From assembly GCA_020438865.1 (NCBI GenBank), contig JAGQTU010000011.1, forward strand, positions 8,599-72,598: 64,000 bases of DNA, in the 5' to 3' direction. This stretch comes from Mycobacterium sp. (GTDB lineage Bacteria; Actinomycetota; Actinomycetes; Mycobacteriales; Mycobacteriaceae). A model generated the notes under the pieces. That model was not told the DNA's origin. It worked only from the letters and a program-made list of their open reading frames with translations, and did not search any database. Positions 1 through 64,000 of the stretch are shown here, in pieces. Positions within the stretch are counted from its first letter, which is position 1. Each line of letters begins with the position of its first letter. The position numbers and the translations under genes were made by a program.

Positions 1-9133: not shown

Positions 9134-9718
9134 TCAGCCTCCCAGCATCTGGTTCATCTGGTCGATCTCGGTCTGCTGCGCGGTGATGATGTTCTTGGCC
9201 AGCGCGATCATGTCGGGGCTCTGCCCGGCGGCGACCTCGGTGTTGGCCATCTCGATGGCGCCCTGATGGTGACCGATCATCGACTGCAGCCAGAGTTTGT
9301 CGAAGTCGGCGCCCCGCAGCAACTTGAGTTTCGTCATGGTGGCATCGTCGACCATCCCGGTCATCGGCATGCCGTGGTCGGCGTGTTGCGGCTCGGCCTC
9401 CCACTGCGCCAACAGGGCCTTCATCGCACCGATCTCGGGCAGTTGTTGGGCGGCGATGGCGTCGGCCAATTTGGTCACGGCCGGGTCGGTGGTCCGCCCG
9501 GGCACCAGCGCGGCGAGCTCCAGGGCCTGCTGATGGTGCGGGATCATCATCTGCGCGAACATCACGTCCTGGGCGTTGTGCGAGGCCACCGGCGGGGCGG
9601 CGGTGGTAGACGATGCGGCGTGCTGGCCGTGGTCCTCGGTCTTGGTGCAGGCCGAGACGGCGGCGACGGCGGCGAGTGCGGCGATAGAACCCACGATCCG
9701 GGTGCTGATTGACGGCAT
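9134..9718 (-). CDS. DUF305 (CopM-like) His/Met-rich lipoprotein
   Basis: Lipobox VSAC; two MIxHHxxA repeats (MMIPHHQQA, MIGHHQGA); HADHGMPMTGM; ATG 9718 lies 7 nt after TAGGGT. Confidence 0.88.
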   Translation of the reverse strand: MPSISTRIVGSIAALAAVAAVSACTKTEDHGQHAASSTTAAPPVASHNAQDVMFAQMMIPHHQQALELAALVPGRTTDPAVTKLADAIAAQQLPEIGAMKALLAQWEAEPQHADHGMPMTGMVDDATMTKLKLLRGADFDKLWLQSMIGHHQGAIEMANTEVAAGQSPDMIALAKNIITAQQTEIDQMNQMLGG

Positions 9719-9736
9719 GACCGCCACCCTACCCGA

Positions 9737-9751
9737 TACCCCCTTGGGGTA
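9737..9751. promoter_or_regulatory. RicR/CsoR operator TACCC-N5-GGGTA
   Basis: Sequence TACCC-CCTTG-GGGTA matches the known RicR palindrome and sits in the -35/-10 region of the DUF305-ricR promoter. Confidence 0.85.
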
Positions 9752-9824
9752 TGGGAATCGGATCTCGTGATCCCTTCGGGCGACGCGTAGTTGTGGCCGA
9801 TCGCCACACCGGCATACTTGTCCG

Positions 9825-11522
9825 GTGAGCAAAACCCCGGACCTGAAACCACGCAGCCGCGACGTCACCGACGGCTTGGAGAAGGCCGCTGCGCGCGGGA
9901 TGCTGCGCGCGGTCGGCATGGGCGACGATGACTTCGCCAAGCCGCAGATCGGGGTGGCGTCCTCGTGGAACGAGATCACCCCGTGCAACCTGTCGCTGGA
10001 TAGGCTGGCCAAGGCCGTCAAGGAAGGCGTGTTCGAGGCCGGCGGCTATCCGCTGGAGTTCGGCACCATCTCGGTGTCCGACGGCATCTCGATGGGTCAC
10101 GAGGGCATGCACTTCTCGCTGGTGTCCCGCGAGATCATCGCCGACAGCGTCGAGACGGTCATGATGGCCGAGCGCCTGGACGGTTCGGTGTTGTTGGCCG
10201 GCTGCGACAAATCGCTGCCCGGCATGCTGATGGCCGCCGCGCGCCTCGACCTGGCCGCGGTTTTCCTCTATGCGGGTTCGATCCTGCCGGGCAAGGCGAA
10301 GCTGTCCGACGGCACGGAGATGGACGTGACCATCATCGACGCCTTCGAGGCCGTCGGGGCGTGCGCGCGCGGCCTGATGCCCCGCGAGGACGTCGACGCC
10401 ATCGAGCGGGCGATCTGCCCGGGTGAGGGTGCCTGCGGCGGCATGTACACCGCCAACACCATGGCCAGTGCCGCTGAGGCGCTGGGGATGTCGCTGCCCG
10501 GCAGCGCCGCTCCCCCGGCCACCGACCGGCGCCGCGACGGGTACGCCCGGGCCAGCGGCCGGGCCGTGGTCGAATTGCTGCGCCGCGGCATCACCGCCCG
10601 CGATATCCTCACCAAGGAGGCCTTCGAGAACGCCATCGCGGTGGTGATGGCGTTCGGGGGTTCCACCAACGCGGTGCTGCACCTGCTGGCCATCGCCCAC
10701 GAGGCCGGCGTCGAGCTCTCGCTGGCGGACTTCACCCGGGTCGGCGCCAAGGTGCCGCACCTGGCCGACGTCAAACCGTTCGGCAAGCACGTGATGTTCG
10801 ACGTCGACCGCATCGGCGGCGTCCCGGTGGTCATGAAGGCCCTGTTGGACGCGGGCCTGTTGCACGGTGACGTGCTCACGGTGACCGGAAAGACCATGGC
10901 GGAGAACCTCGCTCACATCGCGCCGCCGGACCCCGACGGCAAGGTGCTGCGCGCGCTGGGCAACCCGATCCATCCCACCGGCGGTATCACGATCCTGCAC
11001 GGCTCGCTCGCCCCCGAGGGCGCGGTGGTGAAGTCCGCCGGCTTCGACTCCGACGTCTTCGAGGGCACCGCAAGGGTTTTCGACGGCGAGCGGGCCGCTA
11101 TGGACGCGCTGGAGGACGGCACCATCACCGCCGGTGACGTGGTAGTGATCCGCTACGAGGGCCCCAAGGGCGGCCCGGGCATGCGCGAGATGCTGGCCAT
11201 CACCGGCGCCATCAAGGGCGCCGGACTGGGCAAGGACGTGCTGTTGCTGACCGACGGCCGGTTCTCCGGTGGCACCACCGGGCTGTGCGTCGGGCACGTC
11301 GCACCCGAGGCGGTCGATGGCGGACCCATCGCATTCGTCGCCGACGGTGATCGGATCCGGCTCGACGTGGCCAACGCGACGCTGGACGTGCTCGTCGACC
11401 CGTCCGAGATCGACCTGCGCAAGGTGGGTTTCACCCCGCCGCCTCCGCGCTACCCGACCGGTGTGCTGGCCAAGTACCGCAAACTGGTCGGCTCGGCCGC
11501 CAACGGCGCGGTCTGCGACTAG
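9825..11522 (+). CDS. ilvD: Dihydroxy-acid dehydratase
   Basis: [52 protein letters not shown] motifs. Confidence 0.97.
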
Positions 11523-11528
11523 CGGACC

Positions 11529-12308
11529 TCAGGCCGCCAGCGCGCGGTGCAGGTCGGGCAGGAACGCGGCCAGGTGGTTCATCTCCTGGGCGCAGTGCAC
11601 CATCAGGTCGCGCGGATCGGGCAGTTGGCGGGCCGCGACCGGGCGGACGGCCCGGTCGGCGAGCCGGTTGCCGCCGCGGACCGCCACGTGCCGGCCACCC
11701 ATCCAGAACCGCGACCGCATCTCGCTCCCGGTGCCGGTCGGGCGGACGTGGTGGACGAACCATCCGATGTCGACCGGGACGTCCGAGGAGCCCAGCCGCG
11801 CGCACACCGCGATGCCATCACCGAGCCGGGCCGGATCGAGTCCCAGCACCGACGGCTCCACGAAGGCGATTGCGCCCCTGGTGAATCGGGAGCCGATGTA
11901 CTCCTCGATCAGCGACGTGCGCCCGACGTACCGGCCGTCGGGGCCGTCGTCGTCCCAGCGCGCCGAGACGTGCGCCCGCGGATGCCACAGCTTGTAGCGG
12001 CGCGCGTCGCTGCCGTGCCAGCCGAACCACCACGTCCACATCGCCGGGGTGACGCCGGGCATGTCGGTGCGCGCCGACACCTGGATGCCGCCGTCGCGCA
12101 GGTGACCGTAGCCGTTCTCGGTCGGCTGGTACCCGTCGTCGAGAATGCTTGCCGCGGAGTCGAAGTCGAGTAGCACGGGTTCGGCCTGGGGGCCGTGTTC
12201 GAGCGCGGTGGCGATGTGGCTGGCCAGCGGGTCCATCTCGGGGCGGAAGAACGATCCCCATTCGGTGTCGGCGTCACCAGCGCGGTAGCCGAGGTAGGTT
12301 CCGGCCAT
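11529..12308 (-). CDS. PhlG-like 2,4-diacetylphloroglucinol (C-C) hydrolase
   Basis: WWFGWH, YKLWHPRAH, IEEYIG, MRSRFW, HCAQEMNHL motifs of the DAPG hydrolase family; ATG overlaps the upstream TGA (TGATG). Confidence 0.82.
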   Translation of the reverse strand: MAGTYLGYRAGDADTEWGSFFRPEMDPLASHIATALEHGPQAEPVLLDFDSAASILDDGYQPTENGYGHLRDGGIQVSARTDMPGVTPAMWTWWFGWHGSDARRYKLWHPRAHVSARWDDDGPDGRYVGRTSLIEEYIGSRFTRGAIAFVEPSVLGLDPARLGDGIAVCARLGSSDVPVDIGWFVHHVRPTGTGSEMRSRFWMGGRHVAVRGGNRLADRAVRPVAARQLPDPRDLMVHCAQEMNHLAAFLPDLHRALAA

Positions 12309-13648
12309 CAGACCCGGCCCATCCAAGGGTAGAACCGCCCGTCTGGGTCGTAGTCGGCGCGGATCCGGTCCAACCGGGCCATGTTCGCATCGGTGACGAA
12401 CTTCGCAGGCCGGGCGCCGAGGTTCTCGTCGGCGAGTTGGATGCCACTGGCCAGCGGGGCCATGGCGGCCATGTTCGAGCGCGGCCAGTCGGCGTACATC
12501 TCGTCGTCGGCGGCGTCGCGCCAACCGCTGTAGAGCGCCAGATACGCCTCGTCCTCGAGGCTGTATGCCATGTCCTGCCGGGCCGGCGAGGGACCCCAGA
12601 CCAGCCACAGGAAGTGCGACGGATGGGGCGGCATGGTGTCGATGATCCGGTGGATGCCGGGCAGCAGCTCCTCGGCCGAGGCCGAGGTCCACATGTTGTC
12701 GGCGGTGTAGCGATGGTCCTCGAGGTAGTTGCTCATCACCGCGGTGTACCAGTCCGGCAGTCCCATCGGCACATACGGCATGGCCACCAGCGCCTTGTCG
12801 ACGATGGGACAGCGGTCCAGAATGGCGAACGCCGCCCGGGCCTCGTCCTCGGTGTCGGCGAACACCGGGGAGGCGAGCACGATGGCCGGGCGGTCGATAC
12901 CGGCGTTGGGCACGGTCTTGGAGGCGACGATCTGGACCTCGACCCGCCGGTCGACGTCGGCGGTGATCTCGCGGGCCCAGGTGTAGATCTCGTCGGCGTA
13001 CTCCATCGGGTAGGCATAGAAGCTGCTGGCCAGGATCGGCGACTTCGGATAGAGCTTGAGATGGAAGGCCGTCACCACGGCGAAGAAGCCCGGCCCCGAA
13101 CCCCTTGCCGCCCAATACAAGTCGGGGTGGTGCTCGGCGTCGATGTACAGCTCGTCACCGTCCGCGGTGACCACGTCGAGGCCAATGACGCTCTCACACG
13201 CCGGTCCGTACACCCGGCTGTTCCAGCCGTACCCGCCCTGGAGCAGGTAGCCGCCGATGCGCACGCCCTTGCAGTGGCCGGCGGGGAAGAACAGCCCGAG
13301 CGCATCGAGCTCGGCCGCCAGGACGCTGCCGCCCTTGCCGGGTCCGACCACCGCGACCTTCTTGTCGGCGTCGACGGCGGTCTGCTCCAGGCGGCTCACG
13401 TCGAGCAGCACCGCGCCGTCGCGCAGATGGTTGGCCGCCCAGCTGTGGCCGCCGGACTTGATGCTGACCTTCTTGCCGTTGGCCTTGGCGTAGCGCACGG
13501 TGGCGACCACGTCCTCGGCGTCGACCGCCTGCACGATGACGTCCGGGTAGCGGTCCGGCACCCGCTGATTCCACACCGTCGCCCGACGTGCGGGTTCATA
13601 CCCGTCATCGCCGCGGAAGAAGTGCCGCCCGTCGGGAAGTGCCGCCAT
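12308..13648 (-). CDS. FAD-linked oxidase (VAO/BBE-like FAD_binding_4 family)
   Basis: SGGHSW covalent-FAD His motif, VRIGGYLLQGGYG, WAARGSG, YDPDGRF; GGAGG RBS before ATG 13648. Confidence 0.88.
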   Translation of the reverse strand: MAALPDGRHFFRGDDGYEPARRATVWNQRVPDRYPDVIVQAVDAEDVVATVRYAKANGKKVSIKSGGHSWAANHLRDGAVLLDVSRLEQTAVDADKKVAVVGPGKGGSVLAAELDALGLFFPAGHCKGVRIGGYLLQGGYGWNSRVYGPACESVIGLDVVTADGDELYIDAEHHPDLYWAARGSGPGFFAVVTAFHLKLYPKSPILASSFYAYPMEYADEIYTWAREITADVDRRVEVQIVASKTVPNAGIDRPAIVLASPVFADTEDEARAAFAILDRCPIVDKALVAMPYVPMGLPDWYTAVMSNYLEDHRYTADNMWTSASAEELLPGIHRIIDTMPPHPSHFLWLVWGPSPARQDMAYSLEDEAYLALYSGWRDAADDEMYADWPRSNMAAMAPLASGIQLADENLGARPAKFVTDANMARLDRIRADYDPDGRFYPWMGRV

Positions 13649-13662
13649 CCCAACCTCCATGA

Positions 13663-13699
13663 TTCGCATTGCGAACTATTATGATCCGCTATACGGAAC
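13663..13699. promoter_or_regulatory. Tandem IclR/PobR-type operator half-palindromes
   Basis: TTCG-CATTG-CGAAC (13663-13676) and TCCG-CTATA-CGGAAC (13685-13699), centres 22 bp apart, between the divergent oxidase and IclR genes. Confidence 0.6.
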
Positions 13700-13737
13700 A
13701 ATAGTCCCACACCACCGCGAGGGGAAGGGGTCAGCCG

Positions 13738-14469
13738 ATGGCGCCGCGCACCGCTGCCCGCGACGACGGCATCCAGGTGCTGCGGCGGGCCGCCGCCGCG
13801 CTCGACGAGATCGCCACCGCTCCGGGCCGGCTGCGGCTGGTCGATCTGCAGGATCGGCTCGGGCTGGCCAAGTCGACGGTGCGCCGGCTGCTGGTCGGCC
13901 TCGTCGAGATCGGTTTCGCCGCGGTCGACGACGACGGCCGGATCAGCCTCGGCGGGCGGCTGCTCGGGCTGGGCAGCGCGGATGCCGCCCAGATCGCGAC
14001 CACCTTCCGGCCCACCCTGGAGCGGGTCGCCGAGCTGACCGGCGAGACCGTGGACCTGTCCATCCTGCGCGCCGGGCAGATGTGGTTCATCGACCAGATC
14101 GAGTCCGCGCATCGGCTCCGCGCGGTCTCGGCCGTCGGCGAACGCTTTCCGCTGCACGACACCGCCAACGGCAAGGCGGCGCTGGCATTGCTCGGCGCGG
14201 CCGAGGTGGACGATCTGCTGACCCACGTCGCGGCCGATCGGGCCGACATCTTGCGGGCCGAGCTGGCCGAAATTCGGGCCGGCCGCATCGCGTTCGACCG
14301 CGACGAGCACACCGCGGGGATCTCGGCCGCCGGGGTTGCGGGCCGGGCGGCCGGCGGCAACGTCGTCGCCATCTCGGTACCGGCTCCCACCGACCGTTTC
14401 GCGGCCAACGAGAAGCGCATCGTGGCCGCACTGCGCTCGGCGCTCGCCGCGCCGGCCTGGCTGGGCTGA
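13738..14469 (+). CDS. IclR-family transcriptional regulator
   Basis: N-terminal HTH LGLAKSTVRRLL; effector domain GETVDLS, TANGKAALA, EHTAGISA. Confidence 0.92.
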   Translation: MAPRTAARDDGIQVLRRAAAALDEIATAPGRLRLVDLQDRLGLAKSTVRRLLVGLVEIGFAAVDDDGRISLGGRLLGLGSADAAQIATTFRPTLERVAELTGETVDLSILRAGQMWFIDQIESAHRLRAVSAVGERFPLHDTANGKAALALLGAAEVDDLLTHVAADRADILRAELAEIRAGRIAFDRDEHTAGISAAGVAGRAAGGNVVAISVPAPTDRFAANEKRIVAALRSALAAPAWLG

Positions 14470-14512
14470 CCGGGGCTTGCCAGCGGTTGCGCGGTGGGAC
14501 ACAGTGGCTGAC

Positions 14513-16735
14513 ATGAGCCGTACCGCGTTGCGTATCTGCCCGATCTGCGAGGCCACCTGCGGGCTGGTCCTGACCATCGACGACGCCGGGCGGGTCGACT
14601 CCGCCCGCGGCGATCGCGATGACGTGTTCAGCCACGGCTTCATCTGTCCGAAGGGCGCGAGCTTCCCCGAACTCGACAACGACCCCGACCGGCTGGACGG
14701 GCCGCTGATCCGCCGTGACGGCGAGCTGGTTGCGGTCGGCTGGGACGAGGCGTTCGCCGCGGCCGCCGAAGGACTGCGGCGCGTCATCGGCGCCGCCGGG
14801 GGATCCTCGGTGGCGGTGTACCTCGGCAACCCCAACGCGCACAACATCGCCGGGGCGCTCTACGGCCCGGCGGTCATCAAATCGCTGGGCACCCGCCAGG
14901 TCTACTCGGCCAGCACACTGGACCAGATGCCCAAGCACGTCGCCTGCGGATACCTGTACGGCAACCCGGTGGCGTTCACGATCCCCGACCTGGATCGCAC
15001 CGACTATCTGGTCATCATCGGCGGAAATCCGTTGGTGTCCAACGGAAGTCTGGCCACCGCCGCCGACTTCGGCGGCAAGCTCAAGGCGTTGCGCAAGCGC
15101 GGCGGCCGACTGGTGGTGATCGACCCGTCGCGCACCAGGACCGCCGAACTGGCCGACCGGCACATCGCGCCGCGGCCGGGTACCGACGCGGCGCTGCTGT
15201 TCGCGATCGTCCACGTGCTCTTCGACGAGGATCTCGTCGACCTCGGCCCGCTGGCCGACCACGTCACGGGCGTGGAGCGGGTCCGCGCGGCCGCCGCGGA
15301 CTTCCCGCCGGATGCCGTCGCCGAGCATGTCGGTGTCGCCGCCGACGAGATCCGCACGCTGGCGCGGGAAATCGCGGGGGCCCCCAGCGCTGCCGTGTAC
15401 GGCCGGATCGGCACCTCGACCGTCGAGTTCGGGACGCTGACCAGCTGGCTGGTCGATGTCGTCAACATCCTGACCGGCAATCTGGATCGGCCGGGTGGGG
15501 TGATGTTCGCCAGCCCGCCCATCGGCTCGGCCCCCCGCCCCGCCCGTCCGGGCCGCGGGTTCGCGACCGGCCGCTGGCGCAGCCGGGTCTCCGGTCACCC
15601 CGAGGCGCTGTCCGAGCTTCCTGCGGTGGCATTGGCCGAGGAGATCGAAACACCCGGCGACGGCCAGGTTCGCGCGGTCGTCACGATCGCCGGGAACCCG
15701 GTGTTGTCGGCGCCGGACGGGCCCCGGCTCGCCGATGCCCTCGACCGCGTCGAGTTCATGCTGTCGGTGGATCCCTACCTCAACGAGACGACGCGGCACG
15801 CCGATGTGATCCTGCCGCCGCCGCCACCCTCGCGCGCCGCGCATTTCGACGTCGCACTCAGCGGTGCGGTGGTGCGCAACAACGCCCGCTACTCGCCACC
15901 GGCGCTGCCGCTGGCCGACGGCCGTCCCGACGAGTGCGAGATCCTGGCCCGGCTGGCGCTGATCGTGCTCGGGATGGGGCCCGACGCCGACCCGAAGCTG
16001 GTCGACGACCAGGTGATCGCGACGACGCTGGGCAAGGAGGTCGGCGACCCCGACTCACCGGTGGCCGGCCGCGACGTCGCTGAGCTCACCGCGATGCTGC
16101 CCGACGGCCCGGGTTACGAACGGCGCCTGGACATGATGCTGCGGTTGGGACCGTTCGGGGACGGGTTCGGCGCCGACCCTAACGGCCTGACGCTGCAGCG
16201 GCTCAAGAACACACCGCACGGGGTCGACCTGGGGGCGCTGCAGCCCAGGATTCCGGAGGTGCTTCGAACTCCCTCGGGCACAGTCGAATTGGCGCCCGAT
16301 GTCATCCTCGACGACGTTGGAAGGCTGCATGCCTCGCTCGGTGCCGAGTCCGGCTTCCTGCTGATCGGACGACGTCACCTGCGCTCGAACAACAGCTGGA
16401 TGCACAACCTGGAGGCGCTGTCCGGCGGCACCAACCGCTGCACGCTGCAGATCCATCCCGACGACGCCGCCCGGTTGGGCGTGGAGGACGTCGCGCTGGT
16501 CACCGGGCCCGGCGGCAAGCTCGAGGTACCGGTGGAGATCACCGAGGCGATCCGGCCCGGGGTGGTGTCTCTGCCGCACGGCTGGGGCCACACCGAGTCG
16601 GGCACCCGGATGCGTGTCGCCGCACAGCATCCCGGCGTCAACGTCAACAGTCTCAACGACGGGACGCTGCTCGATCCGCTGTCGGGTACCGCGGTGCTCA
16701 ACGCGATACCGGTCCAGGTGGCCCCAGTCGGTTAG
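14513..16735 (+). CDS. Molybdopterin (bis-PGD) oxidoreductase with N-terminal 4Fe-4S (Rv0197 homologue)
   Basis: CPICEATCG...CPKG Fe-S motif; SASTLDQMPK; GRRHLRSNNSWMHN; PHGWGH; ATG lies 7 nt after CACAGT. Confidence 0.88.
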   Translation: MSRTALRICPICEATCGLVLTIDDAGRVDSARGDRDDVFSHGFICPKGASFPELDNDPDRLDGPLIRRDGELVAVGWDEAFAAAAEGLRRVIGAAGGSSVAVYLGNPNAHNIAGALYGPAVIKSLGTRQVYSASTLDQMPKHVACGYLYGNPVAFTIPDLDRTDYLVIIGGNPLVSNGSLATAADFGGKLKALRKRGGRLVVIDPSRTRTAELADRHIAPRPGTDAALLFAIVHVLFDEDLVDLGPLADHVTGVERVRAAAADFPPDAVAEHVGVAADEIRTLAREIAGAPSAAVYGRIGTSTVEFGTLTSWLVDVVNILTGNLDRPGGVMFASPPIGSAPRPARPGRGFATGRWRSRVSGHPEALSELPAVALAEEIETPGDGQVRAVVTIAGNPVLSAPDGPRLADALDRVEFMLSVDPYLNETTRHADVILPPPPPSRAAHFDVALSGAVVRNNARYSPPALPLADGRPDECEILARLALIVLGMGPDADPKLVDDQVIATTLGKEVGDPDSPVAGRDVAELTAMLPDGPGYERRLDMMLRLGPFGDGFGADPNGLTLQRLKNTPHGVDLGALQPRIPEVLRTPSGTVELAPDVILDDVGRLHASLGAESGFLLIGRRHLRSNNSWMHNLEALSGGTNRCTLQIHPDDAARLGVEDVALVTGPGGKLEVPVEITEAIRPGVVSLPHGWGHTESGTRMRVAAQHPGVNVNSLNDGTLLDPLSGTAVLNAIPVQVAPVG

Positions 16736-16744
16736 GCGAGTCGG

Positions 16745-17239
16745 TTAGGCCGGGGCGCCCTTGGGCACCGCGTCACCGCCGGCGCGCCGTGAGGCGAGGT
16801 AGAGCGCCCACACGACGATCGGCAACACGATGTCGCTGAGCAGTGGGAGGCCGACGTTGTAGGGCCTGGTGTTGTGCTCGACGAGCCAGAAGTAGATGTG
16901 CCCGCCGGCATCGCCGAGGTACTGCACCGTCAGGACGACGATCGTCGCCAGCCAGAAGTGCCCCCGGAACCAGTAGGCCATGATGCCGACGACACCGATG
17001 GACAGGTCGCCCATCGCGTTCTCCCACTGGAATCCACCGTTGCCCCGGGTGTAGCCGATCAACTCGGCCGTCTGCGGCCCGTCGAAGATGTGGAAGCCCG
17101 CGGCCACCACCGATGCCACGCCGACCACCCACACCATCCACCACACCAGGTGCACGTCAACCGCCTGCCGGTCCCGGTGCCGGCGACTGACGACGAAGCC
17201 GCCGATCAGAGCGATGACGACCGCGATGACCGTGCTCAC
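16745..17239 (-). CDS. Small membrane protein, DUF6790-like
   Basis: Four hydrophobic segments; GFQWENAMGDL and LGDAGGHI motifs. Confidence 0.65.
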   Translation of the reverse strand: MSTVIAVVIALIGGFVVSRRHRDRQAVDVHLVWWMVWVVGVASVVAAGFHIFDGPQTAELIGYTRGNGGFQWENAMGDLSIGVVGIMAYWFRGHFWLATIVVLTVQYLGDAGGHIYFWLVEHNTRPYNVGLPLLSDIVLPIVVWALYLASRRAGGDAVPKGAPA

Positions 17240-17252
17240 AGAGCAGTCCTCC

Positions 17253-17918
17253 CTACTTCACCACTGCGATCGCGAATCCGTCCCAGCCCTTGATCCCGAC
17301 GGTCTGGATGGCCGCGGTGTCCAGGCGGGGGTGCTTGCCCATCATCTCCAGCGTCGCCCGCACCGCCCGCCCCTGATGGTCGTCGGCGGCCGGGTCAAGG
17401 ATTCGCCCGCTGCGCACCACGTTGTCGACGACGATGACCGTGCCCGGCCGGCCGAGTTCGATGGCCCGCTGCGCATAGGCGATATTGTTCTCCTTGTCGG
17501 CGTCGATGAAGACGAGATCGAAGTCGCCGGTGAGGCCGGGCAGGGTGTCCAGCGCAGCGCCCACGACGATCTCCACCCGGTCGGCGACGCCGGCGCGGCG
17601 CAGGTTGGCGGCGGCGATCTCGGCGTGGCGCGGCTCGTACTCCAGGGTGACGACGCTGCCCTCGGCTCCCACACCACGGGCCAGGCAGATCGTGCTGTAC
17701 CCGCCCAGGGTGCCGATCTCGAGCACCCGTCGCGCCCCGCTGATCCGGGTCAGCAGGTACAGCAGCCGCGCGCTCTGCGGGGAGACCTCGATGGGCGGCA
17801 GCCCGGCGGCGGCCGAGTCTGCGAGCGCGGCATCGAGGCCGGGATCAGCGCCCAGCAGCAGGCGGTCCAACAGCGCGTCGGCGGCCTGCCAGTCGTCCGG
17901 ACCGATCATGTCGCTCAC
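17253..17918 (-). CDS. O-methyltransferase (Rv0187 homologue)
   Basis: LEIGTLGGYST SAM motif, VFIDADK, VVDNVVR; GTG 17918 lies 6 nt after TACGGT (leaderless). Confidence 0.88.
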   Translation of the reverse strand: MSDMIGPDDWQAADALLDRLLLGADPGLDAALADSAAAGLPPIEVSPQSARLLYLLTRISGARRVLEIGTLGGYSTICLARGVGAEGSVVTLEYEPRHAEIAAANLRRAGVADRVEIVVGAALDTLPGLTGDFDLVFIDADKENNIAYAQRAIELGRPGTVIVVDNVVRSGRILDPAADDHQGRAVRATLEMMGKHPRLDTAAIQTVGIKGWDGFAIAVVK

Positions 17919-17946
17919 CACACCACCGTAACCAGCCACACCCGGC

Positions 17947-18447
17947 TCATCGCACACCCTCTTTGGTGTAGACGACGCGCAGCACGTGGCCGACCTCGGG
18001 GCCCATCACCAGAGCCGCCAGTTCGCAGAACGTCGCAACGAACCCCGATCCGTGCGCGGCGCCCCCGGTGTCGTCGAGGTGATGGGCGATCTCGTGCAGC
18101 AACACCAGCTCTCGCATCGCCCAGTCCGCGGTGTTGCGATCCGGAACAGCGATAACACCTGTGCCGGAACGTTTTTCGTAGTGTGCGCCTGCCGCGGCGC
18201 GGCGGGGACGCACCTGCAGCGCACCGGCCGGCGTCCACCGGTCCGCGACAGCGGGTAGCGCGAGGACGTCGTCGACGTAGCGCTGCACCGACTGGATCGA
18301 TCCGAACCGGGCCTCCGGGGGGAGGGTCAATTGCGCCCCGAAGAAGTCGATGGCGCGCGAACTGTGTTGGGCGGCACGGTCGAACAACGTGCGGACGAAC
18401 TCCTCGGCGGCGTACACCCGGGAGCGCTGGGTGTCCCGAACCGTCAC
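17947..18447 (-). CDS. TIGR04338-type HExxH metallohydrolase (Rv0185 homologue)
   Basis: RDTQRSRVYAAE start, LLHEIAHHL, HG..F; GTGA overlap with the upstream gene. Confidence 0.85.
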   Translation of the reverse strand: MTVRDTQRSRVYAAEEFVRTLFDRAAQHSSRAIDFFGAQLTLPPEARFGSIQSVQRYVDDVLALPAVADRWTPAGALQVRPRRAAAGAHYEKRSGTGVIAVPDRNTADWAMRELVLLHEIAHHLDDTGGAAHGSGFVATFCELAALVMGPEVGHVLRVVYTKEGVR

Positions 18448-19193
18448 CTCGAGAGCCGGTTGCGCGACTTCGGCAGCTCGGGGCTGGCGCCCAGTCGGGC
18501 CTGCCGGCCGGCCCGGTCACCGGCGCGGCGCGCGGCTGAGGAGTAGCCGGACGACGCCCGGGCCGCCTGCCAGGTGCCGCGCGCCTCGGAGCTCCTGCGG
18601 TAATGGTCACGCAGCTCGACTTCCTTGTTGCGCAACGCAAGTGCGGTTCCCGGTGCGGTGCGCCGGTCCCTGGTGGCCTCCTGCTTCGCCTCCTCGCGGG
18701 CCTGGGCGAGCCGATGCCCGACGCGCGCCCCGAAGGCCAGCTGGAAGTTGAGCCGCGCGGTGATGGTCGGGGTGGGCCGGTGCGCGCCGGTCGCCAGGTA
18801 GGCGTCGCACGACCGCACCATCTGGACCACCAGGCTGGCGTAGAGGGCGTGGCTGGCGTCGATGTCCTCGGGAAAGCCGTAGGCGTAGACGAACGTGGAG
18901 TTGGAGGCCACATCGCAGCGCACGTCGTTGGCGGCGGCGATGCCGGCGAACAGTTGCACGTAGGTGCGCAGGCCCCGGGAACCGGGCTCGCCGATGGTGA
19001 TGGTGCGCTGGGTCGGCGCCTGGGCCGCGCTGCGGCTGGCCGAATGCGCCCGGGCCACCGCGAGGTCGATCGAGGTCGCCGTGGCCAGCCGCTGGGCGGC
19101 CGCCATGAACGCCTCCGCCTCGTGGGTGTTGTCGGTGCCTTCGGCCTGGCGGAGCAGGGCCGCGATCCGCGCCAGCATCTTGTCGTCTGCCAT
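18444..19193 (-). CDS. DUF2786 domain protein (Rv0184 homologue)
   Basis: KMLARIAALLRQAEGTDNTHEAEAFMAAAQRL DUF2786 motif; ATG lies 7 nt after TAGCGT. Confidence 0.85.
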   Translation of the reverse strand: MADDKMLARIAALLRQAEGTDNTHEAEAFMAAAQRLATATSIDLAVARAHSASRSAAQAPTQRTITIGEPGSRGLRTYVQLFAGIAAANDVRCDVASNSTFVYAYGFPEDIDASHALYASLVVQMVRSCDAYLATGAHRPTPTITARLNFQLAFGARVGHRLAQAREEAKQEATRDRRTAPGTALALRNKEVELRDHYRRSSEARGTWQAARASSGYSSAARRAGDRAGRQARLGASPELPKSRNRLSR

Positions 19194-19203
19194 GGCTGCC
19201 ACG

Positions 19204-20136
19204 CTAAGGGAGGAGGGCGACTTTCCCGTGCGCGTGCCCGGTCTGCAGATAGCGATGGGCCTCCGCCGCGTCGTCGAGCGGGAAGGTCCGGTCGATGGTG
19301 ATCTCGACCCGGCCGTCGCGGGCGAGCGCCAGCAGCTCCGGGCGGGCGGCGTCGCGGATCTGCTGGCCGCCGTCCGCGCCGGTCAGCGCGGCGATTCCGA
19401 GTTCGGCGGCACGTCCGAAGCCGGCGATCGTCGCGATCCGGGATCGGTCGGCCACCAGTTCGACGGAGGTGTCCAGCGCCTCGTCGGTGCCGACCAGGTC
19501 CAGCGCGGCGTCCACCGGCCCGATCGCCCGGACCCGGTCGGCCAGTCCGGCACCGTAGGCGACCGGGGTGGCCCCGTATTTCCGCAGCTGATCGTGCCGG
19601 GCGGGACTGGCGGTGCCGATCACCGTGGCTCCGCGGGCGACGGCCAGTTGCACGGCGAGCAGCCCGACACCGCCGGCCGCGCCGTGGATCAGGACGGTGT
19701 CCGCTGTCCCCACACCGGTATTCGTCAACAGGTGCCAGGCGGTGCCGCCGACGAGCAGCAGGCCGGCGGCCTGTTCGAAGGACAGCGAGCCGGGCTTGTG
19801 GCCGACGTCCTCGGCGTCGACGAGCACCCGCTCGGCGTAGCCGCCGCGCACACCCGTGGCCACCACCTCGTCGCCAACCGCCAGCGCCCCGGTGAAGCCG
19901 GCGGCTCCGGGACCCGCGGCCGCCACCACGCCGGAGACCTCCAGGCCGATCGGCATGGGCAGGGCGGCGGGATCGCGCCCCATCTCGCCGCTGTAGAGCT
20001 TGTAGTCGATCGGATTGGCGCCCGCCGCGCGGACATCGATGAGTACCTGATCGGTGCCCGGCGCGGGCAGGTCGACCTGTTGAACGGCAAGCACTTCCGG
20101 GCCGCCGTAACCGGCGGCAACCACCATCTTGGTCAC
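19204..20136 (-). CDS. NADP-dependent quinone oxidoreductase (MDR superfamily)
   Basis: ANPIDYK, HGAAGGVG, HAHGKVAL; no catalytic Zn ligands seen; GTG lies 7 nt after TAGTGT. Confidence 0.85.
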   Translation of the reverse strand: MTKMVVAAGYGGPEVLAVQQVDLPAPGTDQVLIDVRAAGANPIDYKLYSGEMGRDPAALPMPIGLEVSGVVAAAGPGAAGFTGALAVGDEVVATGVRGGYAERVLVDAEDVGHKPGSLSFEQAAGLLLVGGTAWHLLTNTGVGTADTVLIHGAAGGVGLLAVQLAVARGATVIGTASPARHDQLRKYGATPVAYGAGLADRVRAIGPVDAALDLVGTDEALDTSVELVADRSRIATIAGFGRAAELGIAALTGADGGQQIRDAARPELLALARDGRVEITIDRTFPLDDAAEAHRYLQTGHAHGKVALLP

Positions 20137-20154
20137 GACCACAACACTAGTGCG

Positions 20155-23223
<3,069 letters not shown>

Positions 23224-23234
23224 CGAATAGCTAA

Positions 23235-24173
23235 TCACAGCCGCAGCCCGGACTGCGCCCGTCTCAGCGTGGCCGCGGAGGCCTGCAGCCCGAGCAGTTC
23301 GGAGACCGCGAGCGGCACCGGCAGCACCGGGCCGGCCCCCGCGGCATCGACCACGGTCGGCAACGACAACGCCACCTCGGTGATGCCGTAGGTGCCGCGT
23401 TGCACCGTCGAGACGGGCAGGACCCGATGCTGGTCGCCCAGGATCGCTTCGACGATCCTGGCCGTGGACAAGCCGATCGCCAGGCTGGTCGCGCCCTTGC
23501 CCGCGATGATCTCGTAGGCGGCGCCGACCACTTCCGCGGAGATCTCCGCACGGGCCTGCTCGTCGAAGACCATTGCGCCGTCGGCGTGGAACTGTTCGGC
23601 GGGCACACCGCCGATCGACACACTGGACCACAGCGAGATCTCCGAGTCGCCATGCTCACCGACGATGAGCCCGTGCACGTTGCCGACTGCGATACCCGCC
23701 CGTCGGGCGATGACGAAGCGAAATCGGCTGGAGTCCAACACCGTTCCGGAGCCGAGGATGCGCCCCGGCGGCGCGTCGATGGCCCGGGCCGCGGCATAGG
23801 TGACGATGTCGACCGGATTGGTGACGAACAAGACCACCGCTTCGGGTGACTGTTCCAATAGCTGCGGCGTAAGTTGCTGCGCCATAGCCACATTCGTCCC
23901 CGCAAGCTCCAGTCTGCTCTGCCCCGCGTGTTGTTTGGCTCCTGCGGTGACCACCACGACCGTCGAGCCGGCGGTGACGCCGAGGTCGTCGGATCCGGTC
24001 ACCGTGCACGGCGGCACGAACTGGCCGCCATGGTTGAGGTCGAGAACCTCCGCACGCACCTTCTTCGCATCGGTGTCATATAGCGAAAGCGCCCGTGCCG
24101 ATCCGCGGATCAGGCAGGCGTAGGCGATTGCGGTGCCGACGCTACCGACGCCGACGATGGAGAGCTTGCTCAT
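23235..24173 (-). CDS. ldh: NAD-dependent L-lactate dehydrogenase
   Basis: GVGSVG Rossmann fold; GAKQ...GQSRLEL (Gln102/Arg109 equivalents); VTNPVD; LDSSRFR; GEHGDSE; KGATSLAIG. Confidence 0.85.
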   Translation of the reverse strand: MSKLSIVGVGSVGTAIAYACLIRGSARALSLYDTDAKKVRAEVLDLNHGGQFVPPCTVTGSDDLGVTAGSTVVVVTAGAKQHAGQSRLELAGTNVAMAQQLTPQLLEQSPEAVVLFVTNPVDIVTYAAARAIDAPPGRILGSGTVLDSSRFRFVIARRAGIAVGNVHGLIVGEHGDSEISLWSSVSIGGVPAEQFHADGAMVFDEQARAEISAEVVGAAYEIIAGKGATSLAIGLSTARIVEAILGDQHRVLPVSTVQRGTYGITEVALSLPTVVDAAGAGPVLPVPLAVSELLGLQASAATLRRAQSGLRL

Positions 24174-24225
24174 CGACCGATGAGCACCCCACCATCGCCG
24201 TCGACGGTGGGGTGCCCGAGTCGGA

Positions 24226-25188
24226 TCAGTCGATGCCGACGATTTCCTGGGCGATCGCGGCCACCCGGGTCTGTGCGGCGGAGACGACGCGCTGGCGGTT
24301 CTTGTGCGCCTCCTCGTAGGCGATGATCGCCCGCAGGTCGGCGGGATCGGTGAGATCCTTGACCGCCGTTGCGGCTTCGCTGAGGTTGAGCTCGTCATAG
24401 CCGGCGATCGGCAGTTCCGAGGGATCGAGCACACCGGTCACGCTGCGCATCGAGTGCAGGGTGTCCGCGGTTCCATCGGCACCCTCGCGGCGGGTGACCC
24501 GTTCGGCGGTCTGGAGCGCGGCGTCGCGGGACGCCGCGACGGCCTTGGCCGCCACCTCGCCGGCGCGGGTGCCGCGATTGATCAGGTCATTGACCGCGGG
24601 GCGGGCGCCGCGCAGCGACTCCAGGGCCCGGTCGGCGCCGCGCACCGACCACGCCATCGGCAGGTTGACCATCCGGACCGCCACACCGGTTGCGGCTTGC
24701 AGCGGGGTGCGGCGCAGCGCCGCGGGGCCGCCGAGGGCGTCCTCGGCCAGCACGGTGCTCAGCCAGTCCACGGTGGCGGAGTGCGCGGTGATGAGCCGGT
24801 CGGCCAGCTTCTGGACGTCGGGCTTCTTGGCCGCGACGGCCAGCGCCTTGACGTAGCGGGCCCGGTCCAGGAGTTGGCCCTCGAGCGCGAGGTCTCCCAA
24901 CAGGGCCTCGTCGAAGGGCTGGGCCTGCTCGGTCAGCGCCTTGACCGCTGCCGCGGCGCGGCCGAAGAACGGGCCGATGAGGTCCGGGAAGCCACCGAGG
25001 TCACGGATGGCGGCTTCGACGGCTTCGGCGCGCTGTCTGCCGTTCTCGGCGTTCTGGGTGAGCTCGCGGCGTACGGCCTCGGTGCGGGCCTGCGCGACGC
25101 GGGTCTCGGCCACCTGGATCTCGGTGTTGGTCAGGTCGAGCAGGGCTCGCAACTGCGCGAGGAGTCTGCTGGTGTCTGGAGTGTTCAT
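24226..25188 (-). CDS. Ferritin-like domain protein with C-terminal small helical domain
   Basis: Helical N-terminal region (LALEGQLLDRARY, ITAHSATVDWL); C-terminal LPIAGYDEL...YEEAHKNR motif. Confidence 0.7.
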   Translation of the reverse strand: MNTPDTSRLLAQLRALLDLTNTEIQVAETRVAQARTEAVRRELTQNAENGRQRAEAVEAAIRDLGGFPDLIGPFFGRAAAAVKALTEQAQPFDEALLGDLALEGQLLDRARYVKALAVAAKKPDVQKLADRLITAHSATVDWLSTVLAEDALGGPAALRRTPLQAATGVAVRMVNLPMAWSVRGADRALESLRGARPAVNDLINRGTRAGEVAAKAVAASRDAALQTAERVTRREGADGTADTLHSMRSVTGVLDPSELPIAGYDELNLSEAATAVKDLTDPADLRAIIAYEEAHKNRQRVVSAAQTRVAAIAQEIVGID

Positions 25189-25255
25189 GCGGGAAATCCC
25201 CTTGATGCGTTGACGGATTGTGTCGGCGCACGGTTCTTGCACCTGCCTGACCGTC

Positions 25256-25281
25256 TACCCGATCCATCGGGACGCCATTCA
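25256..25281 (-). promoter_or_regulatory. Possible SigF-type promoter for the ferritin-like gene
   Basis: Minus strand TGAAT-N16-GGGTAG, an imperfect match to GGWWT-N16/17-GGGTAY. Confidence 0.35.
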
Positions 25282-25539
25282 CCGGCGATCGGGGTTGTGA
25301 GATCTCTCGCGGCAGAAACATGTTCTGACCGCGATCGGGTACTCCGGGGGTTTGCCGCAGGTCACGATGACATCGCGATGGTCGTTACGACGGGTTAAGA
25401 ATCCGGCGCGGATCATGAGAGCCCTCAGACCCGCGCGCGTTTCATGACCCGTTGCTCAGCCGATCGGCGAAATCTGAGTCGAACATCACGTCGGTTTCGC
25501 GTAACGCCCGCGGCGTCACCAATTGGCCTGATCGCACGC

Positions 25540-25566
25540 GGTTTTGCCGCAAAGACGCACGGGTAC
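25540..25566 (+). promoter_or_regulatory. SigF promoter
   Basis: GGTTT-N16-GGGTAC, an exact match to the mycobacterial SigF consensus, about 58 nt upstream of ATG 25624. Confidence 0.72.
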
Positions 25567-25623
25567 CTTGGCTTTCAGGACGGGGGAACAGCAATAGATT
25601 CCCAATCGAAGGAAGAAGTGATC

Positions 25624-26022
25624 ATGAAGTTCAACGGCTTCGCGCGGAGCCCGAAGGCCGCGACCGTGTGTACCGGATGGCTCGTGGGGGGCGTCGCGGT
25701 CGCGATGCTGGCGGCTCCGAGCGCTGCGGCGGCTCCCGACTGCAGCGGACCCGGGGTGGCCAACACCGTCAGTTCGGTGACCGGCGCCGCTCAGGAGTAC
25801 CTCACCACCCACAACGGTGCCCGACAGGTGTTGCTCGCCGCCGCCAACCAGGATCCGGCCCAGGCCCAGGCCAACGTTCGTGGATACTTCACCGCCAATC
25901 CGGGTGAGTATTACGACCTGCGCGGCATCCTGGCCCCGATCGGCGACGTGCAGCGGACTTGCGACGTGAGCGTGCTGCCGCCGAACCTCTCCGCGGCCTA
26001 CGACCAGTTCATGGCCGGCTGA
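25624..26022 (+). CDS. Secreted hemophore-related protein (Rv0203 family)
   Basis: Signal peptide ending AAA-APDC; two Cys; YLTTH and YFTANP..YYDLRGI motifs; AAGGAAG RBS. Confidence 0.82.
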   Translation: MKFNGFARSPKAATVCTGWLVGGVAVAMLAAPSAAAAPDCSGPGVANTVSSVTGAAQEYLTTHNGARQVLLAAANQDPAQAQANVRGYFTANPGEYYDLRGILAPIGDVQRTCDVSVLPPNLSAAYDQFMAG

Positions 26023-26078
26023 CCGGACAGAAGGGCCGCTGCCACAGTGTTTCGCTGTGGCAGCGGCCTTTCCCGTGG

Positions 26079-26537
26079 TTACGCCCGGGCGTCGTCGTCG
26101 AGCCGGGACAGCACCGTCGCGGTCAACCTGTCCAGCGCGCGCAGCTGGCCGGGTGTGATCGCATCGAACAGCACCGAGCGCACCAGCCGGACGTGGCCGG
26201 GGGCGGCGGCGGCCAGTGCGGCCCGCCCGGCGCCGGTGATGTCGACCGTCGCGCCGCGCCGATCCTGCGCACTGCCGGATCGGCCCACGAGCGCGCGGTC
26301 GCGCATCCGCCGCAGTTGATGTGACAGCCTGCTCTGCTCCCAGCCGAGCAACTCGGCGAGTTCGAAGATCCGCAGCGCGCCGCGTTCGGACAACGCGACC
26401 AGCACGTCATAGTCGGCCAGCGACAAGCCGCAATCCCGCTGCAGCTGGCGGTTCATCGCGGCCTGCAGCCGGGTGCCCATCACCAGATAGTTGCGCCACA
26501 CCCGTTGCTGGTCGTCGTCGAGCCACACCGATGCCAT
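26079..26537 (-). CDS. MarR-family regulator
   Basis: GLSLADYDVL, WEQSRLSHQLRRM, DRRG winged-HTH motifs; ATG lies 6 nt after TAGTCT. Confidence 0.9.
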   Translation of the reverse strand: MASVWLDDDQQRVWRNYLVMGTRLQAAMNRQLQRDCGLSLADYDVLVALSERGALRIFELAELLGWEQSRLSHQLRRMRDRALVGRSGSAQDRRGATVDITGAGRAALAAAAPGHVRLVRSVLFDAITPGQLRALDRLTATVLSRLDDDARA

Positions 26538-26557
26538 CCGCCGAGACTACCGGAATA

Positions 26558-26571
26558 CATGACACGTCATG
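26558..26571. promoter_or_regulatory. Candidate MarR operator CATGAC-N2-GTCATG
   Basis: Inverted repeat between the divergent marR and pirin genes. Confidence 0.55.
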
Positions 26572-26628
26572 CTTGTTGTCGGGTGCATCGCCGGCCACCT
26601 AGGCTGGCACCAACCAAGGGGTGATGAC

Positions 26629-27384
26629 ATGGCCACCGCAATCGACATCCGGCGCGCCGCGGATCGGGCCGCGACCAAGATCGACTGGCTCGACTCCAAG
26701 CACTCGTTCTCGTTCGGCGGGCATTACGACCCGAACAACACCCACCACGGTCTGCTGCTGGTGAACAACGACGACATCGTCAAGCCGGGAACCGGATTCG
26801 AGACGCACCCGCACCGCGACATGGAGATCGTGACCTGGGTGCTGCGGGGGTCGCTGGTCCACCAGGATTCGACCGGCCACTCCGGTGTCATCTACCCGGG
26901 TCTGGCCCAGCGGATGTCGGCGGGGCGGGGCATCCTGCACTCGGAGAAGAACGACTCGTGGACACTCACCGGGCACGAGACCCACAGCGAGCCGGTTCAT
27001 TTCGTGCAGATGTGGGTGGTGCCCGACGAGTCGGGCATCGACCCGGGCTACCAACAGCTCGAGATCGACGACGAACTGCTCACCGGGGGGCTGGTCACCA
27101 TCGCCTCGGGCATGCCGGAGCACCGCGACGCGACCGCGATCAACATCCGCAGCCGGTACGCCGCGCTGCACGGCGCGCGGTTGCGCCCCGGCGATTCGGT
27201 CGAACTTCCCGATGCGCCGTATCTGCATCTGTTCGTCCCGCGCGGATCGGTGACACTCGAGGACGCGGGCAACCTCGCCGAGGGTGACGCCGTGCGGTTC
27301 ACCGCTGCCGGTGGACGGCGGCTCACGGCCACCGCCGACGCGGAGATCCTGGTCTGGGAGATGCATGCGGGCTTGGCGGGCTAG
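26629..27384 (+). CDS. Pirin-family protein (Rv0181c homologue)
   Basis: GFETHPHRDMEIVTWV, HQDSTG, MSAGRGILHSEKN, VQMWV. Confidence 0.92.
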   Translation: MATAIDIRRAADRAATKIDWLDSKHSFSFGGHYDPNNTHHGLLLVNNDDIVKPGTGFETHPHRDMEIVTWVLRGSLVHQDSTGHSGVIYPGLAQRMSAGRGILHSEKNDSWTLTGHETHSEPVHFVQMWVVPDESGIDPGYQQLEIDDELLTGGLVTIASGMPEHRDATAINIRSRYAALHGARLRPGDSVELPDAPYLHLFVPRGSVTLEDAGNLAEGDAVRFTAAGGRRLTATADAEILVWEMHAGLAG

Positions 27385-28648
27385 GGCGGTCGTTGGCATA
27401 GTCGCCGCGTCGGTGGGTGTGGCGTGCAGCCATCCCGCACCGCCGCCCGCGCCCGGCGCGTCGGTGCCGAACGGTCTGGCGCCCACGGCCATAACGGTTC
27501 CGGCGGCCTTGGCCGCGGCACCGCTGGACACGCCCCGCGACGCCCTGCTGCCCTCGGGGTGGAGCATGTCGGTGTGGGCGCGAATCCCACATGCCCGGCT
27601 GGCGATCTGGGCACCGGACGCCACACTGCTGGTCTCGGTGCCCGCCGAGGGCCGACTGTCGCGCCTCGTCCCGGGCCCGGCCGGACCGACCGTCTCCACA
27701 CTGCTCGCGGGCCTCAACCAGCCGCATGGCCTGGCGTTCGCCGGTGACACCCTCTACGTCGCCGAGGCCGATCAGATCGTCGGCTACACCTATGCCGAAG
27801 GGCGGGCCGCCGATCGCCGCGTGCTCGCCGCGGGCCTGCCCGACGCCCGCAGTCCGGAACTGGGCGGGGCCTATGCACATGCCCTGAAGAGCGTTGCGGT
27901 GGGACCCGACGGGGCGGTGTACTTCTCCATCGGCTCGACCGGAAACGTCTCCGCGGCCGATCGCACCGCCAACCCGCAGCGGGCGACGATCATGCGGATT
28001 CCTCCCGGCGGTGGGCCCGCGATCCCTTTCGCGACCGGCGTGCGCAACGGCACGGGGTTGGCCGTGGCCCCGGACGGATCACTGTGGACCGCGGTCAACA
28101 ACCGCGACGACATCGCCTACCCGCATCCTGGGCCTTCGTACGGCGCTGTCAACGACTATGTCAACGACCACCCGCCCGAGACGCTTGCGCGGGTGACTCC
28201 GGGTCGCGAATTGGGTTGGCCCTACTGCAATCCCGACGTCGACGCCGGCCCGCGGTTCATCCGCGACGTGCAGACCAACGCCGACGGCGAACACCTGGAC
28301 TGCGCGACCCTGACCCCGGTCGAGCAGACCCTGGGAGCGCACTCGGCTCCGCTCGGGCTGGCCTTCGCGAATCTGCCCCGGCCGTTCGGCCCGGGGGCAC
28401 TACTGGGCGTGCATGGCTCATGGAACCGGAACCCGCCTCGCGCGCCCGAGGTGTCGTTCTTCGGTTGGCGGGACGGCACATTGGGACCACAGCAGACATT
28501 GGTGGGCGGATTCCAGACGCCGGAGGGCGCCCGCTGGGGCCGTCCGGTTGCAGCGGTGCCCGGCCCGGACGGCGCGGTGTACGTGACCGACGACTACGCC
28601 GGTGCGGTGTACCGTGTCGCGCCGCCGGGCGGCACCGGGAACTCCTAG
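27365..28648 (+). CDS. PQQ-dependent sugar (glucose/sorbosone) dehydrogenase-like lipoprotein
   Basis: Lipobox GVAC; GLNQPHGLAF, GVRNGTGL, HSAPLGLAF, HGSWNR, GRPV...GPDGAVYVTDD beta-propeller motifs. Confidence 0.8.
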   Translation: MRAWRARAVVGIVAASVGVACSHPAPPPAPGASVPNGLAPTAITVPAALAAAPLDTPRDALLPSGWSMSVWARIPHARLAIWAPDATLLVSVPAEGRLSRLVPGPAGPTVSTLLAGLNQPHGLAFAGDTLYVAEADQIVGYTYAEGRAADRRVLAAGLPDARSPELGGAYAHALKSVAVGPDGAVYFSIGSTGNVSAADRTANPQRATIMRIPPGGGPAIPFATGVRNGTGLAVAPDGSLWTAVNNRDDIAYPHPGPSYGAVNDYVNDHPPETLARVTPGRELGWPYCNPDVDAGPRFIRDVQTNADGEHLDCATLTPVEQTLGAHSAPLGLAFANLPRPFGPGALLGVHGSWNRNPPRAPEVSFFGWRDGTLGPQQTLVGGFQTPEGARWGRPVAAVPGPDGAVYVTDDYAGAVYRVAPPGGTGNS

Positions 28649-28923
28649 CGGTGAACCTGGTCGCGACGGCCGGTGATGGCCAGGTAGATCGCGATCAGGA
28701 CGACCGCGACGACCACACCGACCAGGAACGGGATGATGGCGAACCCGCCGTTGGAGTTGCTGTAGCCCACCTGGTAGGTGATCCACGAGCCGAGGAACGA
28801 GCCGACGACGCCGAGCACGATCGTCATCACGATTCCGATGTTCTGCTTGCCGGGCATCACCAGTCGCGCCAGCGCCCCGACGATCAGGCCGACGACGATC
28901 GCTCCGATGATCGTTCCGATCAT
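28645..28923 (-). CDS. GlsB/YeaQ/YmgE family stress membrane protein
   Basis: GLIVGALARLVMPG...GVVGSFLG motif, three TM segments. Confidence 0.88.
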   Translation of the reverse strand: MIGTIIGAIVVGLIVGALARLVMPGKQNIGIVMTIVLGVVGSFLGSWITYQVGYSNSNGGFAIIPFLVGVVVAVVLIAIYLAITGRRDQVHR

Positions 28924-29169
28924 TGCTGCTCCTTGTGTTCAGGCGGTCCCCGGCGGGTCCGCGCGAGTGCAGTTATTCCCCCTTCCCAACGCCGATAACC
29001 TCGCCAAATCACTCGCTGCACCGAATTTCCGCGCCAGCAAATACTTGTCCGCGATTCGTGATCACCCATCGGCCCAACCGTCACGCGATTGTTACGCAAG
29101 TTGACAGTGTGGTTTCTGTGGTTAATGTGATCTCTGTCGTACGACTTCTCGCGCCCCGAAAGGCCCACC

Positions 29170-30249
29170 GTGGCAACAACAGCCGTGATGCTTCGCCGCA
29201 GCGTCGCCGGCTGGATGACGGTGCTGGCCTGCCTGACCCTGGCCACTACCACCGGCAGGCCGGTCGCCCATGCCGAGGGTCGCGATCAACTGGCCCAGGC
29301 AATCGCCACCACCCGAGGTAGCTACCTGGTCTACAACTTCGGCAACGGGTTTCCGGCGCCGATGCTCAACGGTGCGGGCAACTGGTACGAGATGACCAGC
29401 GGCGGCCATCTGATGATCATCAAGGCGGCGTCGCATCGGCTGACCCCGCGACTGCTCGTCGACACCCACACCGGCTTCCAATCCCGCTGCGAACGCACGC
29501 CGGGTGCACGCACCCGCGAGGGCCTGCTGCAGGCCTCGGAGACCTACCCGCCACTGCAGGCGTGGCAGGTGCTGGGCCAGCCGACGATCGCGATCAACGC
29601 GAACTTCTTCGATGTGCGTTCCCAGCAGGGCGGCTCCTGGAAGTCCACCGGTTGCAGTTCCCCGCTGGGCGCCTACGTCGACAACACCAACGGGCAGGGC
29701 GGCGCCAACGCCGCGGTCACCGGCACCATCGCCTACGCGGGCAAGCAGGCGCTATCCGGCGGTGACGAGGTGTGGACCGCGCTGACGACGATGATCCTGC
29801 CCGTCGCCGGCGCCCCGTTCGTGGTGTCACCCAAGTCCCCCCAGGACTACGACGCCGCGACGCCGGTGATCCAGTCGCTGATGGACAAGGGCACCCGGTT
29901 CGTCGCGGTCAGCGGGCTCGGGTTGCTGGCCCCCGGCGACACGGGGCAGCTGAACGACCCCGGCCCCAGCGCAGCGCGTACCGCGCTGGCCTACGCCAGG
30001 GACAAGGACGAGATGTACGTCTTCCAGGGCGGCAGCTACACCCCGGACCAGATCCAGGACCTGTTCCGGGGATTGGGCAGCGACACCGCGATTCTGCTCG
30101 ACGGCGGTGGCTCCTCGGCGATCGTGCTGCGCCGCGACACCGGCGGCATGTGGGCCGGCGCCGGCGTGCCCAAGGGTTCCTGCGACACCATGCAGGTGCT
30201 GTGCGACGCCCGCGAGCGGGCGCTGCCCAGTTGGCTGGCGTTCAACTAG
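29170..30249 (+). CDS. lprO: Phosphodiester glycosidase family protein LprO (Rv0179c homologue)
   Basis: AINANFFD, ARTALAY, LLDGGGSS; synteny next to mam1D. Confidence 0.85.
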   Translation: MATTAVMLRRSVAGWMTVLACLTLATTTGRPVAHAEGRDQLAQAIATTRGSYLVYNFGNGFPAPMLNGAGNWYEMTSGGHLMIIKAASHRLTPRLLVDTHTGFQSRCERTPGARTREGLLQASETYPPLQAWQVLGQPTIAINANFFDVRSQQGGSWKSTGCSSPLGAYVDNTNGQGGANAAVTGTIAYAGKQALSGGDEVWTALTTMILPVAGAPFVVSPKSPQDYDAATPVIQSLMDKGTRFVAVSGLGLLAPGDTGQLNDPGPSAARTALAYARDKDEMYVFQGGSYTPDQIQDLFRGLGSDTAILLDGGGSSAIVLRRDTGGMWAGAGVPKGSCDTMQVLCDARERALPSWLAFN

Positions 30250-31009
30250 CCAGGGCCGCGCGTGCCGCGGCGATGGTCTGCCGGGCGTACCCGGCGCCGA
30301 ACAGCACGACATGCGCCAGCAGGGGATACAACTGATGTAGCGCAACACGATCCGGCCAGCCGGCCCGCAACGGATGCACGTCGCCGTAGCCCTCGCGGAC
30401 GGCGTCGAGGAACGGAAAGCCGAACAGGGCGAGCATGGCCAGATCGGTCTCGCGATGCCCGCCGTGGGCGGCCGGGTCGATGAGCACCGCGCCCGCTGGT
30501 GTCCACATGACGTTGCCGCTCCAGAGGTCCCCGTGCAGCCGGGCCGGGACGTCGTCATCGTCGAAATGCCCGTCGCGGCATCGGTCCGCGACCCGCTCGA
30601 GCACAGCCCAGCCGTCCGGCCCGAGCCGGTCTGCGGCCGGCTCGAGCATCGGCAGCAGCCGCTCGTCGGCGTAGAACGAACCCCAGCGCGAGTGCGCCCG
30701 CAGCGTCATCGGCAGCGGATGGTGCAGTGGCCCGAAGAATCCCGGTCCCTGCCAGCCGTCGGGCGCGGCGCCGAAGCCGGCGGCACCGCTGTCGTGGGTG
30801 ACCGCCAGCCGACGCCCGAATTCCCGCGCGGCCTCGCTGGTGGGCGCCGTCACCGAGAGCCGTTGCAGGGTCAAGCCGGTGGGGTCGCAGCCCAGCACCG
30901 GCGCGCACGGCACACCGCCCTCGGCGGCCGACAGCCACCGCAGACCGGCCGCCTCACAGGCGAAGAATCCCGGCGGTGCGTCGGGGTTGCGTTTGACGAA
31001 CTCGTTCAC
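30242..31009 (-). CDS. Fructosamine kinase family protein
   Basis: FACEAAGLRWL, RLHGDLWSGNV, IDPAAHGGHRETDLAML. Confidence 0.88.
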   Translation of the reverse strand: MNEFVKRNPDAPPGFFACEAAGLRWLSAAEGGVPCAPVLGCDPTGLTLQRLSVTAPTSEAAREFGRRLAVTHDSGAAGFGAAPDGWQGPGFFGPLHHPLPMTLRAHSRWGSFYADERLLPMLEPAADRLGPDGWAVLERVADRCRDGHFDDDDVPARLHGDLWSGNVMWTPAGAVLIDPAAHGGHRETDLAMLALFGFPFLDAVREGYGDVHPLRAGWPDRVALHQLYPLLAHVVLFGAGYARQTIAAARAALAS

Positions 31010-31025
31010 CCGGGCACCGGCGCGC

Positions 31026-31850
31026 TCAGCGCTGCCCGAACATCTTGCTCAGCAACAGATCACGCAACCGGGTGGGCAGCTTGGGAAGCAGCGCCATCTG
31101 CACCGCCGGCCCGATGCCGACCGGATACCGGGGACGCGGCGACGGTGCGGTGAGCGCCTTCTCGACCACCCGGGCCACCCGGTCCGGGTGCACCGCGAGC
31201 CGCTGCGACATGGGTATCGACTTCCGCATTCCGGCGATGTGTCTGGCATACAGTGCCCGATGCCGGGGCGACATCGCGGCCTCCATCTCGTCGACGCTGC
31301 GATCCGCCTGCCGCCACAGGTCGGTGTCGGTCTGGGCCGGCTCGACGACGCTCACGGCGATGCCCCAGGGACGCAGTTCCACCCGCAACGCGTCCGCGGC
31401 CGCCTCCAGCGCGAACTTGGACGCGCTGTAGGCGCCGAGGAGCGGAAGCGAAACCTTGCCGTTGACACTGGAGATGAACACGATGCGGCCACGCGACTCC
31501 CGTAACAACGGCAGCACCGCCGCGGTCACGGCGAGCTGTCCGACGACATTGACGTCGAGTTGACGGCGCACCTCGGCCGCCGACAACGCCTCGAGGGGTC
31601 CGCTGACGGCGATGCCCGCGTTGTTCACCACGGCGTCGAGCCGTCCGGGTATCGAGTCGGGCAGGCCGGCCACCTGGTCGTCGTCGGTGACGTCCAGCAG
31701 GACGGCCGACACTCGGGGCAGCCGATCGAACTGCCGCGCGTCACCCGCGGTGCGCACGGCGGCGATGACGTCCCAGCCGCGCTCGGCCAGGTAAGTCACG
31801 ATGGATCGGCCGATTCCGCGCGAGGCGCCGGTGACCAGCACTGTGGGCAT
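31026..31850 (-). CDS. Short-chain dehydrogenase/reductase
   Basis: TGASRGIG, NNAG, YSASK. Confidence 0.9.
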   Translation of the reverse strand: MPTVLVTGASRGIGRSIVTYLAERGWDVIAAVRTAGDARQFDRLPRVSAVLLDVTDDDQVAGLPDSIPGRLDAVVNNAGIAVSGPLEALSAAEVRRQLDVNVVGQLAVTAAVLPLLRESRGRIVFISSVNGKVSLPLLGAYSASKFALEAAADALRVELRPWGIAVSVVEPAQTDTDLWRQADRSVDEMEAAMSPRHRALYARHIAGMRKSIPMSQRLAVHPDRVARVVEKALTAPSPRPRYPVGIGPAVQMALLPKLPTRLRDLLLSKMFGQR

Positions 31851-31860
31851 GTTCGACTCC

Positions 31861-32559
31861 CTAGTTCTCGGCCGGTGCGGACGGCACCGGGCGGGGTCCG
31901 TGGCGGAAGATGGCCAGACTGGCGGCGATGGTGAGGGCGGCCAGCCCGATCACCGGGGCGACGGTGAACCGCGACATGGTGGCACCTACGACGGCGCCGG
32001 CGCACATCGTCAAAACCACGCCGAAGCGCAGCTTCTCGCGCTGACCGGTGCCGCCGGCGAGTCGGCTGTCCACACCGATGCCGACGATGGTGGACGTCAG
32101 CACGGTGGTGCTGAGTTCCTGAATGCCGAACTGCCGGGCGGCCGCGTTCTGCGCACCGAATACCACCGCCAGTCCCGCGATCAGGATGAGCTTGCGGTTG
32201 TCGTGGTAGTCCAGGACACCGGTGCCCGCCGCCACGGCCAGCGCGGTCATCAGCACCACCTCGGTGCCCAGCGCGGCGGTGAGCCATACCCGCACCTCGT
32301 AGTCGAGGTGGCGGGCGAAGCGGCCGCCGAGCACCGTGCCGAACAGAAAGCTGACGAAGGCGACCACCGCGGCGGTCAGGTCGACGCCGGAATGCGGGAC
32401 GAACCAGAAACCCAGGAAGATGACGTTGCCGGTCATGTTGGCGACGAAGACGTGGCCGAGGACCAGCACGCTGATCGCGTCCACCAGGCCGGTGGCGAAA
32501 GTGAGCAACAGCAGCGCAGCGACGGTGAATCGCGGCGAGACCGGCGAATCGACAGCCAC
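31861..32559 (-). CDS. YoaK/DUF1275 family membrane protein
   Basis: TGLVDAIS, FVANMTGNV, GAQN, TTVLTS motifs. Confidence 0.85.
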   Translation of the reverse strand: MAVDSPVSPRFTVAALLLLTFATGLVDAISVLVLGHVFVANMTGNVIFLGFWFVPHSGVDLTAAVVAFVSFLFGTVLGGRFARHLDYEVRVWLTAALGTEVVLMTALAVAAGTGVLDYHDNRKLILIAGLAVVFGAQNAAARQFGIQELSTTVLTSTIVGIGVDSRLAGGTGQREKLRFGVVLTMCAGAVVGATMSRFTVAPVIGLAALTIAASLAIFRHGPRPVPSAPAEN

Positions 32560-32575
32560 GGCAACCGGTTCCGGG

Positions 32576-33232
32576 TCAGAGCTTCGGGGTGAGGTCCAGC
32601 GAGGTCACGGTGGTCATCTTGGTGACCAACCAGCGGGAGCCCTCACGCCTGAGTTGCAGGCGGTAGGACAGGTAGCGCAGCGACGGGATGTTCTTGGTGA
32701 GCGGGCTGTTGGAGGTGGTGTTGGTGAAAACGATTGCGGTGGCCTCGTTTCCGCGCAACGACTCCACCGCCACCCCGACCACCTGGGTGCTGTTGGTCAC
32801 CTTTGCCTGCTTGTTGGTCGGCACGATGGCATCGACGTACTTGCGGTACTGCTCCTCGAAGTCACCGGAGAGGTACTTCGACGACCGGTCGGCGAGCTTG
32901 TCCATATCGTCGGGGGTGTAGGTCCACAGCGTGGTGATCGCGTTGGCGGCGGTGCGGGCGATCTCCAGTTTGGTGTCCACCGTGGCGCGATCCACCAGGT
33001 ACGGCTGGACGGTGGCACCGGCGAACGCCCCCGCCGCCACGAACAGCACCACCGACGCGATCACCGCGACCCGGTTCTTGTTGCGGGTCAGCCACTTTCG
33101 GGCGCCAGAGGGCTTCTTGGCGGGCGCCCCATCCGCCGCCTCGTCGACCGCGGTGTCCTCGGCCGGCGCGGAATCCTGCTCGTCGGGTGTTCCGTCGGTC
33201 AGATCACCTGAAGCAGGTTGCTGATCTTCCAC
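32576..33232 (-). CDS. mam1D: Mce-associated membrane protein Mam1D (Rv0178 homologue)
   Basis: Acidic N-terminus, one TM, Mam domain; last gene of the mce1 operon. Confidence 0.85.
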   Translation of the reverse strand: MEDQQPASGDLTDGTPDEQDSAPAEDTAVDEAADGAPAKKPSGARKWLTRNKNRVAVIASVVLFVAAGAFAGATVQPYLVDRATVDTKLEIARTAANAITTLWTYTPDDMDKLADRSSKYLSGDFEEQYRKYVDAIVPTNKQAKVTNSTQVVGVAVESLRGNEATAIVFTNTTSNSPLTKNIPSLRYLSYRLQLRREGSRWLVTKMTTVTSLDLTPKL

Positions 33233-33747
33233 TGCTCACCTTCCTTGGTTGCGGTGACCACCCAGCGGTTGCCGCTCTCGATGGTCTTACCGTCCGGCAG
33301 CTTGGTCCGGGTCAGCGCCGCCACCACCACGTCGGCGCTGCCGTCGGAGTTCCACCGCTCGATGCCGATGTCCTGCACGGACCCCGTGGTGGGTTCCGCC
33401 CGCGCCACCTGGATGACGACCTCGTTCATCTTGTCCTGGTACAGCTTGGCGAACTGGCCGGTCCCGAAGGCCAGCACCTTGTCGGCATAGTCGTTGGCGT
33501 GGAACGGGTCCGGCGAGGTGTACTGCGTGATGAAGGACCGCACGAAGTAGAGCACGGCGGCCTCCCGCTGCTCGGCCCGGATGTGGGACTGCCGCTTCAC
33601 CAGCACCAGTGCGCTGACCGTCACCGCGGCGACGATGGCGACGGCGGCGATCCCGGCGACCAGCGGAAGCACCCAGCGGCGCGGCCGCGGTTCGGGCAGG
33701 CGGAACAGCTCGGGGCGGTCCGGTTCGACGCGGCGACGCGGGCTCAT
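33199..33747 (-). CDS. mam1C: Mce-associated membrane protein Mam1C (Rv0177 homologue)
   Basis: MSPRRR start overlapping the upstream TGA; TM plus Mam domain. Confidence 0.85.
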   Translation of the reverse strand: MSPRRRVEPDRPELFRLPEPRPRRWVLPLVAGIAAVAIVAAVTVSALVLVKRQSHIRAEQREAAVLYFVRSFITQYTSPDPFHANDYADKVLAFGTGQFAKLYQDKMNEVVIQVARAEPTTGSVQDIGIERWNSDGSADVVVAALTRTKLPDGKTIESGNRWVVTATKEGEQWKISNLLQVI

Positions 33748-34730
33748 CAGCCCTGCCCCGGGTTCGGCCTGGCCAGCACCGTAAGGTCGGCCACCTGCCA
33801 CTGGTCGGCCGCGGACTTCTCGAAGTCCACCCGCACCGTGGCGGTGATCAGCCGGGCCTTGTCGGCGGCGCCCCGCTGGCCCTGCAGCAGGATCAGCATC
33901 GCGGCGTGGTCGGCGGTGTTGCTGAGCACCGCGCTGTTTGTCGACCAGTAGTCGTTGTCGACCGGACCGGCCTTGCGCACCGCATCCTGTTGGGCCACCA
34001 GCTGCGGACGGTAGGCGTCGGTGACGAGCGTCTGCGCGCGGGCGAAGTCATCGTCAAGACTGGCTTTTTGGTAACTGAGCATCTTGGCCACGATCTGCGG
34101 GCCCTGCACCGCGATCTCCTCACGGGCCCGGTCGTTGTTCAGGTCGTGGCGGTAGATGAACAGGTAGCCCAGCGCGGCGGCCGACACGGCGACCACCGCG
34201 GTGGCGCCCAGCGTGGCACCGGCGACCCGGCGGCGATCCGGCCGATCACCCTCGACGCGGCGCACCTCGGTTCGGACGAGCAGGTCGGCGAAGGTGCGGC
34301 CGCGGGAATCCCACAGCGGCCAGAACCAGCCGATGAACAGAGCGGCGGTGTCCAGCAGATGGGCCAGGTCGCGCAGCAGCAGCAGCCACGGGCCGGCCGG
34401 CGATCCGTCCCGGCGGACCACCCGGATCCCGAACACCGAACGGCCGAGGCTCCATCCGGTGGTGGCGGGCAGCAACAGCCGATTGACGGCCATCGCCAGG
34501 AACACCACCGCGCCCGCTCCGAGCGCCAGCCACCACAGCCAGCCGCGGGCCGGCGCCGCCGAGGCCAGCAAGACGACCGCCGCCAACACCCCGACGCCGG
34601 CCAGGACGTCGATGGCGAAGGCGCCCGCGCGGGCGGGCCAGCCGGCCGGCACCGCGGCGTGCGCGGTGTCGTCGGCCCCGGCGGATTCGGTGGCGGCTCC
34701 GCTCGGGTCCACGTCCAGCGCCACCGTCAC
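33747..34730 (-). CDS. mam1B: RDD-domain Mce-associated protein Mam1B (Rv0176 homologue)
   Basis: RAGAFAIDV...GWSLGR...RTFADLL RDD motifs plus Mam domain. Confidence 0.88.
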   Translation of the reverse strand: MTVALDVDPSGAATESAGADDTAHAAVPAGWPARAGAFAIDVLAGVGVLAAVVLLASAAPARGWLWWLALGAGAVVFLAMAVNRLLLPATTGWSLGRSVFGIRVVRRDGSPAGPWLLLLRDLAHLLDTAALFIGWFWPLWDSRGRTFADLLVRTEVRRVEGDRPDRRRVAGATLGATAVVAVSAAALGYLFIYRHDLNNDRAREEIAVQGPQIVAKMLSYQKASLDDDFARAQTLVTDAYRPQLVAQQDAVRKAGPVDNDYWSTNSAVLSNTADHAAMLILLQGQRGAADKARLITATVRVDFEKSAADQWQVADLTVLARPNPGQG

Positions 34731-35401
34731 TTACTCACCTGGTCGAGCTTCGCGATCTTGTAGACGCCGCCGTCCGGGGCCATCCGCACCCGGAGCCGGT
34801 AGCCCTGCTCCTGATCCTGGGCCTGGGTGTTGGACACCCGGATGCGCATGGCGACCAGGATGTCCATCGAGCCGTCGTCGTTGTGGCGCTCCACCGCGGC
34901 TCGCATGTCGGAGACCTTCACCTGCACGTTGGCCGCCTGGTAGGCGTCCACCAGCAGGCCGCTGTACAGCACCGCCTGCGCGCCGAAGTCACCGGTGGCG
35001 CATTCGATGATCTTCTGCTGGCTGGCCGCCATCGCGCTGGCGTCGGGGGCCTGGGTGGCGGCCACACAGTCCTTGGCCGCCGCCAGCGCTGCCGACTCGG
35101 CCCGGGCGGCCGCGACACTGTGGGCATGCGAGCGGTGCGCCAGATAGCCGCCCACCGCCACCGCGACGCCGGCGAGCAGCAGGACCGCGCAGATCCCGGC
35201 CAGCCAACGACCGCCGTCCAACCGGGACGGGCGCCGAACCGGGTCGGCGGCCGTCACCTCGGCATCGGCCGGTGCGGTCTCGTCGACTGCTGTGGTGACC
35301 TGGTCGTCAATGGCCTCGTCCGCAGCGCTGTGCGCCGCATCGTCGGCCGTTGGGGTGGGCGGGGTCGGGTTCAGCCGGCCGGAGCCAGCATCTCCTTCCA
35401 T
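34727..35401 (-). CDS. mam1A: Mce-associated membrane protein Mam1A (Rv0175 homologue)
   Basis: MEGDAG start; AAKDCVAATQAPD...IIECATGDF. Confidence 0.88.
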   Translation of the reverse strand: MEGDAGSGRLNPTPPTPTADDAAHSAADEAIDDQVTTAVDETAPADAEVTAADPVRRPSRLDGGRWLAGICAVLLLAGVAVAVGGYLAHRSHAHSVAAARAESAALAAAKDCVAATQAPDASAMAASQQKIIECATGDFGAQAVLYSGLLVDAYQAANVQVKVSDMRAAVERHNDDGSMDILVAMRIRVSNTQAQDQEQGYRLRVRMAPDGGVYKIAKLDQVSK

Positions 35402-36921
35402 CCGTCGTCTCCTGTACTGCTCGAATTGCTCACGTTGTATTTCGTACCGTCCGGCCCGACCAGCTCCCCACTGGACGGGGTGTACACGGCGGTGTTACCT
35501 GCTGCCGGAGTGTACGTGCACGGGTTGGGTTGCTGACCGTCACACTGAACCGTACCGGTGCCCGGAGCGCTCAGTGGGTCGCTCGTGATGGGGGCCGGCG
35601 GCGGCAGCATGCTGGCGGGCAGCGGGTTCATCCCGTTGTTGATCGACGGCGCCGGTATGACGAAACCGGGCTTGGGCGGCTGGTTACACCGGGCGGCCGG
35701 GGCCGGGCACTGGACGATCTGGTTGGGGTCGCCGTACCACGGGTTGCTGCCGAGCGGGGTGTAGGGCTCGTTGCTGCGGCATTCGGCCGGTGTCGCGGCC
35801 CGCTTGTTCGGGAAGTCGGCGCAGGGCAGGTTGCGCGCGCCGCGGACCACGTTGGCCGGGGTGTCCTTGGGGATCTTGCAGTACAGCCCGTCGGGCACCG
35901 GCGCCGGACTGGTGTCGGCCGGGGCCCGCCACTCGCTGGCCGGCAGGAAGCCGGTCAGGCAGGGTGGCGGCTGGTTGATGGTCAGGGCGAAGTCCAGCGC
36001 GGCCTGGTTCTTGTACGGGGCGGACACCGCCTCGGCGATCGACGCCCCCTGCGGCAGCATCACCAGGGACTGCTCGACGCCCTTGTTGTAGCGCTTGAGC
36101 ATGTCCAGCACGATCTCGAGGTTCGCCAGCGTCTGCGGCAGCGCCTCACGGACATCGCTGAACACCGCGGTCACCGCGTCGGCGGTCGGCGCGGCGTTCG
36201 CGAGGCCGCTGCGCAGGACGGCGTCCTGGGCCTTGGTCTGCTGGGTCAGGGTGTTCAGGTTGGCTGCCCAGCGCGCGATGGCGTCACCGGAGTTCACCTG
36301 GCTGTCCAGGATTGGCGCCGAGTTGTTGATGATGTCGTTGATGTCGGTGATGTTCGTCTTCAGGTCACCGATGATCGCCTGCGAACCGTCGACCAACCGT
36401 TGCAGCGACGGGCCCAAACCGCCCAGGGCGAGGGCGGTTTCGTTCAGCAGCACCGGGATCTTGTCGGCCGGCAGCGCCGCGAGCCCCTTGTTGGCGGCGT
36501 CGAGGGCGGGACCGATCTCGCGGGGCACGGTGCCCTTGGTGATCGTCTGGCCGTTGCTGAGGTACTTGCCCGTGCTGCCGTCGGACACCAGGTCCAGGTA
36601 CTGCTCACCGACGGCCGACACCGAGTGCACGTTCGCGACGGTGTTCACCGGGATCTTGAACTCGTTGCCGATGCTCATCGTGGCCCGCACACCGGTGTCG
36701 GTCGGCTCCACGTTGGTGACCCGGCCGATCGTGACGCCGCGGTAGGTGACGTTGGCCGTCCGGTACAGCCCGCCCGAGGACGGCAGGTCCGCTTTGAGGG
36801 TGTACTGGCCGACGCCGGCCAGGGTGGGCAGCCGCAGGAAGTACCAGCCGAGCACCACCAGGGCGATCACGGTCAGGACCGCGAACACGATCAACTGGGT
36901 ACGGATGAAGCGGGTCAGCAT
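35371..36921 (-). CDS. mce1F: Mce1F
   Basis: MCE domain (GGLYRTANVTYRGVTIG); Cys/Pro-rich tail; sixth mce gene. Confidence 0.92.
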   Translation of the reverse strand: MLTRFIRTQLIVFAVLTVIALVVLGWYFLRLPTLAGVGQYTLKADLPSSGGLYRTANVTYRGVTIGRVTNVEPTDTGVRATMSIGNEFKIPVNTVANVHSVSAVGEQYLDLVSDGSTGKYLSNGQTITKGTVPREIGPALDAANKGLAALPADKIPVLLNETALALGGLGPSLQRLVDGSQAIIGDLKTNITDINDIINNSAPILDSQVNSGDAIARWAANLNTLTQQTKAQDAVLRSGLANAAPTADAVTAVFSDVREALPQTLANLEIVLDMLKRYNKGVEQSLVMLPQGASIAEAVSAPYKNQAALDFALTINQPPPCLTGFLPASEWRAPADTSPAPVPDGLYCKIPKDTPANVVRGARNLPCADFPNKRAATPAECRSNEPYTPLGSNPWYGDPNQIVQCPAPAARCNQPPKPGFVIPAPSINNGMNPLPASMLPPPAPITSDPLSAPGTGTVQCDGQQPNPCTYTPAAGNTAVYTPSSGELVGPDGTKYNVSNSSSTGDDGWKEMLAPAG

Positions 36922-36934
36922 TGGATCGTCACCC

Positions 36935-38089
36935 TCACTCGCCTCGCTCCACGAACGGTCCGCCCTCGGTCGAGTTCGGATGCGGGGTGAACCGCACGTC
37001 CGGGATCATCGTCTGCGGGTCGCGGCCCCACGACTGCTCGAGCGCGCGCAGCATGCCGGACACACCGGTACCGGTAAGGAACGCGTTGTCGATCGAGCTC
37101 AGCGTGAGGTCGAACGTCGCCGAGGTGTTGATGTAGTCGCCCCGGATGACCTTCGGCACGTTGTCGATCGGGTACGGCGCCGTGAGGACCAGCTTGAGCG
37201 AGTCGATCAGGTATGGCGCACCGCGGGCGAACTGCTTGGCCGGACGCTGCAGCAGTTGCAGGTTGGTGTCGAAGTTCTCCCGCGACTGCGACAGCGCCTG
37301 GTCGGTCACCCGGCTGAACCGTCCCAGTGCCTCCACGGCGCCGGTGAACCGGTCCCGCGCGTCGGCGAAATACTGGATCAGGGGCGGGAATTCGGTGAGC
37401 ACCCGGTCGAGCGTGTTGTTACGCGCCGCGATGATGTTCAGCAGCTCGTTGGTCGAGTCGATCGCCCGGGTCAGGTCCTCGCGCTGCTGGTTGAGCTGAT
37501 CGGTGAACGTGTTCAGCTTGCCCAGGAAGTCGCGGATCTGTTCGGCATTGCCGGACAGGATGTTGTTGACCTCGGTCTGCACCACTTCGAGGTTCGGGAT
37601 GCCGCCGCCGCGCAGCACGGTGGCGATGCTGGCCAGCGTGCGTTCGGTGGTCGGCCACGCCGACGCGTTCTTCAGCGGGATGGTGGCCCCGTTGCGCAGC
37701 GGCTCCGATGACGGGTTCGCCGGCGGCGCCAGTTCGACGTGCTGGGTTCCCAACAGGGAGGTCTGGCCGATCTTCGCGGTCGCGTTGGCGGGCAGCTTGA
37801 TACCGGGTTCGAGATCCAGGGTGAGCGTGGGGATCCAGTTCTTCAACTCGATCGCGCTGACCGAGCCGACGTACACGTCGGCGACCCGGACCCGGCTGTT
37901 GACGTTGAGCGCCAACGTATCCGGCATCTGGACGTAGACCGTCATCTTGTCGCGACCGGTGCCGGGTCCGACCGGCATCGGCACGTTCGCGATACCGCGC
38001 CATCCGCACGACGTCAGCACCATCGCGGTGACGAGCAGGACCAGGCCGCGCCGGCCGAACCGGCGGGTGGCCTTCATCGCGGCGCTCAC
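36935..38089 (-). CDS. mce1E: Mce1E (LprK) lipoprotein
   Basis: Lipobox LTSC; MCE domain LNVNSRVRVADV. Confidence 0.92.
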   Translation of the reverse strand: MSAAMKATRRFGRRGLVLLVTAMVLTSCGWRGIANVPMPVGPGTGRDKMTVYVQMPDTLALNVNSRVRVADVYVGSVSAIELKNWIPTLTLDLEPGIKLPANATAKIGQTSLLGTQHVELAPPANPSSEPLRNGATIPLKNASAWPTTERTLASIATVLRGGGIPNLEVVQTEVNNILSGNAEQIRDFLGKLNTFTDQLNQQREDLTRAIDSTNELLNIIAARNNTLDRVLTEFPPLIQYFADARDRFTGAVEALGRFSRVTDQALSQSRENFDTNLQLLQRPAKQFARGAPYLIDSLKLVLTAPYPIDNVPKVIRGDYINTSATFDLTLSSIDNAFLTGTGVSGMLRALEQSWGRDPQTMIPDVRFTPHPNSTEGGPFVERGE

Positions 38090-39732
38090 TGACCCGATCC
38101 CATCTCGGCGGGCAGCGCCGGGCCGGGCGGAGCCGGTGCGGGCGCGGGTGCGGGCGCTCCACCGTTGATCTGCTGCGACACCGGCAGCGGTCCGGGGATC
38201 ACGCCGGGTGCCGGCGCGGGCGGCGGCGGGGCCCCCGGATACCAGGGCGGCGGCAGCGGATTCGACTGGTCATAGGAGTTCGGCGGTCCGGCGCCGGGCA
38301 GCCCGGGCGGCGGGGTGGACACCCGGTCGGGTCCGCCGTAGAGCTCGGCGAGCGACTCCGGGGTCAGCATGTTGGCGGTGAAGGTCGACACGTCGACACC
38401 CTGCATGCCGGGCGCCACGATCCAGTCGGGTTCGCCGACCCCGGACCGCCACGGCATGAACGAGGAGTTGCCGTGCGAGAACAGCGTGTCCCGCGCCCAG
38501 ATGCCGGGCACCGTGGTGTCCTTCCAGCCGGACGGCGGCTGCAGCCGCGGCTCGGAGTAGGCGACGTACTTGGGCAACGTCTCGGCCGTCGAGAACTGGT
38601 TCACGCCGAACGGCGGGAAGTTGAACTTGATGGCGTCGAGGATCGGTGCCAGGTACTCGGCGCACAACTCCGCCGAATCCTGGTAGCCGAGCCGGCTGCC
38701 CGCCTGAATCGCGCTGCACAGGAACTGCATCGGGTTGGCGAAGCTGGCCACCGTCGGCACCGACACCAGGGCGCCGTGCGTCGGGTGGTAGATGTTCTGG
38801 AAGTTCGCGCTCAGGTTCGGGTACACGTGCAGCACCGTCTCCAGGCCGTTGCGCGGTTCCGGCTGCAGGATGGCGTTGGTGACCTCGGCGAGGTTGTTGA
38901 TGTCCTTGCTCAGCAGCGAGCCGTTGTCGTCGATGAACTTCCGCGCCGTGGTCAGCAGGGTGTTGATGTCCTTGAGCGCGGTGGCCAGTTCCTGGTCGGA
39001 GTTGGTGAACGAGGTGGTGAAGGTGGCCAGGTCGTTGTTCAGCGCGACGAACTGCTGATCGCTGTTGTGCAGCGCGTTGACGAACAGTGCCAGGCTCTTG
39101 GCCACCGCGAAGAAGTCACCGCGGCCCTCGTTGAGGGCGGTCACCGCGTTCGACAGCGCGGTCAGCGTGGTGTTGATCTGCTTGCCCTTGCCGTCGAGGC
39201 CGTTGGCGAAGGACTCCAGCGCGTCACCGAAGGGACCCTTGGGCTGTTCGGGTGTGGGGCCGAGCTCCGTGATGATGTCGGAGAGCTGGTTGCGCAGGTC
39301 GTCCCACTCCATCGGAATCTGGGTGCGCTCCAGCGGAATCACGGCGTTGTCGGCGAGCACCGGACCGCCGGTGTAGGGCGGACCGAGCTGGATGACGCGG
39401 GAGGCGACCAGGCTCGGATTGAGGATCGTCGCCGTCGCGTCGGCGGGCACCTTGTACTTGTTCGAGTACCGGAAGGTGACCTTCATCTTGTCGCCGGCCG
39501 GCTCGATCTTCTCGATGTTGCCGACCTGGACGCCCATGATCTGGACGCGGTCGCCCGGGTACAGGGCCAGGGCGTTGCTGAAGTAGGCGACGACGGTGTT
39601 GGTGGTCAGCTTTTGGTAGAGCTGATAGCCGACGAACGCGGCGATGATGCCGAGGATGACGACCACCGTCCCGATCACCACGGAGGCACGGGACAGGCCG
39701 GAGAGCCGCATCCGATTCACGACATTCGACAT
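38086..39732 (-). CDS. mce1D: Mce1D
   Basis: MCE domain LYPGDRVQIMGV; Pro-rich tail. Confidence 0.92.
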   Translation of the reverse strand: MSNVVNRMRLSGLSRASVVIGTVVVILGIIAAFVGYQLYQKLTTNTVVAYFSNALALYPGDRVQIMGVQVGNIEKIEPAGDKMKVTFRYSNKYKVPADATATILNPSLVASRVIQLGPPYTGGPVLADNAVIPLERTQIPMEWDDLRNQLSDIITELGPTPEQPKGPFGDALESFANGLDGKGKQINTTLTALSNAVTALNEGRGDFFAVAKSLALFVNALHNSDQQFVALNNDLATFTTSFTNSDQELATALKDINTLLTTARKFIDDNGSLLSKDINNLAEVTNAILQPEPRNGLETVLHVYPNLSANFQNIYHPTHGALVSVPTVASFANPMQFLCSAIQAGSRLGYQDSAELCAEYLAPILDAIKFNFPPFGVNQFSTAETLPKYVAYSEPRLQPPSGWKDTTVPGIWARDTLFSHGNSSFMPWRSGVGEPDWIVAPGMQGVDVSTFTANMLTPESLAELYGGPDRVSTPPPGLPGAGPPNSYDQSNPLPPPWYPGAPPPPAPAPGVIPGPLPVSQQINGGAPAPAPAPAPPGPALPAEMGSGQ

Positions 39733-39735
39733 CGA

Positions 39736-41286
39736 TCAGCCTCCCTGCACATCGACGGGGGCGAGCGCTCCGACCGGCGGTACCTGCGGACCGGGACCCG
39801 CGGGGGGTATCGGGCCGACGAATGCCGGTGGCAGCGGGGCGATTCCGGGGATGTCGGTGGCCGGTCCGGGCAGTGGCCCGACCGGAACGGTGCGCGCTCC
39901 GGGCGGACCGGGCGCCAGCGGTGGGGCGGGCACCCCGGTCACCTCCGGTGACATCTCGCCGGGGAAGGCGGCGCTGGGGACGCCGGGTCCGCCCGCCGCG
40001 GCCGGGTTGGCCGGCGCGTTGACCACGTTGGGCGGGCCGAACCCACCCGGGATCGGACCGTACGGGCCCTGGTCCAGGGCGGCACACGGCAGTGGGTTAC
40101 CCGGGGACGGCAGGCCGTCGGCCGGCGGGGTGTAGGAGCATGGCGAGCCCTTCAGTACGGCGGGGCCCGGATACTCCGGGGTGCCCTCGAGTGCCGTGGG
40201 CGCGGGCGGGGGCGCACCGTTGGGCTGACGCTGCCCGTTGGGGTCCGGGAATTGGAACGCGGGCAGGCCGGCGTTGCGCCAGAACTCCTCGGGGTCGATA
40301 CCGCGCTTCTTGAACGCGGCATCCACCCACGGCTGCAGGATCTGGTATGGGATCAGGTTGACGACGAGCGTCTTGAAGTACGGGCCCGAGCCGATGGCCT
40401 CGGCCAGGGCGCCCATGAACTTCGCGGCGGTGGTCAGCACGTCGGCGAGATCGTTCTTGTGCTTGACCAGTTCGCCGCTGACGGTGTCCAGCTGTTGCAG
40501 AACGTGATTCAAATTCGGGTTGTCGTCGATGAAGCCGGCGAACTGCTGCGACACCATCGAGACGTTTTGCAGCAGGTAGTCGATCGCCTGGCCGCGCTGA
40601 TTGACGGCGTACAGCAGCGTCTGCGCGTTGAGCAACAGCCGGTTGATCTGCTCGCTGCGGTTGCCCAGCACGCTGGCCACCTGGTTGGCGTTGGCCAGCA
40701 ACTGCTTGAACTGTTCGTCGCGCTTGCCGATGGTGTCGGAGAACCGGGCCACCCCGTCCAGGGCCGCGCTCAGGTGCGGGTAGGTCTGATCGACGGTCTC
40801 CGACAACACGTTCAGCGACCGCTTGACCGTGTCGATGTCCCAGCCCTGCGCGGCCTTGGTGAAGTCGAAGACGGCGTCGTAGATCTGGTAGGGCGTGGTG
40901 GTCTGCCCCACCGGCAGCACCCCGTCGGGGCGCAGGATCTTGGATCCGCGCGGCTCGACCTCGAGCACCCGCTTGCCCAGGATCGTCTCGGTGCGAATGC
41001 CGAGATGGCTGTCGGTGCCGATCTGATGGCCGCCCAGGCCGAATCCGACTTCGACCTTGTCGCCGTCGATCTTCAGCGAGCGCACCAGGCCGACGTCCAT
41101 ACCGGCGATGCGTACCTTGTCGCCCGGGTTGATGCCCGCCGAGTCCTTGAACTCGCCGTAGTAGGTGGGCGTGGCGAACAGCATGGGGACGCTGGCGAAG
41201 CTCTGGCCCACGCCGATGACCAGCAGCACGATCACGATGCCGGCCAGGCCATTGCGGATGCGGTTGGAACCCTCCAAGGTCCTCAT
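39736..41286 (-). CDS. mce1C: Mce1C
   Basis: MRTLEGSNR start with ATGA overlap; GINPGDKVRIAG. Confidence 0.92.
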   Translation of the reverse strand: MRTLEGSNRIRNGLAGIVIVLLVIGVGQSFASVPMLFATPTYYGEFKDSAGINPGDKVRIAGMDVGLVRSLKIDGDKVEVGFGLGGHQIGTDSHLGIRTETILGKRVLEVEPRGSKILRPDGVLPVGQTTTPYQIYDAVFDFTKAAQGWDIDTVKRSLNVLSETVDQTYPHLSAALDGVARFSDTIGKRDEQFKQLLANANQVASVLGNRSEQINRLLLNAQTLLYAVNQRGQAIDYLLQNVSMVSQQFAGFIDDNPNLNHVLQQLDTVSGELVKHKNDLADVLTTAAKFMGALAEAIGSGPYFKTLVVNLIPYQILQPWVDAAFKKRGIDPEEFWRNAGLPAFQFPDPNGQRQPNGAPPPAPTALEGTPEYPGPAVLKGSPCSYTPPADGLPSPGNPLPCAALDQGPYGPIPGGFGPPNVVNAPANPAAAGGPGVPSAAFPGEMSPEVTGVPAPPLAPGPPGARTVPVGPLPGPATDIPGIAPLPPAFVGPIPPAGPGPQVPPVGALAPVDVQGG

Positions 41287-42323
41287 TGCGGCGTGCACCT
41301 ACCCGTCGGTTGCTGCGTGATCTTGACGGTGCGCACCGGGCCACCCGGCTGCAGGCCGTTGAGCTTCAGGTTGATGTCGCACAGGTAGAAGTTGAAGAAG
41401 TCGCCGTAGATACCGCCCGCGCGGCCGATCATCTTGATCGCCTGCGGCAGCCGGGTCAACAGGTCGTCGAGCCGGTCCTGGCCATCGACCAGGGGCTGCT
41501 GGATGGTCTCGAGATAGCCGATGGTGTCCTTCAGCAGCGGCCGGTCGTCGCGCAGCAGATCGCCCAGCGTGCCGGAGGCGTTGCTGATGTCGGCGGTCGC
41601 GGCGGCCAGCGGGTCGGCGCGGTTCTTCAGCCCGGTGATGAGGATCTCGAAGTTGTTGACCGTTTGGTCGAACTCCTTCTGATGCTTGACGGTGGTTGCC
41701 AGCACGGTGTTCAGGTTGGTGATCACCTGGCCGATGGCCTGGTCCCGGTCCGCCAGCGCGGAGGTCAGCTGCGCGGTCTGGTCCAGGATGTCGTTGATCG
41801 TGCCGCCCTGGCCCTGGAACACCGTCACCAGCGAGGACGCGATGTTGTTGACCTTCTCCGGATCCAGCGCCCTGAACAGCGGTTTGAAGCCGCCGATCAG
41901 CGCGTCGAGGTCGAGCGCGGGCTGGGTCCGCGACATCGGGATGAAGCCTCCGGCGGGGAGCACCCGGTCGGCCCCCTCACCGGTGCCGCGCTCGAGGTTC
42001 ACGTAGCGGTTGCCGATCAGATCCTGGTAGCGGATCGTCGCCGTGGTGGACTGGTACAGCGGCAGGGTCTTGTCGACGTTGAGCGTCACCAGCACCCGGC
42101 GACCGTCGTCCATCAACTGCAGCTTGGACACCTTGCCGACCTCGACGCCGCCGGCCCGGACGAACTGGCCCTGACGTAGCCCGCTGGCACTGCTGAACTC
42201 CGCGGTGTAGGCGGTGGTCCGGTCGAACCGGATCTGGCCGAACACGATGATGATGATGGCCGTGAACAGCAGCAGCACGAACGAGAACGCGCCGAGTTTG
42301 ATTGCGGTACCGGTGATTTTCAT
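41283..42323 (-). CDS. mce1B: Mce1B
   Basis: MKITGT start with ATGA overlap; SGLRQGQFVRAGGVEVG. Confidence 0.92.
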   Translation of the reverse strand: MKITGTAIKLGAFSFVLLLFTAIIIIVFGQIRFDRTTAYTAEFSSASGLRQGQFVRAGGVEVGKVSKLQLMDDGRRVLVTLNVDKTLPLYQSTTATIRYQDLIGNRYVNLERGTGEGADRVLPAGGFIPMSRTQPALDLDALIGGFKPLFRALDPEKVNNIASSLVTVFQGQGGTINDILDQTAQLTSALADRDQAIGQVITNLNTVLATTVKHQKEFDQTVNNFEILITGLKNRADPLAAATADISNASGTLGDLLRDDRPLLKDTIGYLETIQQPLVDGQDRLDDLLTRLPQAIKMIGRAGGIYGDFFNFYLCDINLKLNGLQPGGPVRTVKITQQPTGRCTPQ

Positions 42324-43531
42324 GGGTTGATCGTGTACTCCCCGATTTGCCGGCCCCAGACGTACTCGTTGAGGATCGGCTGGCCCAGTTCGAAGTGGTT
42401 GTACGGCGCCAGCGACGCACCGTTGTCCATCACCAGATACGGCGCCGGCCAGAAGTTGCGGTCGATGCGCTGCCAGCATCCCGGGGCCCCGCCCGGGCCG
42501 CCCTTCGCGTTCACCCGGGGCAGGTTGTCCGGATAGATGTAGGGGTTGGGGGCACCGAGGAACTCGGTCACGGTGTCCAACGAGAAGCCGTTGCCACCGA
42601 ACGAGGCATTGGCCAGTTGCAAGGCCTCGGCCTCGTTGCGGAGTTGGCAATAGAACTGCGGGCTGTACTTGTCCAGCACCTGGGCGGTGGGGATCAGATC
42701 GGCCTGGCCGCGGACGAAATACGGTTCGCCGCGCTCGAACACGTCACCGGCGGTGTTTCCGAAACCGGCGGCGGCCAGTAGCGCCGCGTCCAGGTCGCCG
42801 CACCGGTCGTTGAGGGTGCTCGCGGTGGTGACGGCGTTGTCCAGCGAGCCCCAGAAGTCGGGGCTGGCCTTGACGTAGACGTCGGCCAGCGCGCTCAGCG
42901 AGCGGGTGTCCTTCTGCAGCTGCGGCATCAGTGGGTTGAGCTGGTCGAGAACCGTGTTGCCGTTGACGATCGCCTGGCCGAACTTGGTGCCCAGACCGGA
43001 CAGCGACTCCGCGGCGGCGCTCAGCGTCAGGTTCAGCTTGACGGGGTCGACCTTCTCCGAGATGTTCGTCAGGGTCTCGAACAGGGTGTTGAACTCGGTG
43101 GTGACGCTGGAGGCGTCGAGGACATCCGACGGCGAGATGCGGGCCTTGGTGGGGTTCTTCGGGCTGGTGAACGAGACGTACTTGTTGCCGAAGATGGTGC
43201 TCGCCTTGATGCTGGCGTCCACGTTGGACGGGATCAGCGGGACGTAGCGGGGTTTGATGTCGAGGTTGAGCTGCGCCATCTGCTTGCCGTCTCGGCTGAT
43301 CGACAGGACGTCGGCGACACGTCCGATCTCGACCCCGTTGTAGGTCACCTTCGCGCCCGGGTCCATGACCAGGCCGGCCCGGTTGGAGATCATCGTCAGC
43401 TTGGTCTTGGGGGTCAGGGTGCCGCGGAACTGCAGATAGATGAGGGTGAAGACCAGGGCGGCGATCACCAGCAGGACGATTCCCGCCAGCTTGATCGGGG
43501 GTTGCCGAAGGTCGTTCATCTTCGCGGCCAC
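42320..43531 (-). CDS. mce1A: Mce1A
   Basis: RAGLVMDPGAKVTYNGVEIG; YVWGRQIGEYTINP C-terminus. Confidence 0.92.
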   Translation of the reverse strand: MAAKMNDLRQPPIKLAGIVLLVIAALVFTLIYLQFRGTLTPKTKLTMISNRAGLVMDPGAKVTYNGVEIGRVADVLSISRDGKQMAQLNLDIKPRYVPLIPSNVDASIKASTIFGNKYVSFTSPKNPTKARISPSDVLDASSVTTEFNTLFETLTNISEKVDPVKLNLTLSAAAESLSGLGTKFGQAIVNGNTVLDQLNPLMPQLQKDTRSLSALADVYVKASPDFWGSLDNAVTTASTLNDRCGDLDAALLAAAGFGNTAGDVFERGEPYFVRGQADLIPTAQVLDKYSPQFYCQLRNEAEALQLANASFGGNGFSLDTVTEFLGAPNPYIYPDNLPRVNAKGGPGGAPGCWQRIDRNFWPAPYLVMDNGASLAPYNHFELGQPILNEYVWGRQIGEYTINP

Positions 43532-43533
43532 GG

Positions 43534-44403
43534 CTATACCGTCAGGTTGAAGTTCGGGTCGGTGCCGTACAGCGCCAACGAGGCCAGCAGGACCAACATC
43601 GCGACCGCGACCAGTGAGGCGCGCATGGAGACGCCGACCGCCTCGCCGACGCCCACCGGACCACCGCTGGCGTTGTAGCCGAAGTAGCAGTGGTTGATCA
43701 TCACGAAGATCGCGATGAGGATCGCGACCACGAACGACCAGAACACGTCGTCGGGGCGCAGGAATGTGCGGAAGTAGTGCTCATAGGTGCCGGTCGACTG
43801 GCCGTAGAACACCGTCGTGGTGAGCTGGGCCGCCAGGAACGACAGGATGAGCGCCATCGCGTAGAGCGGGATGATCACGGTGATGCCGGCCAGGATGCGG
43901 GTGGACACCAGGTAGCTGATCGACTTGATGCCCATCACCTCGAGGGCGTCGATCTCCTCGCTGATCCGCATGGCGCCCAGTTCGGCGGTTGCGCCGGCGC
44001 CGACGGTGGCGGCCAGCGCGTGACCGGAGACCAGTGGGGCGACCACGCGCACGTTGACCAGGGCGGCCACGAAGCCGGTGAAGGCCTCGACCCCGATGTT
44101 GCCCAGGGACGCGTAGCCCTGGATGGCGATCAGGGAGCCGCCGGACAGGGTGACGAAGCCGACGATGGCGACGGTGCCGCCGGCCACCGCCATGGCGCCG
44201 GTGCCCATGCCGATCTCGGCGATCAGCCGCAGGGTGGCCCGACGGTAGTAGCGCAACGCGTGCGGGATCTGGCCGATCGCGGTGACGGTGAACCATGCGA
44301 CCTGACCGACGCCGTCGACGAACCGGGATGGCCAGCCCGCCAGCTTGGTCGCGGTCGCATAGGTCCGGGGGTAACGACTGCGAAGAACGGTTGAACTCGT
44401 CAT
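43534..44403 (-). CDS. yrbE1B: YrbE1B ABC permease
   Basis: LGAMRISEEIDALEVMG; GGPVGVGEAVG. Confidence 0.93.
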   Translation of the reverse strand: MTSSTVLRSRYPRTYATATKLAGWPSRFVDGVGQVAWFTVTAIGQIPHALRYYRRATLRLIAEIGMGTGAMAVAGGTVAIVGFVTLSGGSLIAIQGYASLGNIGVEAFTGFVAALVNVRVVAPLVSGHALAATVGAGATAELGAMRISEEIDALEVMGIKSISYLVSTRILAGITVIIPLYAMALILSFLAAQLTTTVFYGQSTGTYEHYFRTFLRPDDVFWSFVVAILIAIFVMINHCYFGYNASGGPVGVGEAVGVSMRASLVAVAMLVLLASLALYGTDPNFNLTV

Positions 44404-44404
44404 C

Positions 44405-45202
44405 TCACCGCCCCGTTCCGAATCGAACACCGATGGTCGTCAGGACCACGTTCACGGCGAACAATGCCACAACCGAGAGCACCAGCGTCTCGTTCACCGC
44501 GGTGCCGAGGCCTTTCGCGCCGCCGGACACCGTCAGCCCGCGGTAGCACCCGACCAGGCCGGCGATCAGCCCGAAGGTCAGCGCCTTGATGATCGAGATG
44601 ACGACCTCCGGGAGGCCGGTGACCAGGGTGAGGGTCGAGACGTAGGCGCCCGCGGAGATGTTCTGCATGAAGACGCCGAAGATGAAGCCGCCGACCAGGC
44701 CGATCGTGATGACGGCGCCGTTGAGCAGCACGGCCACGAACGTCGACGCGACCACTCGGGGCAGCACCAGGCGGTGGATGGGGTCGATGCCGAGCACCTC
44801 GAGCGCGTCGATCTCCTCGCGGATGGTGCGCGCGCCCAGGTCGGCGCAGATGGCGGTCGAGCCGGCGCCGGCCACCACCAGCACCGTGACGATGGGGCCC
44901 AGCTGCGTGACGGCGGCCAGGGCGGCGCCCGCACCGGAGACGTCGGCGGCGCCGAACTCCACCAGCAGGATGTTGATGGTGAAGATGATCAGGATCGTGT
45001 TGGGGACCGCGACGGCGATCGTCGGTAGGAAGGTGACCCGGAACTGGAACCAGGCCTGGATGATGAACTCACGCCATTCGAACGGCCACTTGGTGGTGGC
45101 CTTGGCCACCAGCACGCACATCTGGAAGAAGCCGCCGACGGCGTTCAGCGGCCCCTGCATGCGGGCCCGTATCAGGCCGCCAACCCCGGTTGCAGCCGTC
45201 AT
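44405..45202 (-). CDS. yrbE1A: YrbE1A ABC permease
   Basis: DLGARTIREEIDALEVLG; GGAKGLGTAVNETLV. Confidence 0.93.
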   Translation of the reverse strand: MTAATGVGGLIRARMQGPLNAVGGFFQMCVLVAKATTKWPFEWREFIIQAWFQFRVTFLPTIAVAVPNTILIIFTINILLVEFGAADVSGAGAALAAVTQLGPIVTVLVVAGAGSTAICADLGARTIREEIDALEVLGIDPIHRLVLPRVVASTFVAVLLNGAVITIGLVGGFIFGVFMQNISAGAYVSTLTLVTGLPEVVISIIKALTFGLIAGLVGCYRGLTVSGGAKGLGTAVNETLVLSVVALFAVNVVLTTIGVRFGTGR

Positions 45203-45432
45203 CGCGACACCCACCGGGCGCGACCACGTGTGCCACCGCGCAACGACAGACCGTGCGGCACGTACCCTCCTTGCCCCGACCTGTTGCTTGTGAGCGGCGT
45301 CTCCTTACCGCTCAGTAGTAAGGCGGACCACAGGAATGTACCCGATGGCCGTCGGGGCGTGCACCGCATCCGCACTATTGACCCCCCGCCTGGTTTTCCG
45401 TCATTTTTCCGCCCGGGTAAAGATTTCGTCGC

Positions 45433-47058
45433 CTATTCGGATCCGGCTGAGGCCGAGTGTTTTTCGGAGTCGTCTCCACCACGCTCAGCGGCACTGTAGC
45501 GGAGACGCAATTCGGTCTTCAGCACTTTCCCAGCCGGGTTTCTCGGCAATGCGTCGACGATTTCGAGACCCTTCGGGTGTTTGTAGCGCGCCAGTCGCTC
45601 GTTGAGGAACTCCTCGAGGTGTTCCAGCAGCAGTCCCGCCTCGGAGATCGCCGCCACCGCCACCGGAACCTCACCCCACTTCGGATGGGCCCGGCCGATC
45701 ACCGCCACCTCGACGATCGCGGGATGATCGGCCAGCACGTTCTCCACCTCGGCGCAGTAGATGTTCTCGCCGCCGGAGATGATCATGTCCTTCTTACGGT
45801 CGACTACCCAGACGTAGCCCTCGTCGTCCATCCGGACCAGATCCCCGGAGTGGAACCAGCCGCCGGCGAAGGCCTCCGCGGTGGCCTTCGCGTTGTTCCA
45901 GTAGCCGGCCATCAGGGTCGGCGCCCGGTACACGATCTCACCGACCTCGCCCACCGGCACGTCATTCATGTTCTCGTCGACCACCCGGGCTGCGACGGTC
46001 GGGATCACCTTGCCCACCGAACCGCGCTTCCGGATCGCGTCCTCGCCGAGCAGCATGCAGGTCACCGGCGACATCTCGGTCTGCCCGAACGCCGCCAGGA
46101 TCTTGCTGCTCGGGAACGTCTCGGACATCTGCCGCAGCAGGGCGTCGGTGGCCGGCGCCGCACCCCAGGACAGCGCACGCAGCCGGATGTCGCGCGGCTT
46201 GGCCTGCTGCGCGGCGCACACCGCCTGCCACTGGGCGGGCACCAGGAAGATGCCGGTCACCCGCTCGGCCTCCAGCACGTCGAGCAGTTCACCCGGGTCG
46301 AAGCCTCCCAGCGGGTGGATGACGGTCGGGGTGCCCAGCAGCAGCCCGCCCAACATGTTGCCGATGCCGGCGATGTGGAACAGCGGTACGCCGATGAAGC
46401 CGACGTCGTTGTTGATGTCGGGTCCCGTGGTGTACATCGCGGTCATCGCCTGGGCGGCCAGGTTGGCGTGGGTCAGCACCGCACCCTTGGGGTGTCCGGT
46501 GGTACCCGAGGTGTACATGATCAGCGCCGGGCTGTCGTTGGGGATGTCGACCGGCGGGGCTGGGTCGCCCTCCTCGGCCACCAGGTCCTCGTAGCCCAGG
46601 ACGTCTCCGTCGGTCGGTGCGCCGGCGACGACGACGGTGGTCAGCGTGGGCGCGATGGCACGCACCGCGGTGCCGACGGCGGCCAGCACCGGCTCGGTGA
46701 CCAGCACGGCGGCCTGGCAGTCCTCCACCAGGAACGCCAGCTCGGGCGGGGTCAGCCGGAAGTTGACCGGGACCGCGATCGCGCCGATCCGGTTGGCGGC
46801 CAGGGTCGCCTCGACGAACTCCGGCCGGTTGAGCATGAGGATCATCACCCGGTCGCCCTGGCGCACCCCGCGCCGGTGCAGCGCGCCGGCCAGCCTGGTG
46901 ACCCGGTGGTCGAACTCGGACCAGGTGGTCGTCCGCCCCATGAACCGGATCGCGGTCGCGCCGGGCTGCATCAGGGCGTGCCTGGCGAGCTGATTGCTCC
47001 AGTTCTGGCGGCGGGACAGATACGGCTGCTCGGTAGCCGTGCTCAGCTGTGCGGTCAC
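45433..47058 (-). CDS. fadD5: Fatty acyl-CoA ligase FadD5
   Basis: MYTSGTTGHPKG, FGQTE, WFHSGD, GGENIY, NPAGKVLK; position upstream of yrbE1A. Confidence 0.92.
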   Translation of the reverse strand: MTAQLSTATEQPYLSRRQNWSNQLARHALMQPGATAIRFMGRTTTWSEFDHRVTRLAGALHRRGVRQGDRVMILMLNRPEFVEATLAANRIGAIAVPVNFRLTPPELAFLVEDCQAAVLVTEPVLAAVGTAVRAIAPTLTTVVVAGAPTDGDVLGYEDLVAEEGDPAPPVDIPNDSPALIMYTSGTTGHPKGAVLTHANLAAQAMTAMYTTGPDINNDVGFIGVPLFHIAGIGNMLGGLLLGTPTVIHPLGGFDPGELLDVLEAERVTGIFLVPAQWQAVCAAQQAKPRDIRLRALSWGAAPATDALLRQMSETFPSSKILAAFGQTEMSPVTCMLLGEDAIRKRGSVGKVIPTVAARVVDENMNDVPVGEVGEIVYRAPTLMAGYWNNAKATAEAFAGGWFHSGDLVRMDDEGYVWVVDRKKDMIISGGENIYCAEVENVLADHPAIVEVAVIGRAHPKWGEVPVAVAAISEAGLLLEHLEEFLNERLARYKHPKGLEIVDALPRNPAGKVLKTELRLRYSAAERGGDDSEKHSASAGSE

Positions 47059-47151
47059 CTCGTCCTCTGTTCCGTGCTCTCTGTTCCGTCCGCCCTGACA
47101 GCGCATGAAGCTTGTGCGAACTCGGCCCCGGAAACACCCGAGCGTCGTTAT

Positions 47152-47163
47152 ATTTGATCAAAT
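47152..47163. promoter_or_regulatory. Perfect palindrome ATTTGATCAAAT, candidate Mce1R operator
   Basis: 12-bp perfect AT-rich palindrome between the divergent fadD5 and mce1R genes. Confidence 0.55.
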
Positions 47164-47224
47164 CTGGTGTCGCCTGGGTCACACTATTGCGTTGCCGTCG
47201 CCCACACAAGTCCTCGGAGGTCAC

Positions 47225-47938
47225 GTGAACGCACCGGCTTCGGCACGGGCCGCGCGCCCCCGGGGACGCCGCCGTTCGCAGCTGTCCGACGAGGTGGCGC
47301 AGCACCTCCGCGAGGCGATCATGACCGGCACGCTGCGCCCCGGAACGTTCATCCGGCTCGACGAGACCGCGGCCCAACTCGGGGTCAGCATCACGCCGGT
47401 GCGCGAGGCGCTGCTGACGCTGCGCGGCGAGGGCATGGTGCAACTCGAGCCGCGCCGCGGCTATGTGGTCGTCCCGATGAGCCGCCAGGACATCGCCGAC
47501 ATCTACTGGCTGCAGGCCACGATGGCCAAGGAGCTCGCCGCCTCCGCCGTCGAGCGGCTGTCCGACGCGCAGATCGACGAACTCGAGAGCGCCAACGACG
47601 AGCTGGCCCGCGCGATCGTCGACGGTGACCCGGCCACCATCACCGCCGCCGAGTTCGGCTTCCACCGGCTGTTCAACCGGGCGACCGGCCGGGTGAAGCT
47701 GTCCTGGTTCCTGCTGCACGTCGCGCGCTACATGCCGCCGCTGATCTACGTCACCGACATCTCATGGGGCCACACCACGGTGGACAGCCATCGCAGGCTC
47801 ATCGCCGCGCTGCGCCGCCGGGACCGGGACACCGTGCTGCGGATCGTCGACGACGAGTTCGCCGACGGCGCGCAGCGGCTGATCGAACAGCTGGAACGCA
47901 ACGGCATGTGGCGTTCGAACCGGCCCGGAACAGGTTAG
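47225..47938 (+). CDS. mce1R: GntR/FadR-family repressor Mce1R
   Basis: LGVSITPVREAL HTH plus FCD domain; GGAGG RBS; divergent from fadD5. Confidence 0.9.
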   Translation: MNAPASARAARPRGRRRSQLSDEVAQHLREAIMTGTLRPGTFIRLDETAAQLGVSITPVREALLTLRGEGMVQLEPRRGYVVVPMSRQDIADIYWLQATMAKELAASAVERLSDAQIDELESANDELARAIVDGDPATITAAEFGFHRLFNRATGRVKLSWFLLHVARYMPPLIYVTDISWGHTTVDSHRRLIAALRRRDRDTVLRIVDDEFADGAQRLIEQLERNGMWRSNRPGTG

Positions 47939-48378
47939 GAACCCGCGCCGAGGTGTTCGGCGCGGGTCTTGAGGTTGTCGGCCAGGTGCTCGAGGACGTC
48001 ATTGGCCAGCTTCTTGACCATCATCGCGGGCACCGCCATCGACGTCTCGACCTCGAGGTCGACCGTCAGCAGGCTGGCCGGTCCCATGCCGACCACCGAG
48101 AACAGCTGGTTCTGTTTGGTGAAGAAGTCGCCCTGCTGCAGCACGGTCTGGATCTGGTTCTCGCCCGGGTAGTACACGGCCTGGATGAAGGTGCTCTCGT
48201 GACCCTGGACCACGGTGTCGATGCGCAACTGGCTGGGCCGGCCGTCGTCATAGCGCGCCAGGATGTGGAGGTCCTTGACCTCGTCATTCCACTGGGGGTA
48301 CGCCTCGAAGTCGGCGACGATGCCGAGGATGGCCGTCGCTTTGGCGCCGACCTCGAGCGTTTTGGAGACGAGCGGCAT
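47935..48378 (-). CDS. SRPBCC/polyketide cyclase-like protein (Rv0164 homologue)
   Basis: VADFEAYPQWN...YDDGRP START-like motifs; ATG lies 6 nt after TATGAT. Confidence 0.88.
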   Translation of the reverse strand: MPLVSKTLEVGAKATAILGIVADFEAYPQWNDEVKDLHILARYDDGRPSQLRIDTVVQGHESTFIQAVYYPGENQIQTVLQQGDFFTKQNQLFSVVGMGPASLLTVDLEVETSMAVPAMMVKKLANDVLEHLADNLKTRAEHLGAGS

Positions 48379-48455
48379 CGGCCGATCATATCCAGTGCTC
48401 GATGGCCGTCCTCCTCCTCAGACTGCTCATCGTCGGACGGCGGTGGATCGGCGGC

Positions 48456-49103
48456 TCAGGCGTGCGCCTTCCTGCCCGGCGTCTCGCCCAGGGGTGATTC
48501 CACGCGGGTGGTGTCGTCGCGGATCAGGCCGCGCAGCAGGGCGGTGCTGAACTCGGCGGCGATCTCCTGCGCGCTGCGCCGCCCGTCCGGGCGCAGCCAG
48601 CGGTAGGCGCCCAGCGTCATGCCGATGTAGCCCAGCGCCACCACGTGCGAGTCGCATTCGAAGAACTCGCCGCTGGCGATGCCGCGGTCGATCAGGCCGG
48701 TGACGTGCTCGTAGACCTGGGTCTCCTTCTCCCGCACCTCGGCGACCTGTTCGTCGGTGAACCACTCCGAGATGTAGGGCTGCTCCTGGAAGTACACCGC
48801 GGCGCCTTCGGGATCCTTGGCGATGTTGGTCAGCAGCCGCACGGTGTACTGGTAGAGCGCCTCGCGGGCCGTCCAGGACGGGTCGTCGTGGACCGCGGCC
48901 AGGGTCCGCTGCGCAGCCCGCTGATAGATGTCGAACAGGATCAGCGACTTGCTTGCGTAATAGTGATAGACCGTCGCCTTGTTCAGGCCGACGACGTCGG
49001 CGACGTCGTCCATCCGGGTGCCGTGATAGCCGCGAGCGGCGAACAGCTTGGTGGCGACGGCCAGCAACTCTTCGCGCCGGGTCATCCCGTTCTCGGGTGG
49101 CAT
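48456..49103 (-). CDS. TetR-family regulator (Rv0158 homologue)
   Basis: TRMDDVADVVGLNKATVYHYYASK HTH; synteny with the pnt genes. Confidence 0.9.
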   Translation of the reverse strand: MPPENGMTRREELLAVATKLFAARGYHGTRMDDVADVVGLNKATVYHYYASKSLILFDIYQRAAQRTLAAVHDDPSWTAREALYQYTVRLLTNIAKDPEGAAVYFQEQPYISEWFTDEQVAEVREKETQVYEHVTGLIDRGIASGEFFECDSHVVALGYIGMTLGAYRWLRPDGRRSAQEIAAEFSTALLRGLIRDDTTRVESPLGETPGRKAHA

Positions 49104-49244
49104 GATGTCCTCGCTCGTCGTACCCCGACTCCCGCCGGCCCTCTATCAACTGGTTGGACAGTTTAGGCAATGCCGGTGATCAGCGTTGCGGCGCGTGCCG
49201 CCGGGGCTAGACTCCCGGCTAGAAGCAGCGCTGGAAGGACTGGT

Positions 49245-49355
49245 ATGGATCCGAACCCGGATTACGACGCGACTGACGAGATCGAGTACTTCTTCAGCTG
49301 GCTTCCCTGGGCGCTCCGCGGGGTCTACCCACCGCCCGCCTATCCCCCGGTCTAA
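49245..49355 (+). CDS. 36-aa microprotein (Rv0157A-like)
   Basis: GAAGGA RBS; MDPNPDYDATDEIEYFFSWLPWALRGVYPPPAYPPV; position between the Rv0158 homologue and pntB matches Rv0157A as I recall it. Confidence 0.7.
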   Translation: MDPNPDYDATDEIEYFFSWLPWALRGVYPPPAYPPV

Positions 49356-49373
49356 CCACTCGCCCCGCCGTTC

Positions 49374-50513
49374 TTGACGGCCGGCTTGCGGGCGATGCTC
49401 GCCCGCGACCCCGACGAACCCCACCGCGCGGCCAGTTCGCTGGAACTCCTGTTCGACCTGGTGTTCGTCGTCGCCGTCTCGCAGGCCTCCGGCGCCCTGC
49501 ACCAGCTCTGGGAGGAACAGCACTTCGCCGCGGGCGTGCTGACCTACGCGATGGTGTTCTTCGCCATCTTCAATGCCTGGCTCAATTTCACCTGGTTCGC
49601 CAGCGCCTTCGACACCGACGACTGGCTCTACCGGCTGACGACGTTCGTCGGGATGGCCGGGGCGCTGACCATCGCGGCCGGGGCGCAGCGCGCCATGCTG
49701 GACAACGACTTTCGGGCCATCGTCGTCGGCTACGTCATCATGCGGATCGCGATGGCCGGTCAGTGGACGCGCGCCGCGATCAGCGATCGACGGTACCGGG
49801 GCACCTGCATTCGCTACGCGGTCGGCATCGTGGCCGTACAGGTGCTGTGGGTGGCCTGGTCGCTGACCGGGGGCCCGGTATGGCTGTTTCCGGTCCTGGC
49901 GGCCGTCGACCTGGCCGTCTCACCGGTCGCCGAGCATCACCGCGGCCTGGCCTTCCACCACCGTCACATCGCCGAGCGCTACGGCCTGTTCACCCTGATC
50001 GTGCTCGGCGAGTCGATCCTGGCGGTGGCCAACTCGATCATCGGGAGCCTGTCCGACAGCCACGAGCGAACCGGGCTGATCGGCGTCGCGGCCTGCGCGC
50101 TGGTGATCGTGGCGTCGATGTGGTGGATCTATTTCGACCGCCCGCAGCACGACCAGACGGTCTCCAAGCCGCGGGCGTTCTTCTGGGGCTATCTGCACTA
50201 CTTCATCTTCGCTGCGGCGGCGGCGTTCTCGGCCGGGGTCGAGGTGGCCGTCGCAATGCGCCTGCACGAAAGTCACCTGCCCACAACGGTGGCGGGCCTG
50301 ACGCTGACCATTCCGCTCGCGGTATTCGTCGTCGCGACCTGGCTGGTGCTCGACGCGGTGCGCCGCGACGCGGTCCAGGCCGCCGGTACGGTGATGCTGG
50401 CGCTGGCCCTGGTGGCCAGCGCGCTACTGCCCTACCCGCTGCCGGGTGCGGCGGTGGTGATGGTGGCGACGGCGACCCTGGTCAGCTGGCGCCACGGCGC
50501 CGAAGGCCGTTAA
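49374..50513 (+). CDS. Low-temperature requirement protein A (LtrA) family membrane protein
   Basis: SSLELLFDLVFVVAV, HIAERYGLFTLIVLGESI, WWIYF. Confidence 0.88.
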   Translation: MTAGLRAMLARDPDEPHRAASSLELLFDLVFVVAVSQASGALHQLWEEQHFAAGVLTYAMVFFAIFNAWLNFTWFASAFDTDDWLYRLTTFVGMAGALTIAAGAQRAMLDNDFRAIVVGYVIMRIAMAGQWTRAAISDRRYRGTCIRYAVGIVAVQVLWVAWSLTGGPVWLFPVLAAVDLAVSPVAEHHRGLAFHHRHIAERYGLFTLIVLGESILAVANSIIGSLSDSHERTGLIGVAACALVIVASMWWIYFDRPQHDQTVSKPRAFFWGYLHYFIFAAAAAFSAGVEVAVAMRLHESHLPTTVAGLTLTIPLAVFVVATWLVLDAVRRDAVQAAGTVMLALALVASALLPYPLPGAAVVMVATATLVSWRHGAEGR

Positions 50514-50619
50514 GCCGCTGCGGCTTTGACCGCCCTGCCGACCTCCGAGCGCGGCCGGGTGCACTCCGAGGGCGCCGCAACTCGTCGGGGAGCGCGAATG
50601 TCAGTACGCTGTGTGCCTT

Positions 50620-51099
50620 GTGACCGATTGGACGACCACGGCGGACCGGCCGAAAGAGTTGCGGCTGCGGCTCGACTCGTACCCGGTGATCGCCGACATC
50701 TCGGCCCGCTATGGCGACATGGACGCCAACGGCCACCTCAACAACCTCGCGCTCGAGGCGCTGCACGAGAACGCCAGAGCGACGATGAACCGCACGCTGT
50801 TCCCGGACATCTACGACGTCAGCCGCCGCCGGCTACGCCTGGTCACCTCGCAGAACACCGTGCACTTCCTCGCCGAGGCGCACTGGCCCGCCGTCATCCG
50901 CACCGGCGCCGGTGTCGGCCGGATCGGCCGGACCTCGTTCGTGGCGTCGACGGGTCTGTTCATCGACGGCACCTGCATCGGCGTCTGCGACACCGTGCTG
51001 GTGCTGCTCGGCGGCCCCGGTGACCCGACCGGTCCGGTGCCGCTGGCCGACAACATGCGCACCGCGCTGCAGACCGTGCTGCTGGGCGCCCGACCCTAG
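50620..51099 (+). CDS. Hotdog-fold acyl-CoA thioesterase
   Basis: RYGDMDANGHLNN 4HBT motif, GRIGRTSF; start uncertain (50611 or 50620). Confidence 0.82.
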   Translation: MTDWTTTADRPKELRLRLDSYPVIADISARYGDMDANGHLNNLALEALHENARATMNRTLFPDIYDVSRRRLRLVTSQNTVHFLAEAHWPAVIRTGAGVGRIGRTSFVASTGLFIDGTCIGVCDTVLVLLGGPGDPTGPVPLADNMRTALQTVLLGARP

Positions 51100-52526
51100 A
51101 GCGCCTTGAGTTCCTCGATGACCTCGCCGACCGACTTCTTGGCGTCGCCGAACAACATGGAGGTGTGCTCGCCGGTGAACAGCGGGTTCTCGATCCCGGC
51201 GTAACCCGACGACATCGAGCGCTTGAGCACGATCACCGAGCGTGACTGATCGACATTGAGGATCGGCATGCCGTAGATCGGGCTGGACGAGTCATTGCGC
51301 GCCGCCGGGTTGGTGACGTCATTGGCGCCGATCACCAGAGTGACGTCGGTGCGCGCGAATTCGCCGTTGATGTCGTCCATTTCCTTCATTGCGTCGTACT
51401 CGACGTCGGCCTCGGCCAACAGCACGTTCATGTGCCCGGGCATGCGGCCGGCCACCGGGTGGATGGCGTACTTGACCTCCACCCCCTTGCTCTCCAGGAT
51501 CTCGGCCATCTCCTTGACTGTGTGCTGGGCCTGCGCGACGGCGAGTCCGTAGCCGGGCACCACGATCACCTGGTTGGCGTAGGCCATCTGGATGGCGGCA
51601 TCGGCGGCCGAGGTCGCCTTCACGGTGCCCTGGTCGCCGCCGGCCGGCCCACCGGCGGCGTCCGTGCCACCGAAGGAACCGAAGACGATGGCCGGGATCG
51701 AGCGGTTCATCGCCACGGCCATCAGGTTGGTCAGGATCGAGCCGGACGCGCCGACGATCATGCCCGCGACGATCATCGCGGTGTTGTTCAGCGCCAAACC
51801 CGCTGCGGCGGCTGACAACCCGGTCATCGCGTTCAGCAGCGAGATGACGACCGGCATGTCGGCGCCGCCGATCGGGAACACGACGAACAGTCCCATGATG
51901 CCCGCGAGCACCAGCAGCAGCACGATCCACCAGACCGACAGTCCCTTGTTCAGTCCGACGAAAACGGCTGTGGCGACGGCGGCGAGCAACAGAACGATGT
52001 TGGCGGCCTGGAACAGCTTGGCGTTCTTGACGAACGCCTTCTCGACATTCTTGGGGATGATGTTCTCTTGCAGTTTGGCGAAGGCGACCAGCGAGCCCCA
52101 GAACGACACCGAACCGATGACGGCGGCGAACAGCGATCCGACGACCAGGGCCACGGTGGGCGACTGATCGGCCTTGAAGTGCGAAAAGCCCTTCGTCTCA
52201 ATGAATTCCGCCCAGGCGATGAGCGCGACGGTGCCGCCGCCCACGCCGTTGAACAGGGCGACCAGCTGGGGCATCGCCGTCATCTTGGTCTTCTTGGCCG
52301 GCGGGACGCCGAGGATCACACCGATCGCCAGGCCGGCGATGATCAGGATCCAGTTGATCGACGCCGTGTCGCGGATCCTGATCAGGGTGGCGATCACCGC
52401 GATGGCCATACCGGTCGCGGCGATCCAGTTGCCGCGGACCGCGGTCTTGGGCCCGGTCAGGCCCATCAGACCGTAGATGAAGAGGGCGAACGCGAAGATG
52501 TAGAGAACGTCGACGAGGTAGGTCAC
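51096..52526 (-). CDS. pntB: NAD(P) transhydrogenase beta subunit
   Basis: MPQLVALFNG, GGADMPVVISLLN, VPGYGLAVAQAQ, HPVAGRMPGHMNVLLAEA. Confidence 0.97.
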   Translation of the reverse strand: MTYLVDVLYIFAFALFIYGLMGLTGPKTAVRGNWIAATGMAIAVIATLIRIRDTASINWILIIAGLAIGVILGVPPAKKTKMTAMPQLVALFNGVGGGTVALIAWAEFIETKGFSHFKADQSPTVALVVGSLFAAVIGSVSFWGSLVAFAKLQENIIPKNVEKAFVKNAKLFQAANIVLLLAAVATAVFVGLNKGLSVWWIVLLLVLAGIMGLFVVFPIGGADMPVVISLLNAMTGLSAAAAGLALNNTAMIVAGMIVGASGSILTNLMAVAMNRSIPAIVFGSFGGTDAAGGPAGGDQGTVKATSAADAAIQMAYANQVIVVPGYGLAVAQAQHTVKEMAEILESKGVEVKYAIHPVAGRMPGHMNVLLAEADVEYDAMKEMDDINGEFARTDVTLVIGANDVTNPAARNDSSSPIYGMPILNVDQSRSVIVLKRSMSSGYAGIENPLFTGEHTSMLFGDAKKSVGEVIEELKAL

Positions 52527-52873
52527 TTGGTCAGCTCCCCACTATCGAGGGCGCGCTTGTCCGCGGCCGGAAGCGGTTTGTCCTTCTTGCCCTTGAACAT
52601 TCCGAGCATCCGGTCGGTCACCAGGAAGCCGCCGATGACGTTCAGTGTGCCGAACACCAACGCGATGAAGGCGATGATGCGCACGCCCCAGTTCGCGTCG
52701 GCGGGCAGGTTTCCCAGCACCAGCAGCGCACCGAGCACGACGATGCCATGGATCGCGTTGGTGCCCGACATCAGCGGGGTGTGCAACGTATTGGGCACTT
52801 TGGAGATCACGGCGAATCCGACGAACCCGGCGAGCACCAGGATCGCCAGATTGGCGAGCAGTTGGGTGTACAT
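52523..52873 (-). CDS. pntAb: NAD(P) transhydrogenase alpha subunit part 2
   Basis: LHTPLMSGTNAIHG, GGFLVTDRML. Confidence 0.96.
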   Translation of the reverse strand: MYTQLLANLAILVLAGFVGFAVISKVPNTLHTPLMSGTNAIHGIVVLGALLVLGNLPADANWGVRIIAFIALVFGTLNVIGGFLVTDRMLGMFKGKKDKPLPAADKRALDSGELTK

Positions 52874-53964
52874 CAGTTCTGCACCTCGCGTGTCACACAG
52901 GAGGCCGAGACGACCTCATCGTCGAAGTCCGGCGCCAGCGCACCGTCCTTGATCAGCAGTTCCAGCAGCGAGGTGAGGTTCTTCGAGTACAACTCGCTGG
53001 CGTGCTCGGGCATGGTGGCCGGCAGGTTCAGCGGCGAGGCGATGGTCACCCCGTGCTTGACCACAGTCTGGCCCGGCTCGGTCAGTTCGCAGTTACCGCC
53101 GGTCTCGCCGGCCAGGTCGACGACCACGCTGCCCGGCTTCATCCCCTCCACCGCGGCCGCGGTCACCAGCCGGGGGGCGGGTCGGCCCGGCACCAGAGCG
53201 GTGGTGATCACCACGTCGAACCCGCCGATGGCCTGCTCGAGCTTCTTCTGCTGCTGGGCGCGCTCCTCCTCGGTGAGCTCGCGGGCGTAGCCGCCCGAGC
53301 CCGCCGCCTCGATGCCCAGATCGAGCCACTGCGCACCGACCGAGCGGACCTGGTCGGCCACCTCGGGGCGGACGTCATACCCGGTGGTGCGCCCGCCGAG
53401 GCGCTTGGCCGTCGCGAGCGCCTGCAGGCCGGCCACGCCGACGCCGAGTACCAGCACGCTGGCCGGCTTCACCGTGCCGGCCGCGGTGGTGAGCATCGGG
53501 AAGAACCGGGTGGACTCGGCGGCCGCGAGCACCACGGCCTTGTAGCCGGCGACGTTGGCCTGCGAGGACAGCGCGTCCATCACCTGGGCGCGGGAGATCC
53601 GGGGAATCGCCTCCACGGCGAAGGCCTGCACGCCGCGGTCTTTCAACGCACCGATCTGGTTGTCGGCGTTACGCGGCGCCAGGAAGCCGATCAGGGTCTG
53701 GCCCGGGCGCAGCCGCGCCACCTCCTCGGCCGACGGCGGAGCGACCTTCACCACCACGTCAGCGGCCCAGGCGTCGCCGATCGTCGCGCCGGCGTCGATG
53801 TAGAGCTGGTCGGGAAGCAGGGCACGCTCTCCCGCACCGGGCTCCACCACCACCGCGGCGCCGCCGCTGACCAGCGTCGACACCGCCTTGGGCACCAACG
53901 CGACGCGCCGTTCGTCGGCGCCGGACTCGGCGACGACGCCCACTGTCACATGCGTATCAGTCAT
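52873..53964 (-). CDS. pntAa: NAD(P) transhydrogenase alpha subunit part 1
   Basis: ERRVALVP, RISRAQVMDALSSQ, GVGVAGLQA, ETGGNC. Confidence 0.96.
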   Translation of the reverse strand: MTDTHVTVGVVAESGADERRVALVPKAVSTLVSGGAAVVVEPGAGERALLPDQLYIDAGATIGDAWAADVVVKVAPPSAEEVARLRPGQTLIGFLAPRNADNQIGALKDRGVQAFAVEAIPRISRAQVMDALSSQANVAGYKAVVLAAAESTRFFPMLTTAAGTVKPASVLVLGVGVAGLQALATAKRLGGRTTGYDVRPEVADQVRSVGAQWLDLGIEAAGSGGYARELTEEERAQQQKKLEQAIGGFDVVITTALVPGRPAPRLVTAAAVEGMKPGSVVVDLAGETGGNCELTEPGQTVVKHGVTIASPLNLPATMPEHASELYSKNLTSLLELLIKDGALAPDFDDEVVSASCVTREVQN

Positions 53965-54068
53965 GAACCCTGCGTTCGCTTCCTAGCGTGGATTTCGTCG
54001 GGGAAGGACCCCTTTGCTCGTGACACCCTATCCGCTGCCGCCGGCGAGCCCCCAAGCCGGAAGCCGCT

Positions 54069-54088
54069 CCTCCCCCGTTCGGGGGAGG
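54069..54088 (-). terminator. GC hairpin just after the histidine kinase stop
   Basis: CCTCCCCC-GTTC-GGGGGAGG perfect 8-bp stem; no clear U-tract (mycobacterial I-type). Confidence 0.5.
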
Positions 54089-54091
54089 GCC

Positions 54092-55294
54092 TCAGGCGGG
54101 CTGCGGGGCGGGGCGGCGCGCGGGCATGGTGACCACCGCCGTCGCACCACCGCCGGGTGTCGGCGCGAACCGGACCGCGCCGCCCATCTCCTCGATACCG
54201 ACCACCAGCGAGGCCAACCCGATGTGACCATCGGCGACCTTGCGTTCCAGCACCCCGGGGTCGAAGCCGATCCCGTTGTCCTCCACCCGCAGCAGGACGT
54301 CGTCACCCGCCAGATGCAGGGCGACGCCGACGCGGGTCGCGCGAGAGTGCTTGTGGGCGTTGGACAACAGCTCGCGCGCGGACCGATACAGCAACGCCTG
54401 CGCGGGCGGCTTGCCCACCTCGTCGATCGCACAGTCGATGGTGGCGTCCCAGCGTTGCTCGTACTGGCGGACCAATTCGCGCAACGCGGGGGCCAGGCCC
54501 ACCTGGGCGAGCACCTGCGGGTGCAGGGTCGTGACGGTGTTGCGGAGCAGGGCGACGGTGTCGCGCATCGCCGCATCGATCCGGTCGAAGCCGTCAGGTG
54601 TCGGACGCTCGCGCAGGTCCTCGAGGTCGAGCCGGGCCGCCAGCAGGTTCTGCAACGGGCCGTCGTGCAACTGCTCGGAGAGCCGGCGGTTGTGGCGTTC
54701 GTCGGCCTGCATCGACTCGGCGACCAGGCGGCGGCGCACGTCGAGCAGCGCCCGCACCCGGGCCCGGCGGCGCGCCAGCACGTAGCACAGCGCGGTGCTG
54801 GCGGCGGCCAGCCACAGCAGGCAGCCGACCTGCACGTAGACCACCGCCGGGACGGCGATCATCTTGTCCCGCACGGCGTAGACGATCCACGCGACGAAGT
54901 AGCCCGCTGCGGCGCTCAAGCCCAGCGCCGCGGTCAGCTCGGGGCGGTCCAGGAAGGCCACCGTGATGGGCACCATGAAGAAGATGGGCAGCAGCCACAC
55001 CGTCCCACCGCCGGAGGCCAGGCACAGCGCGAGCACCGCGAGCACGTCCATCGCGGTCGAGGCCACCCCGAACCACCAGCGGACCGGGGTGCGGACGACG
55101 ATCACCAGCCAGGCCACCGCGAAGGCGGCGTAGAGGATGAAGACGGTGCCGACGAGGCGGGGCAGCCAGTGTTCGACATGCTGGACGTAGACCAGCAGGG
55201 CGATCAGCACGATCAGCGGCAGCCGCAGGATCGCGGCGACCCGGACCGGCTCGGTGCTCAGGTAGTCGAGGGTGTGATGGATCCGGCGGGGCAC
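54092..55294 (-). CDS. Membrane sensor histidine kinase (HisKA_3, NarS/Rv0845-like)
   Basis: About six TM segments; SEQLHDGPLQ H-box; RELLSNAHKHS; VEDNGIGF; GHIGL. Confidence 0.9.
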   Translation of the reverse strand: MPRRIHHTLDYLSTEPVRVAAILRLPLIVLIALLVYVQHVEHWLPRLVGTVFILYAAFAVAWLVIVVRTPVRWWFGVASTAMDVLAVLALCLASGGGTVWLLPIFFMVPITVAFLDRPELTAALGLSAAAGYFVAWIVYAVRDKMIAVPAVVYVQVGCLLWLAAASTALCYVLARRRARVRALLDVRRRLVAESMQADERHNRRLSEQLHDGPLQNLLAARLDLEDLRERPTPDGFDRIDAAMRDTVALLRNTVTTLHPQVLAQVGLAPALRELVRQYEQRWDATIDCAIDEVGKPPAQALLYRSARELLSNAHKHSRATRVGVALHLAGDDVLLRVEDNGIGFDPGVLERKVADGHIGLASLVVGIEEMGGAVRFAPTPGGGATAVVTMPARRPAPQPA

Positions 55295-55295
55295 G

Positions 55296-55940
55296 TCACT
55301 CCAGCAGCCCACGGCGCATGGCTTCGGCGACCGCGGCGGCCCGATCCTTGACTCCCAGCTTCTCGTAGAGCCGCTGCACGTGGGTCTTGACCGTCGAGGG
55401 GGCCAGGAACAGCGACTCGGCGATCGCCGGGATGCTCTGGCCGTGGGCGATCATGCCGAGCACCTCGCGTTCCCGGGTGCTCAGCGACGGCCCGGACGGC
55501 TCGGCGCGGCGGCGGATCTCGACCGCCAGCCCCGACGCCAGCCGCGGCGCCAGCACGTCACGCCCCTTGGCGCAGTCCAGAACGGCGTTGATGATCTCGG
55601 ATCGGGAGGCGTCCTTGGGCAGGAAGCCCGCCGCCCCCTGCTGTAGCGCGTGGTAGACGATCTCGGCCTCGTCGTGGGCCGACACCAGCAGCACCCGGGT
55701 CGCCAGCTCGTCGCGCACCACCGCCGCCGCGACAACGCCGCCGTCCATCCCGGGCATCTGGTAGTCCAGCAGCGCGACGTCGGGCCGGTGTTCCTTGATC
55801 AGCGCCAGCGCCGAGGAACCGTCCTCGGCCTCGCCCACCACGTCGATCTCCCCACTGCTGCTCAGCGCTCGGACCAGGCCGTCGCGGAACAACGGGTGGT
55901 CGTCTCCCACGACAACGCGCACCCTGCGGTTCTCCGACAT
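55296..55940 (-). CDS. NarL/LuxR-family response regulator (Rv0844c NarL-like)
   Basis: VVGDDHPLFR, LLDYQMPGMDG, LSTREREVL, STVKTHVQRLYEKLGV. Confidence 0.92.
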   Translation of the reverse strand: MSENRRVRVVVGDDHPLFRDGLVRALSSSGEIDVVGEAEDGSSALALIKEHRPDVALLDYQMPGMDGGVVAAAVVRDELATRVLLVSAHDEAEIVYHALQQGAAGFLPKDASRSEIINAVLDCAKGRDVLAPRLASGLAVEIRRRAEPSGPSLSTREREVLGMIAHGQSIPAIAESLFLAPSTVKTHVQRLYEKLGVKDRAAAVAEAMRRGLLE

Positions 55941-55961
55941 GGCAGGCAGCTTCGCACAGGC

Positions 55962-55979
55962 GTCCACCGATCGGTGGAC
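55962..55979. promoter_or_regulatory. Perfect 18-bp palindrome GTCCACCGATCGGTGGAC
   Basis: Seen directly 21 nt upstream of the response regulator start, in the divergent intergenic region. Confidence 0.5.
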
Positions 55980-56094
55980 AAACACTTCATCCCCCACTAG
56001 GGCCGCTCGGCGGACACCGCCCGGGTGCCGCGGGGGTGATAGTCGACGCATGGCCGCGACCCAGCCGGCCCCGCACGACCTACAGGAGAACGAC

Positions 56095-56349
56095 ATGAGC
56101 CGCTTCACCCGCCGCATCACCGCCGCCGCCGCCGGACCCCTGGTGGCCGCCGGGATCCTGGCCGGCACCCTGGCTGTCGCCGCACCGGCCGAAGCCAGCC
56201 CGCAGGCCGACACCAAGTGCAGCAGCATGGCGATGCCCAACGATTCGACGGGTGCAAGCCCCAGCCAGCCCAACCCGCTGACCCGGGCCGCGCAGGTCAA
56301 CGCGGCCAACCAGACGCCGCAGGCGCCCAACATGGACATGACCTGCTGA
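56095..56349 (+). CDS. Small secreted protein (84 aa) with two Cys and Met-rich motifs
   Basis: AGGAG RBS; signal peptide ending AEA; mature part CSSMAMP...NMDMTC. Confidence 0.75.
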   Translation: MSRFTRRITAAAAGPLVAAGILAGTLAVAAPAEASPQADTKCSSMAMPNDSTGASPSQPNPLTRAAQVNAANQTPQAPNMDMTC

Positions 56350-56420
56350 TAAGCCCGGGATGCCGGGATTCCGCACCAGCGCAAGGGAAAGGGGGTCCTC
56401 TGACCGATTGACCGACGTAT

Positions 56421-56475
56421 CCACATAACGACGCGGCCCTCCCTGTTGGTCATACGGGAGGGCCTCGTCGTGTGG
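56421..56475. terminator. Long imperfect stem-loop between the small secreted protein and fadE2
   Basis: ccac-acgacg-ggccctccc / gggagggcc-cgtcgt-gtgg arms. Confidence 0.5.
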
Positions 56476-56500
56476 GGGCCTGGTGTCCTATCGTGACGGC

Positions 56501-57730
56501 ATGGATTTCGCCATGTCCGCGAAGGCGGCTGACTACCACAAACGGCTGACCGAGTTCATGGTCGAGAAGGTCTTTCCCGCCGAGAAGTCCTACGACGAGT
56601 ACCGGGCGGCCGCCGGGCCGAACGATTTCACCGTGCCGCCCGTGGTCGAAGAGCTCAAGAAGCTCGCCAGGGCGCAGGGCCTGTGGAACCTGTTCCTGCC
56701 GCCGGAGTCCGGCCTGACGAACCTGGAGTACGCCCCGCTGGCGGAGCTGACCGGGTGGAGCACCGAGATCGCCCCCGAGGCGCTCAACTGCGCTGCCCCG
56801 GACACCGGCAACATGGAGACCCTGCACCTGTTCGCCTCCGAGGAGCAGCGCAAACACTGGCTGGAACCGCTGCTGGCCGGTGAGATCCGCAGCGCGTTCT
56901 CGATGACCGAGCCGGCGGTGGCCTCCAGCGACGCCCGCAACATCCAGACGGCGATCACCCGCGACGGTGACGACTACATCATCAACGGACGCAAGTGGTG
57001 GACCTCCGGCGCCAACGACCCGCGCTGCAAGATCCTCATCGTGATGGGCCGCACCAATCCGGATGCGGCGTCCCATCAACAACAGTCGATGATCCTGGTG
57101 CCCATCGACACCCCAGGTGTGACTCTCGTCCGCTCAACTTCGGTGTTCGGCTGGCAGGACCAGCACGGGCACGCCGAGGTGATCTACGACAACGTCCGCG
57201 TACCGGCCTCGAACCTGCTGGCCGAGGAGGGTATGGGGTTCGCAATCGCCCAGGCCAGGCTGGGCCCGGGCCGCATCCACCACTGCATGCGCGCGATCGG
57301 GGTGGCCGAACGTGCGCTGGCGCTGATGGTCGAACGCGCCCGGACCCGGATCGCCTTCGGTAAGCCGCTGGCCGAACAGGGCATGGTGCAGCACGCGGTT
57401 GCGGTGTCCCGCAACGAGATCGACCAGGCCCGGCTGCTGTGCCACAAGGCCGCGTGGACCATCGACCAGCACGGCAACAAGGAAGCCCGCAACCTGGTGG
57501 CGCAGATCAAGGCGGTGGCCCCGCAGATGACCTGCAACGTCATCGACCGGGCCATCCAGGTGCACGGCGGCGCTGGGGTCAGCGACGACTTCCCGCTGGC
57601 GCGGATGTACGGCTGGCAGCGTGCGATGCGGATCTTCGACGGCCCCGACGAGGTCCACCTGCGCAGCATCGCCCGCGCCGAACTCGGCGCCGAACCGAGC
57701 GCGATGGCCGCGGCGGCGATGCGGGGGTGA
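56501..57730 (+). CDS. fadE2: Acyl-CoA dehydrogenase FadE2
   Basis: NCAAPDTGNMETL, MTEPAVASSDA, NGRKWWTSG, RLGPGRIHHCMR, DGPDEVH; ATG lies 6 nt after TATCGT. Confidence 0.92.
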   Translation: MDFAMSAKAADYHKRLTEFMVEKVFPAEKSYDEYRAAAGPNDFTVPPVVEELKKLARAQGLWNLFLPPESGLTNLEYAPLAELTGWSTEIAPEALNCAAPDTGNMETLHLFASEEQRKHWLEPLLAGEIRSAFSMTEPAVASSDARNIQTAITRDGDDYIINGRKWWTSGANDPRCKILIVMGRTNPDAASHQQQSMILVPIDTPGVTLVRSTSVFGWQDQHGHAEVIYDNVRVPASNLLAEEGMGFAIAQARLGPGRIHHCMRAIGVAERALALMVERARTRIAFGKPLAEQGMVQHAVAVSRNEIDQARLLCHKAAWTIDQHGNKEARNLVAQIKAVAPQMTCNVIDRAIQVHGGAGVSDDFPLARMYGWQRAMRIFDGPDEVHLRSIARAELGAEPSAMAAAAMRG

Positions 57731-58513
57731 ACCACCCTGAAAGCGCAGAACTTCCGCGACGTCGCCGAGACGACGGGGATTCGTCCCGGCCTCTTGTACC
57801 GGTCCAGTGAGATCAGCCGACTCGACGAGACAGGGCGCGGAGTCATCCGCCGGTTGGGCATCACCGATGTCGCCGACCTGCGCTCACCCGTGGAGGTGGA
57901 TCGGCGCGGCCCCGGCGCGGTTCCGGATGGCGTGACCGTGCATCTGCTTCCGTTTCCCGACCTGTCACACAAGCCGGCCGGCGCGCCGCACGAGACCGCG
58001 TGGGAACAGATGATGACCGATGCCTCGCCCGACGACGACGTCGTCGCCGCCGGCGAGAAGTGGATGAGCGAGGAGTACGTCCGGTTCGCCCGGTATGGCG
58101 GAGCGCGCCGGGCGGTTCGCCGGATCGTGACCCTGCTGAGTGAGGGTAAGCCGATTCTGGTTCACTGCTTCGCCGGCAAGGACCGCACCGGCTTTTCGAT
58201 CGCCTTGGCGCTGGAGGCCATCGGGGTACCCCGAGACGCCATCCTCGCCGACTTCTTGCGGAGTAACCAAGCGGTGGGCCGACTTCGGGAACGGATCCTG
58301 GAGTCGGTACGTAACCGCGAGGGAATCACGCCCGAAGTGGTGGCCTTCGCCGAGTCCCGACTGCCGGACGAGGTACTGGGTGTTAAGGAGAAGTATCTGG
58401 CGACCGCGCGTCAGGTCATCGATGAGGACTACGGCGGTCTGGGCGGCTACCTGGAGGCGGCGGAGATCACCGGCGAAGACATCGCACGCCTGCGCGCCGG
58501 GTTACTGGGTTAG
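57727..58513 (+). CDS. ptbB: Protein tyrosine/phosphoinositide phosphatase PtpB with an apparent 5' frameshift
   Basis: P-loop HCFAGKDRTG and NFRDVA/DVADLRS motifs; the coupled GTG at 57727 is one base out of frame with the catalytic ORF. Confidence 0.8.
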
Positions 58514-58987
58514 CAGCAGCCCCACCACCCAGGCCGCGGTGGCGATCAGGCCGCCGGCCAGTTCCACGCCCACCGACAACGCGGCCCCCTTGACCGCGTG
58601 GATCGTGGACGCCCACGCTCGCCGCCGATCACGCCGATGCACCAGTTCGGCCAGGTACACCCCCAGCACGAAGCCGACCACCAGCCCGACGACCGGGATC
58701 ACGAAGAACCCGATCACGCCGAGCACCGCACCCGTGCCGAGGCTTACGCCGGCGACCTCGGCGGCCCGCATGCGGCGCACCGGCCACAGGTACTTGATCA
58801 GCAGGCTGGCCCCGATGATCACGGTCACCACCGCCAGCACCACCCACGCCACCAGGCTGCGCTCGATGACCGCCCAGACCGCGATCGCCGCGTAGACCAA
58901 CAGCGTGCCGGGCAGCAGCGGGACGATGATGCCGACCAGGCCGACGGCGATGGCCAGCGCGACCAGGATGATCCCGCCGGTGCTCAC
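58502..58987 (-). CDS. DUF456 family membrane protein
   Basis: VGLVGIIVPLLPG, GFFVIPVVGL.GF.LGVYLAE; GTG lies 7 nt after TAGGTT. Confidence 0.85.
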   Translation of the reverse strand: MSTGGIILVALAIAVGLVGIIVPLLPGTLLVYAAIAVWAVIERSLVAWVVLAVVTVIIGASLLIKYLWPVRRMRAAEVAGVSLGTGAVLGVIGFFVIPVVGLVVGFVLGVYLAELVHRRDRRRAWASTIHAVKGAALSVGVELAGGLIATAAWVVGLLLTQ

Positions 58988-59017
58988 CCGCTCGAACCTA
59001 CCCGCGCGGGCGAGCGG

Positions 59018-59881
59018 TCAGCCGAGCGAGAAGGTGGCGTGCTTGGCGGCCGACAGATCGTCGATCGTCGGCCACTGCGCGGCCACGTCGTCGACCGTCG
59101 GCACGTGATCGAAGGTGACGCCCTCGTTCTGGAACAGGGCGGCCCGCTGCACCTTGCCGCCGCCGACGATGAACACCGAAGCGGTGTCCGGCACCTCCTC
59201 GGTGCACAGGTAGGCCACCACCGGCGCCACGTACTCCGGGGTGAGCTTCTTGAACACCTCGGGCGGCAGGATGTCCTCGGTCATGCGGGTCGCCGCGATG
59301 GGTGCCAACGCGTTGGCCTTGATGTTGTACTTCGCGCCCTCTTGGGCCAGCGTGTTGATCAGGCCGACCAGGCCAAGCTTCGCGGCGCTGTAGTTAGCCT
59401 GACCGAAGTTCCCGAACAGGCCGCTGGTGGAGGTGTCGACCACGATGCGGCCCTAGCTCTGCTCGCGGAAGTGCGGCCAGGCGGCCCGGATGACGTTGTA
59501 GCCGCCGTAGAGGTGGACCTTGAGCACCGAATCCCAGTTCTCGAACGGCATCTTGTGGAATGTGCCGTCCCGCAGGATTCCGGCGTTGCTCACGACACCG
59601 TCGATCTTGCCGAACTCGTCCAGGGCGGTCTTGACGATGTTCTCGGCGCCCTCGGCTTCGGCCACGCTGTCGTAGTTGGCCACCGCGCGGCCCCCGGCGT
59701 CCTTGATCTCCGCGACCACCTGATCGGCCATCGAATGGCCGGCGCCGGTGCCGTCGCGCGCCCCGCCGAGGTCGTTCACCACCACGCTGGCGCCCTCGCG
59801 GGCCAGCGTCAGGGCGTACTCGCGGCCCAGACCACCTCCGGCGCCGGTGACGACGATGACACGATCCGCAACTCCGGGCAT
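59018..59881 (-). pseudogene. SDR/MFE-2-like dehydrogenase (Rv0148 homologue) interrupted by an in-frame TAG
   Basis: [20 protein letters not shown], then EQS*GRI with TAG at 59453-59455, then in-frame NFGQANYSAAK. Confidence 0.85.
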
Positions 59882-59988
59882 GAGCTTCCCTTTCTCCGGC
59901 CTTCCGATGGGCGGGTGATCAACACTCCACCCGGCGCTGGCCATCGTAACCAGCGAGCCGGTCGGCCGATCACGCCGGTCAGGGGTGC

Positions 59989-60060
59989 CGAGTCTGCGTA
60001 TGGCTCACCGACTCTGCGTACTGGTCGCCGTTTCGCGCGGTACCTTCGGCCGCAGCGTCG
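59989..60060. repeat. Degenerate intergenic REP-like repeat/hairpin
   Basis: cgagtctgcgta and cgactctgcgta 20 bp apart; the second copy pairs with cgcagcgtcg at 60051-60060. Confidence 0.45.
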
Positions 60061-60074
60061 ATGCGGTACCGCGG

Positions 60075-61076
<1,002 letters not shown>

Positions 61077-61152
61077 TCAATTGATAGCCATGCTACCTAA
61101 AAACTTAGCCAAGCTATGCGGCGTTGTGGCCGACATCACCGGCAGGCGGCAC

Positions 61153-61788
61153 TCAGTGCGTGTCCTGCCACGCCCTGCCGTCGAGAAGCTGCAGGAAGTG
61201 GTCGGTGATCGCAGTCAGCCGCTCCGGGCTGCCGACGAAGCCGGCATAGAAGCCGAGGCCCCAGAGCGACGCGACCAGCATCTCGGCCGCGGCGTCCATG
61301 TCGATGTCCGCCCGAAGCTCACCGCTGCGCACCGCGTCCTTGACCGCGGAGGCCACGAACGACCGCACGAACTCCAGGGAGTCGTTACCGACCTGGCTGA
61401 GTTCGGGATGTCGTTGTGACTCGAGCACCGAGGTCACCAGGAAGGCGGCAGCGGAGCGGTCCTGTCCCTGCACCTGCAGGGCGGACTGGACGAACACCCG
61501 CATCCGGCCCGAAAGCGTGGACTCGCGCTGCGCGAGTTCCACGCTCGAGGCGATCATCAGGGCGTTGGTCAGGTCGACTACTTCCTGATACAGCACTCGC
61601 TTGCTGGCGAAGTAGTGATTGATGGCTGGCCGGGTCAGGTCGGCGCGGATGGCGATCGCCTGGAAGGTGGCAGCGTCGTACCCCAGTTCGCTGAACACCT
61701 CACGGGCTGCGCGCAGGATGCGCTCACGCGTTTCCGCCGCCTTTGCTGCAGGGGGGCGACCCGGACCCCGACTGGCTGTATGCGGCAC
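61153..61788 (-). CDS. TetR-family regulator (Rv0144 homologue)
   Basis: GRPPAAKAAETRERIL...LTRPAINHYFASK. Confidence 0.9.
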   Translation of the reverse strand: MPHTASRGPGRPPAAKAAETRERILRAAREVFSELGYDAATFQAIAIRADLTRPAINHYFASKRVLYQEVVDLTNALMIASSVELAQRESTLSGRMRVFVQSALQVQGQDRSAAAFLVTSVLESQRHPELSQVGNDSLEFVRSFVASAVKDAVRSGELRADIDMDAAAEMLVASLWGLGFYAGFVGSPERLTAITDHFLQLLDGRAWQDTH

Positions 61789-62121
61789 CCTTCAATAGTG
61801 CCACACGAACGAGCGGTATTTGACGGCAGTCGACATTTGTTTGCCGATTACACCTTCTTGATTCCGGCGGAACGCATTGCCGCTTCTGTGACCCCTTGTT
61901 GCGGTTGATATTTCACATATGCGCAGATTGCTCCCGGGACCCGGGTTGGTTTTCTTCGCAGCAAATTACCGCCCACCGGCCGTTTGGATACGTCACTGGT
62001 GTCAATTTCATGTTCGGAATTCGGCACGGAAATTCGCTCTGAAGGGGCGCCACCGCATTGTTGCCCGCTGAGCACCACGCGCAGCGACTAGGCGTGTTTG
62101 CCGAGCGTCCCTTACCCCGGC

Positions 62122-63522
62122 CTACATCAGCTTGCGCATGATCTTGATCGCCCGGTCGGTGTAGGGCGGGTACATCAGACTCGGGTCCGGCTTGTTCGGC
62201 TTCGCCAGCACGGCCCGGCGGTGGCTCAGGGCCTCGAACCCCCACTTGCCGTGGTAGGCGCCTATCCCGCTGGCGCCCACACCGCCGAACGGCAGCTGCG
62301 GCGCCAGGCAGTGCATTGCGATGTGGTTGATCACCGCACCGCCGGACGGCATCCGGTCGATCAACTCCCGGCCCTGCTGCTGCGACGAGGTGAACACGTA
62401 CAGCGCCAGCGGCTTGGGCCGGGCGTTGACGAACCGCACCGCCGCCTCGGGCGAGTCGACGGTGATGATCGGCAGGATCGGGCCGAAGATCTCGTCGGTC
62501 ATGACCGGGTCGTCCGGCCCGGGCTCGAGGATCACCGTCGGTTCGATCCGCAGGGTCGAGCGGTCCGAACCGCCGCCGGTGACGACCTTGCCGCCGGTCG
62601 CGCTGATCAGCGAGACCAGCCGGTCGAACTGCCGCTCGTTGACGATCCGCAGCGACGGATCCGGCTCGGTCGCGCGGAACTCGGCGATCGTGGCGACGAT
62701 CTTGTCGGTGAGCTCCGCGACGATCTTGCGGTCGGCCAGGACGTAGTCCGGGGCGATACAGGTCTGGCCGGAGTTGAGCAGCTTGATCCAGGCGATGCGC
62801 CGTGCGGCCACGTCGATGTCGGCGCTCTCGGTCACCAGCACCGGGCTCTTGCCGCCGAGTTCGAGGGTAACCGGCGTCAGGGTTGGCGCGGCGGCCGCCA
62901 TGATCTTGCGCCCGATCTCGGTGCCGCCGGTGAACAGCGCGTGGTCGAAGCCCTGGGCCATCAGGTCCTGGGTGGTCGCGGCGTCACCTTCCACCACCCG
63001 GATGGCATCGGTGTCGAGGTAGCGGGGCACCAGCCGGGCAATCACCGCGGAGGTGGCCGGCGCCAGTTCGGAGGGTTTGATCACCACCGCGTTGCCGGCC
63101 GCGACCGCGGCCACCACCGGGGCCATGCACAGGTAGAACGGGTAGTTCCATGGCCCGATCACCAGGATCACGCCCAGCGGGTCGTACTGCACCCATGCCC
63201 GGCCGGGTCGCTGCGCCAGCGGAAGCCCCTGCCGGCGCGGCCGAACCCACTTCCTCAGGTGCTTGCGGGCGAAGGCCGCCTCGGCCTTGGTCGAGGCGAT
63301 GTCACCGAGCCAGGCCTCGAAGGCGGAGCGACCCAGATCCCCCGCCAGCGCCTCGGCGATCTCCGGCTCGCTCTCCTCGCACATCTTCTCGATGGCCCGA
63401 AGTTGCTCGGCCCGCCACTGCAGCGAGCGGGTGCGCCCGCTGTTGAACACACCGCGCACCTCGGCCAGGACACCGGCCGCGCCGCCGTCGGTGGCCTGGT
63501 CACTCGTGATCTGGACTGTCAT
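62122..63522 (-). CDS. Aldehyde dehydrogenase, ALDH3-like (Rv0147 homologue)
   Basis: GPWNYP, KPSE, FTGG, LELGGKSP, GQTCIAPDY, EIFGP, FGGVGASG. Confidence 0.93.
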   Translation of the reverse strand: MTVQITSDQATDGGAAGVLAEVRGVFNSGRTRSLQWRAEQLRAIEKMCEESEPEIAEALAGDLGRSAFEAWLGDIASTKAEAAFARKHLRKWVRPRRQGLPLAQRPGRAWVQYDPLGVILVIGPWNYPFYLCMAPVVAAVAAGNAVVIKPSELAPATSAVIARLVPRYLDTDAIRVVEGDAATTQDLMAQGFDHALFTGGTEIGRKIMAAAAPTLTPVTLELGGKSPVLVTESADIDVAARRIAWIKLLNSGQTCIAPDYVLADRKIVAELTDKIVATIAEFRATEPDPSLRIVNERQFDRLVSLISATGGKVVTGGGSDRSTLRIEPTVILEPGPDDPVMTDEIFGPILPIITVDSPEAAVRFVNARPKPLALYVFTSSQQQGRELIDRMPSGGAVINHIAMHCLAPQLPFGGVGASGIGAYHGKWGFEALSHRRAVLAKPNKPDPSLMYPPYTDRAIKIMRKLM

Positions 63523-63667
63523 TGCAAACTCCTCGAAACTCCTTGATCCGATCCCGTGAGTCCAGCTTGCCCCACGATCACGGGGCCGCGACAGCCCCGC
63601 TCACAAATCGGCGTCGATCCTGCTCGCCGCACCATCGGCGGGTGCCGAAGAACTATGGTCTTAATCC

Positions 63668-64000
63668 ATGGCAACACTCGCGAACCGCGAGGCGTACTTC
63701 GAGACGGGCCTCGACGTACTGGCCGATCTGGGCTACGGCGGACTGAAGCTGGCGGAGGTCTGCAACCGGCTCGGTGTGACGACCGGATCGTTTTACCACT
63801 ACTTCGCCAGCTGGCCCGCCTACTGCCGCGAGCTCATCACATTTTGGGTCCAGGACCGCACCGTGCGGATGGCGCAGGCCTTCAGTGCGGTCAGCGACCC
63901 GCGGGAACGGATGCAGGTGATCATCCGGGTGGCGCTGTCGCTGCCCCACGGCGCCGAGGCCGCCATTCGGGCGTGGAGTTCGGTGGATGCCGATGTCCAC
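63668..64000 (+). CDS. TetR-family regulator, 3' part outside window (missing from the ORF track)
   Basis: My translation: MATLANREAYFETGLDVLADLGYGGLKLAEVCNRLGVTTGSFYHYF; TATGGT lies 8 nt upstream. Confidence 0.85.
   Translation, partial: MATLANREAYFETGLDVLADLGYGGLKLAEVCNRLGVTTGSFYHYFASWPAYCRELITFWVQDRTVRMAQAFSAVSDPRERMQVIIRVALSLPHGAEAAIRAWSSVDADVH

What the first reader, a model, noticed from the sequence alone, without database searches (positions are those of the whole stretch)
11529..14469. IclR-controlled FAD oxidase plus PhlG-like C-C hydrolase: candidate pathway for degrading a plant or microbial acylphenol
Seen: the oxidase and hydrolase are translationally coupled (TGATG) and divergent from an IclR gene; the unit is inserted next to ilvD. 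The hydrolase keeps the PhlG Zn-site pattern (WHPxxH, EEY, HxxxE). Known: PhlG cleaves the antibiotic DAPG to monoacetylphloroglucinol; VAO/BBE-type oxidases oxidise phenolic side chains; IclR/PobR regulators sense aromatics. Inference: the oxidase generates an aryl ketone or similar product that the hydrolase then cleaves, giving detoxification or catabolism of DAPG-, dihydrochalcone- or flavonoid-like compounds. The substrate is unknown.
Basis: partly seen in the sequence, partly recalled or inferred. Interest (0 to 1): 0.62.

Follow-up and report, generated by a model that had tools for sequence, protein, structure and literature searches.

The report
Conserved flavin oxidase plus C-C hydrolase pair
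This environmental mycobacterium carries a repressor-controlled two-gene operon, a flavin oxidase coupled to a zinc carbon-carbon-bond hydrolase; it matches the uncharacterised M. tuberculosis genes Rv1773c-Rv1775, and the enzyme pair recurs across four bacterial phyla, once fused into one protein, so the two almost certainly act on one still unknown compound.

Summary
The hydrolase (11529-12308, -) matches Pfam DAPG_hydrolase at E 3e-55. It keeps all four PhlG zinc ligands and models onto PhlG and phloretin hydrolase at TM 0.80-0.84. The FAD oxidase (12308-13648, -) overlaps it by TGATG and faces a divergent IclR gene.

An oxidase match lies directly upstream of the hydrolase in 73 of 80 mycobacterial species loci, a few only as fragments. 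An oxidase orthologue is adjacent in 44 of 47 assessable non-mycobacterial metagenome loci. The two are fused into one 713-aa protein in Runella (Bacteroidota). Local regulators differ by lineage (IclR, TetR, LysR).

The triad is orthologous to M. tuberculosis Rv1773c-Rv1774-Rv1775 (63-67% identity), which is uncharacterised. A conserved double-dyad operator, unique in this genome, sits between the promoter and the oxidase start.

The hydrolase is not a PhlG or phloretin-hydrolase orthologue. It falls in a large uncharacterised clade that differs at two positions near the active site.

Best reading: a substrate-inducible, two-step "oxidise, then retro-Claisen cleave" catabolic or detoxification module. 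The substrate class (acylphenol or aliphatic beta-dicarbonyl lipid) and the order of the two reactions are inferred, not shown.

The parts
11529..12308 (-). Zinc-dependent C-C hydrolase of the DAPG_hydrolase (PhlG-fold) family, 259 aa; orthologue of M. tuberculosis Rv1775. Zinc ligands H113, E136, H238, E242.
   Evidence: Pfam PF18089 at E 3.1e-55. PDB 5xe5 at E 5e-29 and 3hwp at E 1e-25. Ligand mapping. AlphaFold2 model with pLDDT 96.3, TM 0.80-0.84 to 5xe5, 5xey and 3hwp. 63% identical to the M. tuberculosis protein.
12308..13648 (-). FAD-linked oxidase of the PCMH/BBE-like superfamily, 446 aa (an alternative upstream ATG lies at 13669); orthologue of Rv1774. Carries SGGHSW (His for the 8-alpha-histidyl link) and GHCKG (Cys at the 6-S-cysteinyl position). 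Its stop overlaps the hydrolase start (TGATG at 12306-12310).
   Evidence: PF01565 at E 5e-29. Best PDB match is EncM at E 3e-38, full length. The Cys aligns with the Cys of BBE-like oxidases 3rj8, 9vn8 and 8zls, while EncM has none there. Both motifs are the same in all 68 loci picked out by a GHCxG-type pattern. 67% identical to the M. tuberculosis orthologue over 446 of 446 residues.
13654..13658 (-). Shine-Dalgarno sequence GGAGG of the oxidase gene.
   Evidence: Direct reading. A purine-rich block is conserved at this place in 61 species.
13661..13698 (-). Double-dyad operator between the -10 element and the Shine-Dalgarno sequence: dyad 1 TTCCG-N5-CGGAT (13684-13698) and dyad 2 TTCG-N-CGAA core (13661-13676), centres 22 bp apart. 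Presumed IclR binding site.
   Evidence: Phylogenetic footprint in 61 IclR-oxidase intergenic regions, consensus aTCCG-N5-CGgAT N7 aTyCG-N5-CGaAT. Coordinates. The only match in the 4.96-Mb genome at up to 2 mismatches, with none for the reversed control pattern. Also present in the M. tuberculosis locus.
13698..13703 (-). -10-like hexamer TATTGT (TANNNT) of the oxidase-hydrolase promoter. In most species the same palindromic box (CACTATATTG) also serves the divergent, often leaderless IclR gene.
   Evidence: Conserved columns in 61 species. Inference only: the generic sigma-70 scan found no promoter-like site here.
13738..14469 (+). IclR-family transcriptional regulator, 243 aa, divergent from the operon; orthologue of Rv1773c.
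   Evidence: HTH_IclR at E 6.6e-12 and IclR_C at E 2.8e-35. Divergent orthologue present in 57 of the 73 mycobacterial loci with an upstream oxidase match. 65% identical to the M. tuberculosis regulator.

Best explanation
This is a small, self-contained, substrate-inducible catabolic or detoxification module.

**Regulation (inferred).** The IclR protein represses the oxidase-hydrolase operon by binding the two dyads that lie between the -10 element and the ribosome-binding site. The substrate or a product relieves repression.

**Chemistry (inferred).** The two cytoplasmic enzymes then act one after the other on a single small, probably hydrophobic molecule.
1. The bicovalent-FAD oxidase uses O2 to create or unmask a carbonyl. 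This could be a secondary (benzylic or beta-hydroxy) alcohol oxidised to a ketone, or a beta-dicarbonyl oxygenated as EncM does.
2. The product is an ortho-hydroxyaryl ketone or a beta-di/tri-ketone.
3. The zinc hydrolase cleaves the C-C bond next to that carbonyl by a retro-Claisen (retro-Friedel-Crafts) hydrolysis, as PhlG does. This releases a carboxylic acid and a phenol or ketone.

**What is shown:** the family, fold and metal site of the hydrolase; the flavin-attachment residues of the oxidase; translational coupling; cross-phylum co-occurrence and fusion; the conserved operator.

**What is inferred:** repression by IclR, the order of the two reactions, and the substrate class.
For: **The genes work together**
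- An oxidase match lies directly upstream of the hydrolase in 73 of 80 mycobacterial species loci (a few are only fragments); 7 assessable loci lack it.
- 19 of 20 genus genomes with the hydrolase have the oxidase next to it.
- An oxidase orthologue (42-51% identical) is adjacent in 44 of 47 assessable non-mycobacterial metagenome loci, mostly in the opposite gene order. It is adjacent in 23 of 27 mycobacterium-like metagenome loci.
- The pair stands beside TetR in a Pseudomonadota MAG, beside LysR in Myxococcales, and beside TetR in another genome.
- A 713-aa fusion exists in Runella zeae and Runella sp.: hydrolase domain 46% and oxidase domain 48% identical to the window proteins, with 13 full-length members in its 15-member cluster. 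A second fusion of 717 aa occurs in low-GC metagenome loci.
- Flanking genes differ everywhere, so the pair itself is the conserved unit.

**Hydrolase chemistry**
- Profile, fold and all four zinc ligands are present.
- H113 and H238 are invariant, and E136 and E242 at least 90% conserved, among 50 diverse homologues.

**Oxidase**
- The His and Cys flavin-attachment positions are present in every locus the motif scan picked out. A bicovalent link is typical of true O2-using oxidases of alcohols (established knowledge of the BBE-like family).

**Catabolic role with an acid product**
- In proteobacterial loci the pair is flanked by a FadL/TodX channel, SDR, 3-hydroxyacyl-CoA dehydrogenase, BKACE, AMP-dependent ligase, enoyl-CoA hydratase and an MFS transporter.

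**A redox step before the hydrolase is a family theme**
- An independent fusion joins an FAD_binding_2 flavoenzyme to a DAPG_hydrolase domain (P0253).
- The known gut pathway makes phloretin with a flavin reductase before Phy cleaves it (established knowledge).

**Regulation**
- The operator footprint is conserved in 61 species and is unique in this genome.
Against: - No enzyme of this hydrolase clade, and no close relative of this oxidase, has been assayed. The literature searches found no characterised pair.
- The order of reaction is not constrained by gene order (both orders occur) or by the fusion.
- The hydrolase occurs without the oxidase in 7 mycobacterial loci (some beside a TetR gene) and in more distant relatives.
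- An oxidase paralogue at 62% identity occurs without a hydrolase. Each enzyme can therefore work alone.
- The Tyr-to-Phe and Asp-to-Cys changes near the active site mean that PhlG chemistry may not transfer exactly.
- The effector of IclR is unknown, and binding to the dyads is untested.
Confidence: 0.6

Rival explanations
1. The module degrades or detoxifies an aromatic acylphloroglucinol-type compound (DAPG, phloretin, other dihydrochalcones or flavonoid fragments). The oxidase makes the aryl ketone from a benzylic alcohol.
For: - The only characterised family members, PhlG and the phloretin hydrolases, act on acylphloroglucinols, and fold and metal site are shared.
- PMC8562490 states that the Rv1775 model keeps the phloroglucinol-recognition residues but lacks those needed for phloretin.
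- Host organisms are soil, water and plant-associated bacteria (Mycolicibacterium, Runella zeae, Myxococcales).
Against: - NCBIfam PhlG equivalog score is 88 against a cut-off of 600.
- Identity to both characterised enzymes is 27-31%.
- The protein falls in a separate Phe/Cys clade, while PhlG and the M. abscessus enzyme share Tyr/Asp.
- No phloroglucinol-degrading genes lie nearby.
- Proteobacterial contexts with FadL/TodX, acyl-CoA ligase and beta-oxidation genes suggest a lipid-like acyl chain.
Confidence: 0.3
2. An aliphatic beta-dicarbonyl route. The oxidase converts a 1,3-diol or beta-hydroxyketone into a beta-diketone, or oxygenates a beta-diketone as EncM does, and the hydrolase splits it. 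This is the logic of polyvinyl-alcohol degradation by a secondary-alcohol oxidase plus a beta-diketone hydrolase. Candidate substrates are lipid beta-diketones such as plant wax diketones, triketones or polyketide lipids.
For: - The best structural relative of the oxidase by sequence is EncM, which acts on a 1,3-diketone.
- Hydrophobic-compound uptake and beta-oxidation genes lie beside the pair in proteobacteria.
- The Tyr that PhlG and the phloretin hydrolase share is lost in this clade.
- Mycobacteria are specialists in lipids (general knowledge).
Against: - No DAPG_hydrolase-family enzyme is known to cleave an aliphatic diketone.
- EncM lacks the Cys link that this oxidase has, and identity to EncM is only about 30%.
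- The context evidence comes from a few related proteobacterial lineages (7-9 loci).
Confidence: 0.25
3. Reverse order. The hydrolase first releases a phenol or alcohol from an acylated compound, and the oxidase then oxidises that product, for example an alcohol to an aldehyde or a hydroquinone to a quinone.
For: - In most non-mycobacterial loci the hydrolase gene comes first (43 of 44 adjacent cases), and the hydrolase domain is N-terminal in the fusion.
- The hydrolase can occur alone.
Against: - Gene and domain order rarely reflect reaction order, and mycobacteria have the opposite order.
- Known family members need a pre-existing ketone, which an oxidase can supply.
- BBE-like oxidases are not known to oxidise simple phenols (established knowledge).
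Confidence: 0.15
4. A cytokinin-type oxidase with a ligand-binding partner. Rv1774 resembles plant cytokinin oxidase. The Bet v 1-like partner could bind an adenine-type hormone, parallel to the Rv3719 (oxidase) and Rv3718c (cytokinin-binding protein) pair.
For: - PMC11925245 lists Rv1774 among M. tuberculosis proteins similar to maize CKX, and shows that Rv3718c, next to the CKX-like Rv3719, binds a cytokinin.
- Beyond PhlG, the hydrolase model hits Bet v 1/PYL/cytokinin-binding folds at TM 0.3-0.4.
Against: - The partner keeps a complete, conserved catalytic zinc site, so it is an enzyme rather than a mere binder.
- Cytokinin dehydrogenase is a far weaker PDB match (E 2.5e-09) than EncM or BBE-like oxidases.
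- CKX chemistry needs no hydrolase.
Confidence: 0.04
5. Biosynthetic tailoring. The pair modifies an endogenous polyketide or phenolic lipid rather than degrading an external compound.
For: - Many BBE-like and EncM-like enzymes, and PhlG itself, belong to secondary-metabolite pathways (nearest NCBIfam models are the bagremycin/ferroverdin oxygenases).
- Mycobacteria make type III polyketide lipids (general knowledge).
Against: - No PKS, NRPS or other biosynthetic genes lie beside the pair in any of the roughly 170 loci examined, and flanks vary freely.
- A dedicated one-component repressor with a unique operator is typical of inducible catabolism or detoxification.
- The pair is present in phyla with very different secondary metabolism.
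Confidence: 0.06

Closest known systems
M. tuberculosis Rv1773c (IclR) - Rv1774 (FAD oxidoreductase) - Rv1775 (conserved hypothetical; predicted PhlG-like C-C hydrolase in PMC8562490)
   Same: Orthologous triad with the same architecture: divergent IclR, a 446-aa oxidase, and an overlapping hydrolase start. Identities are 65%, 67% and 63%. The double-dyad operator is also present.
   Different: - The genomic position differs: beside Rv1771 and cyp144 in M. tuberculosis, beside ilvD here.
- The M. tuberculosis-complex hydrolase has Tyr at the third zinc-ligand position, whereas this protein and 236 other mycobacterial orthologues have His.
- None of the three has been characterised. The published note on Rv1775 did not link it to Rv1774 (one search shows no mention of Rv1774 in that paper).
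PhlG, 2,4-diacetylphloroglucinol hydrolase of Pseudomonas fluorescens (PDB 3hwp)
   Same: Same Pfam family and same fold (TM 0.80). Same four zinc ligands, and the Tyr121 and His214 equivalents are conserved (Y105, H186).
   Different: - 27% identity; fails the NCBIfam equivalog model (88 against 600 bits).
- Phe for Tyr229 and Cys for the Asp after the third ligand.
- Not in a phl biosynthetic cluster.
- Partnered with an oxidase, which PhlG is not.
Phloretin hydrolases (M. abscessus, PDB 5xe5/5xey; Phy of Eubacterium ramulus; Pantoea agglomerans enzyme)
   Same: Best solved-structure match (E 5e-29, TM 0.81-0.84). Zinc C-C hydrolysis of an ortho-hydroxyaryl ketone. In gut bacteria it works after a flavin-dependent redox enzyme (pathway from established knowledge).
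   Different: - About 30% identity, and a different clade in the family tree.
- M. abscessus-type genes sit beside a MarR gene without an oxidase.
- PMC8562490 reports that the phloretin-specific residues are absent from Rv1775.
EncM and BBE-like bicovalent flavoprotein oxidases (GOOX, carbohydrate oxidase 3rj8, AknOx, 6-hydroxy-D-nicotine oxidase)
   Same: FAD_binding_4 fold aligned over the full length. The covalent His is conserved, and a Cys sits at the second attachment site as in BBE-like oxidases.
   Different: - About 30% identity to the nearest (EncM).
- No significant Pfam BBE C-terminal domain.
- EncM itself lacks the Cys link.
- Substrate unknown.
Two-enzyme 'oxidise, then cleave C-C' systems: secondary-alcohol oxidase plus beta-diketone hydrolase of polyvinyl-alcohol degraders; FAD C-glycoside 3-oxidase CarA plus C-C lyase CarBC
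   Same: The same proposed logic: an O2-dependent flavin oxidase installs a carbonyl that activates a neighbouring C-C bond for a second, non-redox enzyme. This rests on established knowledge; CarA/CarBC is cited in PMC11407993's reference list as PMC8501837 and PMC8563793.
   Different: The protein families are unrelated: GMC or PQQ oxidases, serine-hydrolase or sugar-isomerase-like cleaving enzymes. The resemblance is functional only and is untested here.

Membership tests
Pfam DAPG_hydrolase (PF18089), PhlG-fold zinc C-C hydrolases | Profile match above the curated threshold | tested here: met
   187.6 bits against 22.7, E 3.1e-55, covering profile positions 3-222 of 223.
Pfam DAPG_hydrolase (PF18089), PhlG-fold zinc C-C hydrolases | PhlG-type fold (Bet v 1-like core with N-terminal helical part) | tested here: met
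   AlphaFold2 model with pLDDT 96.3 and pTM 0.92. Foldseek TM 0.78-0.84 to 5xe5, 5xey and 3hwp at E about 1e-19 to 1e-21; the next hits are generic Bet v 1 folds at TM about 0.4 or below.
Pfam DAPG_hydrolase (PF18089), PhlG-fold zinc C-C hydrolases | Four zinc ligands His-Glu-His-Glu | tested here: met
   H113, E136, H238 and E242 align with 3hwp chain residues 137, 168, 278 and 282, which correspond to PhlG His129, Glu160, His270 and Glu274. H113 and H238 are invariant, and E136 and E242 at least 90% conserved, in 50 homologues.
Pfam DAPG_hydrolase (PF18089), PhlG-fold zinc C-C hydrolases | Zinc-dependent C-C bond hydrolysis activity | not testable with these tools
   Needs an enzyme assay.
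PhlG proper (2,4-diacetylphloroglucinol hydrolase, NCBIfam NF047887 equivalog) | Score above the equivalog cut-off | tested here: not met
   88.3 bits against a cut-off of 600.
PhlG proper (2,4-diacetylphloroglucinol hydrolase, NCBIfam NF047887 equivalog) | Active-site-proximal residues shared by the characterised acylphloroglucinol hydrolases (Tyr229 equivalent; Asp after the third ligand) | tested here: not met
   The window protein has F201 and C239, where PhlG and the M. abscessus enzyme have Tyr and Asp. In the family tree the characterised enzymes sit in a basal Tyr/Asp clade. The role of Tyr229 is from my memory of He et al. 2010.
PhlG proper (2,4-diacetylphloroglucinol hydrolase, NCBIfam NF047887 equivalog) | Location in a phl (DAPG biosynthesis) gene cluster | tested here: not met
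   The neighbours are ilvD, the oxidase, IclR and a molybdopterin oxidoreductase.
BBE-like / PCMH-VAO superfamily FAD-linked oxidases | FAD_binding_4 (PCMH-type) domain | tested here: met
   PF01565 at 101.2 bits against 26.4. Full-length alignment to EncM at E 3e-38.
BBE-like / PCMH-VAO superfamily FAD-linked oxidases | His for the 8-alpha-N1-histidyl FAD link | tested here: met
   SGGHSW aligns with the GGGHS of EncM. The motif recurs in all the loci picked out by the motif scan.
BBE-like / PCMH-VAO superfamily FAD-linked oxidases | Cys for the 6-S-cysteinyl link (bicovalent subgroup) | tested here: met
   The Cys of GHCKG aligns with the Cys of 3rj8 (carbohydrate oxidase), 9vn8 and 8zls, while EncM has Val/Ser there. 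All 68 loci picked out by the scan read GHC[KRQ]G. That this Cys carries the flavin in those enzymes is established knowledge; covalent attachment here is untested.
BBE-like / PCMH-VAO superfamily FAD-linked oxidases | C-terminal BBE domain (PF08031) | tested here: not met
   No significant PF08031 hit in the window protein. There is only a faint hit in one partner orthologue.
IclR-family local repressors | N-terminal IclR helix-turn-helix domain plus C-terminal effector domain | tested here: met
   PF09339 at E 6.6e-12 and PF01614 at E 2.8e-35.
IclR-family local repressors | Palindromic operator in the promoter of the divergent target operon | tested here: met
   Two 15-bp dyads 22 bp apart are conserved in 61 species and are unique in this genome. 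Actual binding is not testable here.

The most novel reading that the evidence does not exclude
The oxidase-coupled hydrolases form a distinct and widespread clade of the DAPG_hydrolase family. It is marked by Phe and Cys at two positions near the active site, and its natural substrates may not be acylphloroglucinols at all. Together with its dedicated bicovalent flavin oxidase it would define a new two-step route, oxidation followed by retro-Claisen hydrolysis, for a class of hydrophobic beta-dicarbonyl or hydroxyaryl-ketone lipids from the environment. The route is retained from Bacteroidota to mycobacteria. It appears to be decaying specifically in the M. tuberculosis complex, where a zinc ligand is replaced. 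If so, it would give Rv1773c-Rv1775 their first function.
Probability: 0.3. Interest if true: 0.7.

Novelty: new variant of a known kind. Interest (0 to 1): 0.55.

Why it matters
- Zinc C-C hydrolases of the PhlG type are a small family: 922 clusters at 50% identity among 1.84 billion representative proteins. Only two activities are known for them. This work shows that the window's enzyme and most of its nearest relatives in the family belong to an unstudied clade.
- A sub-clade of that group is locked to one particular flavin oxidase across at least four phyla, and is even fused to it. That turns three 'conserved hypothetical' M. tuberculosis genes, Rv1773c to Rv1775, into a testable two-enzyme pathway with a defined regulator and operator.
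- The natural Runella fusion is a convenient single protein for substrate discovery.
- If the substrate proves to be a plant or microbial antimicrobial, the module is a resistance or nutrient-acquisition trait of soil and plant-associated bacteria.
- If the substrate is a lipid beta-diketone, this would be new C-C cleavage biochemistry of use in biocatalysis.

Tried and rejected
- **Loci from the fetch from genomes** could not be read in the Python box. Adjacency was obtained instead by comparing genome search coordinates and from the search for related loci sets.
- **The genome-contig scan and the first protein search** returned only mycobacteria, so they could not test conservation beyond the genus. 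The representative search, the exact-contig look-ups and a metagenome scan seeded with non-mycobacterial members solved this.
- **Three look-ups of more distant representatives** (P0145, P0160, P0193) hit short or eukaryote-like contigs and gave no context.
- **The plasmid search** found the pair on a M. riyadhense plasmid. Otherwise it found only lone hydrolases (Sulfitobacter beside TetR) and the known Pantoea enzyme, with no informative catabolic plasmid context.
- **The primary papers on PhlG and on the M. abscessus enzyme** are not held. Residue roles beyond the zinc ligands therefore rest on memory and on PMC8562490.
- **Literature searches for a characterised oxidase plus PhlG-like pair** found nothing.
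- **The generic promoter scan** found no sigma-70 consensus site, as expected for a mycobacterium.
- **Rejected readings:** a chance neighbourhood kept only by descent (refuted by both gene orders, different regulators, different flanks and the fusions); recent horizontal insertion next to ilvD (flat G+C, shared position in many species); the molybdopterin oxidoreductase as part of the module (present after IclR in only about 17 of 80 loci).

Full report
**What is there.** The window comes from a high-G+C mycobacterium of the fast-growing (Mycolicibacterium) type; its closest relatives are environmental MAGs and Mycolicibacterium species.

The finding spans three genes, listed here from ilvD outwards.

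| Gene | Coordinates | Size | Main evidence |
|---|---|---|---|
| Hydrolase | 11529-12308 (-) | 259 aa | Pfam DAPG_hydrolase, E 3.1e-55 |
| FAD-linked oxidase | 12308-13669 (-) | 453 aa as listed | FAD_binding_4, E 5e-29 |
| IclR regulator | 13738-14469 (+) | 243 aa | HTH_IclR and IclR_C domains |

- The oxidase stop and the hydrolase start share one base, giving TGATG at 12306-12310.
- The oxidase most likely starts at 13648. A GGAGG lies 5 nt upstream of that ATG, and the M. tuberculosis orthologue aligns from there, 446 against 446 residues.
- ilvD ends 6 nt from the hydrolase stop.
- A molybdopterin oxidoreductase follows IclR.
- G+C content is flat across the region.

**The hydrolase.**
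- The best solved relatives are the M. abscessus phloretin hydrolase (5xe5/5xey, E 5e-29) and PhlG (3hwp, E 1e-25).
- In the printed alignment, window residues H113, E136, H238 and E242 fall on 3hwp chain positions 137, 168, 278 and 282. With the 8-residue tag these are PhlG His129, Glu160, His270 and Glu274, the zinc ligands as I recall them from He et al. 2010. All four landing on His/Glu/His/Glu with one uniform offset supports the mapping.
- H113 and H238 are invariant, and E136 and E242 at least 90% conserved, in an alignment of 50 diverse homologues.
- An AlphaFold2 model (pLDDT 96.3) superposes on 5xe5, 5xey and 3hwp with TM 0.78-0.84. All further hits are generic Bet v 1-like folds.
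- Membership in the family is secure, but orthology to PhlG is not. The NCBIfam PhlG equivalog scores 88 bits against a cut-off of 600.
- In a tree of 89 family members, PhlG and the phloretin hydrolase lie in a basal clade. That clade has Tyr at the PhlG-Tyr229 position and Asp after the third ligand. The window protein lies in a large clade with Phe and Cys at these positions (F201, C239). No member of that clade has been characterised.

**The oxidase.**
- It aligns over its full length with EncM (E 3e-38, about 30% identity). More weakly it aligns with 6-hydroxy-D-nicotine oxidase and many BBE-like oxidases.
- It carries the His of the 8-alpha-histidyl link (SGGHSW).
- Unlike EncM, it also has a Cys (GHCKG) that aligns with the Cys of bicovalent BBE-like oxidases such as 3rj8.
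- Every one of the 68 loci picked out by a GHCxG-type pattern reads GHC[KRQ]G and SGGHS[WF].
- A bicovalent flavin points to a true oxidase of high redox potential (established knowledge of the family).

- *Within the genus:* 20 genomes have a hydrolase orthologue and 19 of them have the oxidase immediately beside it.
- *Across 80 mycobacterial species loci:* an oxidase match lies directly upstream in 73. A few of these are fragments: one a remnant left by a deletion in M. pyrenivorans, others cut off by a contig end. It is absent in 7 assessable loci. A divergent IclR orthologue accompanies 57.
- *Different surroundings:* several species carry the pair elsewhere in the genome (for example L039, L044-L046, L051).
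- *Beyond the genus:* the DAPG_hydrolase family is rare in Actinomycetes, in 9 of 401 genomes and 3 of 174 genera. The nearest non-mycobacterial relatives nevertheless keep the partner:
  - a Pseudomonadota MAG (TetR, then hydrolase-oxidase with overlapping genes);
  - Myxococcales (LysR, then oxidase-hydrolase);
  - a further genome (TetR, hydrolase, oxidase).
- *Metagenome scan seeded with non-mycobacterial members:* 44 of 47 assessable loci of the non-mycobacterial clade have an oxidase 42-51% identical to the window's directly adjacent, and 43 of these have it downstream. Among mycobacterium-like loci the figure is 23 of 27.
- *Fusion:* the seventh-best hit in a library of 1.84 billion representatives is a 713-aa protein of Runella zeae and Runella sp. 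(Bacteroidota).
  - Its N-terminal half is 46% identical to the hydrolase and its C-terminal half 48% identical to the oxidase.
  - Its 15-member cluster holds 13 full-length sequences, from several assemblies and sources.
  - A similar 717-aa fusion occurs in low-GC metagenome contigs.

Both gene orders, three regulator families, unrelated flanks and a fusion leave little room for anything but a functional coupling.

**Link to M. tuberculosis.** A published structure-based re-annotation called Rv1775 a PhlG-like C-C hydrolase (PMC8562490).
- A 616-member cluster of M. tuberculosis and M. canettii 'DAPG hydrolase family' proteins, 272 aa long, is 63% identical to the window protein.
- Its locus reads:
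  - ALO-type FAD oxidase, 428 aa;
  - IclR, 231 aa, on the opposite strand;
  - FAD_binding_4 oxidase, 446 aa;
  - DAPG_hydrolase, 272 aa;
  - TetR;
  - P450.
- From my knowledge of the H37Rv map this is Rv1771, Rv1773c, Rv1774, Rv1775, Rv1776c and Rv1777.
- The regulator is 65% identical to the window's and the oxidase 67%.
- The window triad is therefore the orthologue of Rv1773c-Rv1774-Rv1775.
- Those genes are uncharacterised. The literature held here mentions them only in lists:
  - Rv1774 as a CKX-like paralogue (PMC11925245);
  - the Rv1773c-Rv1774 intergenic region as a transposon-sequencing hit related to isoniazid (PMC8613195).

**Regulation.** I aligned the IclR-oxidase intergenic regions of 61 species. 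They show a strong footprint with three elements:
- a TANNNT -10 box (CACTATATTG);
- two 15-bp dyads, aTCCG-N5-CGgAT and aTyCG-N5-CGaAT, with centres 22 bp apart (two helical turns);
- the Shine-Dalgarno sequence.

In the window the dyads lie at 13684-13698 and 13661-13676. The double dyad occurs only once in the 4.96-Mb genome even with two mismatches allowed, and the reversed control pattern gives no hit. It is also recognisable in the M. tuberculosis locus. Two dyads on one face of the DNA, downstream of the -10 element, fit repression by an IclR tetramer. This is an inference: binding and the effector are untested.

**What does the pair do?** The substrate cannot be read from sequence. Four points bear on it.
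1. The family's known chemistry is zinc-assisted hydrolysis of the C-C bond next to a ketone that is conjugated with an enol or phenol. The hydrolase therefore needs a carbonyl.
2. The partner is an O2-dependent flavin oxidase of a type that makes carbonyls from alcohols or, as in EncM, oxygenates 1,3-diketones.
3. Redox enzymes recur with this hydrolase family. An independent fusion joins an FAD_binding_2 flavoenzyme to a DAPG_hydrolase domain (P0253). In the gut flavonoid pathway a flavin reductase makes the dihydrochalcone that Phy then cleaves (established knowledge).
4. In one proteobacterial lineage the pair sits among catabolic genes:
   - a FadL/TodX outer-membrane channel;
   - an SDR;
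   - a 3-hydroxyacyl-CoA dehydrogenase;
   - a beta-keto-acid cleavage enzyme;
   - an AMP-dependent ligase;
   - an enoyl-CoA hydratase;
   - or, in related loci, a GST-like protein, an AMP ligase and an MFS transporter.

   This fits a hydrophobic substrate whose cleavage releases a carboxylic acid that is then activated to a CoA ester.

I therefore favour 'oxidase first, hydrolase second' acting on a hydrophobic hydroxy compound that becomes an aryl ketone or beta-diketone. The role would be catabolism or detoxification of an external compound.

My confidence by level:
- about 0.85-0.9 that the two enzymes act in one pathway;
- about 0.6 for the overall module reading;
- lower for any particular substrate class.

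The clade signature and the failed equivalog test weaken them.

**Limits.**
- The primary structural papers are not held.
- Either gene can occur without the other, so the enzymes are separable and the coupling is not absolute.

**Earlier notes of this scan.** Other readers had flagged BBE-type oxidase plus PhlG-like gene pairs in other genomes, and a fused protein. I treated these as leads and checked conservation and the fusion independently with my own searches.

**Verdict.** The feature is real and correctly described. It is a new, oxidase-coupled variant within a known hydrolase family and is orthologous to an unstudied M. tuberculosis locus. The proposed mechanism is plausible and readily testable, but the substrate is unknown. 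Interest is moderate to good.

Noticed in passing
L121:6001-6819 (M. tuberculosis-complex contig); protein ids P0421, P0424: The M. tuberculosis-complex orthologue of the hydrolase (Rv1775) has Tyr (…LLVYCAQEMNH…) at the third zinc-ligand position. M. canettii and all 236 other mycobacterial orthologues checked have His there. This suggests altered or lost activity specifically in the tubercle bacillus lineage, and it is at odds with the published statement that the zinc ligands are conserved.
   Followed up: partly
proteins P0253 (825 aa) and P0188 (561 aa): There are further natural fusions of the DAPG_hydrolase domain. One joins an FAD_binding_2/succinate-dehydrogenase-type flavoprotein N-terminus (P0253). 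The other joins a metallo-beta-lactamase-fold domain (P0188).
   Followed up: partly
L136:927-10612, L139, L126:2742-10816 (metagenome contigs): In one proteobacterial lineage the pair is embedded among SDR, 3-hydroxyacyl-CoA dehydrogenase, BKACE, a FadL/TodX channel, AMP-dependent ligase and enoyl-CoA hydratase genes. In related loci the neighbours are a GST-like protein, an AMP ligase and an MFS transporter. Four loci (L136, L139, L156, L157) have two tandem hydrolase paralogues before the oxidase.
   Followed up: partly
window 13698-13740 and the 61 aligned intergenic regions: In many species the IclR gene appears leaderless: TATAGT lies 6 nt before its ATG. Its -10 box is the reverse complement of the oxidase -10 box (CACTATATTG), so the two divergent promoters share one short palindrome. 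In this window the IclR gene instead has a leader of about 40 nt with a purine-rich ribosome-binding site.
   Followed up: partly
L060:5582-5998 (Mycolicibacterium pyrenivorans): The IclR gene and most of the oxidase gene are deleted here. A 3' oxidase remnant remains in front of an intact hydrolase gene. In M. kyogaense-type loci (L084, L095, L096) the hydrolase stands alone in a different context; in L084, the one read in detail, a TetR gene lies directly upstream.
   Followed up: partly
window 14513-16735 (+): A molybdopterin oxidoreductase (Rv0197-like; Fe4S4, Molybdopterin and Molydop_binding domains) starts 43 nt after the IclR stop on the same strand and may be co-transcribed with it. 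The arrangement is shared by only about 17 of the 80 species loci, so it is not part of the conserved module.
   Followed up: partly
L031:8850-10094 and L032:8968-9828 (genome G055, another family of the order): One genome carries two lone family members. One has a twin-arginine-type signal peptide, lies next to a TetR gene and has the Phe/Cys signature. The other is of the M. abscessus phloretin-hydrolase type and lies next to a MarR gene.
   Followed up: no
G007:C143:26960-28288, G016:C14:28091-29404, G019:C22:6301-7641, G029:C3:84362-85693, G008:C27:475111-476439: An oxidase paralogue or orthologue group about 62% identical to the window oxidase occurs in genus genomes without any adjacent DAPG-type hydrolase. 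Its context was not examined.
   Followed up: no
L034, L064, L078, L093, L202 (oxidase gene): In several MAG or draft loci the oxidase matches in two overlapping pieces, in different frames. These may be frameshifts from assembly errors or early pseudogenes.
   Followed up: no
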